The notes under the pieces: model-generated
Databases searched by the model: none
What the model was told of the DNA's origin: nothing
Seen by the model: the letters and a program-made list of their open reading frames with translations, nothing else
Position numbers and translations under genes: made by a program
Shown: positions 1 to 64,000 of the stretch, in pieces
How positions within the stretch are numbered: the first letter of the stretch is position 1
How the letters are laid out: each line of letters begins with the position of its first letter
Origin: Stegostoma tigrinum
Taxonomy: Eukaryota
Length of the DNA stretch: 64,000 nucleotides
Assembly (NCBI RefSeq): GCF_030684315.1
Contig: NC_081394.1
Span: 6,306,658-6,370,657, forward strand
Direction of reading: 5' to 3'

Positions 1-313
1 GAAGAAGGTTGTGCATTTGAGTATTATATCACATAATCATACCACAGGTGAGGCAGATAGAGAATGTGCGAATACCTGGCAATCCAAGAGAAACAGGCAG
101 GTAATGCATTAGTTCCCCATGGTCCCACACAGCAGCTGGTTTTCTGTCTGGATGCTGGTGACAGATCTCTGGAGAAGCACAGCAGCACACAAGGCCAAGA
201 TACCATGGGTGGCCCAGATCTACAGGGGAGGTGAGGGAAGAGTGGAAGTGCAGTACCAGGTGGGGATTCTTTAGGGATAGACAAATATTTCTGCAGCTGT
301 CAACTCTGACTCC
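1..313 (+). mobile_element. Decayed CR1 ORF1 (esterase/SGNH-like) fragment
   Basis: ggggattct..agggatagacaaatatttctgc resembles the GDS..RG.D..FC motif of CR1 ORF1; no intact ORF. Confidence 0.45.
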
Positions 314-668
314 AAGCTAAAATACAGACAGATTCTAAACAAGGCCTCACATCTAACATGCATTGCATGACCTGAGATGTTTCCTCTGGTATAATAATAA
401 AACCTTTAGTTATCTCAGGGCAGTGACTTGAAAGAAATTCTTGGATTTTCATATTTATGAACAGAAATCTGCATCTTCTTTCTAAGCGATTAAAGATTTA
501 ACAGTCATCTTAGATTTGTTCAATACATTCATATCAATGATGCGTATAAATTTTTTGCGTATAAATTTTGTGTCCGATGACGGAGGAAGGACAGAGACTC
601 CGAAAACATAGGTTTTCAAATAAGCCTGTTGAACTATAACCCGATATCGTATGATTTTTGACAATGCC
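314..668 (+). mobile_element. Probable Penelope-derived terminal fragment
   Basis: Ends gaaggacagagactccgaaa...tttcaaataagcctgttgaactataacc, a decayed hammerhead-like pLTR end recalled from shark repeats. Confidence 0.4.
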
Positions 669-1685
669 ACTCTAAGATAGTGTGATGCTCGCCAGAGTCA
701 GGGATTTCATAGGACAATCCTTCTGGGTGAGCGAGAACAGCTGGAAGATGATGTGGCCAAATTGGGTCGACAAGCTCTGTGTAGGCTCAGGTTTGCTCAC
801 ACAGCTGCTGAAAAGCTAACTGAAGGTCACTCCTTCTGTGCGGTAGCAGCACATGAAGAGGTCCCAGCCACCATCTGAACATCCCATTCCGTTCAACCTA
901 GGAACTTGTCGTTGCAGCTATGTTAGGACTCAGAAGTAGTCCAGGGAGCCAGTAGCTAAATGTTGGAATAAGGATTTAGAAAAAAAAGGCCTGGAATTCA
1001 TTTATTCATTCAGAATAAATCCAGTGGTATGTCAGAAAGAAATTCGACTTCCATATTTAACATTGAGATATGATGAACCACAGTGTCATTAATATCTGGG
1101 GTACTGCTCAAAGATCTGTTTTCACCTCATTTTTCATTAAATGTGCTCTAGAATGTCTTTAATCACAGTTTATTTGTTAGTCATATTGATCTCAGTTTAA
1201 TTCTGGATGTCAGAATATATGTGGTACATACATTGGAGACTGTCCCTCTGCATCAGAAATCTTATTTCTGTTTATTCAAAACTATTGAATCACGTGGCTT
1301 TATTTTCTTAGTAAATATCTGACAAATCAAATGCTTTCTACTTGCTAAAATGAACAGACTGGCCAGCAGACAGATTTTGGCCTGATCTGGAGTGGAGTCA
1401 TACCGTATCACTTAATAATGCAATGAATAAATATTATCCAATAGCTGACAAGAACCTGGGGTCATACTGAGGACATGAAAATAACTTTTTTTTCTTTCCC
1501 AATGGATAGCAGCTCTGGTGGTGAGAGAAAATAATGACAGCTTACGTGTGCAATATCCATTAGAAGTATCACGTAGAAACTTACATAGCTGGAAAGTGAA
1601 TGAAAAATCAGAAGCACCAAATGCAGAAAAGACAGAGTTATGCTGTGCACTGTTCTGTCACAATATTCTCTTCCTTCACTTTCAG

Positions 1686-1967
1686 ATGCACCACAGAATC
1701 TCTCAATTACTTCCCCTCATATAATTCAAGGTTCATCAATCAATATAAATGAGGGGAATTCTGCAGTGCTAATCTGCTCTGTTGAGAGTTTCCCAGCTTC
1801 TAATCTGATGTGGAGACATCTTAATGCCACAATGAACAAAACAAGTTCCAACAATGAGCTGTGGTTGGAGATTCCTCACATTGCACACAGTGAAACTGGA
1901 GACTATCAGTGTTTGGCAGAGAATGCACATGGAGCAGTGGAGGGCTCTATAACCATCACTTTGGAAT
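1686..1967 (+). CDS. Gene A C2-set Ig exon (282-nt cassette, copy 1)
   Basis: ttcag|AT GCA CCA... to GAA T|gtgagt; APQNLSITS...LICSVESFPASNLMW...GDYQCLAENAHG; B- and F-strand Cys, C-strand Trp, DxGxYxC-like motif. Confidence 0.93.
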
Positions 1968-3300
1968 GTGAGTGCACACAGACTTCAACATCTGTCAGAT
2001 GTACACACACATATACACGTTCACCCGTTACCAGCTCTCAGTCTATGTTGGGACAATGTAACCTCCAGTGTACCGAGAAACTATTTAACAAGCAGCACAC
2101 AGAGAATTGTAGATTTATCTGTTCTTGGTATTTTTTTTCAATTGAATCCATTTGCTGTGTATAACAGCAATCTGAGAATATTGTAACATTCAGAGAACAC
2201 TGCATTCCATTAATACTGTCAACCACACATTAGTACAAGCATGCTGCTCGTTGCCAATTTTTAAAATAGATCACTCAAATTAATCCAAGGGTTTGGTTGG
2301 TTTGTGTTTGAGTCAGTTAGATAATTATGGCATGAGGAGAAGAAAGAGAGATACAAAGAGAATGAGAAACATAGAACCTAGGGGTGAGACAGATTAAAAA
2401 AAATGACAGGCTCTGTCAACGCTGAGGTTTGCTCACACAGCTGCTGAAAAGCTAACTGAAAGTGACTCGTTCTGTGTGGCAGCAGCACATGAAGTCGTCC
2501 CAGCCACCGTTTGATCATCCCATTTGGTTAGACCTGGGAACTTGTTGTTGTAGCTATGTTAGGACTCAGGAGTAGTCCAGGGAGCCAGTTGCTAAATGTT
2601 GGAGTAAGCCTTCAGAAAAAGCCTGGGATTCACTTAGGTTTCAGAATAAAGCCGCTAGTAGGTCAGAAAGAAATTCCACTTCCATATATAACATTGAGAT
2701 ATGATGAACCACAGCGTCATTAATATCTGGGGTACGCTCAAAGATCTGTCTTCACCTCATTTTTCATTTAATGTGCTCTGGAATGTCTTTAATTTCAGTT
2801 TGTCTGTTACCAATATTTACTCAGTTTAATTCTGGATGTTAGAATATATGTGGTGCATACATTGGAGACTGTACCTTTGCATCAGAAATCTTATTTGTTT
2901 ATTCAAAACTATTGCATCTGATAGATTTATTCTCTTACTAAGTAGCCGACAAATCAAATGTTGTCTACGTGCTAACATGAAGGTACTGGGCAGCAGACAG
3001 ATTTTGCCCTGATGTGGTCTGCAGTTATACTATATCACTTAGTAATGCAATGACTAAATATTATCCAATAGCTGACAAGAACCTGGGGACATGAAATAAC
3101 TTTTTTCTTTCCTGACGGACAGCAGCTCTGGTGGTGATAGAATATTATGATAATTTATGGTCAATGTCCATTATAAATATGACATAAAAACTTTCATAGA
3201 GGGGAAGTTAATGAAAATCAGGGGCATCAAACACAAAAATATCTGCATAGCAGCCTGCTATTTACTGTTCTGTCACAATATTCTCTTCCTTTCTTATCAG

Positions 3301-3582
3301 ATGCACCACGGAATCTCTCAATTACTTCTCCTCATATGATTCAAGATTCATCTATCAATATAATTGAGGGGAATTCTGCAGTGCTAATCTGCTCTGTTGA
3401 GAGTTTCCCAGCTTCAAACCTGATGTGGAGACATCTTAATGTCACAATGAACAGGACAAGTTCCAACAATGAGCTGTGGTTGGAGATTCCTCGCATTACA
3501 TCCAGGGAGACTGGAGACTATCAGTGTGTGGCAGAGAATGAACATGGAGCAGTGGAGAGTTCCATAACCGTCACCGTGCAAT
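3301..3582 (+). CDS. Gene A C2-set Ig exon (282-nt cassette, copy 2)
   Basis: ttatcag|ATGCACC... to CAA T|gtgagt; LICSVESFPASNLMW...TGDYQCVAENEHG. Confidence 0.93.
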
Positions 3583-3957
3583 GTGAGTTGATTCAGATGT
3601 CAACATCTCGCAGGTTGACACACACACACACACACACAGACATTACAGGAATACAAATTTCAGATTAAGAGGATACCGTACTTTGGTGAATTTATTTGTA
3701 CTGTGTATCACATTAATCTGGCAATATTGTAAATCTCATGGAGTATGATATTATATCGGTTGCTACTGTCAAACATGCCTTGGTCCAAGCTTGCAAGCTG
3801 TTTTCAATATGTCACAGAGTTCAGTTCATGAATTCAGAGTCAGTTTGAGTTTGCGTCAGTTAGACAGTTCACGAGAGTGGAAAAACAAGAGACAGCAAGA
3901 CAGAGAGTGAGACAGAGAAAGAGTGTGACAGAGTGAGAGAGAGTAAAATCAGGCTTG

Positions 3958-4084
3958 ATTCCAACAATGAGCTGTGGTTGCAGACTTCTCACATTATATC
4001 CAGGGAGACTGGAGATTCAGTGCTTGGCAGCGAATGAACATGGATTAATGGAGGGTTTCATACATGAGTGTACACAGCCTTCAA
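3958..4084 (+). pseudogene. Truncated remnant of the 282-nt C2 exon cassette (3' half)
   Basis: ttccaacaatgagctgtggttg...cagggagactggagattcagtgcttggcagcgaatgaacatgg aligns with the exon at 3301 but has deletions; followed immediately by a CR1. Confidence 0.8.
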
Positions 4085-6558
4085 AATTGGCCTGTTGCAA
4101 AGGTATTACTACAGTTGTTATGGGAGATTTCAACATGCGGGTAGACTGGGAAAATCAGGATGGTACGGGACCCCAAGAAAGGGAGTTTGTGGAGTGCCTC
4201 CGGGATGGATTCTTGGAGCAGCTGGTACTGGAGCCTACCAGGGAGGAGACAATTCTGGATCTGGTGTTGTGCAAAGAGCCGGATTTGATCATGGACCTCA
4301 AAGTAAAGGAGCCATTAGGAGATAGTGACCATAATATGATAAGTTTTAATCTGCAATTTGAGAGGGAGAATCGGAAATGTCAGTATTGCAGTTGAATAAA
4401 GGGAACTATGGAGCTATGAGGGAGGAGCTGGCCAACGTTCAGTGGCTCAATACCCTCGCAGGGATGGCAGTGGAACAACAACGGCAGGTATTTCTGGATA
4501 TAATGCAGAAGGTGCAGGATCAGTTCATTCCAAAAGGAAGAAAGATCCTAAGGGGAGGCAGAGCGGCTGTGGCTGATGAGGGAAGTTAAGAACTGTATAA
4601 AGATAAAAAAGAAGTATAACATTAGCAAAGATGAGCGGGAATCCGGAGGACTGGAAAGCTTTTAAAGAGCAACAGCAGATAACTAAAAAGGCAATACACA
4701 GAGAAAAAATGAGCTATGAAGGAAAACTGGCCAAAAATATAAAGGAGGATAGTAAAAGCTTTTTTAGGTATGTGAAAAGAAAAAAAAAGCTTAAGACTAA
4801 AATTGGGCCCTTGAAGACAGAAACAGGTGAACTTATTATGGGGAACAAGGAAATGGCAGAAGAGTTGAATAGGTACTTTGGATCTGTCTTCACTAGGGAA
4901 AACACAAGCAATCTCCCAGATGTTATAGTGGCTGAAGGACCGAGGGTAATGGATGGACTGAAGGGAATTTATATTAGGCAGGAAATGGTGTTGGATAGAT
5001 TGTTAGGTCTGAAGGCTGGTAAGTCCCCGGGACCTGATGGTCTGCATCCCAAGGTACTTAAGGAGGTGGCTCTACAAATGGTGGACACATTGGTAATTAT
5101 TTTCCAATGTTTTATAGATTCAGGATCAGTTCTTCTGGATTGGAGGGTGCCTAATGTTGTCCCACTTTTCAAGAAAGGAGGGAGAGAGAAAACAGGGAAT
5201 TATAGACCGGTTAGCCTCAGTGGTGGGAAAGATGCTGGAGTCAATTATAAAAGATGAAATTACAAATCATTTGGATAGCAGTAACAGGATAGGTCAGAGT
5301 CAGCATGGATTTACGAAGGGGAAATCGTGCTTGACTAATCTTTTGGAATTTTTTGAGGCTGTAACTATGAAGATGGACAAGGGAGAGCCAGTGGATATAG
5401 TGTACCTGGACTTTCAGAAAGCCTTTGATAATGTCCCACATAGGAGATTGGTGAACAAAATTAGGGCACATGGTATTGGGGACAAAATACTGGATTGAAA
5501 ATTGGCTGGCTGACAGGAAGCAAAGAGTAGTGACAAACGGGTCACTTTCGGAATGGCAGGCAGAGACCAGTGGCATTCCACAAGGTTCGGTGCTGGGACC
5601 GCAGCTATTTACAATATACATTAATGATACGGATGAAGGCATTAAAAGTAATATTAGCAAAATTTGCTGATGACACAAAGCTGGGTGGCAGGGTGAAACG
5701 TGAGGAAGATATTATGAGAATACAGGGTGACTTGGACAGACTAGGTGAGTGGACGGATGCATGGCAGATGCAGTTTAATGTGGATAAATGTGAGGTTATC
5801 CACTTTGGTGGCAAGAACAGGAAGGCAGATTACTATCTAAATGGAGTCGTTAGGTAAAGGGGAAGTTCAACGAGATCTGGGTGTTCTTGTACATCAGTCA
5901 ATGAAAGCAAGCATGCAGATACAGCAGGCAGTGAAGAAAGCTAATGGCATGCTGGCCTTCATAACAAGAGGAATTGAGTATAGGAGCAAAGAGGTCCTTC
6001 TGCAGCTGTACAGGGCCCTGGTGAGACCGCACCTGGAGTATTGTGTGCAGTTTTGGCTCCAAATTTGAGGAAGGACATTCTGGCTATTGAGGGAGTGCAG
6101 CGTAGGTTCACGAGGTCAATTCCTGGAATGGCAGGACTATCATATGTTGAAAGATTGGAGCGACTGGGCTTGTATACACTTGAGTTTAGGAGGATGAGAG
6201 GGGATCTGATCGAGACGTATAAGATTATTAAGGGATTGGACAATCTGGAGGGAGGAAGTATGTTTCCGTTGATGGGTGAGTCCAGGACCAGAGGACACAG
6301 TTTAAAAATAAGAGGTAGGCCATTTAGAACAGAGTTGAGGAGAAACTTATTCACCCAGAGAGTGGTGGATATATGGAATGCTCTGCCCCAGAAGGCAGTG
6401 GAGGCCAAGTCTCTGGATAGTTTCAAGAAAGAGACAGATAGAGCTCTTAAAGATAGTGGAATCAAGGGTTCTGGGGATAAGGCAGGAGCAGGATACTGAT
6501 TGTGGTGGGGCTGGCTTGAAGGGCCGAATGGCCTACTCCTGCACTATTGTCTATTGTC
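4085..6558 (+). mobile_element. CR1-clade LINE, 5'-truncated ORF2 (APE endonuclease end + RT), frameshifted
   Basis: VMGDFN, ILDLVL, SDHN, KSPGPDG, NYRPVSL, QHGF, LDFQKAFDNVPH, PQGSVLGP, FADDTKL, RPHLEYCVQFW; CR1-type 3' tail aagggccgaatggcctactcctg. Confidence 0.95.
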
Positions 6559-6559
6559 A

Positions 6560-7180
6560 AAAGCTACATTGGAGGGCAGCAGTGAGAGATTGTAGTGCAT
6601 GTTGGTACCAACCAAATGGGGCAAAAAAGGATGAGATCCTACTAGCTGAATTTGGGTGTTCGGATATACACTAATAAAAGGACTTGACATGTTTTAATCC
6701 CTGGATTACTTCCACTGCCATGTGCTAGTGAGCATAGAAATAGCAGGTTCATCCAGATGAGTGCATGGCTAGACAGATGGGTGTGTTCTGTCTTCATCTT
6801 TAGGTCATTAGATTTCTGGGACAATGGGTCCCCTTTTGGGGATGGTTGGACCTGTACAAGGCAGATAGGTTGGATCTGAATTGGAATTAATTAGACAAGC
6901 TTCCTTGTGGGGAGGTTTGCGAGTGCTATTGGGAAAGGTTAATATAAACTTGGTAGCAGGCTGGGATCCTGAGGAATGGATTAGCACGGGGAGATACACA
7001 GCAACAACTAGGAGAGAGAGTGAGTGAGTCAGCAAGGATTTGGAAATATTGGCCAGTTTAGGCACAAGGGAGATTGGCAAGATTAGATGGTTTTTACTGT
7101 CATACAAAAAAGAGCCTGATGAACAATGCAAACGGGTGAGGGCGCAAATTAAAACTTTGAAGTATGTTGTCATGAGACAT

Positions 7181-7221
<41 letters not shown>

Positions 7222-9240
7222 GGGGACAGGATTGGAAACTCAATATTCCAAGATACAGGGCCTTCAGGTAAAACTACTGGGAAGGAGGTAAAAGTGGAGG
7301 AGATCTCAATACTGATAAGGGAATCAATTACAGCAGTAAAGTGGAATGGCATGCTAGTGGGTTCCTAAAACTTTAAATGACACAATGACATTGTTGAGAG
7401 TGTCCTTTAGGGGCCCAAGACAATCAGCTGGAAAAAGAAGAGCAGGCAAATTTCAGAGAGTGTAAAAGGAGTAGGATAGTGACAGTGTGAGATTTCTTCC
7501 TTTCCAAAATTAACTGGGGTAGTCATTGTGTGAAACATTTAGAGAGAACAGAATTTTTAGGGTAGATTCAGGAGACCATTTTAAGCCAATACACAGAAGG
7601 CTTCATAAGACAGGATGCTGTCCTGGACTTAATTTTAGGTAATGAAGCAAGTGGTTGAAATATCTGTGGGACAGTATTTTGCAGACAGCGGTCTTAACTC
7701 TGTTTGATTCAAGATTGTTATGGAATGGGTCAAGAATGGGCCTGAAATTGAAGTTCTAAATAAACTGAAGGCCAATTTTAATAACATCAGATATGATTTG
7801 GCCACAGTGGTTTTGAAGACATGCTTTTCAGCAAGTCTGTGTCAGTAAAGTGAGTCACATTCAAAAAGGAAATATGGAGATAACAAGAATTTCCAAGAAA
7901 GATAAAGGGTGGGACCAAGAAATCTTTGATGTCAAGGGATATACATGATTGAATAACAGAATAAAAGAATTTTACGCAGGTACTGAGGGCTTAAACAGCA
8001 GAAAATCTATCTGAATATGGAGTATGTAAGAGGGATATTGAAAAGGAAATTAGGAGAGCAGAATGGGGATGGGAAAGGATAGTGGTAAGTAACATGCAGG
8101 AACAGTCTAACTTACTTTACAAGGATCAAAGAATAAGTTGGACAAGAGTCGAGTCCATTAAGAACCACACTGTTTGTGTGGACCCAGAGGATATGGGTCG
8201 GGTTCTTTATAAACATTTTATGTCAGTGTTCACCAGTGAGAGGGACCGTGTGGGTATAGAATCAGGGGGAGGGATGAAATAATTGAAGAAATCAGCAGAG
8301 ACAAGGAGGAGGCTCTGCATGGTCAAGCAGGCTTGAAAGTAGATGAAACAAGAACAAAATTGCTGGAAAAGCCCAGCAGGTCTGGCAGCATCTGTGAAGG
8401 GTAAAAAACAGAGTTAACATGTGACCCTTCCTCGGTGTATTAGTTGTGAGGAAGGGTCACCAGACCCGAAACGATAAAGCTGATAAATAGGTAGGGAGAC
8501 AGCTGTAGATTACTGGAGAATTTAGACGGCTGATCAGTGACAAATAGAATTCAATCCAGACTAATGTGAGTCAATGCACTTGGGCATGATAAAAAAAAGG
8601 TAAGGGATTACATGGTGAACTGGGGAGCACTGAAGACCAGAGGAACCCTTCATGTGAATGTCTACCAGTCCCTTAAGAGAGTGAGACAGGTAGCCAGAGT
8701 GGTTAAGGATATACTAGGCTTTCCTAGCTGAACAACAGAATACAGGAGCAGGGAGGTTACAATGGAACTGCAAAAAAAAATCTGCTAGGCCACAACTGGA
8801 GTATTATATACAGTTTTGGAATCCATATCATGCAATGGATGTGACTGACCTGAAGAACGGGCACAGGAGATTAACTAGGATGTTACCTGGGCAGGAGGAT
8901 TTTACCTATGATGAGTGACTGGTTAGACTGGAGTTGTTTTCCTTGGAGCAAAACAATAGATAATTTACAAGAGAAATGAACAGGGGCTGTAAGTAGGGGC
9001 TTTTCCCCTTGGTAGAAAAGTTCATGAACGGGGGCATATTTAAAAGTAAAGTGCAGCAGTTTTAGAGGGGATGTGAGAAAATATCTCTTCACCGAGGGTT
9101 GGGGGAAAGTCTAGAATTCGTTGTCCAAAAGAGTAGTAGTGGCAGAACCTCTGACAACATTCAGATGTATTTAGATGCTCACTGGCAATGTCAAGGCATT
9201 TAAGGAATATAGGCTGAGTACTGGCAAGACAAATTATAAT
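6560..9240 (+). mobile_element. Older, heavily decayed CR1 (ORF1 end and ORF2 remnants)
   Basis: Remnant motifs such as gagacatggtt (ETW), ctggacttaattttaggtaatgaa (LDLILGNE), aggccacaactggagtat (RPQLEY); many stops. Confidence 0.75.
7185..7219. repeat. (GA)n microsatellite
   Basis: Direct inspection. Confidence 0.95.
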
Positions 9241-9261
9241 CAGTGCTTGTTTTTGATCAAA

Positions 9262-9469
9262 GATAACAAGGTGTAGAGCTGGAGGAACACAGCAAGCTGG
9301 CCAAGTAGCAGAGGAGCAGGGAAGCTGATGTTTCGGGTCGGGGCCCTTCTTCAGAAATTTCAGAAACGTCAGCTTTCCTGCTCCTCTGATGCTGCTTGGC
9401 CTGCTGCATTCATCCAGCTCTACACCTTGTTATCTCAGATTCTCCAGCATTGGCAGTTCCTACTATCTT
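9262..9469. mobile_element. Short fold-back Penelope-derived element with 13-bp TSD
   Basis: gataacaaggtgtagagctgga...tccagctctacaccttgttatc inverted arms; TTGTTTTTGATCA at 9247-9259 and 9470-9482. Confidence 0.8.
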
Positions 9470-9679
9470 TTGTTTTTGATCAGCTTGTTGAACTGGCTGA
9501 CGAGCATTTTTTTGTGATGTAATTCTCTATGTCTCTCCGGCTATGGCTGTCACTCATGCACGAACACATACAGAAATACTCATCCCTAAACTAGTACGTC
9601 TGCAAAAAATGCATGGGTGACTGAAGTATTTTCTGGTGCTGCTACAATGGTATGTGTGTGTCAGTATTAGCAGTGATTC

Positions 9680-10230
9680 AGTAATGACCCAATAACAGTG
9701 CAGACATTCTGAGCATTCAACGGTACTGCTCTGACAATGCAGCACTCATTCAGTATTGACTGACAGTGCAGTGCAGCGAATCCCTTGTAATAATCCTCTG
9801 AAAATGTAGTGCTCGCTCAGTAATGACTGGTCAGCTGTGTGGTACCCAGTATGAACGTTCCCACAATACTGCTATGTCAGAAAGTGCTGCACTCTCTCAG
9901 TACTGATTGACAGTGCAGTACTCATTCAGTACTGACCCTTCAACAGGCTAACACACATCCAGTACCTATCCCCGGTCAGTGCCATATATACTCAGTACTT
10001 ACGCACTAAAAAGGCTGCACACCCTCAGTACTAACTCTCTGATGGTGCAGTGATCCCTCAGTACAGTTCTCTCACAAGGCTACTTTCTTTAGTACTGATC
10101 CACAGACAGTGCTACTTTTCCTTAATACTGACCCACATACGGTACTGTCTTCCCTGAATACTGATTCACAGAGTGTTGCACTCCCTCATTATTAACCCAA
10201 TCAGTTTGCTGTATCCTCTGGTACTGAATT
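9680..10230 (-). repeat. Degenerate 33-bp minisatellite array
   Basis: Recurrent ctcagtactga...acagtgc, the reverse complement of the unit at 47.5-51.6 kb. Confidence 0.75.
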
Positions 10231-10350
10231 GCAGTGTTTGTCTGGTTTCTGTGCTTTGTGGCAAAGGAACCTACATTGATTACCTGTTCTCAGTGTCTCT
10301 CAAAATCCTTCACAGACAAGGTGAGTTAATTCATCTGTATTTGTTTTTAG

Positions 10351-10632
10351 ATGCACCACGGAATCTCGTAATTACTTCTCCTGTTGTGATTGAAGATTCA
10401 TCAATCGATATAACAGAGGGAAATTCTGTAGTGATCACCTGCTCTGTGGACAGCTTCCCAGCTTCTAACCTGATGTGGAGGCATCTTAATGTCACAATGA
10501 ACAGGACAAGTTCTGACAATGAGCTGCGGTTGGAGATTCCTCACGTTACATATAGGGAGACTGGAGACTATCAGTGTGTGGCGGAGAATGAACATGGAGT
10601 AGAAAACAGCTTTGTCACCATCAATGTGCAAT
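10351..10632 (+). CDS. Gene A C2-set Ig exon (282-nt cassette, copy 3)
   Basis: tttttag|ATGCACC... to CAA T|gtgaga; VITCSVDSFPASNLMW...TGDYQCVAENEHG. Confidence 0.93.
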
Positions 10633-11545
10633 GTGAGACTTCTGTTAGATTTGTTCACTGCCACAATATCTTTAGAGGGGCCATTGATATTATCGTGTTT
10701 CATCTCTGGATTTCTTCAAGGCTCCCTCATTGTATGGCTCCAATGTTATCCACTGTCTGATTTTTCTTTATCCCTTTCCTGTATTTAACTGAATTTATCC
10801 ACAGTTGTTGATAAGACAAACATGGTTCTTCATTTCTATGCCCATACTTATTTGACTATCTCAGTCTAACTGGACTTAACACTGCCTTCTAGCTCCCAAC
10901 CTTCTACTCTTTCTCTAAATCACTCATTTGTCTTGATTTCCAACCAGCTGAATCTGAGCATCCTCGGCCATACACCCACCCTCCTCTCATCCTCTTTCTG
11001 CAGTCTGACTCTCATATCCATCATTAGTGACAGTGCCAACATTTTCTCAGCTTCAGGCTGATGTTTTGTTGAGACTGAAGTCACTAATCACGGTGCCTGC
11101 TGTTGTTCTAAACCATATTTCAGACCTGGATGTAAATTTGATATTTATCATTGGTCAAGTATTGGAAATTGTCCACTCTTCCTACCTTGGTGTGACCAAT
11201 CTTGATATCCCCCTTGCCATTTAGAGGCATTATGTTTGACATTGACGTATTCATGTTCAGTCCATGTCTTTCTGTGTCTTTTGTCTGGGTCTATCATAAT
11301 CTCCAGCCGTTGCCTTGTTCAGTTTGTGTGTGTGATATCAAATGCACACCAGAGATTACACAGCCACATTTCTACAAACAAATTCATACACCCCAGAGAC
11401 TGTTACATTTACTGTGTCTTCAGACATCCACATACCTGTCATAAACACAGATACAAATACCTTTTCATGCTTACCTCTTTTAAAGATCTTGGAGGGTTGT
11501 GGGGCATCGAGATTACCTAATGATGCTCCTCTACTGTTGTTCCAG

Positions 11546-11821
11546 ATACCCCACAGGAGATCACAGTGTCCACCAGTGCAGCCTCAGGTGGGATCAGAGA
11601 AGGAAACAACGTCACATTAACCTGCTCCAGTGAAAGTGTCCCGTCGATATCTCATTACACCTGGTTCAGGATCGAGGGAAACGCCAGCACCCAATTAAAC
11701 ACAAACAGCTGGATTCTCTCCTTCACTCCAGTAACACGGGGGGATGATGCAGGTTTCTATTGCACAGCAACAAACCCATTGGGTAACAGCAGCTCCAACA
11801 CAACCCACCTGAATGTGGAAT
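11546..11821 (+). CDS. Gene A C2-set Ig exon (CD22/sialoadhesin-type, 276 nt)
   Basis: ttccag|ATACCCCA... to GAA T|gtaagc; TPQEITVS...IREGNNVTLTCSSES...HYTWF...DDAGFYCTATNPLG. Confidence 0.92.
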
Positions 11822-12502
11822 GTAAGCAGTTTACTGTCTGTCTCTTCTTAAAACTCAGGGGCTGTCTGGGGGCAGCTTACACACTGCAGTTTAGAATAAA
11901 GAGCTCCCTCTCTGCTGTAAGCTGTCCCTCACTGAGATACACAGTGTGATGTTAGGGTCAGTGACTAACAGTTTGGTTGCTAAGGAGGATCGCAAAGCAG
12001 GAGAAAGGGGGGCATGGAGGGTTAGGGAGGAAATTTCAGAGCTTAGAGTCTTAAGTAGTGGAAGACACTTAACAATGGTGGAGTGGTGGAAATCAGGGTA
12101 TGTTCAAGAGGTCAGAATTGAGATCTTGGAGTGGGTGTCAAATGGTGTTCAGCTAATGGTAGAGTGTAATTACTGTATTCAGGTTCACACTTGGGAGCAT
12201 CAGTGTTTTGGTTGTGGGAGGTGGGAGTCTAGCAGAGAGAGTGTTGAGATACTTGATAAAAACCAAAAGAAATGCGGATGCTGTAAATTAGGAACAAAAA
12301 CAAAGTTCCTAGAAAGGATCGGAAGCGTTAACTCTTTTTCCCTTCACAGTTGCTGCCAGACCTGCTGGGGTTTTCCAGCAATTTTGTTTTTGTTCCTGTT
12401 GTTGAGATACGAGTTCAGAGTGAAGTATGGCACTGATGAAAATTTTAGTGTTCAGGTTGTAATGCCACTATTCTTCATTAATTGCTGTCATTCCCTCCTG
12501 AG

Positions 12503-12796
12503 ATGGTCCAGAGCTTTCCCAGGAGTCAGAATGTGCTTGGAGGGCAGATGGGATCGCCTGCATTTGTGTGGCCAGTTCTAACCCTCCTGGAGACCTCACC
12601 TGGCACCTGCCCCATGCCAACCTCAGTGGTAACCAAACACGCGGAGGTTTTGTGTCACAGCAACTCAGAGCGGGACATCTGGTGATGAGCTCACTGTTCC
12701 TTATGGGACACCAGGATGAAGAGGAATTGATGGCATCATGCTCAGTTCGAAACCCACATGGGGCAACCATGTTCAAGGTGCATCTTTGGGTCAAAG
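12503..12796 (+). CDS. Gene A membrane-proximal Ig exon (MAG domain-5 / Siglec-10-like, 294 nt)
   Basis: (Y)GPELSQESECAWRADGIACICVASSNPPGDLTW...ASCSVRNPHG shows the C-x8-C-x-C pattern of MAG Ig5 (ESHCAAARDTVQCLCVVKSNP, recalled); acceptor is cctgag|, donor AAA G|gtgaga. Confidence 0.85.
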
Positions 12797-14314
12797 GTGA
12801 GAGGGTTAATCTCTGATTAGTTGGTTTTACTCTAAACTCGCGAATCTGCTTCTTCTCCCTCTCTACTTCCTTTAAGTTGCTCTTTCCCACTGGCCTGTTT
12901 GACCAGTATGTCCTCGTGTGATAATGACTACACTGGATAAAATTCAAGTCAGGCAGCTCTTTTATTGGGATTGACTGGGAATGTCAGGAAGACCTTCTTC
13001 AAATAAATGTGGCGTGGGGTGTGGAATCTTGAACTCCATCCAAAACCAACACCCTCCCAACTGCAAGCAACTTCAATTCAAAATAAATGCAGACAGCACT
13101 GGGTGCTGTCAAAGTGGATTATGGGGGATAGTCGTGTTGGGTGGAGGTTCATGGTGGAAGCTGTTCATGGTGGATGTCTCTGCTCTGATGCAAAACAGGG
13201 GAATGTGTGGGGGAGCTCAGAGCCAGTGGGTAGGTGTGTTGGAACCATCAGGGTAGAGTATTTCAGGTCTTCCAGAAGGTCTGGCAGTTGGGGGATTCAG
13301 ACCATTGGCAGGTTGGGCATTAGGTCTGATTCCAGTGGTTCAGGACAGCAATAGGGAGGTCGTGACTCATTTTGAGTTGAGGGCATGTCTAGTTGGGTGG
13401 TGCGGTTGATGGGTAGGAGTGTCAGAATGGCTTTGGATTGGTGAGAAGTGGGATGGTGCCTGGTCAGAGGAGGAGTGATTGCCAGAAGTAGGGGTTCAGG
13501 TGAGGTGGAACTGGAGACTGTGTTGAGTTGCGATCAGTTTAATAGCTATCCAGGTGTTAGACTAGTTTTCTACTCGTCTGACATTTCCTGGCTGATTATG
13601 AACAAAGGCAAAGTGCTCCTCTGCGAAGCCTCTGACTTTAATGGGTTCTGACAGGGGAATTTCCAATCAGAATCTTCAATTTTCTGGACAAGTCCCATGG
13701 AGTCAGCTGCTTCTGGATTCTGCAGGGTCCTGACACACAATTCCCATCTGAAGGTTCTAATAACTAAATATCCATTGGAATACCTGGGCCAATGTACATT
13801 TAAGTGATACATAAATTACATCCAAAATAAAGGCTTGCATGAATATATTGCTAAGATCATGATAGAATACATTTATAGTCATTGTTGCACTTCATACATG
13901 TGGTAATTTTATGAGTGTACGAAGTGTGACTGTCAAGATCCCAGAAACAGCAATGTGATCATGAGGTGATAATAAGTTGTTTGAGAGCTCAGTTGATGTA
14001 AAGACAAAAATTGTGAGGTGGGGCACTAACGGCTCATTAGTGAAGGAAAACTGCTGTTTTATCTCAATCAGTCTGTATCGATGGCTCCAATTTCAAACTA
14101 CAACGTAGTTCCCTCTTAACCATCTTCTAAACTCCTCTCTTGGCTTGTGTCAAACCAATGGTTCAGGAAAAAGCCACCCCACCACCTTCTCAAGGGGCAA
14201 TAAGTGTCAACACTGCTCAAGGACAAAATGTTTAAAAATGGAATACAGCATTTCTCAAGATACATCAGACCATAATTCCAAACTACAGCGGAGTAATTAA
14301 TGGTTGTTTTATAG

Positions 14315-14411
14315 GGAGAGACTCTAACAAATGGAAAGTGGGATTGGGCATGACTGGAATCATGTTGAATGTTTTCCTGGCTGGAATATTAATCTTCCTG
14401 TATGTGCGAAA
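14315..14411 (+). CDS. Gene A transmembrane exon (97 nt)
   Basis: tttatag|GG AGA GAC... to CGA AA|gtaagt; GRDSNKWKVGLGMTGIMLNVFLAGILIFLYVRK. Confidence 0.9.
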
Positions 14412-14697
14412 GTAAGTGGAGATGCTTCGTTTGATTTACTCTAAGTTTTTACTTCCACTTTCATTGCCTCAGTCAATAACTGTTACTTTGGGGTGACGTA
14501 CCAGACATTTCTGTACGTGATTCCTATGTCCTCATGATCCAAAGCAGACCTTTTATTTGTTCTGCATCCAGATGAACAGCTATGAGTTATTGTAATCTGT
14601 AACATGCCTGATAGGGAGGTGAAAGTGGATCCAAACATGTAACTGTATCTGTGCTGCACTGAGTCTCTGATATACAATAACTACAGTGATATTGCAG

Positions 14698-14779
14698 GAG
14701 AAAGACAGCGACTGAGGAGACAGCATCAAAGACCAATGAGATTGAATTGACCTACAGTCAACTCTCTGTGAAACACCAG
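14698..14779 (+). CDS. Gene A cytoplasmic exon 1 with ITIM (82 nt)
   Basis: ttgcag|G AGA AAG... to CAG|gtacag; KRKTATEETASKTNEIELTYSQLSVKHQ; phase 2 to 0 bridges the TM and terminal exons. Confidence 0.85.
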
Positions 14780-15044
14780 GTACAGAAGCTGTTTATACTC
14801 ACTCCAATCAATTAATTTCAGGGAATAAACAGCACAGCACATTGCAATCATCAAGCCCAGGGATGTTCTCTCCACTAGTAATAACTTCTTAAAGCCGCCA
14901 AACAGTAACAGGACAGTGTATAGAGACAAGGACCAGAATGGACACATCAGATTAGAAAGGTTTGATGTTTGTGTGCAGCCAACATGGTTGAATATGCAAC
15001 GTGTCCCAGATTCCAAGAGAGACTACCCATGGATTCCCACTTGT

Positions 15045-15490
15045 AATGGCTCAGTCGGAAGCTCTCTCAGTTGCCCTTTTTCTGAGTCAGAAGGTCATGG
15101 ATTTGATAACTAACTGCACTAATTTAAACATAACCTAACGGTGCTGACATTTTGGGATGTTTGTTCTGGGGGAGTGCTGGACTGTCAGAGGGTCAGTACT
15201 AAGGATGCTGACCCTGTTCTGAAGAAGGGTCATTGGACTCAAAAAAAGTAAACTGCTTTCTCTTCACAGCTGCTGCCAGACCTCCTGAGTTGCTCCAATA
15301 ATTTCTTCTAGTGTTGTTTCAGACTTCCAGCATCGGCAGTTCTTTGTTTCACTGTTCAAAAGTTGGTTGATTTCACTGTTAATTGTGTTCTCGCTTGTGA
15401 GACCTTTTTGTGCACAAATTGCTTCTGCACATCCTACACTACAACAGTGAACACTTCTAAAAGGTTCTGGCTCTGAAGGGGTTTTTGAAC
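15045..15490 (+). mobile_element. DeuSINE (SacSINE1-like) remnant interrupted by a Penelope-derived fragment
   Basis: tRNA-like head ggctcagt...tctgagtcagaaggtcatgg, then ggagtgctggactgtcagagg and tail tgtgcacaaattg...cctacactacaacagtga; family assignment from recall. Confidence 0.55.
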
Positions 15491-16250
15491 TTTCCGCATG
15501 AGGGAAGAAGAGAGCTCAAATGCAGATTGGAGAGTCAAACTATAAAATTGTGTATTAGAGGTGAGAAACAGCAAAACAAGGGAAATAGCGAGAGAGAGAG
15601 AGGCACAAAGAAAGTGATGATGGAGGGTACAGAGAGAGAGGGAGATAGGGAGAGAGAGATGGAAAAGGTTAAATCCAATAAACCATGAGGCTATGTAATA
15701 ATTTAACCCAAGATGTGCCAGTGAGTTACGTATCTTCTGTTTCCATTTCTCTGACTGGAAGTCTGTGCTGTTAGATGATTAGATGATAAATTAAACCATT
15801 CCATCTGCCCTGTGCAGTGAGGAGTGCCGGGGTGGGTGGGAGGGGGGGGGGGGGGAGGTGGTGTTACACAGCCCACGGCCTCTACCTGGAAGAGAAGCAG
15901 TGAGCAGTTCTCGGTTAGCATCCTGGAGCCTTTCATTACCTTCCCCCTAAACAAAACAGAATACCTCACATCAATATTGTTTTCATTCGAATACTGCTGT
16001 TGGGAGATTTGTTGTATGCAAATTCGTTGCTGCAGTTGTTGATGTAATGTAGGAAACACTGTTCAAGTGTCGTGGGAGCATTCGGGACACACAGTCTCTG
16101 TGAACAATGAGCTCATCACTTTTGCCTTCAAGGTACAAGAAGGTTAAACCAAACACACCACGACTGACTCTCATTAGGCTGTGCAAGAATTTAAATCTAT
16201 CCGTGCCAGTAAATGATGCGAGAACATCTTCTGTTTCCATTTCTCCACAG

Positions 16251-16484
16251 GGTTCAGAGAACACGGTGGTTACCGACCTTCAGATCACAACCAGGGACAC
16301 AACTAGAGAGGGAGAGACATCAGGTCCCCAGGAAGTCTTTGGTGGTGGAGTGGGCGGAGATGCTGGCCACCAATATAGAATTAAAGACCTTCTCCAAGCC
16401 AACATCAACTTTCTTAAGCTACCCAGCGGTGATGAGACTGTGCAGAGGGACAAGGATACAGATTATGCACAGATCAGATTGTAG
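16251..16484 (+). CDS. Gene A terminal cytoplasmic exon with ITSM
   Basis: ttctccacag|GGT TCA... to TAG; ...DLLQANINFLKLP...DKDTDYAQIRL*, resembling CD33-related Siglec tails (ELHYASLNF...TEYSEI). Confidence 0.88.
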   Translation, partial: GSENTVVTDLQITTRDTTREGETSGPQEVFGGGVGGDAGHQYRIKDLLQANINFLKLPSGDETVQRDKDTDYAQIRL

Positions 16485-16859
16485 CCGAACTGAGAAAGAA
16501 ACAACGGCGGGGGCGGGGGGGGGGGGGGGGGGGGTTGTTGTTAGAGGTGTGCGCAGCCAAAATGATTGAACGACAATGAGGAAAAAAATGATGTTGCTCA
16601 AATTTTGTTGTTAGTGCTAAACACGCTTTGAAAATTCTGTGCCTTTTTCATGCTGTCAGAGATTTCACGAAGCTTACATAATTTTACATATACTAATTAT
16701 AGCAGTTGTGATGAAACTTCGCAAAATATGTTTTCACTATTTGGGAACTTTGGTTCTATAATGGATACATACAACAGCATAGTTATAACAGCAGCATATA
16801 ACAGAAGTGCTCTTCATAGCAGCCTCCAAAGCAGCAGCACTGTGAGAAAATGATCTGAA

Positions 16860-17860
16860 GATGGTGAAATTTGAATTCCAAATAAAATATGCCCAATGAT
16901 GATCATGTAACCATGGGCTGACTGGTCTGTTTTTTGCTCCTCTCTAATCGTCTTATAATTTAACCTCTGCTATTATCATAAAAACCCATCTGGCTCAACA
17001 ATGTCCTTTAGGGAAGGAAATGCACTGCAATATATGCAAATTCAAAACCAACAGCAATGCGAATGATTCTTAACTGACCTCTGAAATGGCCTAGCAAACT
17101 ACTCAGCTGTGTCAAACTGTGAAAACTTCTCAGAAAAGGAACCAGACAAGCACCAGGCACCAATCTAAACTCTGGAAGTTAGAACGGCAAAGTCCTCCTT
17201 ACCAACGTCAAAAAGGATGTGCCAAGATTTGAACTGATCCAGCAACTCAAGACTGGATATCCATGATGCACGTGTGGGTCATCAACAGCAGAATTGTACT
17301 CCAATACAATCTTCAACCTCATGGCCCAGCATATTGCCCAAACTAGCATTTAAATCAGGCCAGGAGATCAACCCTGACTCAGGGTTGCAAGTGGGTGTGC
17401 CAGGGGCAGCATCAGGCATGCCTAAAAATGGGGTGTTCACCAGGTGAAGCAGCAACACTGGAGAACACGAGCAGCAAATATTAAACAGTGCTGAAGCAAC
17501 AGGTCTGCAGTCCTGCCAAACCAAGTTCTGAATGGTGGTGGACAATTAAACAACTCTCTGGAGGAGAAGGCTCCACAAATATTTCATCTTGAACTAAGGG
17601 GAAGCCCTGCACATCAATGCAAAAAATAAAGACCAAAGCTTCTGCAGCAACCTTCATTCAACAGTGCCAACTGGATGATCTGTCTTAGTCTCCTCCTGAG
17701 GTTCCCCAGCATCACAGTGGCGCATCTTTCAGCTTGGTTTACTCCACTTAATATCAAGAAATGGCTGATGCCACTGGACACTGCAAAGACTATGGGCCTT
17801 CACAATATTCTGAAATTTTGCAGCATCTTGAGCTATTCCCACACATCTACAACAATGGCA
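16860..17860 (+). mobile_element. SINE remnant plus CR1/L2-like LINE fragments
   Basis: aatgtcctttagggaaggaaa and ctctgaaatggcctagcaa resemble 62290-62600; tggtggtggacaattaaacaact and ttccccagcatcacag resemble 36690-36900. Confidence 0.55.
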
Positions 17861-18724
17861 TCAAAGGAAAAGAATAGTAATTTACTTTCACTTGCATTTT
17901 TCCAAAATACATTGAAAATTGTTTAAGTCGCCATACTCCAGCACCTGTATTAACACAAATCATATATTGAAAAAATTAAGACAGGCTCACCTTTGTGAAA
18001 TTCACATTGGTTCCCAAAGTCAAGGAATAGACAAGGGCCACATTCTCCCCCGTTGCAGAACACCAAAGCCTAAAATTTCAGGTTGCACCACCATGCTGCC
18101 AAAGATGCTGCAGAAGCCACCTTAAGGACCCACCTCATTGCCGAGCTGCCGCTGAGGCAGATGACCAAGCTGGGCCATTGGAACCCCAACCGGAAGACAT
18201 CAAAAGACGCTGCCTCAAGGAATCCATGGCCAAGCCAACCTCATTGCTGAAGACTGTACTGGGCCACTGGAATCCCAAACTGGGCCCATCATGCTGCCAA
18301 AGACAATAAAGCCACTGAAGCAGACCAGCACACCACAGCAGCCACTATTGCTGCAGTGGCCATAGGATGGCCTACTGCCTCCACTCCTGCAGCATCCTTC
18401 CTCCACCAAAGGCGTTAAAAGCAGCAATATGGCAAATTTTATCTCAGCTTCCGCATCAAACTGCATATCAATAGCAACTTACACAGCCTCAGGATATCCA
18501 CAATTTGTTTTTAAAGCATAATTTTGAAATATCATTGGTGGATAGTGGGAAATGTGATATCTAAATTATGCCACAGCAAGATCCCATGTGACGATGAATG
18601 CAGCCATTTTATTTTGAGTAATGTTGCTTCAGGGTTAATTGCGTAGCGTGGAGAGCTCCCTTATCCTCTTTCATGGAATGATGAACAGTTACATTTAGGA
18701 GAATCTTCTAATGATCAATTGTTA

Positions 18725-19110
18725 TAGAACATAGAACATAGACTATTACAGCACAGTACAGGCCCTTCAGTCCTCGATGTTGTGCCGACCTGTCATACCA
18801 ATCTGACGCCCATCTAACCTACACTACTCCATGTACGTCCATATGCTTATCCAATGACGATTTAAATGTACCTAAAGTTGGCGAATCTACTACCGTTGCA
18901 GGCAAAGCGTTCCATGCCCTTACTACTCTCTGAGTAAAGAAACTACCTCTGACATCTGTCCTATATCTTTCACCCCTCAATTTAAAGCTATGCCCCTCGT
19001 GCTCACCGTCACCATCCTAGGAAAAAGGCACTCCCTATCCACCCTATCTAACCCTCTGATTATTTTATATGTCTCAATTAAGTCACCTCTCAACCTTCTT
19101 CTCTCTAACG
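18725..19110 (-). mobile_element. CR1 3' fragment
   Basis: SLERRRLRGDLIETYKIIRGLDRVD on the - strand; (atagaac)n tail. Confidence 0.9.
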
Positions 19111-19119
19111 AATTAAATA

Positions 19120-19836
19120 GAAAGGGACCCCATGACTCGATCACAAAAACAACACAACTTCTCCACCTTGGCCTGTCAGGAGTTCGAAACAGCGTTGGGT
19201 GCACAGGGAAAGCAGGGGGTTCTGAGGCCCATTGCTACTCGTGAAGTCTTCATTTTTGCTTGTCAGGAAGCCGAACAACTCATGGAGAGCCACAGTGGAC
19301 AATCGGATGCTCAATTGGAACATTCCTGCTTGTCCGTCCATGGACGATGCTGTGGCATCCCGTCGTCGCCAACCAATTATACTGCCCTGGGCATCTTGAA
19401 TGGCTTTTGGTCCATCCCCTTGAAATGACAGGACTAGTTCAAATTTACTTTCATGTTCAAGGGCCAGTAGTACACCACGACCTGTCTTTCCCAGGGTTTT
19501 CACAAAAGCCCTAATATCATCAGCCATTGCATGGCAAATTGTTTAAAGGGTTTCAGCAGACCCCACCAGCTGGTGCAATATGCGGCTGACCTGCTCCTAT
19601 TTATGAACACTCAGAAGCACTGCCTATTGCTGGTTGAATTGCTGGAGCTGCTGAGTGAGGAATGGTTCAAGGTGAATCCAAAGGCACAGATTGGCCAAAA
19701 AAAGTAAAATTCTTGGGGTTGACGGTGTGGGCAGGAGACACAGCCAAAGGTGAAGATCAGAGGAAGGCCATTCAGGAGCTGCCTGCTGCTACCACTGTCA
19801 AGGGGTTAAGATCCTTCCTGGGGCTCAGTGGGTAAT
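19120..19836 (+). mobile_element. Retroviral-type reverse transcriptase remnant (spuma/lokiretrovirus-like)
   Basis: SQKQH, KQGVLRP, VRKPNNSWRATVD, LNGFWSIPL, CLSQGFHKSP, VQYAADLLL, AQIGQKKVKFLG, KGLRSFLGL; stops and frameshifts. Confidence 0.85.
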
Positions 19837-20739
19837 CATACCGCTATTAAAGCAACATTGCGTTCAGGCTGTCCTTGCTTGTGGCCCCCTCCAGGAAAAC
19901 TCACCCCCTCCATCAATGGCCCCTAGGGCCATTCTGGTCTGCAAGTTCTCCTTTAGCCAACAGAATGCTGACTCACAGCTCTCATTCCGCTCCCAACTCA
20001 CCCCCTTACATAGGAGCTGGAGCAGGGGCAGTGCTGTGGCTCAAGGATTTATTAATTTTACTTTTTAATTTATTTAAAACAGCAAAACACATGATAGATT
20101 ACGTTGCATACATTACTGTCAACTAACTGATTTCTATGCGCAGCTTGCAAACTCACTAACTGCAGATTATCACAACACACGCAGCGTATCGTGTCAAGAC
20201 AAGCCAGACAAAGTGAGACGCAGAGACAGAGCGACAGCAAAAGGGAATTGGCGGGAAACAGGGTGTGAGAGAGAGACATACAAACAGAGAGAGAAGGAGA
20301 GAAAGACAACGAGACAGCAAGAGATAGCAATGGTTAAAGAGAAAAAGCAAGAGTTATAGAAAGAAATAAAGATGCAGAGACAAACAAACAGAAAGAGAGG
20401 GAATTGGAGAGAAAAAGGGACCGAGACAGACAGATAAGATGCATAGCGTGGGGAACAGGTAAACCGATGAATCCATGCTCCCTCTGCTGGACGCAGTGAG
20501 GAACTGAGACTTTTAAAAAAATTCGTTGACAGGATTATAGGTGTCACTGAAAGGATTCATTGCCAATCTGTAACTTATCATGAGAAGGTGCTGGTGAGCC
20601 GCCTTCTTCATCCCCTGTGATTACTTAACGAGAAATGCACAGAGATGTTAGGGAGAGTTCCAGGACTTTGACGCAGCAACACTGAATGAATAACCATATA
20701 TTTACAAGTCCGGATGGTGAATGCTTTACAGCGGAATGT

Positions 20740-21275
20740 TCTATGTAGCCCACAAAGAAATAGACACAACTGAGGTCCCTGCCCACAACTTGGAATATTC
20801 CTTATCCCATTCCTACTTCAGCCACCACCCACAACCCTTTCTCCAGTACACTAGAGACATGGTCAGTACTCTGTCCACTTCTCATCCTAGATTAGAAAAA
20901 TTAATCCATTTTGCTTCCCATTTCCATGCTGCTCTCACCTTCACATTGTCTATTGTTGGCTCCTCAACAGCTGCAACATTTCTGGGGGTAGGTTGGCCAC
21001 CAATATCTACTACAAACCCACCAACTCCCACAGCTATCTTGACTACACATCCTCACACCTTGCTTCCTGTAAAGATGCTATTTCATTCTCCCAGTTTCTC
21101 TGCATCTGTTGCATCTATTCCATTGAGGTCGACTTTGTAGAAGTCTACTTCTAAACTGTCCACCTTCTTCCTCAACCAAGGATTCTCCAACACTGTGGTT
21201 GAGTGGGCCAACAGCTGTGACTGACCCATCACCTGCACTTCAGCTCTCACTCCTTCTCTTCACTCCCACAAGTAT
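20740..21275 (+). mobile_element. Penelope RT remnant (5' part of an interrupted element)
   Basis: LEKLIHFASHFH..LTFT and NIYYKPTNSHSYLDYTSSH..SCKDAI.FSQF, motifs of the Penelope RT C-terminal region. Confidence 0.8.
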
Positions 21276-21284
21276 GGGAGTGGC

Positions 21285-21760
21285 TGACTTATCCACCAAC
21301 TGACTTACTAAAGAAGTGCAGAAAATTTAAGTGTACAATGTAATGTCAGAAGGCATTTGACAGCCTGAAAGCTGTAACCCCAGTGTTAGCCCCACCTAAT
21401 TATGGAAACCATTCAAGCTGACTTGATACAAGTGTTCTGGGTGTCAGTACTGTACTCTTGCAAGAAGATAACAAAAAGATAGAAAGACCTGTTAGCTATT
21501 TTTCAAGAAAATTGAATAATTGAAATATTCTACAATTGAGAAGGAGACCTTCATCTTGGCTTTGAAGTTACAAGATTGCAACAATTATATTGCTGGTAAT
21601 ATGTCTAAAACAATTGTATATATTGACCTTAACCCCTTCAAGGTTTTGGAAACTTTTAAGAATAAATGTTCCAGATTGTTTGGATGGAACTTATTATTGC
21701 AGCTATTCAATTTGAAAATTATACACATGGCCGAATGGAGAACATAATCGCCAACGCATC
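21285..21760 (+). mobile_element. Gypsy-type RT connection / RNase H remnant
   Basis: CQKAFDSLK, ERPVSYFSRKL, KYSTIEKE, IVYIDLNP, RLFGWNLLLQ; pol appears to end right after RNase H. Confidence 0.85.
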
Positions 21761-21943
21761 AGGATCTTGATGAAGACGAAAGCGTCCGGTGGTGGGACTA
21801 AAAACGTACTGAAATGAACTGTAGGAGTAAATTTTCATGGTTGGAGTCAAAATAATGTATGTGTACTGCTGTGAACTAATAGCATAAGACTAAGATTTTT
21901 AAAAATGAAGTCATCTTTGTATAGTTTTTTTTAAGTAGGCAGG

Positions 21944-22602
21944 TGTGATGATACTGTGGCTTTTAGAGGTATATTTTGTCCGAGAGACTGTGTGTGTGTG
22001 TGTGTGTGAGTGAGTGAGAGAGAGAGAGAGAGAGAGAGCGCAAGTCAGCCTACTTAGCGCCACCAAAATAAACATTTGTGAAGCCTTTAAGTATTTTAGT
22101 TTGAATGTTGGGACAATAGAAGCAACCTTAATGAGTGGGGTCAAGCTGTCATAGAACCAGGATTTTTAATTTTAGTTTCCAAGTAGTAACTGATGGAGTC
22201 TTGAAACTGGATGTGGAAATTCCCCCTCTCTCATTTACAGCTAAAAGCTGAGGATTCTCAGCCTGCTGCTAGAATCATGTGAGATAATTTGCTTCACTGA
22301 ATTTGCCTTTTGCCAAAAGGTGCATGTATGGAATGTTACTGTTTCAAAACATTCACTGTTTAGCAGTTAAATAATCGATTAGTCTGCTAAGTTTTCCAAT
22401 AAAGTTAAATTATTCAAGTTTCTTCTTTCTTTTGTTGTATTTTAACGCTAGTGTATGAATAATGTGTGTGTTGCTTCAAGGCTGACAGTTTAACCAATCA
22501 AATTGCATCCAGAATGCAACACCTGACACTTGCCTTTAAAATAAGTTTAAAAAAGGCTATCACCTTCATATATTTTGAGGGGGTTTGGTCTGATCCGTAA
22601 CA
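21944..22602 (+). mobile_element. Probable 3' LTR of the Gypsy remnant
   Basis: Purine tract aagtaggcagg then TGTGA...; ends TAACA where Penelope sequence resumes; contains AATAAA. Confidence 0.6.
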
Positions 22603-23720
22603 ACAACAATAAGGTCCCCCAGTCCTTACTTACCATCAGTAGAATCTGCATGACCTCCAGTGGGATTCTGCCACCAAAGGACACATATTCCTCTCCCTTC
22701 CCTTGTCAGCCTTCCACAGGACCATTCCCTCCCGGACACCCTGGTCCATTCCATCACTCCCAGCCCCCAACCCATTTCCCCTTGACCCGTTCCCAATAAC
22801 CCCACAATCACAGAAGATGTAAAGGCTGCATGTTCACTTCCTCCACCCTCATTATTTAAGGTTCCAGGCACTCCTTCCAGTTGAAACACCAGTTTACCTG
22901 CACTTCATTCAATATAGTCTACTATATACATTGAACACAATGTTATCTACTCTGTACTGGGAGATGAAACACAGACTGGATGACCGCACTGCAGAATACC
23001 TACATTTGATCTGCAAAATGACCCCATGTTTAATCTTGCTTGCTACTTCAACTCACGCCCATATTCCCTGGCCAACATTTCTGTCTCAGGCTTGCTACAG
23101 CGCTCCAGTGAAAAATTGCATCTCACTTTCCACTTCGGGCCTACAACCTTTAGGACTCAATATCGAGTTCACCCATTTTTCAACCTGAGCATCTTCTCTC
23201 ATCTCCTTATACCTACGCCCCACACACGAGACCGTCATTATTACATGGGCTGGCAGCACAAACAACCCACTGTCAGCTACTAGGAGCAAGTTACTTCAGA
23301 TGCAGGAATCTGTACTGAAAACAAACAATGCTGGAGATCACAATGGGTCAGGCAGCATCTATGAAGAGAAAGCAAGCTAATGTTTCGCAGCTGGATAGTT
23401 CTTCATCTGAACTTTGTATGCTGCCTGTCCCACTGTGATCTCCAGCATTTTTGGTTTCACCACTGTCAGCTCCTAATGGTTCCTTTCAGCAGCTATTTAT
23501 TATCCATTCCTTTATCTGCTCAGCTGTTGTTCTGTTTCTCTGGGCTCCATTTCATGCTTATTCCTCCCCTCTTCCCCCTGTGCCGCCTTCAGCATATACA
23601 TCAATCTTTTCCGAGATACAAACCGTTCTGAAGTAGGTCATTGGACCTGAAATGTTAACTATGTTTTCTCTCCATAGATACTGTAAGGTCTGCTGATGTT
23701 TTCCTGCAATTTCTGTTATA
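22603..23720 (+). mobile_element. Penelope GIY-YIG remnant and terminal repeats (3' part of the interrupted element)
   Basis: FTCTSFNIVY, LYWE..HRLDDRTAEYL, GLQPLGLNIEF; ends with ctgaagtaggtcattggacctgaaatgtta hammerhead-like end. Confidence 0.75.
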
Positions 23721-24029
23721 TACGATACACACTGCTGCCACTGTCCGTGTGAAGCAGAACACAATTATGTAAGAACCACCTTGGTTTCTGAGAGGAAACT
23801 GTGGTTCCCAAGTCAGTTTGAGTCATGTGAGGCTTGATTAGCAGTGTTGACATTGGCTGACCAGACGATTTGAAATATTTGGATTTTGACATATTATTCA
23901 ACCAAGTGTCACACAAAGGTGTCATGAGTCTCTGTGGACTGTAGGAAAATGTTAACATTGCATTCTAACAGCGTGGAAGCATGTGGTACGGCCCATCACG
24001 TCCATACCTACCTATCCCTGTAAGCCTGC

Positions 24030-24162
24030 ATTCCTGCACATTCATAACCTGCGCATCTTTGGATTGTGGGAGCACCCTGGGGAAACTCGGACATGAGGAG
24101 GCTGTCCACACAGAGAGTCGCCCAAGGGTACAACTGAACCTGGGTCCCTGGCACTGTGAAAA
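24030..24162 (-). mobile_element. V-SINE (HE1-like) fragment
   Basis: Reverse complement tcacagtgccagggacccaggttca...cttgggcgactctctgtgtgga...ctcccacaatccaaagatgcgcaggtta matches the recalled tRNA head plus V-domain. Confidence 0.7.
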
Positions 24163-27159
24163 AGTATTGATCCTGTGTGGGGAGTTGGATTTGGCCACTG
24201 ATGTCTCATTTCCAGGAATATTTTTGCAACATTCAGCTCAAAAGTCCAATTCATGCAATAAAACTTCACTACAACACTCCTATTACATTAAAAACCTCTA
24301 CATACCCATTTCCCCAAGTTAGACACGGATTCCTCTAAAATTCAATTCATTCAGATTTGATTAAAAAGCTCCCACCTGTTATGATCTCAGCTAATGGGAC
24401 TGGATTGACAGAACATATCTTAATGCAGCACTTAATCACACAAGGCTTCATATTAACCTCAACAACAGAATAGAAGATAATTAAATAAAAGAAAAAATAA
24501 GTAAATAGCAAGCATTACGCCTCACTCAGGTGTTACTCTCAAAATCAAGCCTCACTATTCCTCGAATTGTCACAGAAGTTAAAGGCTTTATACAAGAAAG
24601 CAATATTTCACATCGTACCTGTCTTTTTGGTTGACAGAAAGTACTGACAACATTTCTATGCTGAATGTTGTCGATTTATTAATAAATGATTGCAGCTATA
24701 GACAAACAATCATGAAGTGTTGGCATGCACTTTTTCAGCTAACACCCTAAATTCTTCATCAAAATACCTCCACACGCACACACAGAGACACAACTACAGA
24801 AAAAATTCAACTGCAGTCATGGACAGAGGGATCGACTGCAAAAGCCTTTCAATGTTGAACGGTCGCTTCTCTATTGGATTCACTGAGATGTCACATTTCA
24901 GTTTCAACTCATCAAGCTTATGATCTCAGCTGATGTTATTACTGGACACATGAGATCTCGGGCTGCAATTTGGCTTGACTTGTAACATTTTACTTTATTT
25001 TTGTTTTGTAGTCTCTCACTAAAACACAAGCACGTAATGTTTATTATACAAAGGAAGTGAAGATAAAATAAAATGAAACAAACTATCTGCACATTGAATG
25101 TGTCAAAGATTCTGTAATGTATAAATATGGCTAAAGCATAATCCTATTAATCCTCTAAGCAGTACTTTACAAAATCCAAAAACACTTCCTTACAAGCGCA
25201 TCGAAAATCTTCCACCAGAAAGCCAAATGACAGAATTTTACAGCACAGGAGGCCATTCAACCTATCGTGTTGTACCAGCTCCCAAAATGGCTACCCAACT
25301 AGTCCCATTCTCCAACCCTATTAACTGCACTCTATATTTTCCTCACTCAAAAACCTTCCCAATGGAAACAAAAACCCATCAGTTCTTCAAGACTCTCTCT
25401 AAAATTATTTTATCACCATGGTTACAGATATACTCACAAATTAATTATTAAATTCTTTCCAACACAAAATTGACACAAGATTAGTTCAAATTTCAAAAAT
25501 ACAAATTTTAAAATAAGTGACATTAGCATATACATAAATCACATATCACAGAGTTTCTATTTAACTGACTCCTTCCTGTTTAATTTGCCATGGACTGTAC
25601 AGACAATTCAATGAGCATTCCAAATTTGCCACACAAACTCTTACACACATCTGAAAACAGAAATTAAAGACCTCTGAACTCAATACTGGTGTCTACTTAA
25701 CCTAATATATAAAAAGAAGCAACTTTTTCTCTCCCAAATAAATTGTTGAAAAGTTTGGTTACAGATTGAACTGAACTAAAAACAAACCTGGTGGTCTTAG
25801 ATATAGTAGGAACTGCAGATGCTAGAGAATCTGAGATAATAAGGTGTACACCATGATGAACACAGTAGGCTAAGCAGCAGAGGAGAATGTGGTCTTACAT
25901 GTTTATCCTATCTGTTGTAAACTCACAGAATAAACATCTTATTTCAATAACACTCAAAGGGTTTGCAGTCATCGACAATTTGATTAGGTCACTGTTATAG
26001 AAGGATTCTCTAAACACCTTTTCCTGAAGAAACCACCTTACAAAAGTCAGAAATGCACATATGCCACTATTTTAAAACTAAACTCCAAAAATGACACAGT
26101 AATATATGTAAATTGTAAATGTTTCATCAGACCAGCACCTTGAGAATGATGGGGCTGGGGTACATTCTCTGCCCAAATACTGGGTGAAACTCCACAGATT
26201 GCTGGCGACCACAATGCAAATGACAAGCCTAAGGGAATGAGAGGGGAGAGGGTAGGGAATGAAATCTTTACAAATCTGGGCTGGGAGGACTTGACCTAGA
26301 AGCCTTACCTGCAAGTCTCATACTGCAATCTCTCATTAACACAGTCTCTCATCCAGCAAAAGCCCTTTCCAATATTCCTTGGCACGGTGTCAAGTGTTTC
26401 ATTTTGAACTCATCAGGACAGATGCAGGAATACAAAGTTTCAAAGGGAACAACAATTTATACTGGATGAAAACAGGGACTCATTGGTGAGGAATTAAACT
26501 CTTGATTGGTTGAAATGTTGCCATGGAGAATGCATCCGGGAACAGTTACTTCCTCCATGCTGCTTTTGTTTTAAAAAAGGGACCTTGTCATTCCAACGCT
26601 CAAAGGCCCCTATTCCCAACAGATTTGAACCCCCTCACAGACCCCTACCTCTCACAAAACCCCTGCCCCTCACAGAGACATTCCAACTAATAGCCATCCC
26701 TCACCAAACCAACTCTCCACATTCCCCTTTTCTCCCCCTCACCCCTATGCCACACACCTTAAAGTACCTTCCCCTTCAGCCTAATCCCTCTCACAGGCAC
26801 CTCCCCCATTCCACCTCCTGTCTGCCTCTGAAATTTGCTGCTCCCTCCCGATCAGCTTTCTCCCCTCACCCCGCCACCATTATAGCCCCATGTCCCTCAC
26901 ATCTCCCAGGCCCTAAAATCCTCCTCCCTCCGTCTCTCTCTCTTCGTCCTCTCTCTCACAGCCCCTTCCTCCTCAATCCTCCCAAATACCCGGCCTTCCA
27001 ACCCTCTACTCTCCATCCTCCGCCTGCCCCGCCCTCAGATTCCCCCATTTATTCACCAACTCAAATCCCCCGATCCATCTGTCATCTACCATCACTCCTC
27101 CTCCTCCTCCTCCTCCTCCTTTAGTTCGATTCCCTCCTGCTGAAGTCACTCTTTTTCTC

Positions 27160-27355
27160 TAACGGGGGAGAAAATTGACGGTTGACTTTCTCCCGCATAA
27201 ATAACCGTCACCCAGAGAGGCGGGGCTGGGAATGTGGGCGGGTCCAAGATAAGGGGCGGGGAGAGTGCGGCTGTTGACTTATTGCACATGCGCGCAGCGG
27301 CCAGGGTCTGAGGCCTTTCAGTTCCCGTCCCATCCCGGTTGCCAACAGCAACCAC
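27160..27355. promoter_or_regulatory. CpG-island-like promoter: GC boxes, NRF1-like site and RFX X-box
   Basis: GGCGGG x3, tgcacatgcgcgca, and GTTGCC-AAC-AGCAAC (fits GTNRCC-N0-3-RGYAAC); dense CpG in an otherwise CpG-poor window. Confidence 0.6.
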
Positions 27356-28249
27356 TCCTCTTCCACACACGCCAATGGTGATGCGGATTTCCTGAAGAAA
27401 ATGTGAATGGTGATCAACTGGATCCCTATTGAGATCCAACAAACCAATATATCCCACCATTTGGTCTCCATCATCAATTGTCATCATGTTGAAGGCTGGA
27501 GGTGTTGGCATTGACCATGGGCAATAAATATACAGTTGTGGTGTGTATGGTCCACGGTCCTGCAGTTGGCCAGTCATTGTCAGTGACCAATCGGAGAGCA
27601 CAGGAGAGCACAGAGTTGGTCGGGGTCAATGGGTGGGTCAAGGGTTAAAGGTTAGAGGATGTCAACTCCAGGAATGTGGTCAACTAGAGTAAGCAACATG
27701 TTACCTGCTGGATAAGATGGTGAGATGAATGCACTTTTATCTTTAAGACCCAAGCAGTTCCTTCAAAGGGAGGGAGCGCTGCATCATTTAAGGGAAACTT
27801 GAAATAATTCAGGACTGGGAGTTGAATAGATTCAGTGTATGTTTGAATAGAGATAGTGAAAATAGCAGGTCTGAGCTGATAAATTATTCTGGATCCAATG
27901 CTGCATAGCCCAGGCAGCAGTGAGCAACTGATGAGGAAATTGTGGATGTGCTAATCATGATCTTCAAGATGTTCTTTGTTCAGGAATTGCCTTATTGGAT
28001 GAGAAAAATGACCAACATCACTACAATGTTTAAAAGAACAATCTGATCATGTTTGAGTCACTCATAGCCATAGTTGGAGTTGCTAATCTTCTCCTCTGGC
28101 TTTAATCAAACCTTCCTCAGTCCATGCCTCATTTCATCCAACCTTCTGATTTTTCTTCTATCACTGTTTTTACAGTCTGTTTTGTTATTAACCCTTTTGT
28201 GTCATGAACATCCATTCTTAATTTAAGAGTACAGAGGGATCACTTTTAG

Positions 28250-29440
28250 ATAGAGTCATAGGATCATACAGCACAGAAACAGGCCCTTCAGTCCAACTCA
28301 TCCATGCTGACCAAGTTTTCTAAACTAAACTAGTCCCACTTGCTTGAATTTGGCTCATATCCCTCTAAACCTTTCCTATTCATGGGCTTGTCAAAATGTG
28401 TTTTAAATGTTGTAATTACACCCGCCTCTTTCACATCCTCTGGCAGTTCATTCCGCATATGAAACACCTTCTCGGTGAAAAAGCTGCCTCTCAGGTCCTT
28501 ATAATTTTTTTTCCTCTCACTTTAAAACTATGCCCCCTAGTTTTGAACTCCCCCACGCTAAGGAAAAAAAATCTTGGACGTTGACCTTTTTGGTGCCCCT
28601 CATGATTTCGTAAACCCCTATAAGGTCACCCCTCAACCTCTTACGCACCACCTAGCCAGCCTGTCCTTGTAACTCAAACCCTCCAGTCCCAGCGATATTC
28701 TGATAATTCTTTTCTGAACCCACTCTAATTTAATAATACTCTTCCTACATCAGGCCAGTCAGAACTGTACACAGTACTTCAAACGTGGCTCACCAACATC
28801 ATACAGAACCTTTGCATGATGTCCCAATTCCTATACTCAGTGGTCTGAGGCAAGCATGCTAAATGTCTTCTTAACCACCTTGTCTACCTCTGATGAAATT
28901 TTCAAAGAACTATGTACCTGCTCTTTCTGTTCAACAACACTACTGAAGGCCCTACCATTAACTGTATAGCCATGCCCTTGTTCATTTTGCTAAAGTGCAT
29001 TACCATTATTCAGCTCAATGGCCCAATTTATCAAGATCCCTTTGTAATCTTAGATAACCTTCTTCATTGTTGATTATACCATCAATTTTGGTGTCATCCA
29101 CTAAACTTACTAATCATATGTCCGAAATTCTCATCCAAGTCATTTATAGAAGGTACCTACAACAATAGACCCAGCACCAATTCCTGCGGAACACCCCGGG
29201 TCACAGGCCTCCAGTCTAAAAAACAACCCTCATGACCAGTGTCTGTCTCCTACCATGAAGACAATTTTGTATCAAATGGCAATGTCTTCCTGAATCCCAT
29301 GTAATCTAACCTGACTAATCAGTCTACCATGCGGAACATTGTCAAAGGCTTTACTAAAGTCCATGGAGACAATGTCTACTGCTCTGCCGTCATCTATTCT
29401 TTTGGTTACATTCTTCATCCTACGCACAAAGCCATGCTGA
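28250..29440 (-). mobile_element. CR1 RT/3' fragment
   Basis: QHGFV, AVDIVSMDFSKAFDNVPHGRL on the - strand. Confidence 0.9.
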
Positions 29441-29639
29441 CTGTTCCCAAAATAATTAACTTTGTAACCAGTAAAGGTGTTTCTGGGGACATTACAAGAA
29501 TTGGCTATTGGGGACTGAGTGACCGAGAACTTTGGAGAAATCTGAGGTGATATGAGAGAACCAGAATGAATTTGTAAAGGGTAAATCTTATCCAGTGAAC
29601 TTTGTTGAATGGTTTGTGCAGTATTATTAATGAGATTAC

Positions 29640-30250
29640 TAAGGAAGTTCTGAGATGCAGTGGGATTTAGGTGTTTTGATGTATAAGAAACATGAGACAT
29701 AGCAAGTAATTCAGCAGTTCAGTGGGATACCTCATATATTACGAGAGGAATGGAAGATAAAATTAAAGATCTTATGTTTCATTTATACAGGACATTCGTG
29801 AGACCACGCATCCGATACTCAGTGCAGTTTTGATTTCTTTAGTTTGAAGATGGATGTCAATGTGTTGGAGGAAGTTCAGAGGAGGTTCACAAAATTGGAA
29901 TGAGTGGGTTGACTTATAAGGAAAGGTTGGACAGTTTGGGCCTGTTTTAACTGGAGTTTAGCAGAGTGAGGGGTGACCTGATTAAAGTGTATATGATCCT
30001 GAAACCTTTGCCAAGGTGGGTGGGAAGGGATAATTTCTCTTGCCCAGAACTAGAGGATTTTGTGTTAAAATTAGTCGTTGCTCTTTTGGAACTGAAATGA
30101 TGAGATTTGGTTTTCTCTCAGAAAGTTGTGTGACTTTGGGACTCTCTGCCTCAGGAGGCAGTGGAGGTGGGACCAGTGAATATTTTTAGTACAGTGGTTG
30201 AACGATTCTTATTGGACAGGTGAATCAAAGGTTATTGGGGATGGACGTAT
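29640..30250 (+). mobile_element. CR1 3' fragment, decayed
   Basis: gtgagaccacgc (VRP), gttcagaggaggttcac (VQRRF), aggggtgacctgatt (RGDLI). Confidence 0.8.
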
Positions 30251-30744
30251 GCTCTTAAGCATTGTAATGGCAGTCAATGTGAAGAGATCATGCTGTAATG
30301 ACACCCTCTCACTGGAGTGTGAATTTTTGATTCACATCTCCTGGCTCCTCAGTGTGTGCTGCAGGGAATCTCCAAATTCCACAAATAACACCATCTCCAC
30401 GTTTCTAGATTATTGTTCCATTTACTATATTACCAAGGCTGACAATAAAAATGGGAACAGTTATAATCGTTCAACAAATATGGCAAGACTTCTGTACTGC
30501 GAAGCATTGGCGCTTGAGACTGACTTCATCTAAATCTGCTCTGATCCTGCTTTCTCTGAAGTATAGGTTTCATCAAGAGGGCTCTGTAAACGTTTATAAT
30601 GAATGACAGTATGAAAATTGATTCAAATACAGCAGCAGCAGCAACTCGTACTGAGAAAGCATACAAATACAATTATACATCAACAGATGCATTACCTAAC
30701 AAAATTACCCCAGTTGATACGTCAATGTGATACAGAGCGCATGC

Positions 30745-31340
30745 TACACCATCAGATGGTCAGTACTCAGGAATGTTGCACTGTCTTAGCATGAGTTTTG
30801 AGGGAATGTTGCACTGTTGGAAGGTGGATACTAAAGGTTTGTTGCACTGTCAGAGAATCAGCACTAAGGGAGTGCCACACAGTCGGAGGTTCAATACTGA
30901 GGGAGCCCTGCACTGTCCGAGGGTCAGTATTGAGGGAGGGCAGCACTGTTGGAGGGTCACTACTGAGGGAGTGCCACACAGTCAGAGGGCAAGTGCTGAG
31001 TGATTGAAGCACTGTCAGAGGGACAGTCCTGACAGAGTGCTGAATTGTTGGAGGTCAGTGCTCAGGGAATGCTGCACTGTCAGAGGATCAGTGGTGAGGG
31101 AATGCTGTTCAGGTGGATATAGAAGATCCCATTCTGGTATTTGGAAAAGGAACAGGGGCATACCTCCTTAATGTGTTGCAGCCAATATTTATTCCCAGTT
31201 AGCATTAATGACCTTTTGTGGGATCTTGCTGTGTCAATCCTACATTGTAGAGATGGCTGTACTTCAAAACAATTTCATTCACTGAAGCACTTTGGATGTC
31301 CTGCAGTGGTCCAAAGTGTTAAAGAAATGTAAGTCTGCCT
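30745..31340 (+). repeat. 33-bp minisatellite array running into a DeuSINE body and tail
   Basis: About 11 units of gagggagtgctgcactgtcagagggtcagtact to ~31105, then tcaggtggatatagaagatccca...gccaatatttattccc...gtgggatcttgctgtg. Confidence 0.75.
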
Positions 31341-31769
31341 TTATTGCTGTTGGGCAAAGGAATGTGCTCTTAGGACTGGTGGATAAGATGTTGATAAAAA
31401 AAGTTGGGTTTTCAGAGCAGTTTAAAAGAGTAGAGAGAAGTGGGAGGTTTAAGGAGGTGAATGGTTATTTTTGGAAGGGGAGTGTGTGGGTGGGATATAT
31501 AAAAGAGAGAGGCCCAGTTCCTGAAGAGAGAGACCATCACTGTGGGCTGACATGAGAGCCAGGAGGGGTTGTTGGGTGATCTTCGGTTTAGTGGGAACTG
31601 GATCATAGGCAAAAGAGATGGCTGTCACATTCAGGGTGAGCTCACAGAGGGCATGAGATGCAATAGGAGAGAAAATAGGGAGAAATGAGAGTTCTGGAGA
31701 AGGCAGTATTCATAAAGCATTGACCCATTTGGATGAGTGGAGGGGAGTGAACCAGCATGGGATTGAATG

Positions 31770-32268
31770 AGAGATAGTACGAACTGCCGATGCTGGAGAA
31801 TCTGAGATAACACGGTATGAAGCTGGATGAACACAGCGGGCCAAGCAGCATCAGAGGAGCAGGAAAGTTTTGACGTTTCAGGTTGAGAACCTTCTTCAGA
31901 GTTGGGGGAGGGGAAGAGGATTCTGAAATGAATAGGGAGACAGGGGGAGGTGGATAGAAGATAGATAAAGGAGAAGATAGGGTGAGAGGAGATAGACATG
32001 TCAAAGAGATGGGGTTACAGCCAGTGAAGATGAATGTACGTGGGGAGTTAGGGAGGGGATAGGTTGGTCCAGGGAGGATGGACAGGTCAAGGAGGAAGGA
32101 TGAGGTTAGTGGGTAGGAAATGGGGGTGGGACTTGAGGTGGGAGGAATGGTTAGGGAGGCGGGGACTAGCTGGGCTGATTTTGGGATATAGTCGGGGGAG
32201 GGGGGATTTTGCAGCTTGTGAAGTCCATATTGATATTCTTGGGCTGCAGGGTTCCCAAGCAAAATATG
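31770..32268 (-). mobile_element. Penelope 3' fragment with terminal repeat and hammerhead core
   Basis: IFCLGTLQPKNINMDFTSCKI (GIY-YIG C-terminus); CTGAAGA-AGGTT-ctc-AACCT-GAAACGTC at 31899-31872. Confidence 0.85.
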
Positions 32269-32584
32269 GGATTGAATGTGTGTGTCCTGGTAGATGTTTG
32301 ATAAGATTGAAAGATGTACATAATCAAAATGGAGAGAAGAATGTCCCTTACTGTTGGAGACACTGTTGAAGAAGGATGTTTAAAGTTAAATCCAGACAGA
32401 AACATCTTGGACACAGCATCACTTCACTCTGATATAACTTCACCTTCAAGAAACTCTCACACATGATATCAAGAAATTTCAAATTGGTTCTCGGGGATCA
32501 TTCCTGTGGATTTTTGGTTCGAGTTTGAAAGATTCTGTCATTCGGTGTTGTCCTCACACTGAGTGTTTCTCAATCTTGCTTAGT

Positions 32585-32692
32585 TTAAACATTCCCATAC
32601 ATGGCCTCCTCATCAAAGTTACAGTTTGCATAGATATTGTCTTCTTGGTGTACATGAATATTATGATTCAGTGTTATTTCCTCAAATTTCTT
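32585..32692 (-). CDS. Gene B terminal cytoplasmic exon
   Basis: tttctattgcag|AAG AAA... to TAA; KKFEEITLNHNIHVHQEDNIYANCNFDEEAMYGNV*. Confidence 0.8.
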   Translation of the reverse strand, partial: KKFEEITLNHNIHVHQEDNIYANCNFDEEAMYGNV

Positions 32693-33021
32693 CTGCAATA
32701 GAAACAAAAATAAGCACAGAGACATTCAGAGTAATCAGCATTTAGAATTATTAACCCCAATACAAATTATACCCAGAACAAATCCATTAATTATTTGAAC
32801 AATGTGGGGTTTGATTATAGATGCTGAACAGTATGGGGTTTGATTATCGATACTGAACAGTGTAGTGTTTGATGATTGATCCTGTGTGGTGTGTGTTGTA
32901 CAATTTCCTGGGTTCAAATTTGGTTGTGTAAATGATTTCAGAGACATGAAAGGACCAGAGACATCAGTATTAGAGCCAGTGGAGGGGGTGAGTGCCTGGA
33001 TATCCTGTGCATGTAGCTCAC

Positions 33022-33129
33022 CTTCTGGTTTCTCAAAGCCCAATCTATCTCACAGTTTTCATAAGTAGGATCTTCATGTTCATTGGCAGAATGCTTAGTT
33101 TTAGTTTCTTGTTTCATGCCCATTCTCTC
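33022..33129 (-). CDS. Gene B cytoplasmic exon 2 (108 nt)
   Basis: caatacag|GAG AGA ATG to CAG AAG|gtgagc; ERMGMKQETKTKHSANEHEDPTYENCEIDWALRNQK. Confidence 0.78.
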
Positions 33130-33489
33130 CTGTATTGGAAGCAGATTGAACAGTGTGAGAATGAACAGGATTTGGATATGGTCTGATTATTGCTGGAGAA
33201 AGTTCCACATTATCCAACTGATCTTCTTTTGAAGAAATGTCACCTGACATTAATCCTGAGCAATCTGGCTGTGATTTCAAGGATCTGCTTTCCCTGCCCC
33301 TCTTGGCATGAAATGCCCCATGTCAATCCATCAGAAGTAATTGCCTCTCTCTATCTCTATCAAGCCCTTGAACCATCTCCAATCATCAGGATGAGGGCAC
33401 AGGGAATAGCTGTGGACAAAGAGGTGCCCATATCTCCAACAGGAAATGACAGTGCCGATTCTTTGGACCCTCATTGGCTTGGAATTCTA

Positions 33490-33770
33490 GCAGAACAGTT
33501 AACTGTCAATCTTATTGACATGAAAATGCAATAGGGACAGTTAACTGTCAATCTTATTGACATGGAAATGCAACGGGAAGAGTTAACTGTCAATTTTATT
33601 GACAAGGAAATGCAGAAGGAACAGCTAACTATCAATCTTAGTGACATTTAGATGCAGCAGGAAAAATTATCTCTAAAACTTATTGACATGGAATTGCAAC
33701 AGGAACAGTTAACTGTCAATCGTATTGACATGGAAATGCAGCAGGAACAGTTAACTGTCGATCTTAGTTA
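33490..33770. repeat. 42-bp tandem repeat, about 7 copies
   Basis: acagttaactgtcaatcttattgacatggaaatgcaacagga; units start at 33495, 33537 and so on. Confidence 0.9.
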
Positions 33771-34863
33771 TGAGAGCTGACAGGCAGATTGTGATTAATC
33801 AAGATGTTGCCAGGGAAATACAGCAAGGATTGGCAGTCTCCATGAACCTTTTTTTTCAAAGAAAAAGGTGAAATGTTTGTTGGAATCCATTTTGTCTACT
33901 CAAAATGGGGTTTGGATTATCTAATAAATGCCTTTGACATTTCATGAAAAACAATCATTTTTTGAAGCAGAACCACATTTAATGACGGATACACTTTTCT
34001 GACGCTTGCAGGTGTGTGTTGGTTATACACTATCAAACACACCAAGTGGGATGTGTTTGAACCAGACTGCCGTTTCTTCAGCTGTACAGCCTGCATAGTG
34101 CTGTCAAAACTAATATTTGACATTGCTGTAAAAAAGTAATGTCACACAGCGCCACTCTCTCACAGAGAGAGAGAGATGACTTGCAATGAGTTTAAGGCGA
34201 GGGTTGACCACAGCTTAGACCAGGGCAAAGTTGCAAAGGTAGGACAATCATGGTGCCCTCAGCCAGTGATGTTAGCATCACTCTGCATCACTAACCTGCT
34301 GGACAGTGTCGTAGGCAAAACTGACGGCTTCAGATCGTTTTAGTGGAGTAAACCACTCGTGGGTTTTCAGCAGAGTTGCAGCGTGAGAAAGCTAGCTTCT
34401 CCATACTTTTGTTTTCAGTCACCTTTCCCTTCCCCTTCCAGAGTATCCTGAATTAGACTGGGCACTGCTCAAGGTAGTGGGCGTAGGCCCTTTAATGTGT
34501 GTTCACAAGAAACAGAGGATCGGGAAGTCATTATCATGCTGGGTAGTTTTATTTTGTATCCTTTGAGCAACAATTAATTTCTGTACTAAAAAGTAATCCT
34601 TTCATTATCTTAATCATTTTGCAAAGTTCCCTTAATGTTTTAGTCTCTGGCGAGCTCAAGCTTAGCTCAGCTTGTGCACCCCATCCAAAGAATTTGATTA
34701 AAAGATGTTCTGTACAGCAGACTTGAGCCTTACAACCAGATCTTAATACTAAGTATTTATATTTTAGAGGCATCAATTATTGGAATCTGCCTTTATAAAG
34801 TCACAGCATTAACAAAGGAAGATGTTGGTTGAGGAATTAAATTCCAATAATTATGTTACTTAC

Positions 34864-34945
34864 CCTGGACCTGTCCCACTGCTTCCCTGGAGTGTCTCTA
34901 CTGACTTGCTGACATGCTGTTTGGTCTCTTCCTGTGCTTTTTGCT
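34864..34945 (-). CDS. Gene B cytoplasmic exon 1 (82 nt)
   Basis: gcacag|A GCA AAA to TCC AGG|gtaagt; KAKSTGRDQTACQQVSRDTPGKQWDRSR; same 82-nt length and phase 2 to 0 as the gene A counterpart. Confidence 0.78.
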
Positions 34946-35009
34946 CTGTGCATTGCATTAGAAACAGTCACCATAGGTCAGACGATGAAGTGGACAACAG
35001 TATGAAACC

Positions 35010-35276
35010 AGAGATAGTAGGAACTGCAGATGCTGGAGAATCTGAGATAACAAGGTGTAGAGCTGGATGAACACAGCAGGTCAAGCAGCATCAGAGGAGC
35101 AGGAAGGCTGACGTTTCAGACCTACACCCTTCTTCAGAAATGGGGGAGGGGAAGGGCACTGTTGAATAAGTTAGTTGAATAATTTCTAAAGAAGGGCCCA
35201 GGCTTGAAACATCAGCCTTCTTGCTCCTCTGATGCTGCTTGGCCCGCTGTGTTCATCGAGCTCTACACCTTGTTAC
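35010..35276. mobile_element. Short fold-back Penelope-derived element with TSD
   Basis: Inverted arms; CAACAGTRTGAAA at 34995-35007 and 35277-35289; hammerhead-like core at 35137-35110 (-). Confidence 0.8.
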
Positions 35277-35357
35277 CAACAGTGTGAAAACACGTTCTTT
35301 CTGAAACACAGGACCTTTATCTTTCATTAATGGTAAACCATTAACTTTTTGTGATCA

Positions 35358-35490
35358 GAGATAATGGGGACTGCAGATGCTGGAGAATCCAAGATAACAA
35401 AGTGTGGAGCTGGATGAACACAGCAGGCCAAGCAGCATCTCAAAAGCACAAAAACTGACATTTCGGGCCTAGACCCTTTACTTTGTTATC
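35358..35490 (-). mobile_element. Short Penelope-derived terminal fragment
   Basis: gataatggggactgcagatgctggagaatccaag...tttcgggcctagaccc; flanked by CATTAACTYTT direct repeats. Confidence 0.75.
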
Positions 35491-35746
35491 ATTAACTCTT
35501 CGTGTCCTGTTTCCTGACAATATTGAGTTTTAGATCACTGCTCCCTCAAGAGGGTGAAGAGGGAACTTCTGCAGGTCCAGATGTTACTCTTAGCTCTTTA
35601 AAACAGTGCGAAACTGGACAATGTGCAAGAGAATGAGGGGGGAATGAGATAGAGAACATCAGTTGATGTTGATGTGAAACCAGAGAGGAGAAATGAGTTG
35701 GTGAAAATGCAAGTTCAAAAGCAGCAAATGGACCTTTCACACTTAC

Positions 35747-35843
35747 TTTTTCACACACTTGAAGATGAATAATCCACTCAGTCCAACGCTTAAAATGATT
35801 CCAGCTCCAAGCAATCCTGCTTTCCATCCTCTGAATTCTCGAA
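35747..35843 (-). CDS. Gene B transmembrane exon (97 nt)
   Basis: tttccag|TT CGA GAA to AAA AA|gtaagt; REFRGWKAGLLGAGIILSVGLSGLFIFKCVKK; same length and phases as the gene A TM exon. Confidence 0.9.
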
Positions 35844-35904
35844 CTGGAAAAACATCCAATGAATTTAGATTTAGTGCAGTTTTGGTATTCCAACCTGATG
35901 GGCT

Positions 35905-36385
35905 CTCATAGAATCATGAAATCATACAGTAGAGGTCCTTCAGTCCATCAGTGCTACACTACTACCGTCTCTTGTACCACTTTAGTACATGAGACCTATC
36001 CTTTGAATTATGGGATCATCCAAATATTTCCTAAAGGTTGTGAGGCTTTCAACATCAACTACTCTCCCAGGTAGTGCCTTCAGAGCCCTGCCAGACTCAT
36101 GGTGAAAAAAAAGTTTTTCTCAAATCCCCTCTAAACTGCTTGCCTGTCATGTTAAAAATGTTGCCCCTCTGGGATTGACCCTTCAGCTAAGGGAACAGCT
36201 GCTTTCAATTCATCCTATCCATGCACCCCTTAAACATTACCTCGATCAGGTTTCCACTTCAACCTTCCCTGCTCCAAAGAAAACAACCTGAGCTTATTCA
36301 GCCTGTCTTCATTGCTGAAATGCTCCATCCCAGGCAACATCTTTGTGAATTGCCTTTGTGCCCCATTCAGAGCAACAGCACTGTA
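35905..36385 (-). mobile_element. CR1 3' fragment
   Basis: AQRQFTKMLPGM...RLNKLRLFSLEQGRLK. Confidence 0.85.
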
Positions 36386-37559
36386 TGATTGTATGAATAA
36401 CTCCAGTACCATTTTAGAATGTTGTGCTCAGAAGTAGATGTCCTCATGCTAACCTGGTGAAGTGATATCTGTCCACATGTGTAAGAGCAATACAAGGAAA
36501 GTTTATAGATATAATATTTATGTACTACATACATATACAGAATTTATATCTGTAAGAATTGTTTTCATGGAGGTGGCAAACTGATGGGGTGACACAAAGG
36601 ACTGCATAACAGCGGAAGCACTGGTCAGAGTCACGCAATCCCACAACCAACGGAAGAGAATAAAGCTCTGCAGTCCGGACACATCCACCATGAAAGTCAG
36701 AGGCAAATCAAGCAATAATTGGAGGAGGGGACTCCAGAAATACCCCATCCTCAGTGATGGGGGAGCCCGGTATATCTGTGTAAAAGGAAAGGCAAGAGAC
36801 CCACCTTGTCCCTCTCCAGAGGTTCCCAGCATCACAGATGCCAGTCTTCAGCAAATTCAATTCACTCCGCACGATGTGAAGAAATGGCTGAAGACACCAG
36901 ATACATGAAAAGGAATTGGCCCTGAGAACAGTCTGGTAATTGTTAATGGTGTGGTGACAAGAGCAGGTCAAAGGCTCGGAATGCTGCAATGAGGAACTCA
37001 CCTGCCGACTCCTGAAAATGTGTCTGTCATTCACAGGGAATGTGATGGAACACTGTCCAGTTGGCTGGATGGGTGCAGCTCCAACAACAAGAAGCTCATC
37101 CAGGACAAAGCAGCCCATTTGATTAGCACCACATCCACGCCATAGACATTTGTTTTCTCCAACACATACACACAGCAAGGGCAGTGTACGCTATTTACAA
37201 AATTCAATATGCAACTCATCAATGTTTCTTCGCCAGCACTTGCCAGATCTATGGAAGGATGATACATAGAAACACAAGTTCTCCTCCAAGTCGCTCAGAA
37301 GTGTTTTTGAAGTACGGTTTGAAGGTTAGTATTAGTTAAAAAAAAAATCTCCGGAGTGGTTAATGGGTCTGAAAGCTTTCAATGCCTCAGGCCTGATAAT
37401 GTATATCCAGGAAATGAAAGACATAGCCATGGAAACAGTGGAGTAGAAATAGGAAATTGGAAAATGTCAAATGTGACCCTGCATTTTAACAAAGCAGGGA
37501 GGGAGTAAACAGGAAATTACAGCCTAACATCAGTAACAGGGGAAATACTGGAGACTGAT

Positions 37560-40202
37560 GTGAACATGCAGAACTGGCTCAAAGGTAGAAGTCGAAGGTG
37601 GTGTGGTGTGACATTGCTCGTCAGAGCTAGTATAGCAGCTACTTAAAGCCAGTTCGAAATATGTCTACAGAGTCAGTTTGGGCTGAGATTAGGAGCAAGA
37701 AAGGAGCAGTCACTTCGTTTGAGTTTTTTTTATTTTTACAGAGCTCCTAATAGTTGCAGAGAAGTGGAGGAGAGGATTTGGGGAAGATACTGGAAAGGTG
37801 CAGAAGTCACAGGGTTGGGGTTATGGGTGACTTCAGCTTTCCAAATATTGATTGGAAACTTTTTAGTTGTAGTAGTTTAGATGGAGCAGATTTTGTCCAG
37901 TGTGTTCAGGAAGGATTCCTGACACAGTATGTAGATAGACCAACACGAGGACAGTGCTTGGCAATGAACCAACCAAGTGTTAGACCTGTTGGTAAGAGAG
38001 CATTTTGGCAATAGCAATCATAACTCTGTAACTTTTACAATAGCCATGGAAAAGAACAGGGCAATTCAGCAGGGTAAGGTTTATAATTGGGGGAAGGGCA
38101 ATTATAATTCTGTTAGGCAAGAACTGGGTAACATAAAATGGGAACAGATGCTGTTGGGGAAGACCGCTATAGAAGTGTGGGGATTGTTTAAGGAATGCAT
38201 ACTGCGTGTGCTTGATATGCAGGCAGGGAAGATGCGGTCAAATGAGGGAGCCTTGGTTCTCAACAGGGGTCAAATGACTAGTTAAGAGGAAGAAGGATGC
38301 TTATTTTAAGGTTTTGGAAACAAGGATCGGAAAAGGCTCTAAAGGGATATAAGTTAGCCAGGAAGGAGCTGAAGGAAGGGCTGAGGAGAGCTATAAGGGG
38401 GCATGAGAAAATCTTGGCAAATAGGATCAAGGACAACCCCAAGGCTTTTTACATGTATGTGAGGAATAAGAGAATGACCAGAGAAGGCGTAGGGCTGATC
38501 AAGGATTATGAAGAGAATTTGTGCACAGAGCGTAAAGAGATAGGAGAAGTCATTAAGGAATTTTTTCTTCAGTATTCACAACTGAGAGGGACTTAGTTGT
38601 AGAGGAGGACTGCATGAAACAGGCTGGTAGGCTAGAGGAGGTGGATGTTAGTAAGGAAGATGTACTAGGAATTTTGAGGAACTGGAAGATAGTTAAATCC
38701 AGTTAGGACTGATGGGATTTATCCAAGGATTCTATGGGAAGCGAGGGAAGAGATCGACGGGCCTTTGGCGATGAGCTTTTCGTCCTCACTGTCACTGGGT
38801 ATAGTGCTGGAAGATCAGAGAGAGGTTCAACAAAGGGAATAGAGATAACACCGGAAATTTCAGGCCAGCTAGTCTTACTTCAGTGGTGGGCAAATTATTG
38901 GAAAGGGCTGTGAGAGATAGGATTTATGATCACTTGGATAGGCACAGTTTGATTCGTGATAGTCAGCATGGATTTCTGAGAGGTAGATCATGCCCCACAA
39001 ACCTTGTTGAATTCTTTGAAGAAGTGATCAAACACATGGATGAAGGTAGAGCAGTGGATGTGGTTTACATGGATTTAAGTAAGGTGTTTGATAAGGTTCC
39101 CCATGGTAGGCTCATGCAGAAAGTAAGGAGGCACAGGATACAGGGAAATGTGGCAGATTGGATTCAGAATTGGCTGACCCTCAGAAGGGTAGTGGATGGA
39201 AAATATTCAACATGGTGCTCAGTTGCAAGTGGCATATCTCAAGGATCTGTTCTGGGTCTTCCGGTTGTGACTTTTGTAAATGATTTGGATGAAGGAGTGG
39301 AAGGGTGAATTAGCAAGTTCGCGGACAATACGAAAGTGGGTCGAGTTGTGGGTAGTGCAGAGGGCTGTTCTAGGTTGCAAAGGGACATTGATAGGATGCA
39401 GAGCTGGGCTGAGAATTGGCAGATGGAGTTTAATCCTAAAAAGTCTGAGATGATTCATTTTGGAAGGACAAATTTGAAGGCAGAATAATGGAAAGATTCT
39501 CGGTAGTGTGGAAGGGCAGAGAGATCTTGGGGTTCACATCCATAGTTTCCTGAAATCGGCCACCTAGGTGAATAGAGTTGATAAGAAGACAAATGGTGTG
39601 TTAGCTTTAATTAATAGTGGGATTGAGTTCAAGAGCCATGAATTTATGCTCCAGCTGTACAAAACCCTGGTTCGGCCACATCTGGAGTATTGTGTCCAGT
39701 TCTGGTCACCTCCTTACAGAAAAAATGTGGAAGCATTGGAAAAGGTGCAGAGGAGATTTACTACAATGTTGCCTGGAAAGGAGGGAAGGCCTTACAAGGA
39801 AAGGTTGAGAGACCTAGGGCATTTCTGTTTAGAATGACAAAGGATAAGAGATGTACAGAATGGCCAGAGGTATAGATAGAGTGGACAGCCAGATACTTTT
39901 TCCTAGGGTAGTGGTAGCTATTACGAGGGGACATAGTTTTAAAGTGAGTGGAGGTAGCTATAGGGAAGATGTCAGAGGTGTGTTCTTTCCTGAGAGAGTA
40001 TCCGGGGCGTGGAATGCATTGCCAGAGAGGATGATGGAGTCGGCCTCGTTAGGGGCATTTAATTGGCTATTAGATAGGCATATGGATGACAGTATAAGGT
40101 AGGGGTGGAGGTTAGATAAACCTTAGGTTTAGGGTAAAAGTTCGGCACAACATCGTGGGCTGAAGGGCCTGTACAGTGCTGTACTGTTCTCTGTTCTATG
40201 TT
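37560..40202 (+). mobile_element. CR1 LINE, long ORF2 remnant with stops and frameshifts
   Basis: VMGDFSFPNIDW, NPKAFY, QHGF, DKVPHGRL, SQGSVLG, RPHLEYCVQFWSP; tail gaagggcctgtacagtgctgtactgttctctgttctatg. Confidence 0.93.
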
Positions 40203-42152
40203 AAGGCAGGACTTATAAACTTTATGGTAAGGTCCTGGGGAGTGCTGCTGAACAAATAGACCTTGAAGTGCAGGTTTATAGTTCCATGAAAGTGGAGTTG
40301 TAGGTAGACAGGATAGCGAAGAAGACATTTGGTATGCTTGCCTTTATTGGTCAATGCATTGAGTATAGGAGTTAGCAGGCCATGTTTCGACTGTGTAGGA
40401 TATTGGTTAGGCCACTTTTAGAATGTTGCACACAATCCTCGTCTCCATGCTATGGGAAGGATGTTGTGACACATGAAAGGATTCAGAAAAGATTTACAAG
40501 GATGTCTCTAGGGTTGGAGCGTTTGACCTACAGAGAGAGGCTGAATAGATTGGGGCATTTTCCCTGAAGTTTCTGAGGCTGAGGGGTGACCTTGTAGCGG
40601 TTTATAAAATCAGGACATAGCTAGGATAAATAGATAAGGTATTTTCCCTGGGTGGTGATGTCCAAAACTAGAGGGCTTAGGTTTAAGGTGAGAGGGAAAG
40701 ATTTAAAAGGAATCTAAGGAGCAACTTTTTCATGTCAAGGGTGGTGCATGCAGAGTCTGAGCTGCCAGAGGATATGTTGGAAGCTGGTACGATTACAACA
40801 TTTAAAAAGCCTCTGGGTGGGTTTAGAGTGATATGGCCCAAATGCTGGCAAATGGGACCAGATTTATTTGGGACTTCTGGTCGGCATGGACAATTTGACT
40901 ATGACAATGTGCCAACAGGAAATTGAGAAAACAGCTAAAGGATTACATAATGTCAATGTGGATTTTTGAATTGGAAACCTGCTGTAGTATTTTCAGGGAG
41001 CAAACTAGGGGAATAATGAGGGAGTGAATGTGAATTTGGAGTTTCAGAAAACGTTTGATCAAGTTCCAAATAAGAGGCTAATGCATAAAAATCAAAGTAT
41101 GTTGGACTGTTGGTAATATACTTGAGAATGAGAATTGATTGGCAGACAGGGAACAGAAATTAGAAATAAATCAGTCTTTTCAGAAAAAGAGGCAGTGACA
41201 AATGGGATATCACAGGGAGCAGCGCTTAGGTCCTAGTTATTCACTTTATATCTGTCAGTGATTTGGATGAGGGAATTAAATGCAATATTTCCACAACATG
41301 ATCCATGAATAAAAATGAGGTGGGATTGAGAGGTGGTGAGGAGGATGTGAAGAGCCTTCAAGATAATTTAACAAACTGAGAGCGAATAAATGCATGACAG
41401 ATGCAGTATAATGTGTATGAGGGTGAAGTTGTCAACGCCAGTCAGAAAAATAAAATGGGAAAGGTTATTTGAACAGATCACTTGGGAAAAGTTGATGTAA
41501 AAAGAGACATGGGTGTCCTTGTGCACTGGTCACTGAAAGCAAGCATGCAGGTGCAGCATACAATGAGGAAGGTGAATGGTACGTTGGCATTCATTGAATG
41601 AGGGTTTGAAAACACAGCAAGTAAGTTGTACCGGGCTTTGGTGAGGCCACACCTGGAATATTGCGCATAGTTTTGGTCCCTGTACTTTAGAAAAGATAAA
41701 CCTGCAAAGAAGGCTCTCAAGTCTTGATTCATAGGATGGCAGGTTTGTTGCTTGAGTCTGTATTCATTACAGTTTAGAAGAATGAGGGAATCTCATTGAA
41801 ATGTATCAAATCTGGCAGATTTTTTATGGTTGGATGCAGGGATGGTATTTCCCTTTTCCAAGGGCCCAGAGCAAGTGGCCAGGGACTTAGGTAATAATCT
41901 AGGCTATTTTGGATTGAGATGTGAAGACACTTCTTGGATCAGAGGTGAATTGTCTGCCACAGAAGGCTACGAAACCAAGTCACAGAATATATTTTAAGAA
42001 AAAAATAGATCTCAAAAGGCGAAGGGTGTCATTGTCTATGACGAGAGATTGGGAGTATGATGCTGAGATAGAGGGTCAACTAAAATCATGTTGAATGGCA
42101 GAGCATTTTTGATGGGCTGAATGGCCTACTAGTAATCCTATTCTCTATGTTT
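40203..42152 (+). mobile_element. Two further decayed CR1 3' fragments (about 40203-40900 and 41020-42152)
   Basis: LVRPLLECC, IQKRFTRM; gtgaggccacacctggaatattg; tail gatgggctgaatggcctact. Confidence 0.85.
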
Positions 42153-42394
42153 CCAGACCATCCCCTCTTGGAACAATGTCACAATTTCTTCACTATCGCT
42201 GAGTCAAAATCTTGGATCTGGTTTCTGAAAGCACTGTAGATGGACCTATAACTCCACCAAACCTCAGTCATGTCAAGAAGGTAGCTCACCAGAGCTCTTA
42301 AGCACAATTAGGGATGGTCAAGAAATGCCAGTGCTGGTAGGAATACACACATTGCATACATCAATAAAAGCTAATAAAGTCTGAGTACACTTAC

Positions 42395-42676
42395 ATTCCA
42401 CATTGATGGTTATGGAGCCATCCATTGCTCCATGTTCGTTCTCTGCCACACACTGATAATCCCCTGACTCCCTGTACGAAACATGAGGAATCTCCAACCA
42501 CAGTTCATTGTTGGAACTTGTTCTGTTCATTGTGACATTAAGATGTCTCCATGTCAGGTTAGAAGCGGGGAAGCTCTCGACTGAGCAGATTATGATTGCA
42601 GAATTCCCCTCAGTTATATTGATCGATGAACCTTCAATCACATGAACAGAAGTGATCAAGAGATTCCGTGGTGAGT
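42395..42676 (-). CDS. Gene B C2-set Ig exon (282-nt cassette)
   Basis: cttgtag|ACTCACCA to GAA T|gtaagt; IICSVESFPASNLTW...SGDYQCVAENEHG. Confidence 0.92.
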
Positions 42677-42892
42677 CTACAAGCAAATAAAGAATTCGTC
42701 GTGAGAAACCAGTGCACAGCAAGACTCCCTGTTCAGCTCTCTCCACTTATGACACTATGTATTTGCAGTCACATTTCTGCAATCTCAGTTGCTGAGTGAT
42801 ATTTCTGACGGGCACTGGCTGTGTAAATTGACAGGCAACATTTCACTTTCACACCAGTGGAGAAAGTAAAAAGAAAGAAAATATGTAACGTA

Positions 42893-43074
42893 GAGATAAC
42901 AAAGTGTAGAGCTGGATGAACACAGCATGCCAAGAAGCATCTTAGGAGGAGAAAAGCTGATGTTTTGGGCCTAGACCTTCATCTTTCTGATGCTGCTTGG
43001 CCTGCTGTTTTCATCCAGTTCTACACTCTGTTATGTCAGATTCTCCATCATCTGCAGTTCCTATTATCTCTCCG
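42893..43074. mobile_element. Short fold-back Penelope-derived element with TSD
   Basis: Inverted arms; AAATATGTAACRTA at 42879-42892 and 43075-43088. Confidence 0.8.
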
Positions 43075-43173
43075 AAATATGTAACATATCTCAGGATGTC
43101 CTCATGACAGCCATTGAATTGTATTTTGTTCATGGAATATTGAAGGAACCTGCTATTATTTGTTGACTTGCAT

Positions 43174-43177
<4 letters not shown>

Positions 43178-43238
<61 letters not shown>
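43178..43238. repeat. (TG)n microsatellite, about 30 units
   Basis: Direct inspection. Confidence 0.97.
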
Positions 43239-43245
<7 letters not shown>

Positions 43246-43439
43246 CCCTGAGGGAACAGTGATATATTTCCAAGTCAGGACAATGACTGACTTGGAGTGG
43301 GGGTTCCCATGTATCTGCAGCCCCTGAACTGTGTGGGTTTGGAAGGCGCTGTCTGCAGTGCCTCTTGACGATGGTACTGCACCTACTGAGTGTTTGTCGT
43401 GGAGGAAATGAATGCATCATAGTCATATTTTATGGTAAC

Positions 43440-44640
43440 AGAACTCATCTGTGCCAACTAGACATCCCAATCTAGAGATGATCCCATTCTAACCTAGTCC
43501 CATTTGGCAACATTTGGCCCATATTCCTGTGAACACTCCCAGTATATATACCCATCCAGATATCTTTTGAATGCTGTAATTGTACCCACGTCCATCATTG
43601 CACCACTCTTTGTGTGAAAATGTAATCCCTCGGGTACTTCTCAAATCTTTCCCCTCTCAGCTTAGATCTGTGCCCTGTATTTTTGGACCCCCGAATCCTA
43701 GGGAAAAGACTTTGGCCATTCAACTTATCCAAACATAAACTTCCGTAAGATCACCCCTCAGCCTCCAATGTTCCAGAGAAGAAAAGCCTCAGCCTATTCA
43801 GCCTCTCACTGTCTCTCAAATTCTTCAGTTCTGGCAACATCCTTATAAATCTTTTCTGCGCCTTCTCAAGTTTAAGAAGGCCTTTCCTGGAGAAAGGTGA
43901 CCAAAATTATACACAGTACTCTAAAAGTGGGTATTGTAGATATGGTGCCAATCAACCAGCTGCTTTATCCTGGCTGGACAACATTTTGCCATCCAGGCAA
44001 GTGGGGAGTATTCCATCACACTCCTGACTTGTGCCTTATAGATGGTGCGTAGGTTTTGGGGAGAAAGGAAGTGAGTTACTCACAGCAGGATTCCTAACCT
44101 GTAACCTGCTCTTGGAGCAACTGTATTTATGTGGTTGGTTCAGTTCATTTTCTGTTCAATGGTAACCCCAAGGATGTTGATAATGGATGATTCATCAATG
44201 ATAGCACCAATCAATGTCAAGGGATAATTGTAGATTCTCCCTTGTTGAAGCTGGTAATGCCTGACAGCTGTGTGGCACAAATGCCAGTTGACAGTTGTCA
44301 GACCAATTGACCAAATCTTGTTACATTTGGATAGAGGCTGCTTCGGTATCTGTGCAGATGATCTTATAATGGGCCTAGGACACTTCCCTGAGAAACTCCC
44401 ACAGAAATACCCTGGAGTAGAGATGGGAGACCTCAAACAACCACAATCATCTTCCCATGCCCCAGGTATGAATCCAACTAATGTGAAGTTTTCTGCTGGT
44501 TCCCATTGACTCTGGTTTTGCTCAGGATCCTGCAGCCACATTTAGTCAATTGTTGGCCTGATGTCAAAGTCAATCAGTCTCACCTCACCTCTGAAATTCA
44601 GCTTATTTGATCATGTTTGAGCCAAGGCTACATGAGGGGA
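43440..44640 (-). mobile_element. CR1 3' fragment plus CR1/L2-like fragment
   Basis: tcacccctcagcctcc (RLRGD on the - strand); IINILGVTIEQKMN, homologous to 58030-58075. Confidence 0.75.
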
Positions 44641-44932
44641 GGAACATAGTCACCCTGGTGCACAGCAAGACTCCAAGCTATTGTGTTTATTTAAGTTCAC
44701 CATCAAGGAAGAATGAAAGAGCCATTCACTTTCTCAGGTTGTCCCCAAACAATTTGCCACCAATAAAATGTCTTTGATTGATGGAATATTGAGGGATATT
44801 GAGGTTCTACAGAGAGGAGGCTTCTCATTCAGTCCTTCGAGCCTAGCATTTGCGTACCTTCAACACAGATTAAGAGCTGACGCTGACTCTGCACTGTTCA
44901 AATGATGAAGCACAGATAATTCACAAGCGGTT

Positions 44933-45162
44933 CAGAGATAGTAGGAGCTGCCAATGCTGGAGAATCTGAGATAACAAGGTGTAGAGCTGGATGAATGCAG
45001 CAGGCCAAACAGCATCAGAGGAGCAGGAAAGCTGACGTTGACGTTTCAGGTCTGGACTCTTCTTTAGAGCTTAGGGTCCTGATGCAAAATGCCAGCCTTC
45101 CTGCTCCTCTGATGCTGCTTGGCCTGCTGTGTTCATCCAGCTGCACACCTTGTTATCTTGTG
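44933..45162. mobile_element. Short fold-back Penelope-derived element with TSD
   Basis: Inverted arms; TTCACAAGCGG at 44920-44930 and 45163-45173. Confidence 0.8.
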
Positions 45163-45239
45163 TTCACAAGCGGGTGGATGTTTCTTTGTCTGTGCTCATG
45201 TGTATTTCTAAGGGAAATATAGAAACTGTATACACTCAC

Positions 45240-45521
45240 ATTCCACAGTGAGGCTTATGGAGCCCTGCACTGCTCCATGTTTATTCTCTGCCACACACTG
45301 ATAGTCTCCAGTCTCCCTGTACGTAACATGAGGAATGTCCAACCTCAGCTCATTGTTGGAACTTGTTCTGTTCAGTGTGACATTAAGATGTCGCCACATG
45401 AGGTTAGAAGATGGGAAACTGTCGACAGAGCAGATTATCACTGCAGAATTCCCCTCGATTATATTGATTGATGAATCATTAATTCCATCAAGGAAAGCAA
45501 TTGAGAGAGTCTGTGGCGGAT
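45240..45521 (-). CDS. Gene B C2-set Ig exon (282-nt cassette)
   Basis: gttttag|ATCCGCCA to GAA T|gtgagt; IICSVDSFPSSNLMW...TGDYQCVAENKHG. Confidence 0.92.
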
Positions 45522-45546
45522 CTAAAACAAGTAAAACAAATTCACA

Positions 45547-47425
45547 GAAGATAATAAAATGTAAGGCTGGATGAACACAGCAGGCCCAGCAGCATCTCAG
45601 GAGCACAAAAGCTGACCCTTCATCAGAGAGGGGGATGAGGTGAGGGTTCTGGATTAAACCACGAAGAGGCATTCCACTCCCACACATCCCAGATGTCCAA
45701 GTTCTTCAAGGACTGCAACTTTCCCCCCACAGTGGTCGAAAATGTCCTTGACCACGTCTCCCTCATTTCCCACATTTCCCGCAACACATCCCTCACACCC
45801 CGCCCCCGCCACAACCGCCCAAAGAGGATCCCCCTCGTTCTCACACACCACACCACCAACCTCCGGATACAACGCATCATCCTCCGACACTTCCGCCATC
45901 TACCATCTGACACCACCACCCAAGACATTTTTCCATCCCCACCCCTGTCTGCTTTCCGGACAGACCACTCTCTCCATGAATCCCTTGTTCGCTCCACACT
46001 GCCCTCCAACCCCACCACACCCGGCACCTTCCCCTGCAACCGCAGGAAATGCTACACTTGCCCCCACACCTCCTCCCTCACCCCTATCCCAGGCCCCAAG
46101 ATGACTTTCCACATTAAGCAGAGGTTCACCTGCACATCTGCCAATGTGGTATACTGCATCCACTGTACCTGGTGTGGCTTCCTCTACATTGGGGAAACCA
46201 AGCAGAGGCTTGGCGACAACTTTGCAGAACACCTCCGCTCAGTTCGCAATAAACAACTGCACCTCCCAGTCGCAAACCATTTGCACTTCCCCTCCCATTC
46301 TTTAGATGACATGTCCATCATGGGCCTCCTGCAGTGCCACAATGATGCCACCCAAAGGTTGCAGGAACAGCAACTCATATTCCGCTTGGGAACCCTGCAG
46401 CCCAATGGTATCAATGTGGACTTCACCAGCTTCAAAATCTTCCCTTCCTCCACCGCATCCCAAAACCAGCCCAGTTTGTCCCCTCCCCCCACTGCACCAC
46501 ACAACCAGCCCAGCTCTTCCCCTCCACCCACTGCATCCCAAAACCAGTCCAACCTGTCTCTGCCTCCCAGATAATAAAATGTGAGGCTGGATGAACACAG
46601 TAGGCCCAGCAGCATCTCAGGAGCACAAAAGCTGATGTTTCGGGTCTAGACCCTTCATCAGAGAGGGGGATGGGGTGAGCGTTCTGGAATAAATAGGGAG
46701 AGAGGGGGAGGCGGACCGAAGATGGAGAGAAAAGAAGATAGGTGGAGAGGAGAGTATAGGTGGGGAGGTAGGGCGGGGATAGGTCAGCCCAGGGAAGACG
46801 GACAGGTCAAGGAGGTGGGATGAGGTTAGTAGGTAGGAGATGGAGGTGTGGCTTGGGGTGGGAGGAAGGGATGGGTGAGAGGAAGAACAGGTTAGGGAGG
46901 CAGAGACTGGTTGGACTGGTTTTGGGATGCAGTGGGTGGAGGGGAAGAGCTGGGCTGGTTGTCTGGTGCAGTGGGGGGAGGGGACGAACTGGGCGGGTTT
47001 TGGGATGCGGTGAGGGAAGGGGAGATTTTGAAGCTGGTGGACTGGTTTTGGGTCTCTGCCTCCCTAACCTGTTCTTCCTCTCACCCATCCCTTCCTCCCA
47101 CCCCAAGCCGCACCTCCATCTCCTACCTACTAACCTCATCCCACCTCCTTGACCTGTCCGTCTTCCCTGGACTGACCTATCCCTGCCCTACCTCCCCACC
47201 CTATACTCTCCTCTCCACCTATCTTCTTTTCTCTCCATCTTCGGTCCGCCTCCCCCTCTCTCCCTATTTATTCCAGAACTCTCACCCCATCCCCCTCTCT
47301 AATGAAGGGTCTAGGCCCGAAACGTCAGCTTTTGTGCTCCTGAGATGCTGCTTGGCCTGCTGTATTCATCCAGCCTCACATTTTATTATCTTGGATTCTC
47401 CAGCATCTGCAGTTCCCATTATCAC
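45547..47425 (+). mobile_element. Young Penelope-like element: RT C-terminus + GIY-YIG endonuclease ORF (45693-46574) with inverted terminal repeats and 15-bp TSD
   Basis: CNRRKCYTC, FTCTSANVVYCIHCTWCGFLYIGETKQRL...EH, PVANH, EQQLIFRLGTLQPNGIN; TAAAACAAATTCACA at 45532-45546 and 47426-47440; ~340-bp inverted arms at 46570-46907 and 47052-47390. Confidence 0.93.
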
Positions 47426-47527
47426 TAAAACAAATTCACATACGTTGATTGTGAAGAATTGAAAGGCAGTGAGAATGTGAAATGAGTGATGTCAATTTGT
47501 TTCCTTCGTCATCAAGGCACAGACTTT

Positions 47528-50500
47528 CAGTCCTGAGGGGGTGCCATCCTATCAAAGGGTCAGTACTGACGGAGTGCCATGCTGTTAGAGGGTCAGTACT
47601 GAGGGAGTGCCAACCTGTTATAGTGTCAGCAGTGAGGGAGTTCCATCCTGTCGGAGGGTCATTACTGAGGGAGTGTCATCCTGTCGGAGGGTCAGTAAAG
47701 AGGGAGTGCCATCCTGTTGGAGGGTCAGTAGTGAGGGAGTGCCATCCTCTTAGAGGGTCAGTACTGAGGGGGTGCCATCCTGTCGGAGGGTCAGTACTGA
47801 GAGAGTGCCATCCTGTTAGAGGGTCAGTGCTGAGGGCGTGTCATCCTGTAGGAGGGTCAGTACTGAGGGAGTGCCATCCTGTTAGAGGTTCAGTACTGAG
47901 GGAGTGCCATCCTGTTAGAGGGTCAGTTGTGAGGGAGTGCCATCCTGTCGGAGGGTCAGTACTGAGGGAGTGCCATCCTGTTAGAGGGTCAGTAGTGAGG
48001 GAGTGCCATCCTGTCAGAGGGTCAGTACTGAGGGAGTGCCATCCTGTCGGAGGGTCAGTACCGAGGGAGTGTCATCCTGTCGGAGGGTCGGGACTGAGAC
48101 ATTGCCATCCTGTCGGAGGGTCAGTAGTGAGTGAGTGCCATCCTGTTAGAGAGTCAGTACTGAGGGAGTGCCATCCTGTCGGAGGGTCAGTACTGAGAGA
48201 GTGCCATCCTGTTAGAGGGTCAGTACTGAGGGAGTGTCATCCTGTTAGAGGGTCAGTGCTGAGGGAGTGCCATCCTGTCGGAGGGTCAGTGCTGAGGGAG
48301 TGCCACACTGTTGGAGGGTCAGTGCTGAGGGAGTGCCACACTGTTGGAGGGTCAGTGCTAGGGTTTACCACATGAAATACTCCAGCACTGTGAAGTGCCA
48401 GTGCTGACGGAGTGCTGCACTGTTGGACGTTCAGTGCTGAGGGGCTGTGATACTGTCAGAGGGCCAGTGCTGAGGGAGTGCCTCGACTGTTGGAGGGTCT
48501 ACACTGAGGGAATGGCCCATTGTCAGAGGGTCAGTGCTGAGGAGTGCTACACTGTCAGAGGATCAGAACTGAGACATTGCCGAACTGTCAGAGATTCGGC
48601 GCTGAGGGAGTGCTTTACTGTCGAAGGGTCAGCACTGAAGTTGCTGGGTTGGAGGGTTAGTACTGAGGGTGTGCCACATTCCTGGAGGGTCAGTACTAAG
48701 GGAATGCTGCCACGGCTGGAGGGACTGTACTAGGGGACTACTGCACAGTTGGAGGGCCTATACTTAAGCAGTGCCGCACTGTTAAAGGTTAAGTACTGTG
48801 GGAGTGCTGCGCTGTCAGAAGGTCAGTGCTGAAGGAGTGCTGTGCTGTCAGAAGGTCAGTGCTGAAGGTGTGCTGCAATGTCAGAAGGTTAGTGCTGAAG
48901 GAGCACTGCAATTTCAGAAGGTCAGTGCTGAAGGAGTGTTGCACTGTCAGAAGGTCAGTGCTGAAGGAGTGCTGCACTGTTAGAAGGTCAGTGCTGAAGG
49001 AATGTTGCACTGTCAGAAGGTCAGTGCTGACGGAGTGCTGCGCTGTCAGAAAGTCAGTGCTGAAGAAATGTTGTGCTGTCAGATAGTCAGTGCTGAAGGA
49101 GCGCTGCACTGTCAGAAGGTCAGTGCTGAAGGAGCGCTGCAATGTCAGAAGGTCAGTGCTGAAGGAGTGCTGCACTGTCAGAAGGTCAGTGCTGAAGGAG
49201 TGCTGTGCTGTCAGATGGTCAGTGCTGAAGGAGTGTTGCACTGTCAGAAGGTCAGTGCTGAAGGAGCGCTGCAATGTCAGAAGGTCAGTGCTGAAGGAGT
49301 GCTGCACTGTCAGAAGGTCAGTGCTGAAGGAGTGCTGTGCTGTCAGATGGTCAGTGCTGAAGGAGTGCTGCACTGTCAGAAGGTCAGTGCTGAAGGAGTG
49401 TTGCAATGTCAGAAGGTCAGTGCTGAAGGAGTGCTGCAATGTCAGAAGGTCAGTGCTGAAGGAGTGTTGCACTGTCAGAAGGTCAGTGCTGAAGGAGTGT
49501 TGTGCTGTCAGATGGTCAGTGCTGAAGGAGCGCTGCAATGTCAGAAAGTCAGTGCTGAAGGAGTGCTGCACTGTCAGAAGGTCAGTGCTGAAGGAGTGCT
49601 GCACTGTCAGAAGGTCAGTGCTGAAGGAGTGCTGTAATGTCAGAAGGTCAGTGCTGAAGGAGTGCTGCAATGTCAGAAGGTCAGTGCTGAAGGAGTGCTG
49701 TACTGTCAGAAGGTCAGTGCTGAAGGAGTGTTGCAATGTCAGAAGGTCAGTGCTGAAGGAGTGCTGCACTGTCAGAAGGTCAGTGCTGAAGGAGTGCTGC
49801 ACTGTCAGAAGGTCAGTGCTGAAGGAGTGTTGCAATGTCAGAAGGTCAGTGCTGAAGGAGTGCTGCAATGTCAGAAGGTCAGTGCTGAAGGAGTGTTGCA
49901 CTGTCAGAAGGTCAGTGCTGAAGGAGTGTTGTGCTGTCAGATGGTCAGTGCTGAAGGAGCGCTGCAATGTCAGAAAGTCAGTGCTGAAGGAGTGCTGCAC
50001 TGTCAGAAGGTCAGTGCTGAAGGAGTGCTGTAATGTCAGAAGGTCAGTGCTGAAGGAGTGCTGCAATGTCAGAAGGTCAGTGCTGAAGGAGTGTTGCACT
50101 GTCAGAAGGTCAGTGCTGAAGGAGCGCTGCGCTGTCAGATGGTCAGTGCTGAAGGAGTGTTGCAATGTCAGAAGGTCAGTGCTGAAGGAGTGCTGCACTG
50201 TCAGAAGGTCAGTGCTGAAGGAGTGCTGCACTGTCAGAAGGTCAGTGCTGAAGGAGTGCTGCAATGTCAGAAGGTCAGTGCTGAAGGAGTGCTGCACTGT
50301 CAGAAGGTCAGTGCTGAAGGAGTGCTGTGCTGTCAGATGGTCAGTGCTGAAGGAGTGTTGCAATGTCAGAAGGTCAGTGCTGAAGGAGTGTTGCACTGTC
50401 AGAAGGTCAGTGCTGAGGGAGTGCTGTAATGTCAGAAGGTCAGTGCTGAAGGAGTGCTGCACTGTCAGAAGGTCAGTGCTGAAGGAGTGCTGCACTGTCA

Positions 50501-51592
50501 GAAGGTCAGTGCTGAAGGAGTGCTGCACTGTCAGAAGGTCAGTGCTGAAGGAGTGCTGCAATGTCAGAAAGTCAGTGCTGAAGGAGTGCTGTAATGTCAG
50601 AAGGTCAGTGCTGAAGGAGTGCTGCACTGTCAGAAGATCAGTGCTGAAGGAGTGTTGCACTGTCAGAAGGTCAGTGCTGAAGGAGTGCTGCACTGTCAGA
50701 AGGTCAGTGCTGAAGGAGTGCTGCAATGTCAGAAGGTCAGTGCTGAGGGAGTGCTGCAATGTCAGAAGGTCAGTGCTGAAGGAGTGCTGCACTGTCAGAA
50801 GGTCAGTGCTGAAGGAGTGCTGCAATGTCAGAAGGTCAGTGCTGAAGGAGTGCTGCACTGTCAGAAGGTCAGTGCTGAAGGAGTGCTGCACTGTCAGAAG
50901 GTCAGTGCTGAAGGAGTGCTGTGCTGTCAGATGGTCAGTGCTGAAGGAGCGCTGCAATGTCAGAAAGTCAGTGCTGAAGGAGTGCTGTAATGTCAGAAGG
51001 TCAGTGCTGAAGGAGTGCTGCGCTGTCAGAAGGTCAGTGCTGAAGGAGTGCTGTAATGTCAGAAGGTCAGTGCTGAAGGAGTGCTGCACTGTCAGAAGGT
51101 CAGTGCTGAAGGAGTGTTGCGCTGTCAGAAGCTCAGTGCTGAAGGAGTGCTGCGCTGTCAGAAGGTCAGTGCTGAAGGAGTGCTGCACTGCCAGAAGGTC
51201 AGTGCTGAAGGAGTGCTGCACTGCCAGAAGGTCAGTGCTGAAGGAATGTTGCGCTGTCAGAAGGTCAGTGCTGAGGGAGTGCTGCGCTGTCAGAAGGTCA
51301 GTGCTGAAGGAGTGATGCGCTGTCAGAAGGTCAGTGCTGAAGGAGTGCTGCGCTGTCAGAAGGTCAGTGCTGAAGGAGTGCTGCACTGCCAGAAGGTCAG
51401 TGCTGAAGGAATGTTGCGCTGTCAGAAGGTCAGTGCTGAGGGAGTGCTGCGCTGTCAGAAGGTCAGTGCTGAAGGAGTGATGCGCTGTCAGAAGGTCAGT
51501 GCTGAAGGAGTGCTGCGCTGTCAGAAGGTCAGTGCTGAAGGAGTGATGCGCTGTCAGAAGGTCAGTGCTGAAGGAGTGCTGCACTGTCAGAG
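47528..51592 (+). repeat. ~4-kb 33-bp minisatellite array with two homogeneous sub-blocks
   Basis: gagggagtgccatcctgttagagggtcagtact (47530-48360), a degenerate linker, then gaaggagtgctgcactgtcagaaggtcagtgct (48800-51590). Confidence 0.97.
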
Positions 51593-51796
51593 TGCCTGTA
51601 CTGACTGTACTGCTGTGTGAACAATTCGTGCTGAGGATTGTGCTGCAATGTTAGAGTGTTGGTATAAAGGGAGTGCTGCATTGCTGGAGTATTATTAGTG
51701 TCTCCTACTGCAGTAAAGGAGGATTAGTTCTTAGGGACAGCTATATTGCCACAGGGTCAGTACTGTGCAATCATTGGTCTTTCAGAGAGTACTTAC

Positions 51797-52090
51797 ATTG
51801 CACTGTGAGTATGTGCATCTGCTCTGAAGAAACAGTTGGATAACTCAGTCTGCAAGTGAGAGTTTGCCCCTGGTCTCTGAGTGATGGTGTCAGGGCCAGA
51901 ACAGAAGTATAGGTCAGAGTGGCACCATGCTGAGTTACAGTGTTTGAGACTGATCCATGTACGGCAGTGGGAGTGTCCCAGGTTAAGGCAGGAGCGGTTC
52001 CAGTGCATGTTGTGTTGAAGATGCAGTTTAGCCTCACACGCTTTCCTGCGATAATTTCCACAGGGGCTACCGTGGGTTTATCCGTGAAAT
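51797..52090 (-). CDS. Gene B Ig domain 2 exon (294 nt)
   Basis: gttttag|AT TTC ACG GAT AAA CCC to CAA T|gtaagt; DFTDKP...LNCIFNTTCTGTAPALTW...TSVLALTPSLRDQGQTLTCRL; carries the extra inter-domain Cys typical of Siglec D2. Confidence 0.93.
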
Positions 52091-52741
52091 CTAAAACAGA
52101 GATAATGGATCCTGTTAGACAAATAAAACGTGAATCATTGGTTCAAATAGAAATTACAGTCCTATGAAAGGAAATACTTTTACAAGCTCTCATGATATGA
52201 GATCAGGGGTTAAAATAATCAGGGAAAGTCTCTTTAAGCAGGATTAGCATGATTCATGGAAGTGAATAACGAAATAAAATTGATGGACGCAGTCAATATA
52301 TTTAACCATTGATAATAAAGTCTGTATTTGAGGATGCTTCATTACTAAATTGAAAGCTACTGCTAGTTAATTGATAGTCACACACTGTGTTTTTATGGGT
52401 CCCATTGATCTGAAAGTGATGCCGTCAGGTTTCTGAACTCCTGGCAGTGCCACTCATGGTGGTATGGTCAGTGAGGAGTAACCAGACAAAGCACAATCCA
52501 AAAACCGTGCTCTCAGTGGCTATTCAGGTGGTATCTATATCAGCGGATGTAGGCAGCATCGGCTGCCACATTAACATGTGTTCTGTACGTGGATCGATCT
52601 GTAAGAATTCAACACATACCGACACAGAATTTCATAGGAGTTCATTCACTCTCATTAACCAGTGATTGTCACCGTACTAATCAACTGTATTTTGTTTCAT
52701 TTCCCAGAGTGCTGAGTGCAAATTATTGAGTCAGCATTTAC

Positions 52742-53107
52742 CAGAAATGTGAAGCTGGGTTCTTGGAAAGTAGCTGTAACTATTCACTTTGTCAAATTCT
52801 ATTCTAAAGTGATAAGATCCTGCATCTTCCCTCTTGATGGTGTTTATAATCAGAGAACAGTCCCCATTTTTCAGGTCTCCAGACAGCCATGTCCTACTTT
52901 GGAACTGTTGGGACTCTTTCTCATGATGGTTGGAGTGAAAAGCTATCAATGATGTTCCAGATCCTCCCTCTTTGTTCCAGATTCCAATTCGTGGTTGGTT
53001 TGACACATGTGAAGGGTAACTGTAACGACATGGAATCTGAGCACAGGAACCTTCCTGCGCTGTCACCTCACGTGGACCGTGGAGTTTCCAGTCTTGTGCC
53101 AGTCCAG
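52742..53107 (-). CDS. Gene B V-set sialic-acid-binding Ig exon (366 nt)
   Basis: ctcctcag|CT GGA... to TCT G|gtaaat; QDWK, GSCAQIPCRYSYP (two Cys), GDCSLII (E-strand Cys), DAGSYHFRIEF (F-strand essential Arg), NSYSY; all are Siglec V-set hallmarks. Confidence 0.95.
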
Positions 53108-53894
53108 CTGAGGAGAGAAATATCAATATTTAGCACTGGATGACCTGGAGATTCACTCTATATCAACACCGCGCCACCCCCCCCCCCCCGCAACACTGAT
53201 CCACAGTGGCTGCAGTGTGGATGATCTACAGCATCCTCAAGAAAGTCCCCAGGGATACACAGCACATGGAGGGGAATCCTGGGCACAGGAGTGGACATGT
53301 TTATTCTACATTGGCTCACTGTCCTCGGACTCTGTTTAGTGAAGTCAGTCTTCCATCCAAGGTATACCAATCGAGATGCATTCAGTTCTGATTTACAATG
53401 AAATTGTTTAATCAATTTTTCTAATCAGCCTGTTCAGATAAATTATTTCACACCCCTGGAGTAGGTGAGACTTCAATCCAGACCTCCCAGTCCAGAGATA
53501 TGGAGACTGGTACTGCACCACAAGCAGGCACTTCAGAGCCAATTTATAAAATCGGATATTGGTTGAGGAGCCCTCAGAACGTACACCATTTTCACCATCA
53601 TGTCTCATTCATTAGTTGATTCTCTCTATTCAAACTTGAACCCAGCTGATCAGCTGATTGACATCCTAATAGGTGCAGATTCTCCTTTCTTAATTTTTTT
53701 TAATGGGAAGTGTGGGTCACTGGCTGGTCCAACATTTAATGCTCATCCCTCAGTGCCCTTGAGAAAATGCTGGTGAGCTAGCCACCGCAGTGGTGAGCTG
53801 TAGAATGAAGCTCTGTCCTTCTGAACATGTAAGAGTAGAAGTAACAAGAAACTGAAGTGGAATGATACTTTTCACCCTTCGATCCTCCTGCAGC

Positions 53895-54795
53895 ATTGTG
53901 TACACATGGGGTTAGGGCTAATTTATTGTCTTGGATAGATGATTGTCTAGTCATCATGAAGCAGAGAGTTTGGATAAATAGGCCTGTTTCTTGTTGGCAG
54001 GATGTAACAAATGGCAGACCAAATGGATCAGTCCTGAGGCCCCAACTATTTACAATCTACATTAATGATTTGGATGAGGGAATAGAAAGTACTCCTGCCA
54101 AATTTTCAAATCATTGTCAAATAGATGGGAAAGAAAGTTGTAATGAGAAATAAGAAATTTATGAACAGTTCTGAACGGGTTAGATGAATGAGACATGATT
54201 TGATATGAGGAGATTAACACTGATGAGTGAGGTTTTAGAGGTGTAAAAAGGCAAGTTATTATCTATGTGGAGAGAAACTTGATGCAGAAGAATTTGGGTG
54301 TCCTTGTGCACAAATTGCAGAAACTAATATGAAGGTGCAGCAAATGATAAGGAAGACAAATGAAATGTTGGCATTTGTTGTTAAAGGAATAAAGTTGCAA
54401 AATAGAGAAAGCTATGGGGTGCCCTTAAAAACTTAATAACATCATGAGAGGTATGAATAGGATGGATAGCCAAAGTCTTTTCCCCAGGGTAGGGGAGTCC
54501 GAAACTAAAAGACTTAGGTTTAAAGTGAGTGGGAAAAAGATTCAAAAGGGAGCTATGGAGAAACCTTTTCGTACAAAGTTTGGTGCGTTTATGGAATGAG
54601 CTACCAGAGGACGTGGTGGAGGCTGGTACAATTACAATATTTAAGAGGCACCTGGATGGCTATATGAATAGGAATGCTGCTGAGAGATATGGGCCAAATG
54701 CTGACAAATGAGACTAGATTAATCGAGAATATCTCATCAGCATAGATGAGTTTGGCAGAAGGGTCTGTTTCTGTGCTGTGCATTTCTATGAGTCT
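53895..54795 (+). mobile_element. Decayed CR1 RT and 3' fragments
   Basis: KQRVWIN, GSVLRPQLFTIYINDLDEG, RLWNELPEDVVEA. Confidence 0.85.
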
Positions 54796-54899
54796 AAGTA
54801 TGGCTGCAACTGCAAAAGGCATTAGTGAAACAAGTACATAGTAATCATAGGAGGGACAGATCAAAAATTCTGAAACAGAGGCATATTGGTTACATTGCA

Positions 54900-56790
54900 C
54901 AGGACATGCACTAGGCAAGATCAACGTTAGCAAAATCAGTGTTACTTGAGGCCAGAGAGTCCATTCATCAGTTTGATAATGGCTGGGAAGAAGCTGGGTT
55001 CCTGAACTTGCTGGTGCATGTATTTTGGCTCCTCTATCTTCTGCCTGACAAAAGAGGTCATAGGAGAGCATTACTAGGGTGCAATGGGTCTTTGATGATG
55101 GCAGCTTTTCTGCTGCAGTGAGCCATGCAAATGGAGTTCACAGATGGTATGTTGGCTTCCACGATGGTTGAGGCTGTGCATACAGCCTTCTGTGGTTTCT
55201 CTGGTCCTGAGCACAGCAGTTGCCATATCAGGCCATCATGCACCCAGACAGTATACTTTCAATGGTGCATCTGTAGAAATTGGCGAGGGAACTAATGGGA
55301 ATGCCAAATTTCCTGATCTTCCTGAGGAACAAGAGGCATTGTTGTGCCTTCTTGATTAACACATCTGCATGGGAAGTCAGTTATCATCAATCCAAGGAAT
55401 TTGATGCTCTTCACCCTCTCAACATCAGTTTTGTTGATGTAGATGGGAGTGTGTTCTCCTCCTGTCTTTCTGAAATCAATGATCAGTTCTTTAGTTTTGC
55501 CACTGTTGAGAGATAGATTGTTTACATTGCACCGCATTACCAAGCCCTGTATTCCTATTCTGTAGTTTGACTTGTCATTGTTAGATATCTGTCCCACTAT
55601 GGTGCTATTGCAATGAACTTGTAGATGGTGTTCATTCAGAATTTGGCAACACAGTCTAAGGCGTACATGGGGTGCAGAGGGGGCTGAGGACAGGTCCTTG
55701 GAGAGGGGGCTGCAGTGTTGAATGATATTGTGTAGGAGGTGCTGGTACCTATCTTCATTCATTGCAGTCAATGGGTTAGAAAGCTGAGGACCTAGTTGCA
55801 GAGGGCGAAACCAAGATAAAGGTCACATCATTTGGAGATCAGACTGGAAGGGATAATGGTGTTGCAGTCATAGTCAATGAGTAAGAGTCTGATGTAGGTT
55901 CTTTGATATCCAGATGATTGTAGGGCTAGGGATCTGGCATCCTATGATGATCTGTTACATCAGTAGGCAAATTATAGGGGATCAAGGCAGGTTGAGAGAC
56001 TGGAGTTGATGTGGACCATGACTAGTCTCTCGAAGCACTTCACGATTATTGAAGTCAGATCTATTGCACAGTTGTCATTAAGACACTCTGCACGTGTTTT
56101 CTTGAGTAAGGGATTGATGGTGGATTTCTTGAAGTAGGTATGTCTTTGGCTTGTAGGAAGGAGATGTTGAAGATGTCGGTGACTACCTCCACCAGTTGGT
56201 CCACACAGAATCTGAGTGCTCAGCCAGGGACATCGTCCAGGCCTGTCACTTTCCTTGGGTTGACTCACAGGAAAATTGATCTGATGTCTAAAGTGGTGAT
56301 GGAGGGAACAGGTGTGTCTGGGGCCGTCGGGGCAGGTGTTGCTACATTGACACTATTCGGTTCAAACCAGGCGTAGAAAGCATTGCGCGCTCCAGGGTGG
56401 GATGTATCATTGTCCGCTATCTCACACTGTTTCATTTTGTGTCCCGTAATGTTGTTTATGCCTTGCCACAAAGAGCAGGAGTCTGTTTAGTAGGTTTGGC
56501 CTCTAACTTGGTCTGGTATTTCCCCTTGCCATCCCTGATGGTGTTTTGGAGGTCATATATGGATTTCGTATATTGGTCCAGGCCACCCAACTTAAATGCT
56601 GCATTCCTGGTCTCAGTCGAGAATGGATTTCCTGGTTCATCTAAGGTTTACAGTTAGGGAACACTTGGATTGACTTCTTTGGCATGCAGTTCTCCACACA
56701 TTTGCTAATTAGTCCATGACTATGATGGCATACTCATCGAAGTTTTCCGCTGAACACTTGAACATGGTCCAATCCACCGATGTACCCATG
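54900..56790 (-). mobile_element. Rex1/Babar-type LINE RT remnant
   Basis: WQGINNIT, CLNDNCAIDLTSIIVKCFERLV, NNLSLNSGKTKELIIDFRK, VERVKSIKFLG. Confidence 0.8.
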
Positions 56791-57649
56791 ATAACCCCTA
56801 CAAGACCCATGTGGAATCACTTATTAATCTCCCTGTGGAGCTCTTGTAACAGGTTGGAAATCATCACCTTAGACCTTTATAAAGCAGACCTCATTTTCAG
56901 TAACAGACTTTGCTTCCAAATATCCAATTGGCTATATGGGTGATTAACTGGTGGCGGTTGATACTTAAAACCAAAAAAAAATCACAGTGCTTTGGTGGTA
57001 GAAAAGTCATTTGGTTGTCTGTAAGAACACTTCCGGATTTTTTTTAAGATAAAGCAGATCCAGGGATGGATCTGTAGAACTGTCTGTTCCAGATTGGGAC
57101 TACCCACTATATACTATAATTAGTGCTGCTAATGTTCAAGAATAAATGATGTTCCTTTCCAGTCAGGCTTCCTAACTTATACCAATACCAATCAGCTCAA
57201 AGCTCTGGTAATAATATAGAGATTATAATCTTTGAGGTTCTGCTTTATAAATCATATTCTCTATGCCATTCTCATTTCTGCTTCTCACTATGTCTTTGCA
57301 ACAGATATGAGCCACATCCATTGGATTCTTCCCCTCCCACTGCGACGTCCTTTCCAGCCATGAGCTAATCACCGAAACCCTGTCACTGGGCAGGCAACAT
57401 TGGCACGTCCACTTTCCGACAGATAACGGTGTCACACCCTCTCGATATAATGAACACTACTGCCACTACATTCCTTGTTGCTCTCTTTACTTGAATAGCA
57501 TCCTGTACCATAGTGCTATGGTCAATTAGCATCTGTAGGCACGTTTGGATCACAATTATATCCATCGAGAGCTCAAATGCTGCAGTATTGACAAATCATA
57601 ATTTAAATTCTTTATTAATTTAATTTAATTTAATTTCTTTAACGCCTTC

Positions 57650-58572
57650 CTGGGACATAGGAAGATTGTCATGGTTGTTGGACGTCAGTCATCTCAGTTT
57701 CAGAACATCTTTTCAGGAGTTCCTCAAGATCGTGTCCAAGATTCAACAATCTTCAGTGGCTTCATCAATTATTTTCACCCCCCATGAGGGCAAAGGTGGG
57801 GATGTTCACCAATGATTGCACCGTGTTCAGTACCATTTACAATTCCTCAGATACTGAAACAGCCCATGTCCAAATGCAACAAAATCATGACAATATCCAG
57901 GCTTGGGCTGACAACTGGCAAGTAACATTCATGCTACACAAATGACAGGCAATGACCATCACCAGTAAGAGACAATCTAACCACCACCCCTTGACATTCA
58001 ATGGTGTTGCCATCACTTAATTCTCCATTCTCAACATCCTGTGAGGTTACCATTGACCAGAAACTCAACTGGACTCACCAATAAACAGTGGTTACAATAG
58101 CAGGTCAGAGGCAAGGAATACTGAGGTGAGTAACTCACCTCTTAACTATATTCACAAGGCACAAGTTAGCGGTGTGACAGGATACTCCCCAATTGCCTGG
58201 ATGGATGCAGCTCTAACAACACGTAAGAAGCTTGACATTATCCATGGCAAAGCAGCCCACTTGATTGGCCGTACATCCACCAGCATCCACTCCCTCCACT
58301 GCCAACAGTAGCAGCAGTGTGTAAAATCTGCAAGATGCACTGCAGAAATTCAATAAACATCCTCAGACAGCACCATCTAAATTAACAGCCACTTCAGTCT
58401 AGAAGGACAAGGGGCAGTGATACTTGCGAACACGACCCCCTGCGAGTTCCCCTCCAAGCCACCCACCATCTTGACTTGGAAATAGCTCATCACCACCTTC
58501 TTGATGGCAGCTAAGGACATGAAATAAATACTGGCTAGACAGTGACACCCATGTCCCACAAATGAATAAAGA
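57650..58572 (+). mobile_element. CR1/L2-like LINE RT and 3' tail fragment
   Basis: ggagttcctcaa (GVPQ), atgttcaccaatgattgc (decayed MFADD), NIQAWADNWQV; tail aataaatactggctag...gacacccatgtccca. Confidence 0.75.
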
Positions 58573-58989
58573 AAATCCTCATTGATTCTTCTGTCTGAGG
58601 GATCTCGTTCATTGTCTCAAGGATTATTTCTGACTCAAACACTGTATGATTCATTCTGATACAGCAATGGGTCCGATACTGATGGGTCCCCAATCTCAGC
58701 ACTGACCCTACTCCTGCAGTCACTGTGATGAACTTGAGCAAAGTGCTTCTAGCCTGAGCTCTGCACATATTGAGATCAAAGACAAATATGGAATTGAATT
58801 TTCTACCTGTATCCACCAACTGCTTTGCCTTCCCTCCCCGTAATCAGTTACATTACTGAGGTTTCTCGTTCAGTGAGAATGGACAGGAAGTGTAATGCTC
58901 AACAGCCTGCCTATTCTAGTAATTGCTGTGTTGACTTCATAGGAAATTCTGATTAATGTTCGCGTAAGGATAATTTTAAACTATATTTA

Positions 58990-59330
58990 CTGGACTTTAG
59001 AAAAATACGGGGGATCTCATAGAAACCTATAAAATTCTAATAGGACAAGGTAGGATGTTCCTGATGACAGGGTCACAATCTAAGGATACTGGGAAGGTCA
59101 TATAGGACTGAGGAGAATATTTTTAGGAGATGAGGAGAATATTTTTCATCTAGAGAATGGTGAACCTGTTGAATTCTCTGCCACAGTCAGATATAGTTTT
59201 TCGGGCTAAAGGGATAAAGTGGTCTGGCGAGGGGCAAGTGGGTGTGGCGAAAGCCAGACAAGGAGACTGAATAACGGAGTTGACGTAAAGGGCCAAATGG
59301 CCTAATCCAGCTTCTATATTCTACGTATCT
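58990..59330 (+). mobile_element. CR1 3' fragment
   Basis: ggggatctcatagaaacctataaaatt (GDLIETYKI); tail aagggccaaatggccta. Confidence 0.85.
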
Positions 59331-59450
59331 AAAAGATGCATTCTCTACAACTGGTGCACTGCTGAACAGGTTCCCAAGCAGAGCTCGGTAAAAATGATCT
59401 TTTACAAAAGTTATTGACCGTAAGTCTGTCCAAGCTGACAATGGCATTAC

Positions 59451-59490
59451 CTTGGAGAAGTGACAGAAGGAAGTAAGATTTCCCGATCAT
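59451..59490 (-). CDS. Gene B signal-peptide exon
   Basis: gcaacaATG ATC GGG AAA TCT TAC TTC CTT CTG TCA CTT CTC CAA G|gtaatg = MIGKSYFLLSLLQ; phase 1 joins the V exon to give ...LLQAGLAQDW; an acceptor (tactttcag| at 59532) suggests an upstream UTR exon; an in-frame upstream ATG at 59511 is an alternative start. Confidence 0.8.
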
Positions 59491-61189
59491 TGTTGCTCCC
59501 AGATATTTCATCAACTTTTCCTTCACGAGCTCTGAAAGTAAATGTACCTCACTTCTTGTCCAACAGCTCTCAAGTGATCCGAACTCCTTTTAGACATTGT
59601 CCTTACAGAGCACGTTGATTCTCTGAGCGTTCAAGGCTTCAAAAAAAAAGCATGTTCCAAAAATTATGTTTCTGCATTTCTCTCATCCTTTGAACAAGAA
59701 AGAAGTCTTATTCTGAGATAGACTTTAGCACCCCTTCTCCATCAGATCTTAATTATAAATTGAAATCTTTGAAAGGCAACTGTCATTATAATCTGTCTTC
59801 ACAAAGTCCCAATATCAGCAAAGGATGATGTTGGCCATGGGAGTGAATTCAAATCATTGTGTTGCTGACCCAGGACCTGCCCAACTGCTTGCCAGGGCGG
59901 TGACTACTGACACAATCTGCATATCATGATTGGCCTCTTCGTGGGCTACGTCCGTTAGTTTCAATAGAAGGAGTTGATGTTTCACTGTGAGTCAATTCAG
60001 GAAGTTGGTTTGATGTGAGAAAGCAGCACTATAAGCTGGCTCCATAAGAAAAATATTAATCTTTGGACTGCAGCTCATTTTCTTGTGTAGCAAACCCAAG
60101 GGACAGATTGGGCATCATCTCACTCTTGTGTAATATACTGGAAGGGACTGAATGGCCTCCTTTTTTATGTGTAACAGACTTGAGGTGGGGGCTGAAAGGA
60201 CCTCCTCATGTTCCTGTGTAACAGGCTTGGGGACTGAATAATCTCCTCTGTCTCTGTCTAACAGGATCCAGAGGATCAAAGATACAAAGAGAGAGAGGTT
60301 TCTATATATGTATATTTCACTCTGCAGCCTCAGATCCATCTCTTACATCTGCTGAAAAGAAACTGGTAGAAATAGCAGGTTGTTTGTCTGGTATTTGTCT
60401 GCTGAATTATGTTTTTGCATGTTTTGTGATTGTAAGTGATGATTCATCTCCAACATGTAAAGACTGTCCTCATGGTGTAAGTGAAATAGACTGCGAGGAA
60501 CTTCGCATTCCTCTGAGGGATGTTCTGTCTGACCACTTAAGTTGCCCTGGGAAAAATGTTGCTTTCACCTCAGACTGTCTCTTGTTTCATCTACATTGGC
60601 TTCATGAAACTTGTCAAAACTGAATGGATCAGGTGATTGCTGTAGCCATTTTATGTCAGTGCTTTAGTCATGTTTTCAAATAATTTGAGGGCAGGGACTC
60701 CCAAGGTGCTCATAAGGTGATGAAATTTAATGATAATAGTCTGTATCTGATAACACTGTGGCAAGTGTAAACATTAGCATGGAGCAGATGGACTGAATGG
60801 CCTGTTTATGCCCGCAGACAGCACATTAATGTATAGATCCATTTAAGAGTAAGCATTTACTGATTTTATACTTGCTGATGGGCCTGTCTCTGAACTTATT
60901 TCACTTTTTGTTGGAGAGCCTTGCATTGACCAGCACTGGTCAGGGGAAAACAGTAGCTCACAGCTTGGGGACAAACTGGCACATTAGATTCTCAAAATCA
61001 ATTCCCAAATAACTGCTGTCCACAACAGGACAGGAATTTTTTGAAATCATCCCTGAACTAGCACCCAAAACATATGAACACCTGTTGCTGTTTGTGGGAA
61101 TTTACCGTGCAGCACTTAGCTGCTACAACTCTCACCTTACAACATTTGAAAAATCACTTTATTGTCTGCAAAGTTTACAGGGATATTCT

Positions 61190-62065
61190 GAGGAGCACAT
61201 ATTGCTCACAAATATTTCAAATGTTCCTGACTAGAACCTTATACAGCCTTAGCAGTACATCTCTGCTTTTGTATTCTAACTGTCTTGAAAAGAATACTAA
61301 CAATTCATTTGCCTTCCTAACTGCCAACAAACCTACATATTAACCTTTAAAGAATCCTGAACTCGAACTCCTAAGTCCCTTTGTGCTCCAGATTTCTGAA
61401 GAATTTTCCTGTTTTGAAAATAATCTATTCTTCCTACCAAAGTGTCTAACCTTGTATACCATCTGTCACTTCTTTGTCTACTCTCCTAGCCTGTCCAAGT
61501 CCTTTGGCAGCCTTCTGGTTCCACAGCAGCACCTATCCCTTCGCCTATCTTTGTGTCATCTGCAAATTGAGCAACAATGCCCTCAGTTCCTTAATCCAGA
61601 TTACTAATGTACAACAGGAATAGCTTTGGTTCCAACTATGACACCTGCAAAACTCCACTTGTCACAGGCTACTATGCTGGAAAAAATGCCTTTATCCCAA
61701 CTCGTCTTCTTCTGTCAGTCAATCAATCCTCTATCTATGCTATTATCTTGCCTCTAAAGCCAAGGGCTCTTATCTTATTTTGCAGCCTCCTGTCAAAGGT
61801 CTATTGGAAATCCAAATAGATCATATTCACTGGCTGTCCTTTGTCCAACTTGTTCATTGCCTCCTCAAAAAAATTCTGATGGATTTGTCAAGCATGACCT
61901 CCCCTTGATGAAGCCATGCTAACTTAACCCCATTTTATCATATGCATCCAAGAACTTCACAATTTCATGCTTAATAATGGATCTAAAATCTTACCAACAA
62001 CCGGGATCAGGCTAACCAGCCTATAGTCTTCTGTCTCTGCCTACCTCCCTTCTTAAACAGGGGTA
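61190..62065 (-). mobile_element. CR1 RT fragment
   Basis: ttgatgaagccatgct (QHGF on the - strand), gtcatctgcaaa (FADD on the - strand). Confidence 0.8.
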
Positions 62066-62289
62066 TTACATCAGCTTTTCTTCTAAGTCTAAGTAAGACT
62101 TCAAACAGGATTAAATGGGGGTGGATAAGCTGATAACATTGATGGACACAGTCGATGCATTTAATGGTTCACATTAAGGGGGGTATTAGAAATTGCTTTA
62201 GGACCAAACTGAAACTTATCACCAGGTTATTATTAACCAGGCATTGCATTATATTGAGCTGTAATGGATTGAGGTGGATAATCTGATCG

Positions 62290-62605
62290 GAACTTAGGAC
62301 GTAGGATAATGTTCCAGGGACATGCGTTTGAATCCCACCATGGCAGATGTTAAAATTTGAACTCACTGAAAGTTGGGAATAAAAAAGTTGGCCATATGTC
62401 CTCAAAGCTACCACTGTTGATTGGTGTAAAAATTCAGCTGATTGACTAATGTCCCTGAGGGAAGGAAATTTGTCATCCTTACCCAGTTTGGCCTATATGT
62501 GACTTCACAACCACAGCAATATGGTTGATAGCTAATTGCCCTCTGGGCCATTAGGGATGGACAATAAATGCCCAGCCAGTGACATTCCCATTCAATAAAA
62601 GAATA
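62290..62605 (+). mobile_element. tRNA-derived SINE with LINE-like 3' tail
   Basis: B-box-like gtttgaatccc; tail attagggatggacaataaatgcccagccagtgac, similar to the LINE end at ~58520. Confidence 0.65.
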
Positions 62606-62822
62606 ACAAAAGTTATGGATGCAATCAAAATGTTCAATCACTGATATTAAAGTATTAAATATTCTTCCAGGACAGAGCTGGAAGCCATCACGAGGTTATT
62701 GAGAATTACACACTACCTGATAAGAAGCTGTGTTGTGTGTTAATGTCACATTGTCATGGTTTGTGTTATTTCCTATTGAGTAGTAGATGTGAATTGTTAG
62801 TAATTACAGCACTGCAACTTGC

Positions 62823-63158
62823 CAGGAATGTGAAGCCAGGTTACAGGAAAGTAACGCTAACTATTCAGTAGCTATAGTTACTTCAGGTGTTAAATTCTAC
62901 TCTGAAATAAAAAGATCTTGCATCTTCCCATCTGATATTGTTTATAATGAGTCTCCATCTTTCAGGTTTCCAGAAATCCGGGCCCAGTGGCAAACTCATA
63001 CTGTGATTTTTGAAGTGAAAGACTATCGACAATGTTCCCCATTTACCACTGTTTATCAGATTCTGACTCGCAGTTAGAAGGATAACTATAAATATATGGA
63101 ATCTGTGCACAGGACCTTTCCTGTACTGTGCAGTGCCAATTTTCCACTCTTGTGGCAG
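62823..63158 (-). pseudogene. Decayed Siglec V-set exon
   Basis: Pieces in different frames: QEWK, ERSCAQIPYIYSYPS, ISGNLKDGD, LIINNIRWEDARSFYFRVEFNT*, YFPVTWLHIP; frameshifts, a stop, lost Cys residues, donor reads G|gcaagt. Confidence 0.85.
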
Positions 63159-63659
63159 GTGGCGAGAGAACTGTCAGTATTTACCAGCCAATGCATTTAA
63201 TTCCTCTTGGCCACCAAGGCCATGCAAATGCCACTAGTACTGTCAGGAGACAAAAGAGTGAATATAATGTGAACATGGGATAGAAGATCAAGTCTATTAA
63301 GAGTCCGTTCATAATGGCACTAATGAAAAATCAGGCTAGCAGTTGATAATGCTCCTTACTTGGCATCAAAAGATGAGTGATTATGGGCTTCATTGTAATC
63401 TCTTTGAAATCTCATTAATTCATAAAATCCCTTTGGATTGAGAACCACACCCTTGCTCCTCTGCAATTTTTCTAATTTTAGCAGAAGAGGTGAAGAAAGA
63501 AAAATAAGAACATCAAATTGTAGACCCTTGTAGTTCTCAAGGAGGCTGTTCAGTCTATTGTCTCTGTGCTGGCTCTTTGAGAGGCTTCGCCAGTTAGTCC
63601 TATCCCTACATCCCTTTCCTATAGCCCTAAGAATGCTTCCCATTCAAATACACCGCCAA

Positions 63660-64000
63660 TTTGAAGTTGAGAAAGTAGTGAATATAGCCGACAGGATCCT
63701 GAACTTTATATACGCAGCATAGAGTACAAGAACAAGGAAGTCATTGTGAACTTTATACACACTGGTTCAGTCTCATCTGGAGTGTTGAGGCCAGTTCAGG
63801 GCACTGCATTTTAGCAAAGATATGAAGGCTTCGGAGAGGCTGTGGAAAAGATACAAGAGAATTCTTCAGGGACTTGACTGAATGTGGAGAGATTGGAGAA
63901 GCTGTAATTGTTCTCAATGGAGAAGGAAACATGAAGAGCAGGTTTAATTGAAGAGTTCAAAATCACTGGAGGTTTCCACTGATTCAAGAGGGAGACACAG
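63660..64000 (+). mobile_element. CR1 3' fragment running off the window
   Basis: atagagtacaagaacaaggaagtc (IEYKNKEV), ctggttcagtctcatctggag (LVQSHLE). Confidence 0.8.

Follow-up and report, generated by a model that had tools for sequence, protein, structure and literature searches.

A zebra shark Siglec-type gene with an ITIM-less tail of YxN motifs, predicted to dock Grb2-family adaptors

Introduction

Signalling Siglecs were divided into ITIM and DAP12 types in a review of the family, which also describes Siglec-5/14 and Siglec-11/16 as pairs with related ectodomains and opposite tails encoded in one cluster (PMC13358205). The activating members of these pairs are short-tailed and use DAP12. 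CD22 (Siglec-2) is reported to recruit Grb2 directly through a non-ITIM tyrosine (Y4), with an inhibitory outcome (PMC5302901). Its tail has six tyrosines and three ITIMs, with one Grb2 site.

Grb2-family SH2 domains recognize pYxN (PMC6669380), and without N+2 the affinity of the Grb2 SH2 domain drops at least 100-fold (PMC12521615). The ITT receptors DNAM-1, CD28, DAP10, and membrane IgG are described as binding the Grb2 SH2 domain through pYxN and as serving activation or costimulation; DNAM-1 activates NK cells via pYxN, for which N+2 is needed and +3 is not, and ITT motifs with M+3 bind p85 too (PMC4647266). Each is described as carrying a single motif, and none has a V-set domain that binds sialic acid. 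The adaptor LAT has three pYxN sites for cooperative Grb2/Gads binding, at least two of which are required for stable Grb2 recruitment (PMC6669380). It has almost no ectodomain and carries a PLC-gamma site. LAT also contains a CxxC motif, and NTAL likewise has three pYxN sites of the LAT kind.

Built-in activating tails or YxN motifs have been reported in CEACAM3-like paired receptors, marsupial CEACAMs, prolectin, and catfish IpLITR 1.1b (PMC2832619, PMC2709368, PMC4810170). These belong to other families, and in the CEACAMs and IpLITR, as these sources present them, YxN accompanies an ITAM, ITAM-like motif, or ITIM and does not replace it. The literature searched, which covers few subscription journals, yielded no description of an ITIM-less all-YxN class of Siglec tails or of shark Siglec tails; Siglecs receive a single mention in the available main text of the whale-shark genome paper, and the teleost label si:dkey-238d18.5 (see below) appeared only in papers of unrelated title. 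Here we describe a Siglec-type gene (gene B) that carries such a tail.

Structure of gene B

The analyzed window is a stretch of 64,000 nt of Stegostoma tigrinum contig NC_081394.1 (positions 6,306,658-6,370,657, forward strand), and coordinates below are positions within it. Gene B lies on the minus strand. Its signal-peptide exon (59451..59511; 20 codons plus 1 nt) has an N-terminus matching models XP_059497215.1 and XP_048476476.1. It is followed by the V-set exon (52742..53107; Pfam V-set 3.9e-14, Ig_CD22 1.1e-9), with a YxFR arginine and the Siglec cysteine pattern, by Ig exon 2 (51797..52090; Pfam C2-set_2 4.8e-10), and by Ig exons 3 (45240..45521) and 4 (42395..42676), which are 82%–86% and 81%–85% identical in nucleotides to Ig exons of gene A, a paralogue in the same window. 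The transmembrane (TM) exon (35747..35843; 97 nt, phase 1-2) encodes a core without Lys or Arg, as the preliminary description of this DNA had reported, and a juxtamembrane Cys. Three cytoplasmic exons follow: an 82-nt exon without Tyr (34864..34945, phase 2-0), whose positional counterpart in gene A bears an ITIM; a second exon (33022..33129), a probable duplicate of the last one; and the coding part of the last exon (32585..32692).

From the V-set exon to the stop codon, eight exons form a single open frame with AG/GT at all junctions. According to the exon phases, the frame of the tail hinges on the 82-nt exon (34945-34864), the skipping of which would shift it. Pfam matches and frame joining give a type I layout with a signal peptide, four Ig exons, and a TM segment. 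A long tandem repeat in the second intron of gene B (47473-51650) gives rise to long, repetitive open frames on either strand.

The RefSeq zebra-shark model XP_059497215.1 has a V domain and a 103-aa tail identical to those of gene B. The gene models disagree upstream of the tail, since this model omits Ig exons 3 and 4 and apparently uses a 15-nt microexon near 36885 (about 36887-36873, minus strand) plus an internal TM acceptor; the exon skipping reflects either an error of prediction or a shorter isoform. The same disagreement speaks in favor of the view that the tail exons are themselves wrongly predicted or are a relic in decay. Such a view is very improbable, given the identical tail in this model, the whale-shark model XP_048476476.1, which has the same four-Ig chain and 80% identity over TM and tail, and the conservation of the motif in 9 shark species and 5 ray proteins. 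As judged from gene models and sequence, gene B is intact and of the Siglec type.

Siglec-type ectodomain

The top 17 PDB matches of the V exon were all Siglecs, with sialoadhesin, CD33, and Siglec-5 scoring best. The YHFR motif of gene B aligns to YNFR of sialoadhesin, the arginine of which is R97, and to YFFR of CD33; the three V-set cysteines line up with those of sialoadhesin and CD33, and a C2-set_2 domain comes next. By these sequence criteria gene B is a Siglec, and sialic acid binding is predicted. Its four Ig domains set it apart from transmembrane adaptors such as LAT and NTAL, which have a very short ectodomain, and the 103-aa tail and uncharged TM core from DAP12/FcR-gamma-coupled Siglecs, which have a short tail and a basic TM residue.

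Tyrosine motifs of the tail

The tail contains only three tyrosines, all within YxN: YENC (33063-33052) in the second cytoplasmic exon, and YANC (32632-32621) and YGNV (32599-32588) in the last exon, separated by a 7-residue spacer and followed by the TAA stop codon (32587-32585). The three minus-strand motifs and the arrangement YANC-x7-YGNV-stop recognized in the preliminary description are therefore present. An all-YxN tail was reproduced in 0.00041 of 200,000 shuffles of the tail.

None of the three tyrosines fits the ITIM pattern [ILVS]xYxx[LV]. With respect to the ITAM (consensus in PMC2832619), the x7 spacer falls within 6-8 residues and an acidic residue (D at -3) precedes the first Tyr of the pair, while the +3 residues are C and V and not the L/I expected at both sites. 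The YxN with conserved Asn+2 typical of ITT-like motifs is present. PxxP was absent from the tail. Pfam gave no match for one of the tail exons and for the other only LsmAD, an identity that we rejected since the score was below the Pfam cut-off. In the ESM Atlas, TM plus tail reached a best feature score of 0.81 and a best TM-score of 0.33, which is at chance level.

Distribution of the tail in sharks, rays and teleosts

Seventy shark and ray relatives were sorted by their TM signature into 30 ITIM-type, 21 gene-B-type, 5 short-tailed Arg-TM, and 14 unsorted proteins. Removal of 2 duplicates and of 4 models without the last-exon module left 15 gene-B-type proteins from 9 shark species, including a sawshark. 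The filter demanded a terminal YxN, the four dropped tails have no homologous exon, and one model was trimmed after its motif. A search with the tail alone returned 4 shark proteins among 30 candidates and was therefore too insensitive to define the taxonomic range. A wider search on 50%-identity representatives, covering 23 of 139 new matches, found the module in five ray proteins, described below, and a similar tail in a goby protein. The relatives of the goby protein made up the teleost set (the 120 matches listed out of 233), in which 7 unnamed proteins were left out and 111 had a TM segment; being close kin of one query, these proteins give non-independent counts.

The module Y-x-N-C-x7-Y-x-N-x-stop occurs in the 15 non-redundant shark proteins, and five ray proteins have it as well, on a different TM segment (shark-ray profile probability, 98%). 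In sharks, the penultimate site has Y in 15/15 and both N+2 and C+3 in 14/15 (W+3 once); at the last site, N+2 is present in 15/15 and +3 is V, I, or L in 13/15, with K and T in the other two. The module encoded by the last exon (YANC-x7-YGNV type) is the conserved core of the class, and an additional exon of the YENC type was present in 8 of the 15 tails, with the motif broken in two of these eight. YxNx-stop terminates 93 of the 111 named teleost relatives with a TM segment among the matches listed, all 93 of which have a second YxN. Without selection on +2, the teleost matches listed have N+2 at the last Tyr in 98/100, at the penultimate Tyr in 98/99, and in a third Tyr column in 49/63. The conservation of Tyr and Asn+2 that the preliminary description had set as a test was thus found in sharks, rays, and teleosts.

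The lack of Lys or Arg in the TM core extends to all 16 shark YxN-class proteins and all 5 rays, with exceptions in 2 of 93 teleosts among the matches listed. A juxtamembrane Cys, possibly a palmitoylation site, is present in 16/16 shark YxN-type proteins, 3/5 rays, 67/93 of the teleost matches listed, and 12/29 ITIM-type proteins. The teleost family (si:dkey-238d18.5, with labels MAG-like, CD22-like, sialoadhesin-like, and Siglec-13/14) shares with the shark class the V-set arginine, identified by pattern in 87/93 of the matches listed with 6 unmatched, an uncharged TM segment, and two or three terminal YxN. It differs in having M or V instead of C at +3 and a variable spacer, modally of 8 residues. 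Shark and teleost tail profiles matched with an hhalign probability of 75% (E 2.6e-5), which lends weak support to a common origin; since the likeness is modest and driven by the motifs, convergence could also account for it.

The preliminary description had proposed a degenerate ITAM as one reading of the tail. In such a reading, or with another tandem-SH2 site, the last two tyrosines would be jointly engaged by Syk/ZAP-70, SHP-2, or p85. The spacing part of it held: the Tyr-to-Tyr distance is 11 (spacer x7) in 15/15 sharks, 10-11 (x6-8) in 5/5 rays, and 10-12 (x6-8) in 67/93 of the teleost matches listed, 12/15 sharks have the acidic D three residues before the first Tyr, and +3 is mostly apolar. 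The ITAM itself did not, for its strict form is present in 1/93 of the teleost matches listed and in none of the 15 sharks and 5 rays, the first +3 being C or W in 15/15 sharks. The tail is not an ITAM despite its fitting spacing, because the L/I pair is almost never found at +3. Moreover, 26/93 of the teleost matches listed have a spacer outside 6-8, and the best-kept position is N+2, which ITAMs do not require, so that joint engagement of this kind is unlikely.

Yxx-hydrophobic motifs are sorting signals of the AP-2 type, and the tail might mainly serve to take up sialylated cargo and signal little. The +3 of the terminal site would suit this role, being V, M, I, or L in 88/100 of the teleost matches listed (another residue in 12, Leu only in 2) and V, I, or L in the 13 sharks noted above, but the near-invariant N+2 at two sites and the C+3 of the penultimate site would be left unexplained, and we regard it as improbable.

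Duplication of the last exon

Internal exon duplication had been suggested for gene B on the grounds that both motif exons are 108 nt long and share H-x-E-D-x-x-Y-x-N-C. The equal length was rejected as evidence, because the last exon reaches 108 nt only when it is taken to end at the stop codon and the coding lengths differ among relatives (30-36 aa and 34-37 aa; exon limits deduced from protein alignment). The shared string reads as described in the last exon, whereas the penultimate exon has H directly before E-D, a one-residue alignment gap; the motif Tyr occupies codon 23 of one exon and codon 21 of the other. The E-D that precedes the first motif is peculiar to gene B: of the 8 proteins with that exon, the remaining 7 carry G (in six) or C (in one) at the place of D. 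The similarity of flanking introns, a gappy alignment without a null, was not used.

The duplication itself was supported by other evidence. The two motif exons of gene B align better than shuffles (p 5e-4 for protein, 3e-3 for DNA), and the profile of the extra exon matched the last exon of three-motif genes with E 2e-4 and of two-motif genes with a probability of 88% and E 3e-6. Pairwise similarity reached p<0.05 in only 3 of 8 genes, and in only 1 of 8 with the motif excluded; the pre-motif part of gene B alone gave p 0.13. An old duplication of the last exon is likely on these sequence comparisons, which draw largely on the motif region. Tail-exon duplication occurs in the inhibitory class too: in Carcharodon P0023 and P0040, ITIM-type tails are tandemly duplicated.

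Gene A and the paralogous cluster

Gene A, on the plus strand and convergent with gene B, has paralogous 97-nt TM and 82-nt exons, and its Ig exons are 81%–86% identical in nucleotides to Ig exons 3 and 4 of gene B. Its TM and tail exons (14315..16484, comprising 14315-14411, 14698-14779, and 16251-16484) encode the ITIM LTYSQL and a terminal TDYAQI. By its motifs, gene A is the inhibitory-type (ITIM) paralogue of gene B. In its last exon (16251-16484), the LLYANI of most ITIM-type relatives is changed to LLQANI, with loss of this Tyr; LTYSQL and TDYAQI are kept. A broken partial Ig exon lies within gene A beside a LINE-like element (3951-4062, plus strand). On the minus strand, a V-set exon with a frameshift and a stop (63129-62819) and, about 400 bp upstream of the ATG of gene B, a degenerate duplicate of the 82-nt exon with its intron (about 59911-59743; 72% nucleotide identity) are probably remnants of a decayed paralogue.

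A tree of 37 rows and 56 columns was built from the TM plus juxtamembrane segment, with all Arg rows and four rows whose TM was unmatched set aside; in it, one branch with support of 100/96 separated the YxN and ITIM types. In the V+C2 tree (62 of 93 rows; unclassified tails and duplicates dropped), the YxN label takes 13 changes, at least 8 of them forced by strong branches, yet it is more clustered than in shuffles. Sawshark YxN and ITIM genes group together in this tree, and a Chiloscyllium punctatum Arg-TM/ITIM pair is nearly identical in V+C2. The ectodomains that carry YxN, ITIM, and Arg-TM tails are intermixed, a pattern known from paired receptors. The V+C2 of gene B groups with orthologous YxN genes (97/93) and the V exon of gene A lies beyond the window; for these reasons no strict A/B pair was assigned.

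Short-tailed Arg-TM Siglec-like proteins of sharks include P0026, P0027, P0050, P0054, P0063, and P0071; P0063, nearly identical in V+C2 to the ITIM-type P0062, is a classic paired receptor. The tail of Pristis P0083 ends in two Tyr motifs with Leu+3, is ITAM-like, and may represent a fourth tail type; P0210, a cluster member of P0083, was classed as ITIM by pattern.

Gene B could itself be inhibitory or dampening, with an ITIM-like terminal Tyr for SHP-1/2 or with Grb2 recruiting SHIP-1 or PMCA as in CD22. Dampening of the SHIP-1 or PMCA type is also brought in by Grb2 in TIGIT. A loose terminal ITIM ([ILVS]xYxx[LVI]) was found in 5/15 sharks and in 3/5 rays, there is a weak likeness between the penultimate motif and the ITIM of the paralogues (D-x-x-Y-A-N-x-N-F; hhalign probability 23%, E 9e-4), and about 70% of the calcium attenuation by CD22 has been ascribed to its Grb2 site (PMC5302901). 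However, position -2 of the terminal site is Ala in gene B, as in 75/93 of the teleost matches listed, of which only 4/93 have the loose ITIM. The cluster already contains canonical ITIM-type paralogues, so a second inhibitory class would be less needed. Altogether an inhibitory role is unlikely, if somewhat less so than tandem-SH2 engagement.

Predicted function of the tail

We consider the gene B tail to be a multivalent ITT-like docking site for Grb2, Grap, or Gads, probably costimulatory, with a probability of about 0.55. Grb2-family binding as such is likely, and an activating sign, given binding, is nearly as likely. A Grb2-recruiting tail had been put forward in the preliminary description and agrees with the counts of Asn+2, which is retained in 15/15 sharks and 98/100 teleosts at the last Tyr and in 14/15 and 98/99 at the penultimate one (teleosts among the matches listed). 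A near-invariant N+2 with a looser +3 appears to fit Grb2-type docking best. M+3 occurs in 35/100 last and 59/99 penultimate sites of the teleost matches listed. YGN-type Grb2 sites are found in SIT and CD19; no papers on them turned up in the literature searched, and this precedent was given no weight.

Some observations count against this explanation. LLYANI in the shark ITIM paralogues and LHYANL in CD300A, where it acts as an ITIM, are also YxN; because YxN occurs within ITIM-type motifs, N+2 alone is no proof of Grb2. The Tyr spacing lies within the tandem-SH2 range, which Grb2 alone does not demand, and the conserved Cys+3 (14/15 sharks) has no explanation. Recruitment of Grb2 can also inhibit, as at Y4 of CD22.

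Under Grb2-type docking, ligand-driven clustering would lead a Src- or Syk-family kinase to phosphorylate the acid-flanked tyrosines. Two or three pYxN sites could then bind Grb2, Grap, or Gads and feed into Sos-Ras-Erk, Vav, and PI3K. The receptor would thereby give an activating or costimulatory signal without DAP12 or FcR-gamma, as a counterpart to ITIM-type paralogues like gene A. The third site would have been gained through duplication of the last exon and be dispensable.

Comparison with known receptors and implications

Gene B seems to resemble most an ITT-type receptor with LAT-like valency, and not an ITAM, ITIM, or DAP12-type receptor. Like the ITT receptors it has pYxN-type sites, but three of them, two at fixed spacing, together with a Siglec V-set. 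It shares with LAT the number of sites and a juxtamembrane Cys, a single one, and differs as a four-Ig receptor. With CD22 it shares the direct Grb2 binding through non-ITIM tyrosines, predicted here, and differs in having three YxN and no canonical ITIM. The preliminary description had considered such an architecture unfamiliar among mammalian Siglecs; no ITIM-less all-YxN Siglec was found in the literature searched, but recruitment of Grb2 as such is described for CD22 (PMC5302901). Grb2 binding by a Siglec is therefore already known, and what is apparently new is the ITIM-less all-YxN tail.

Compared with paired Siglecs, the gene B type is long-tailed and without TM charge. Its YxN tail marks a whole class, present in sharks, rays, and teleosts alongside paralogues of the ITIM and Arg-TM types, and counts as a third class because sharks also have the short-tailed Arg-TM type (5/70). 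Tentatively, this may be an ancestral third Siglec class of jawed vertebrates, beside the ITIM and DAP12/FcR-gamma classes, that joins a sialic acid receptor to a multivalent Grb2 scaffold of the LAT kind, survives in sharks, rays, and teleosts, and lies outside the described human Siglecs; its two- or three-site valency would be tuned by last-exon duplication, and its first motif was perhaps converted from an ITIM.

The database names MAG-like, CD22-like, and Siglec-13/14 mask the YxN class. The shark cluster of CD33-like genes shows three tail types, one of them apparently signalling via its own Grb2-type sites, and the teleost family brings the question of the YxN tail within reach of model fish. 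If binding is confirmed, the class would add a mode of Siglec activation, and its tails with two or three sites would form a natural series in which multivalent Grb2 signalling could be tested.
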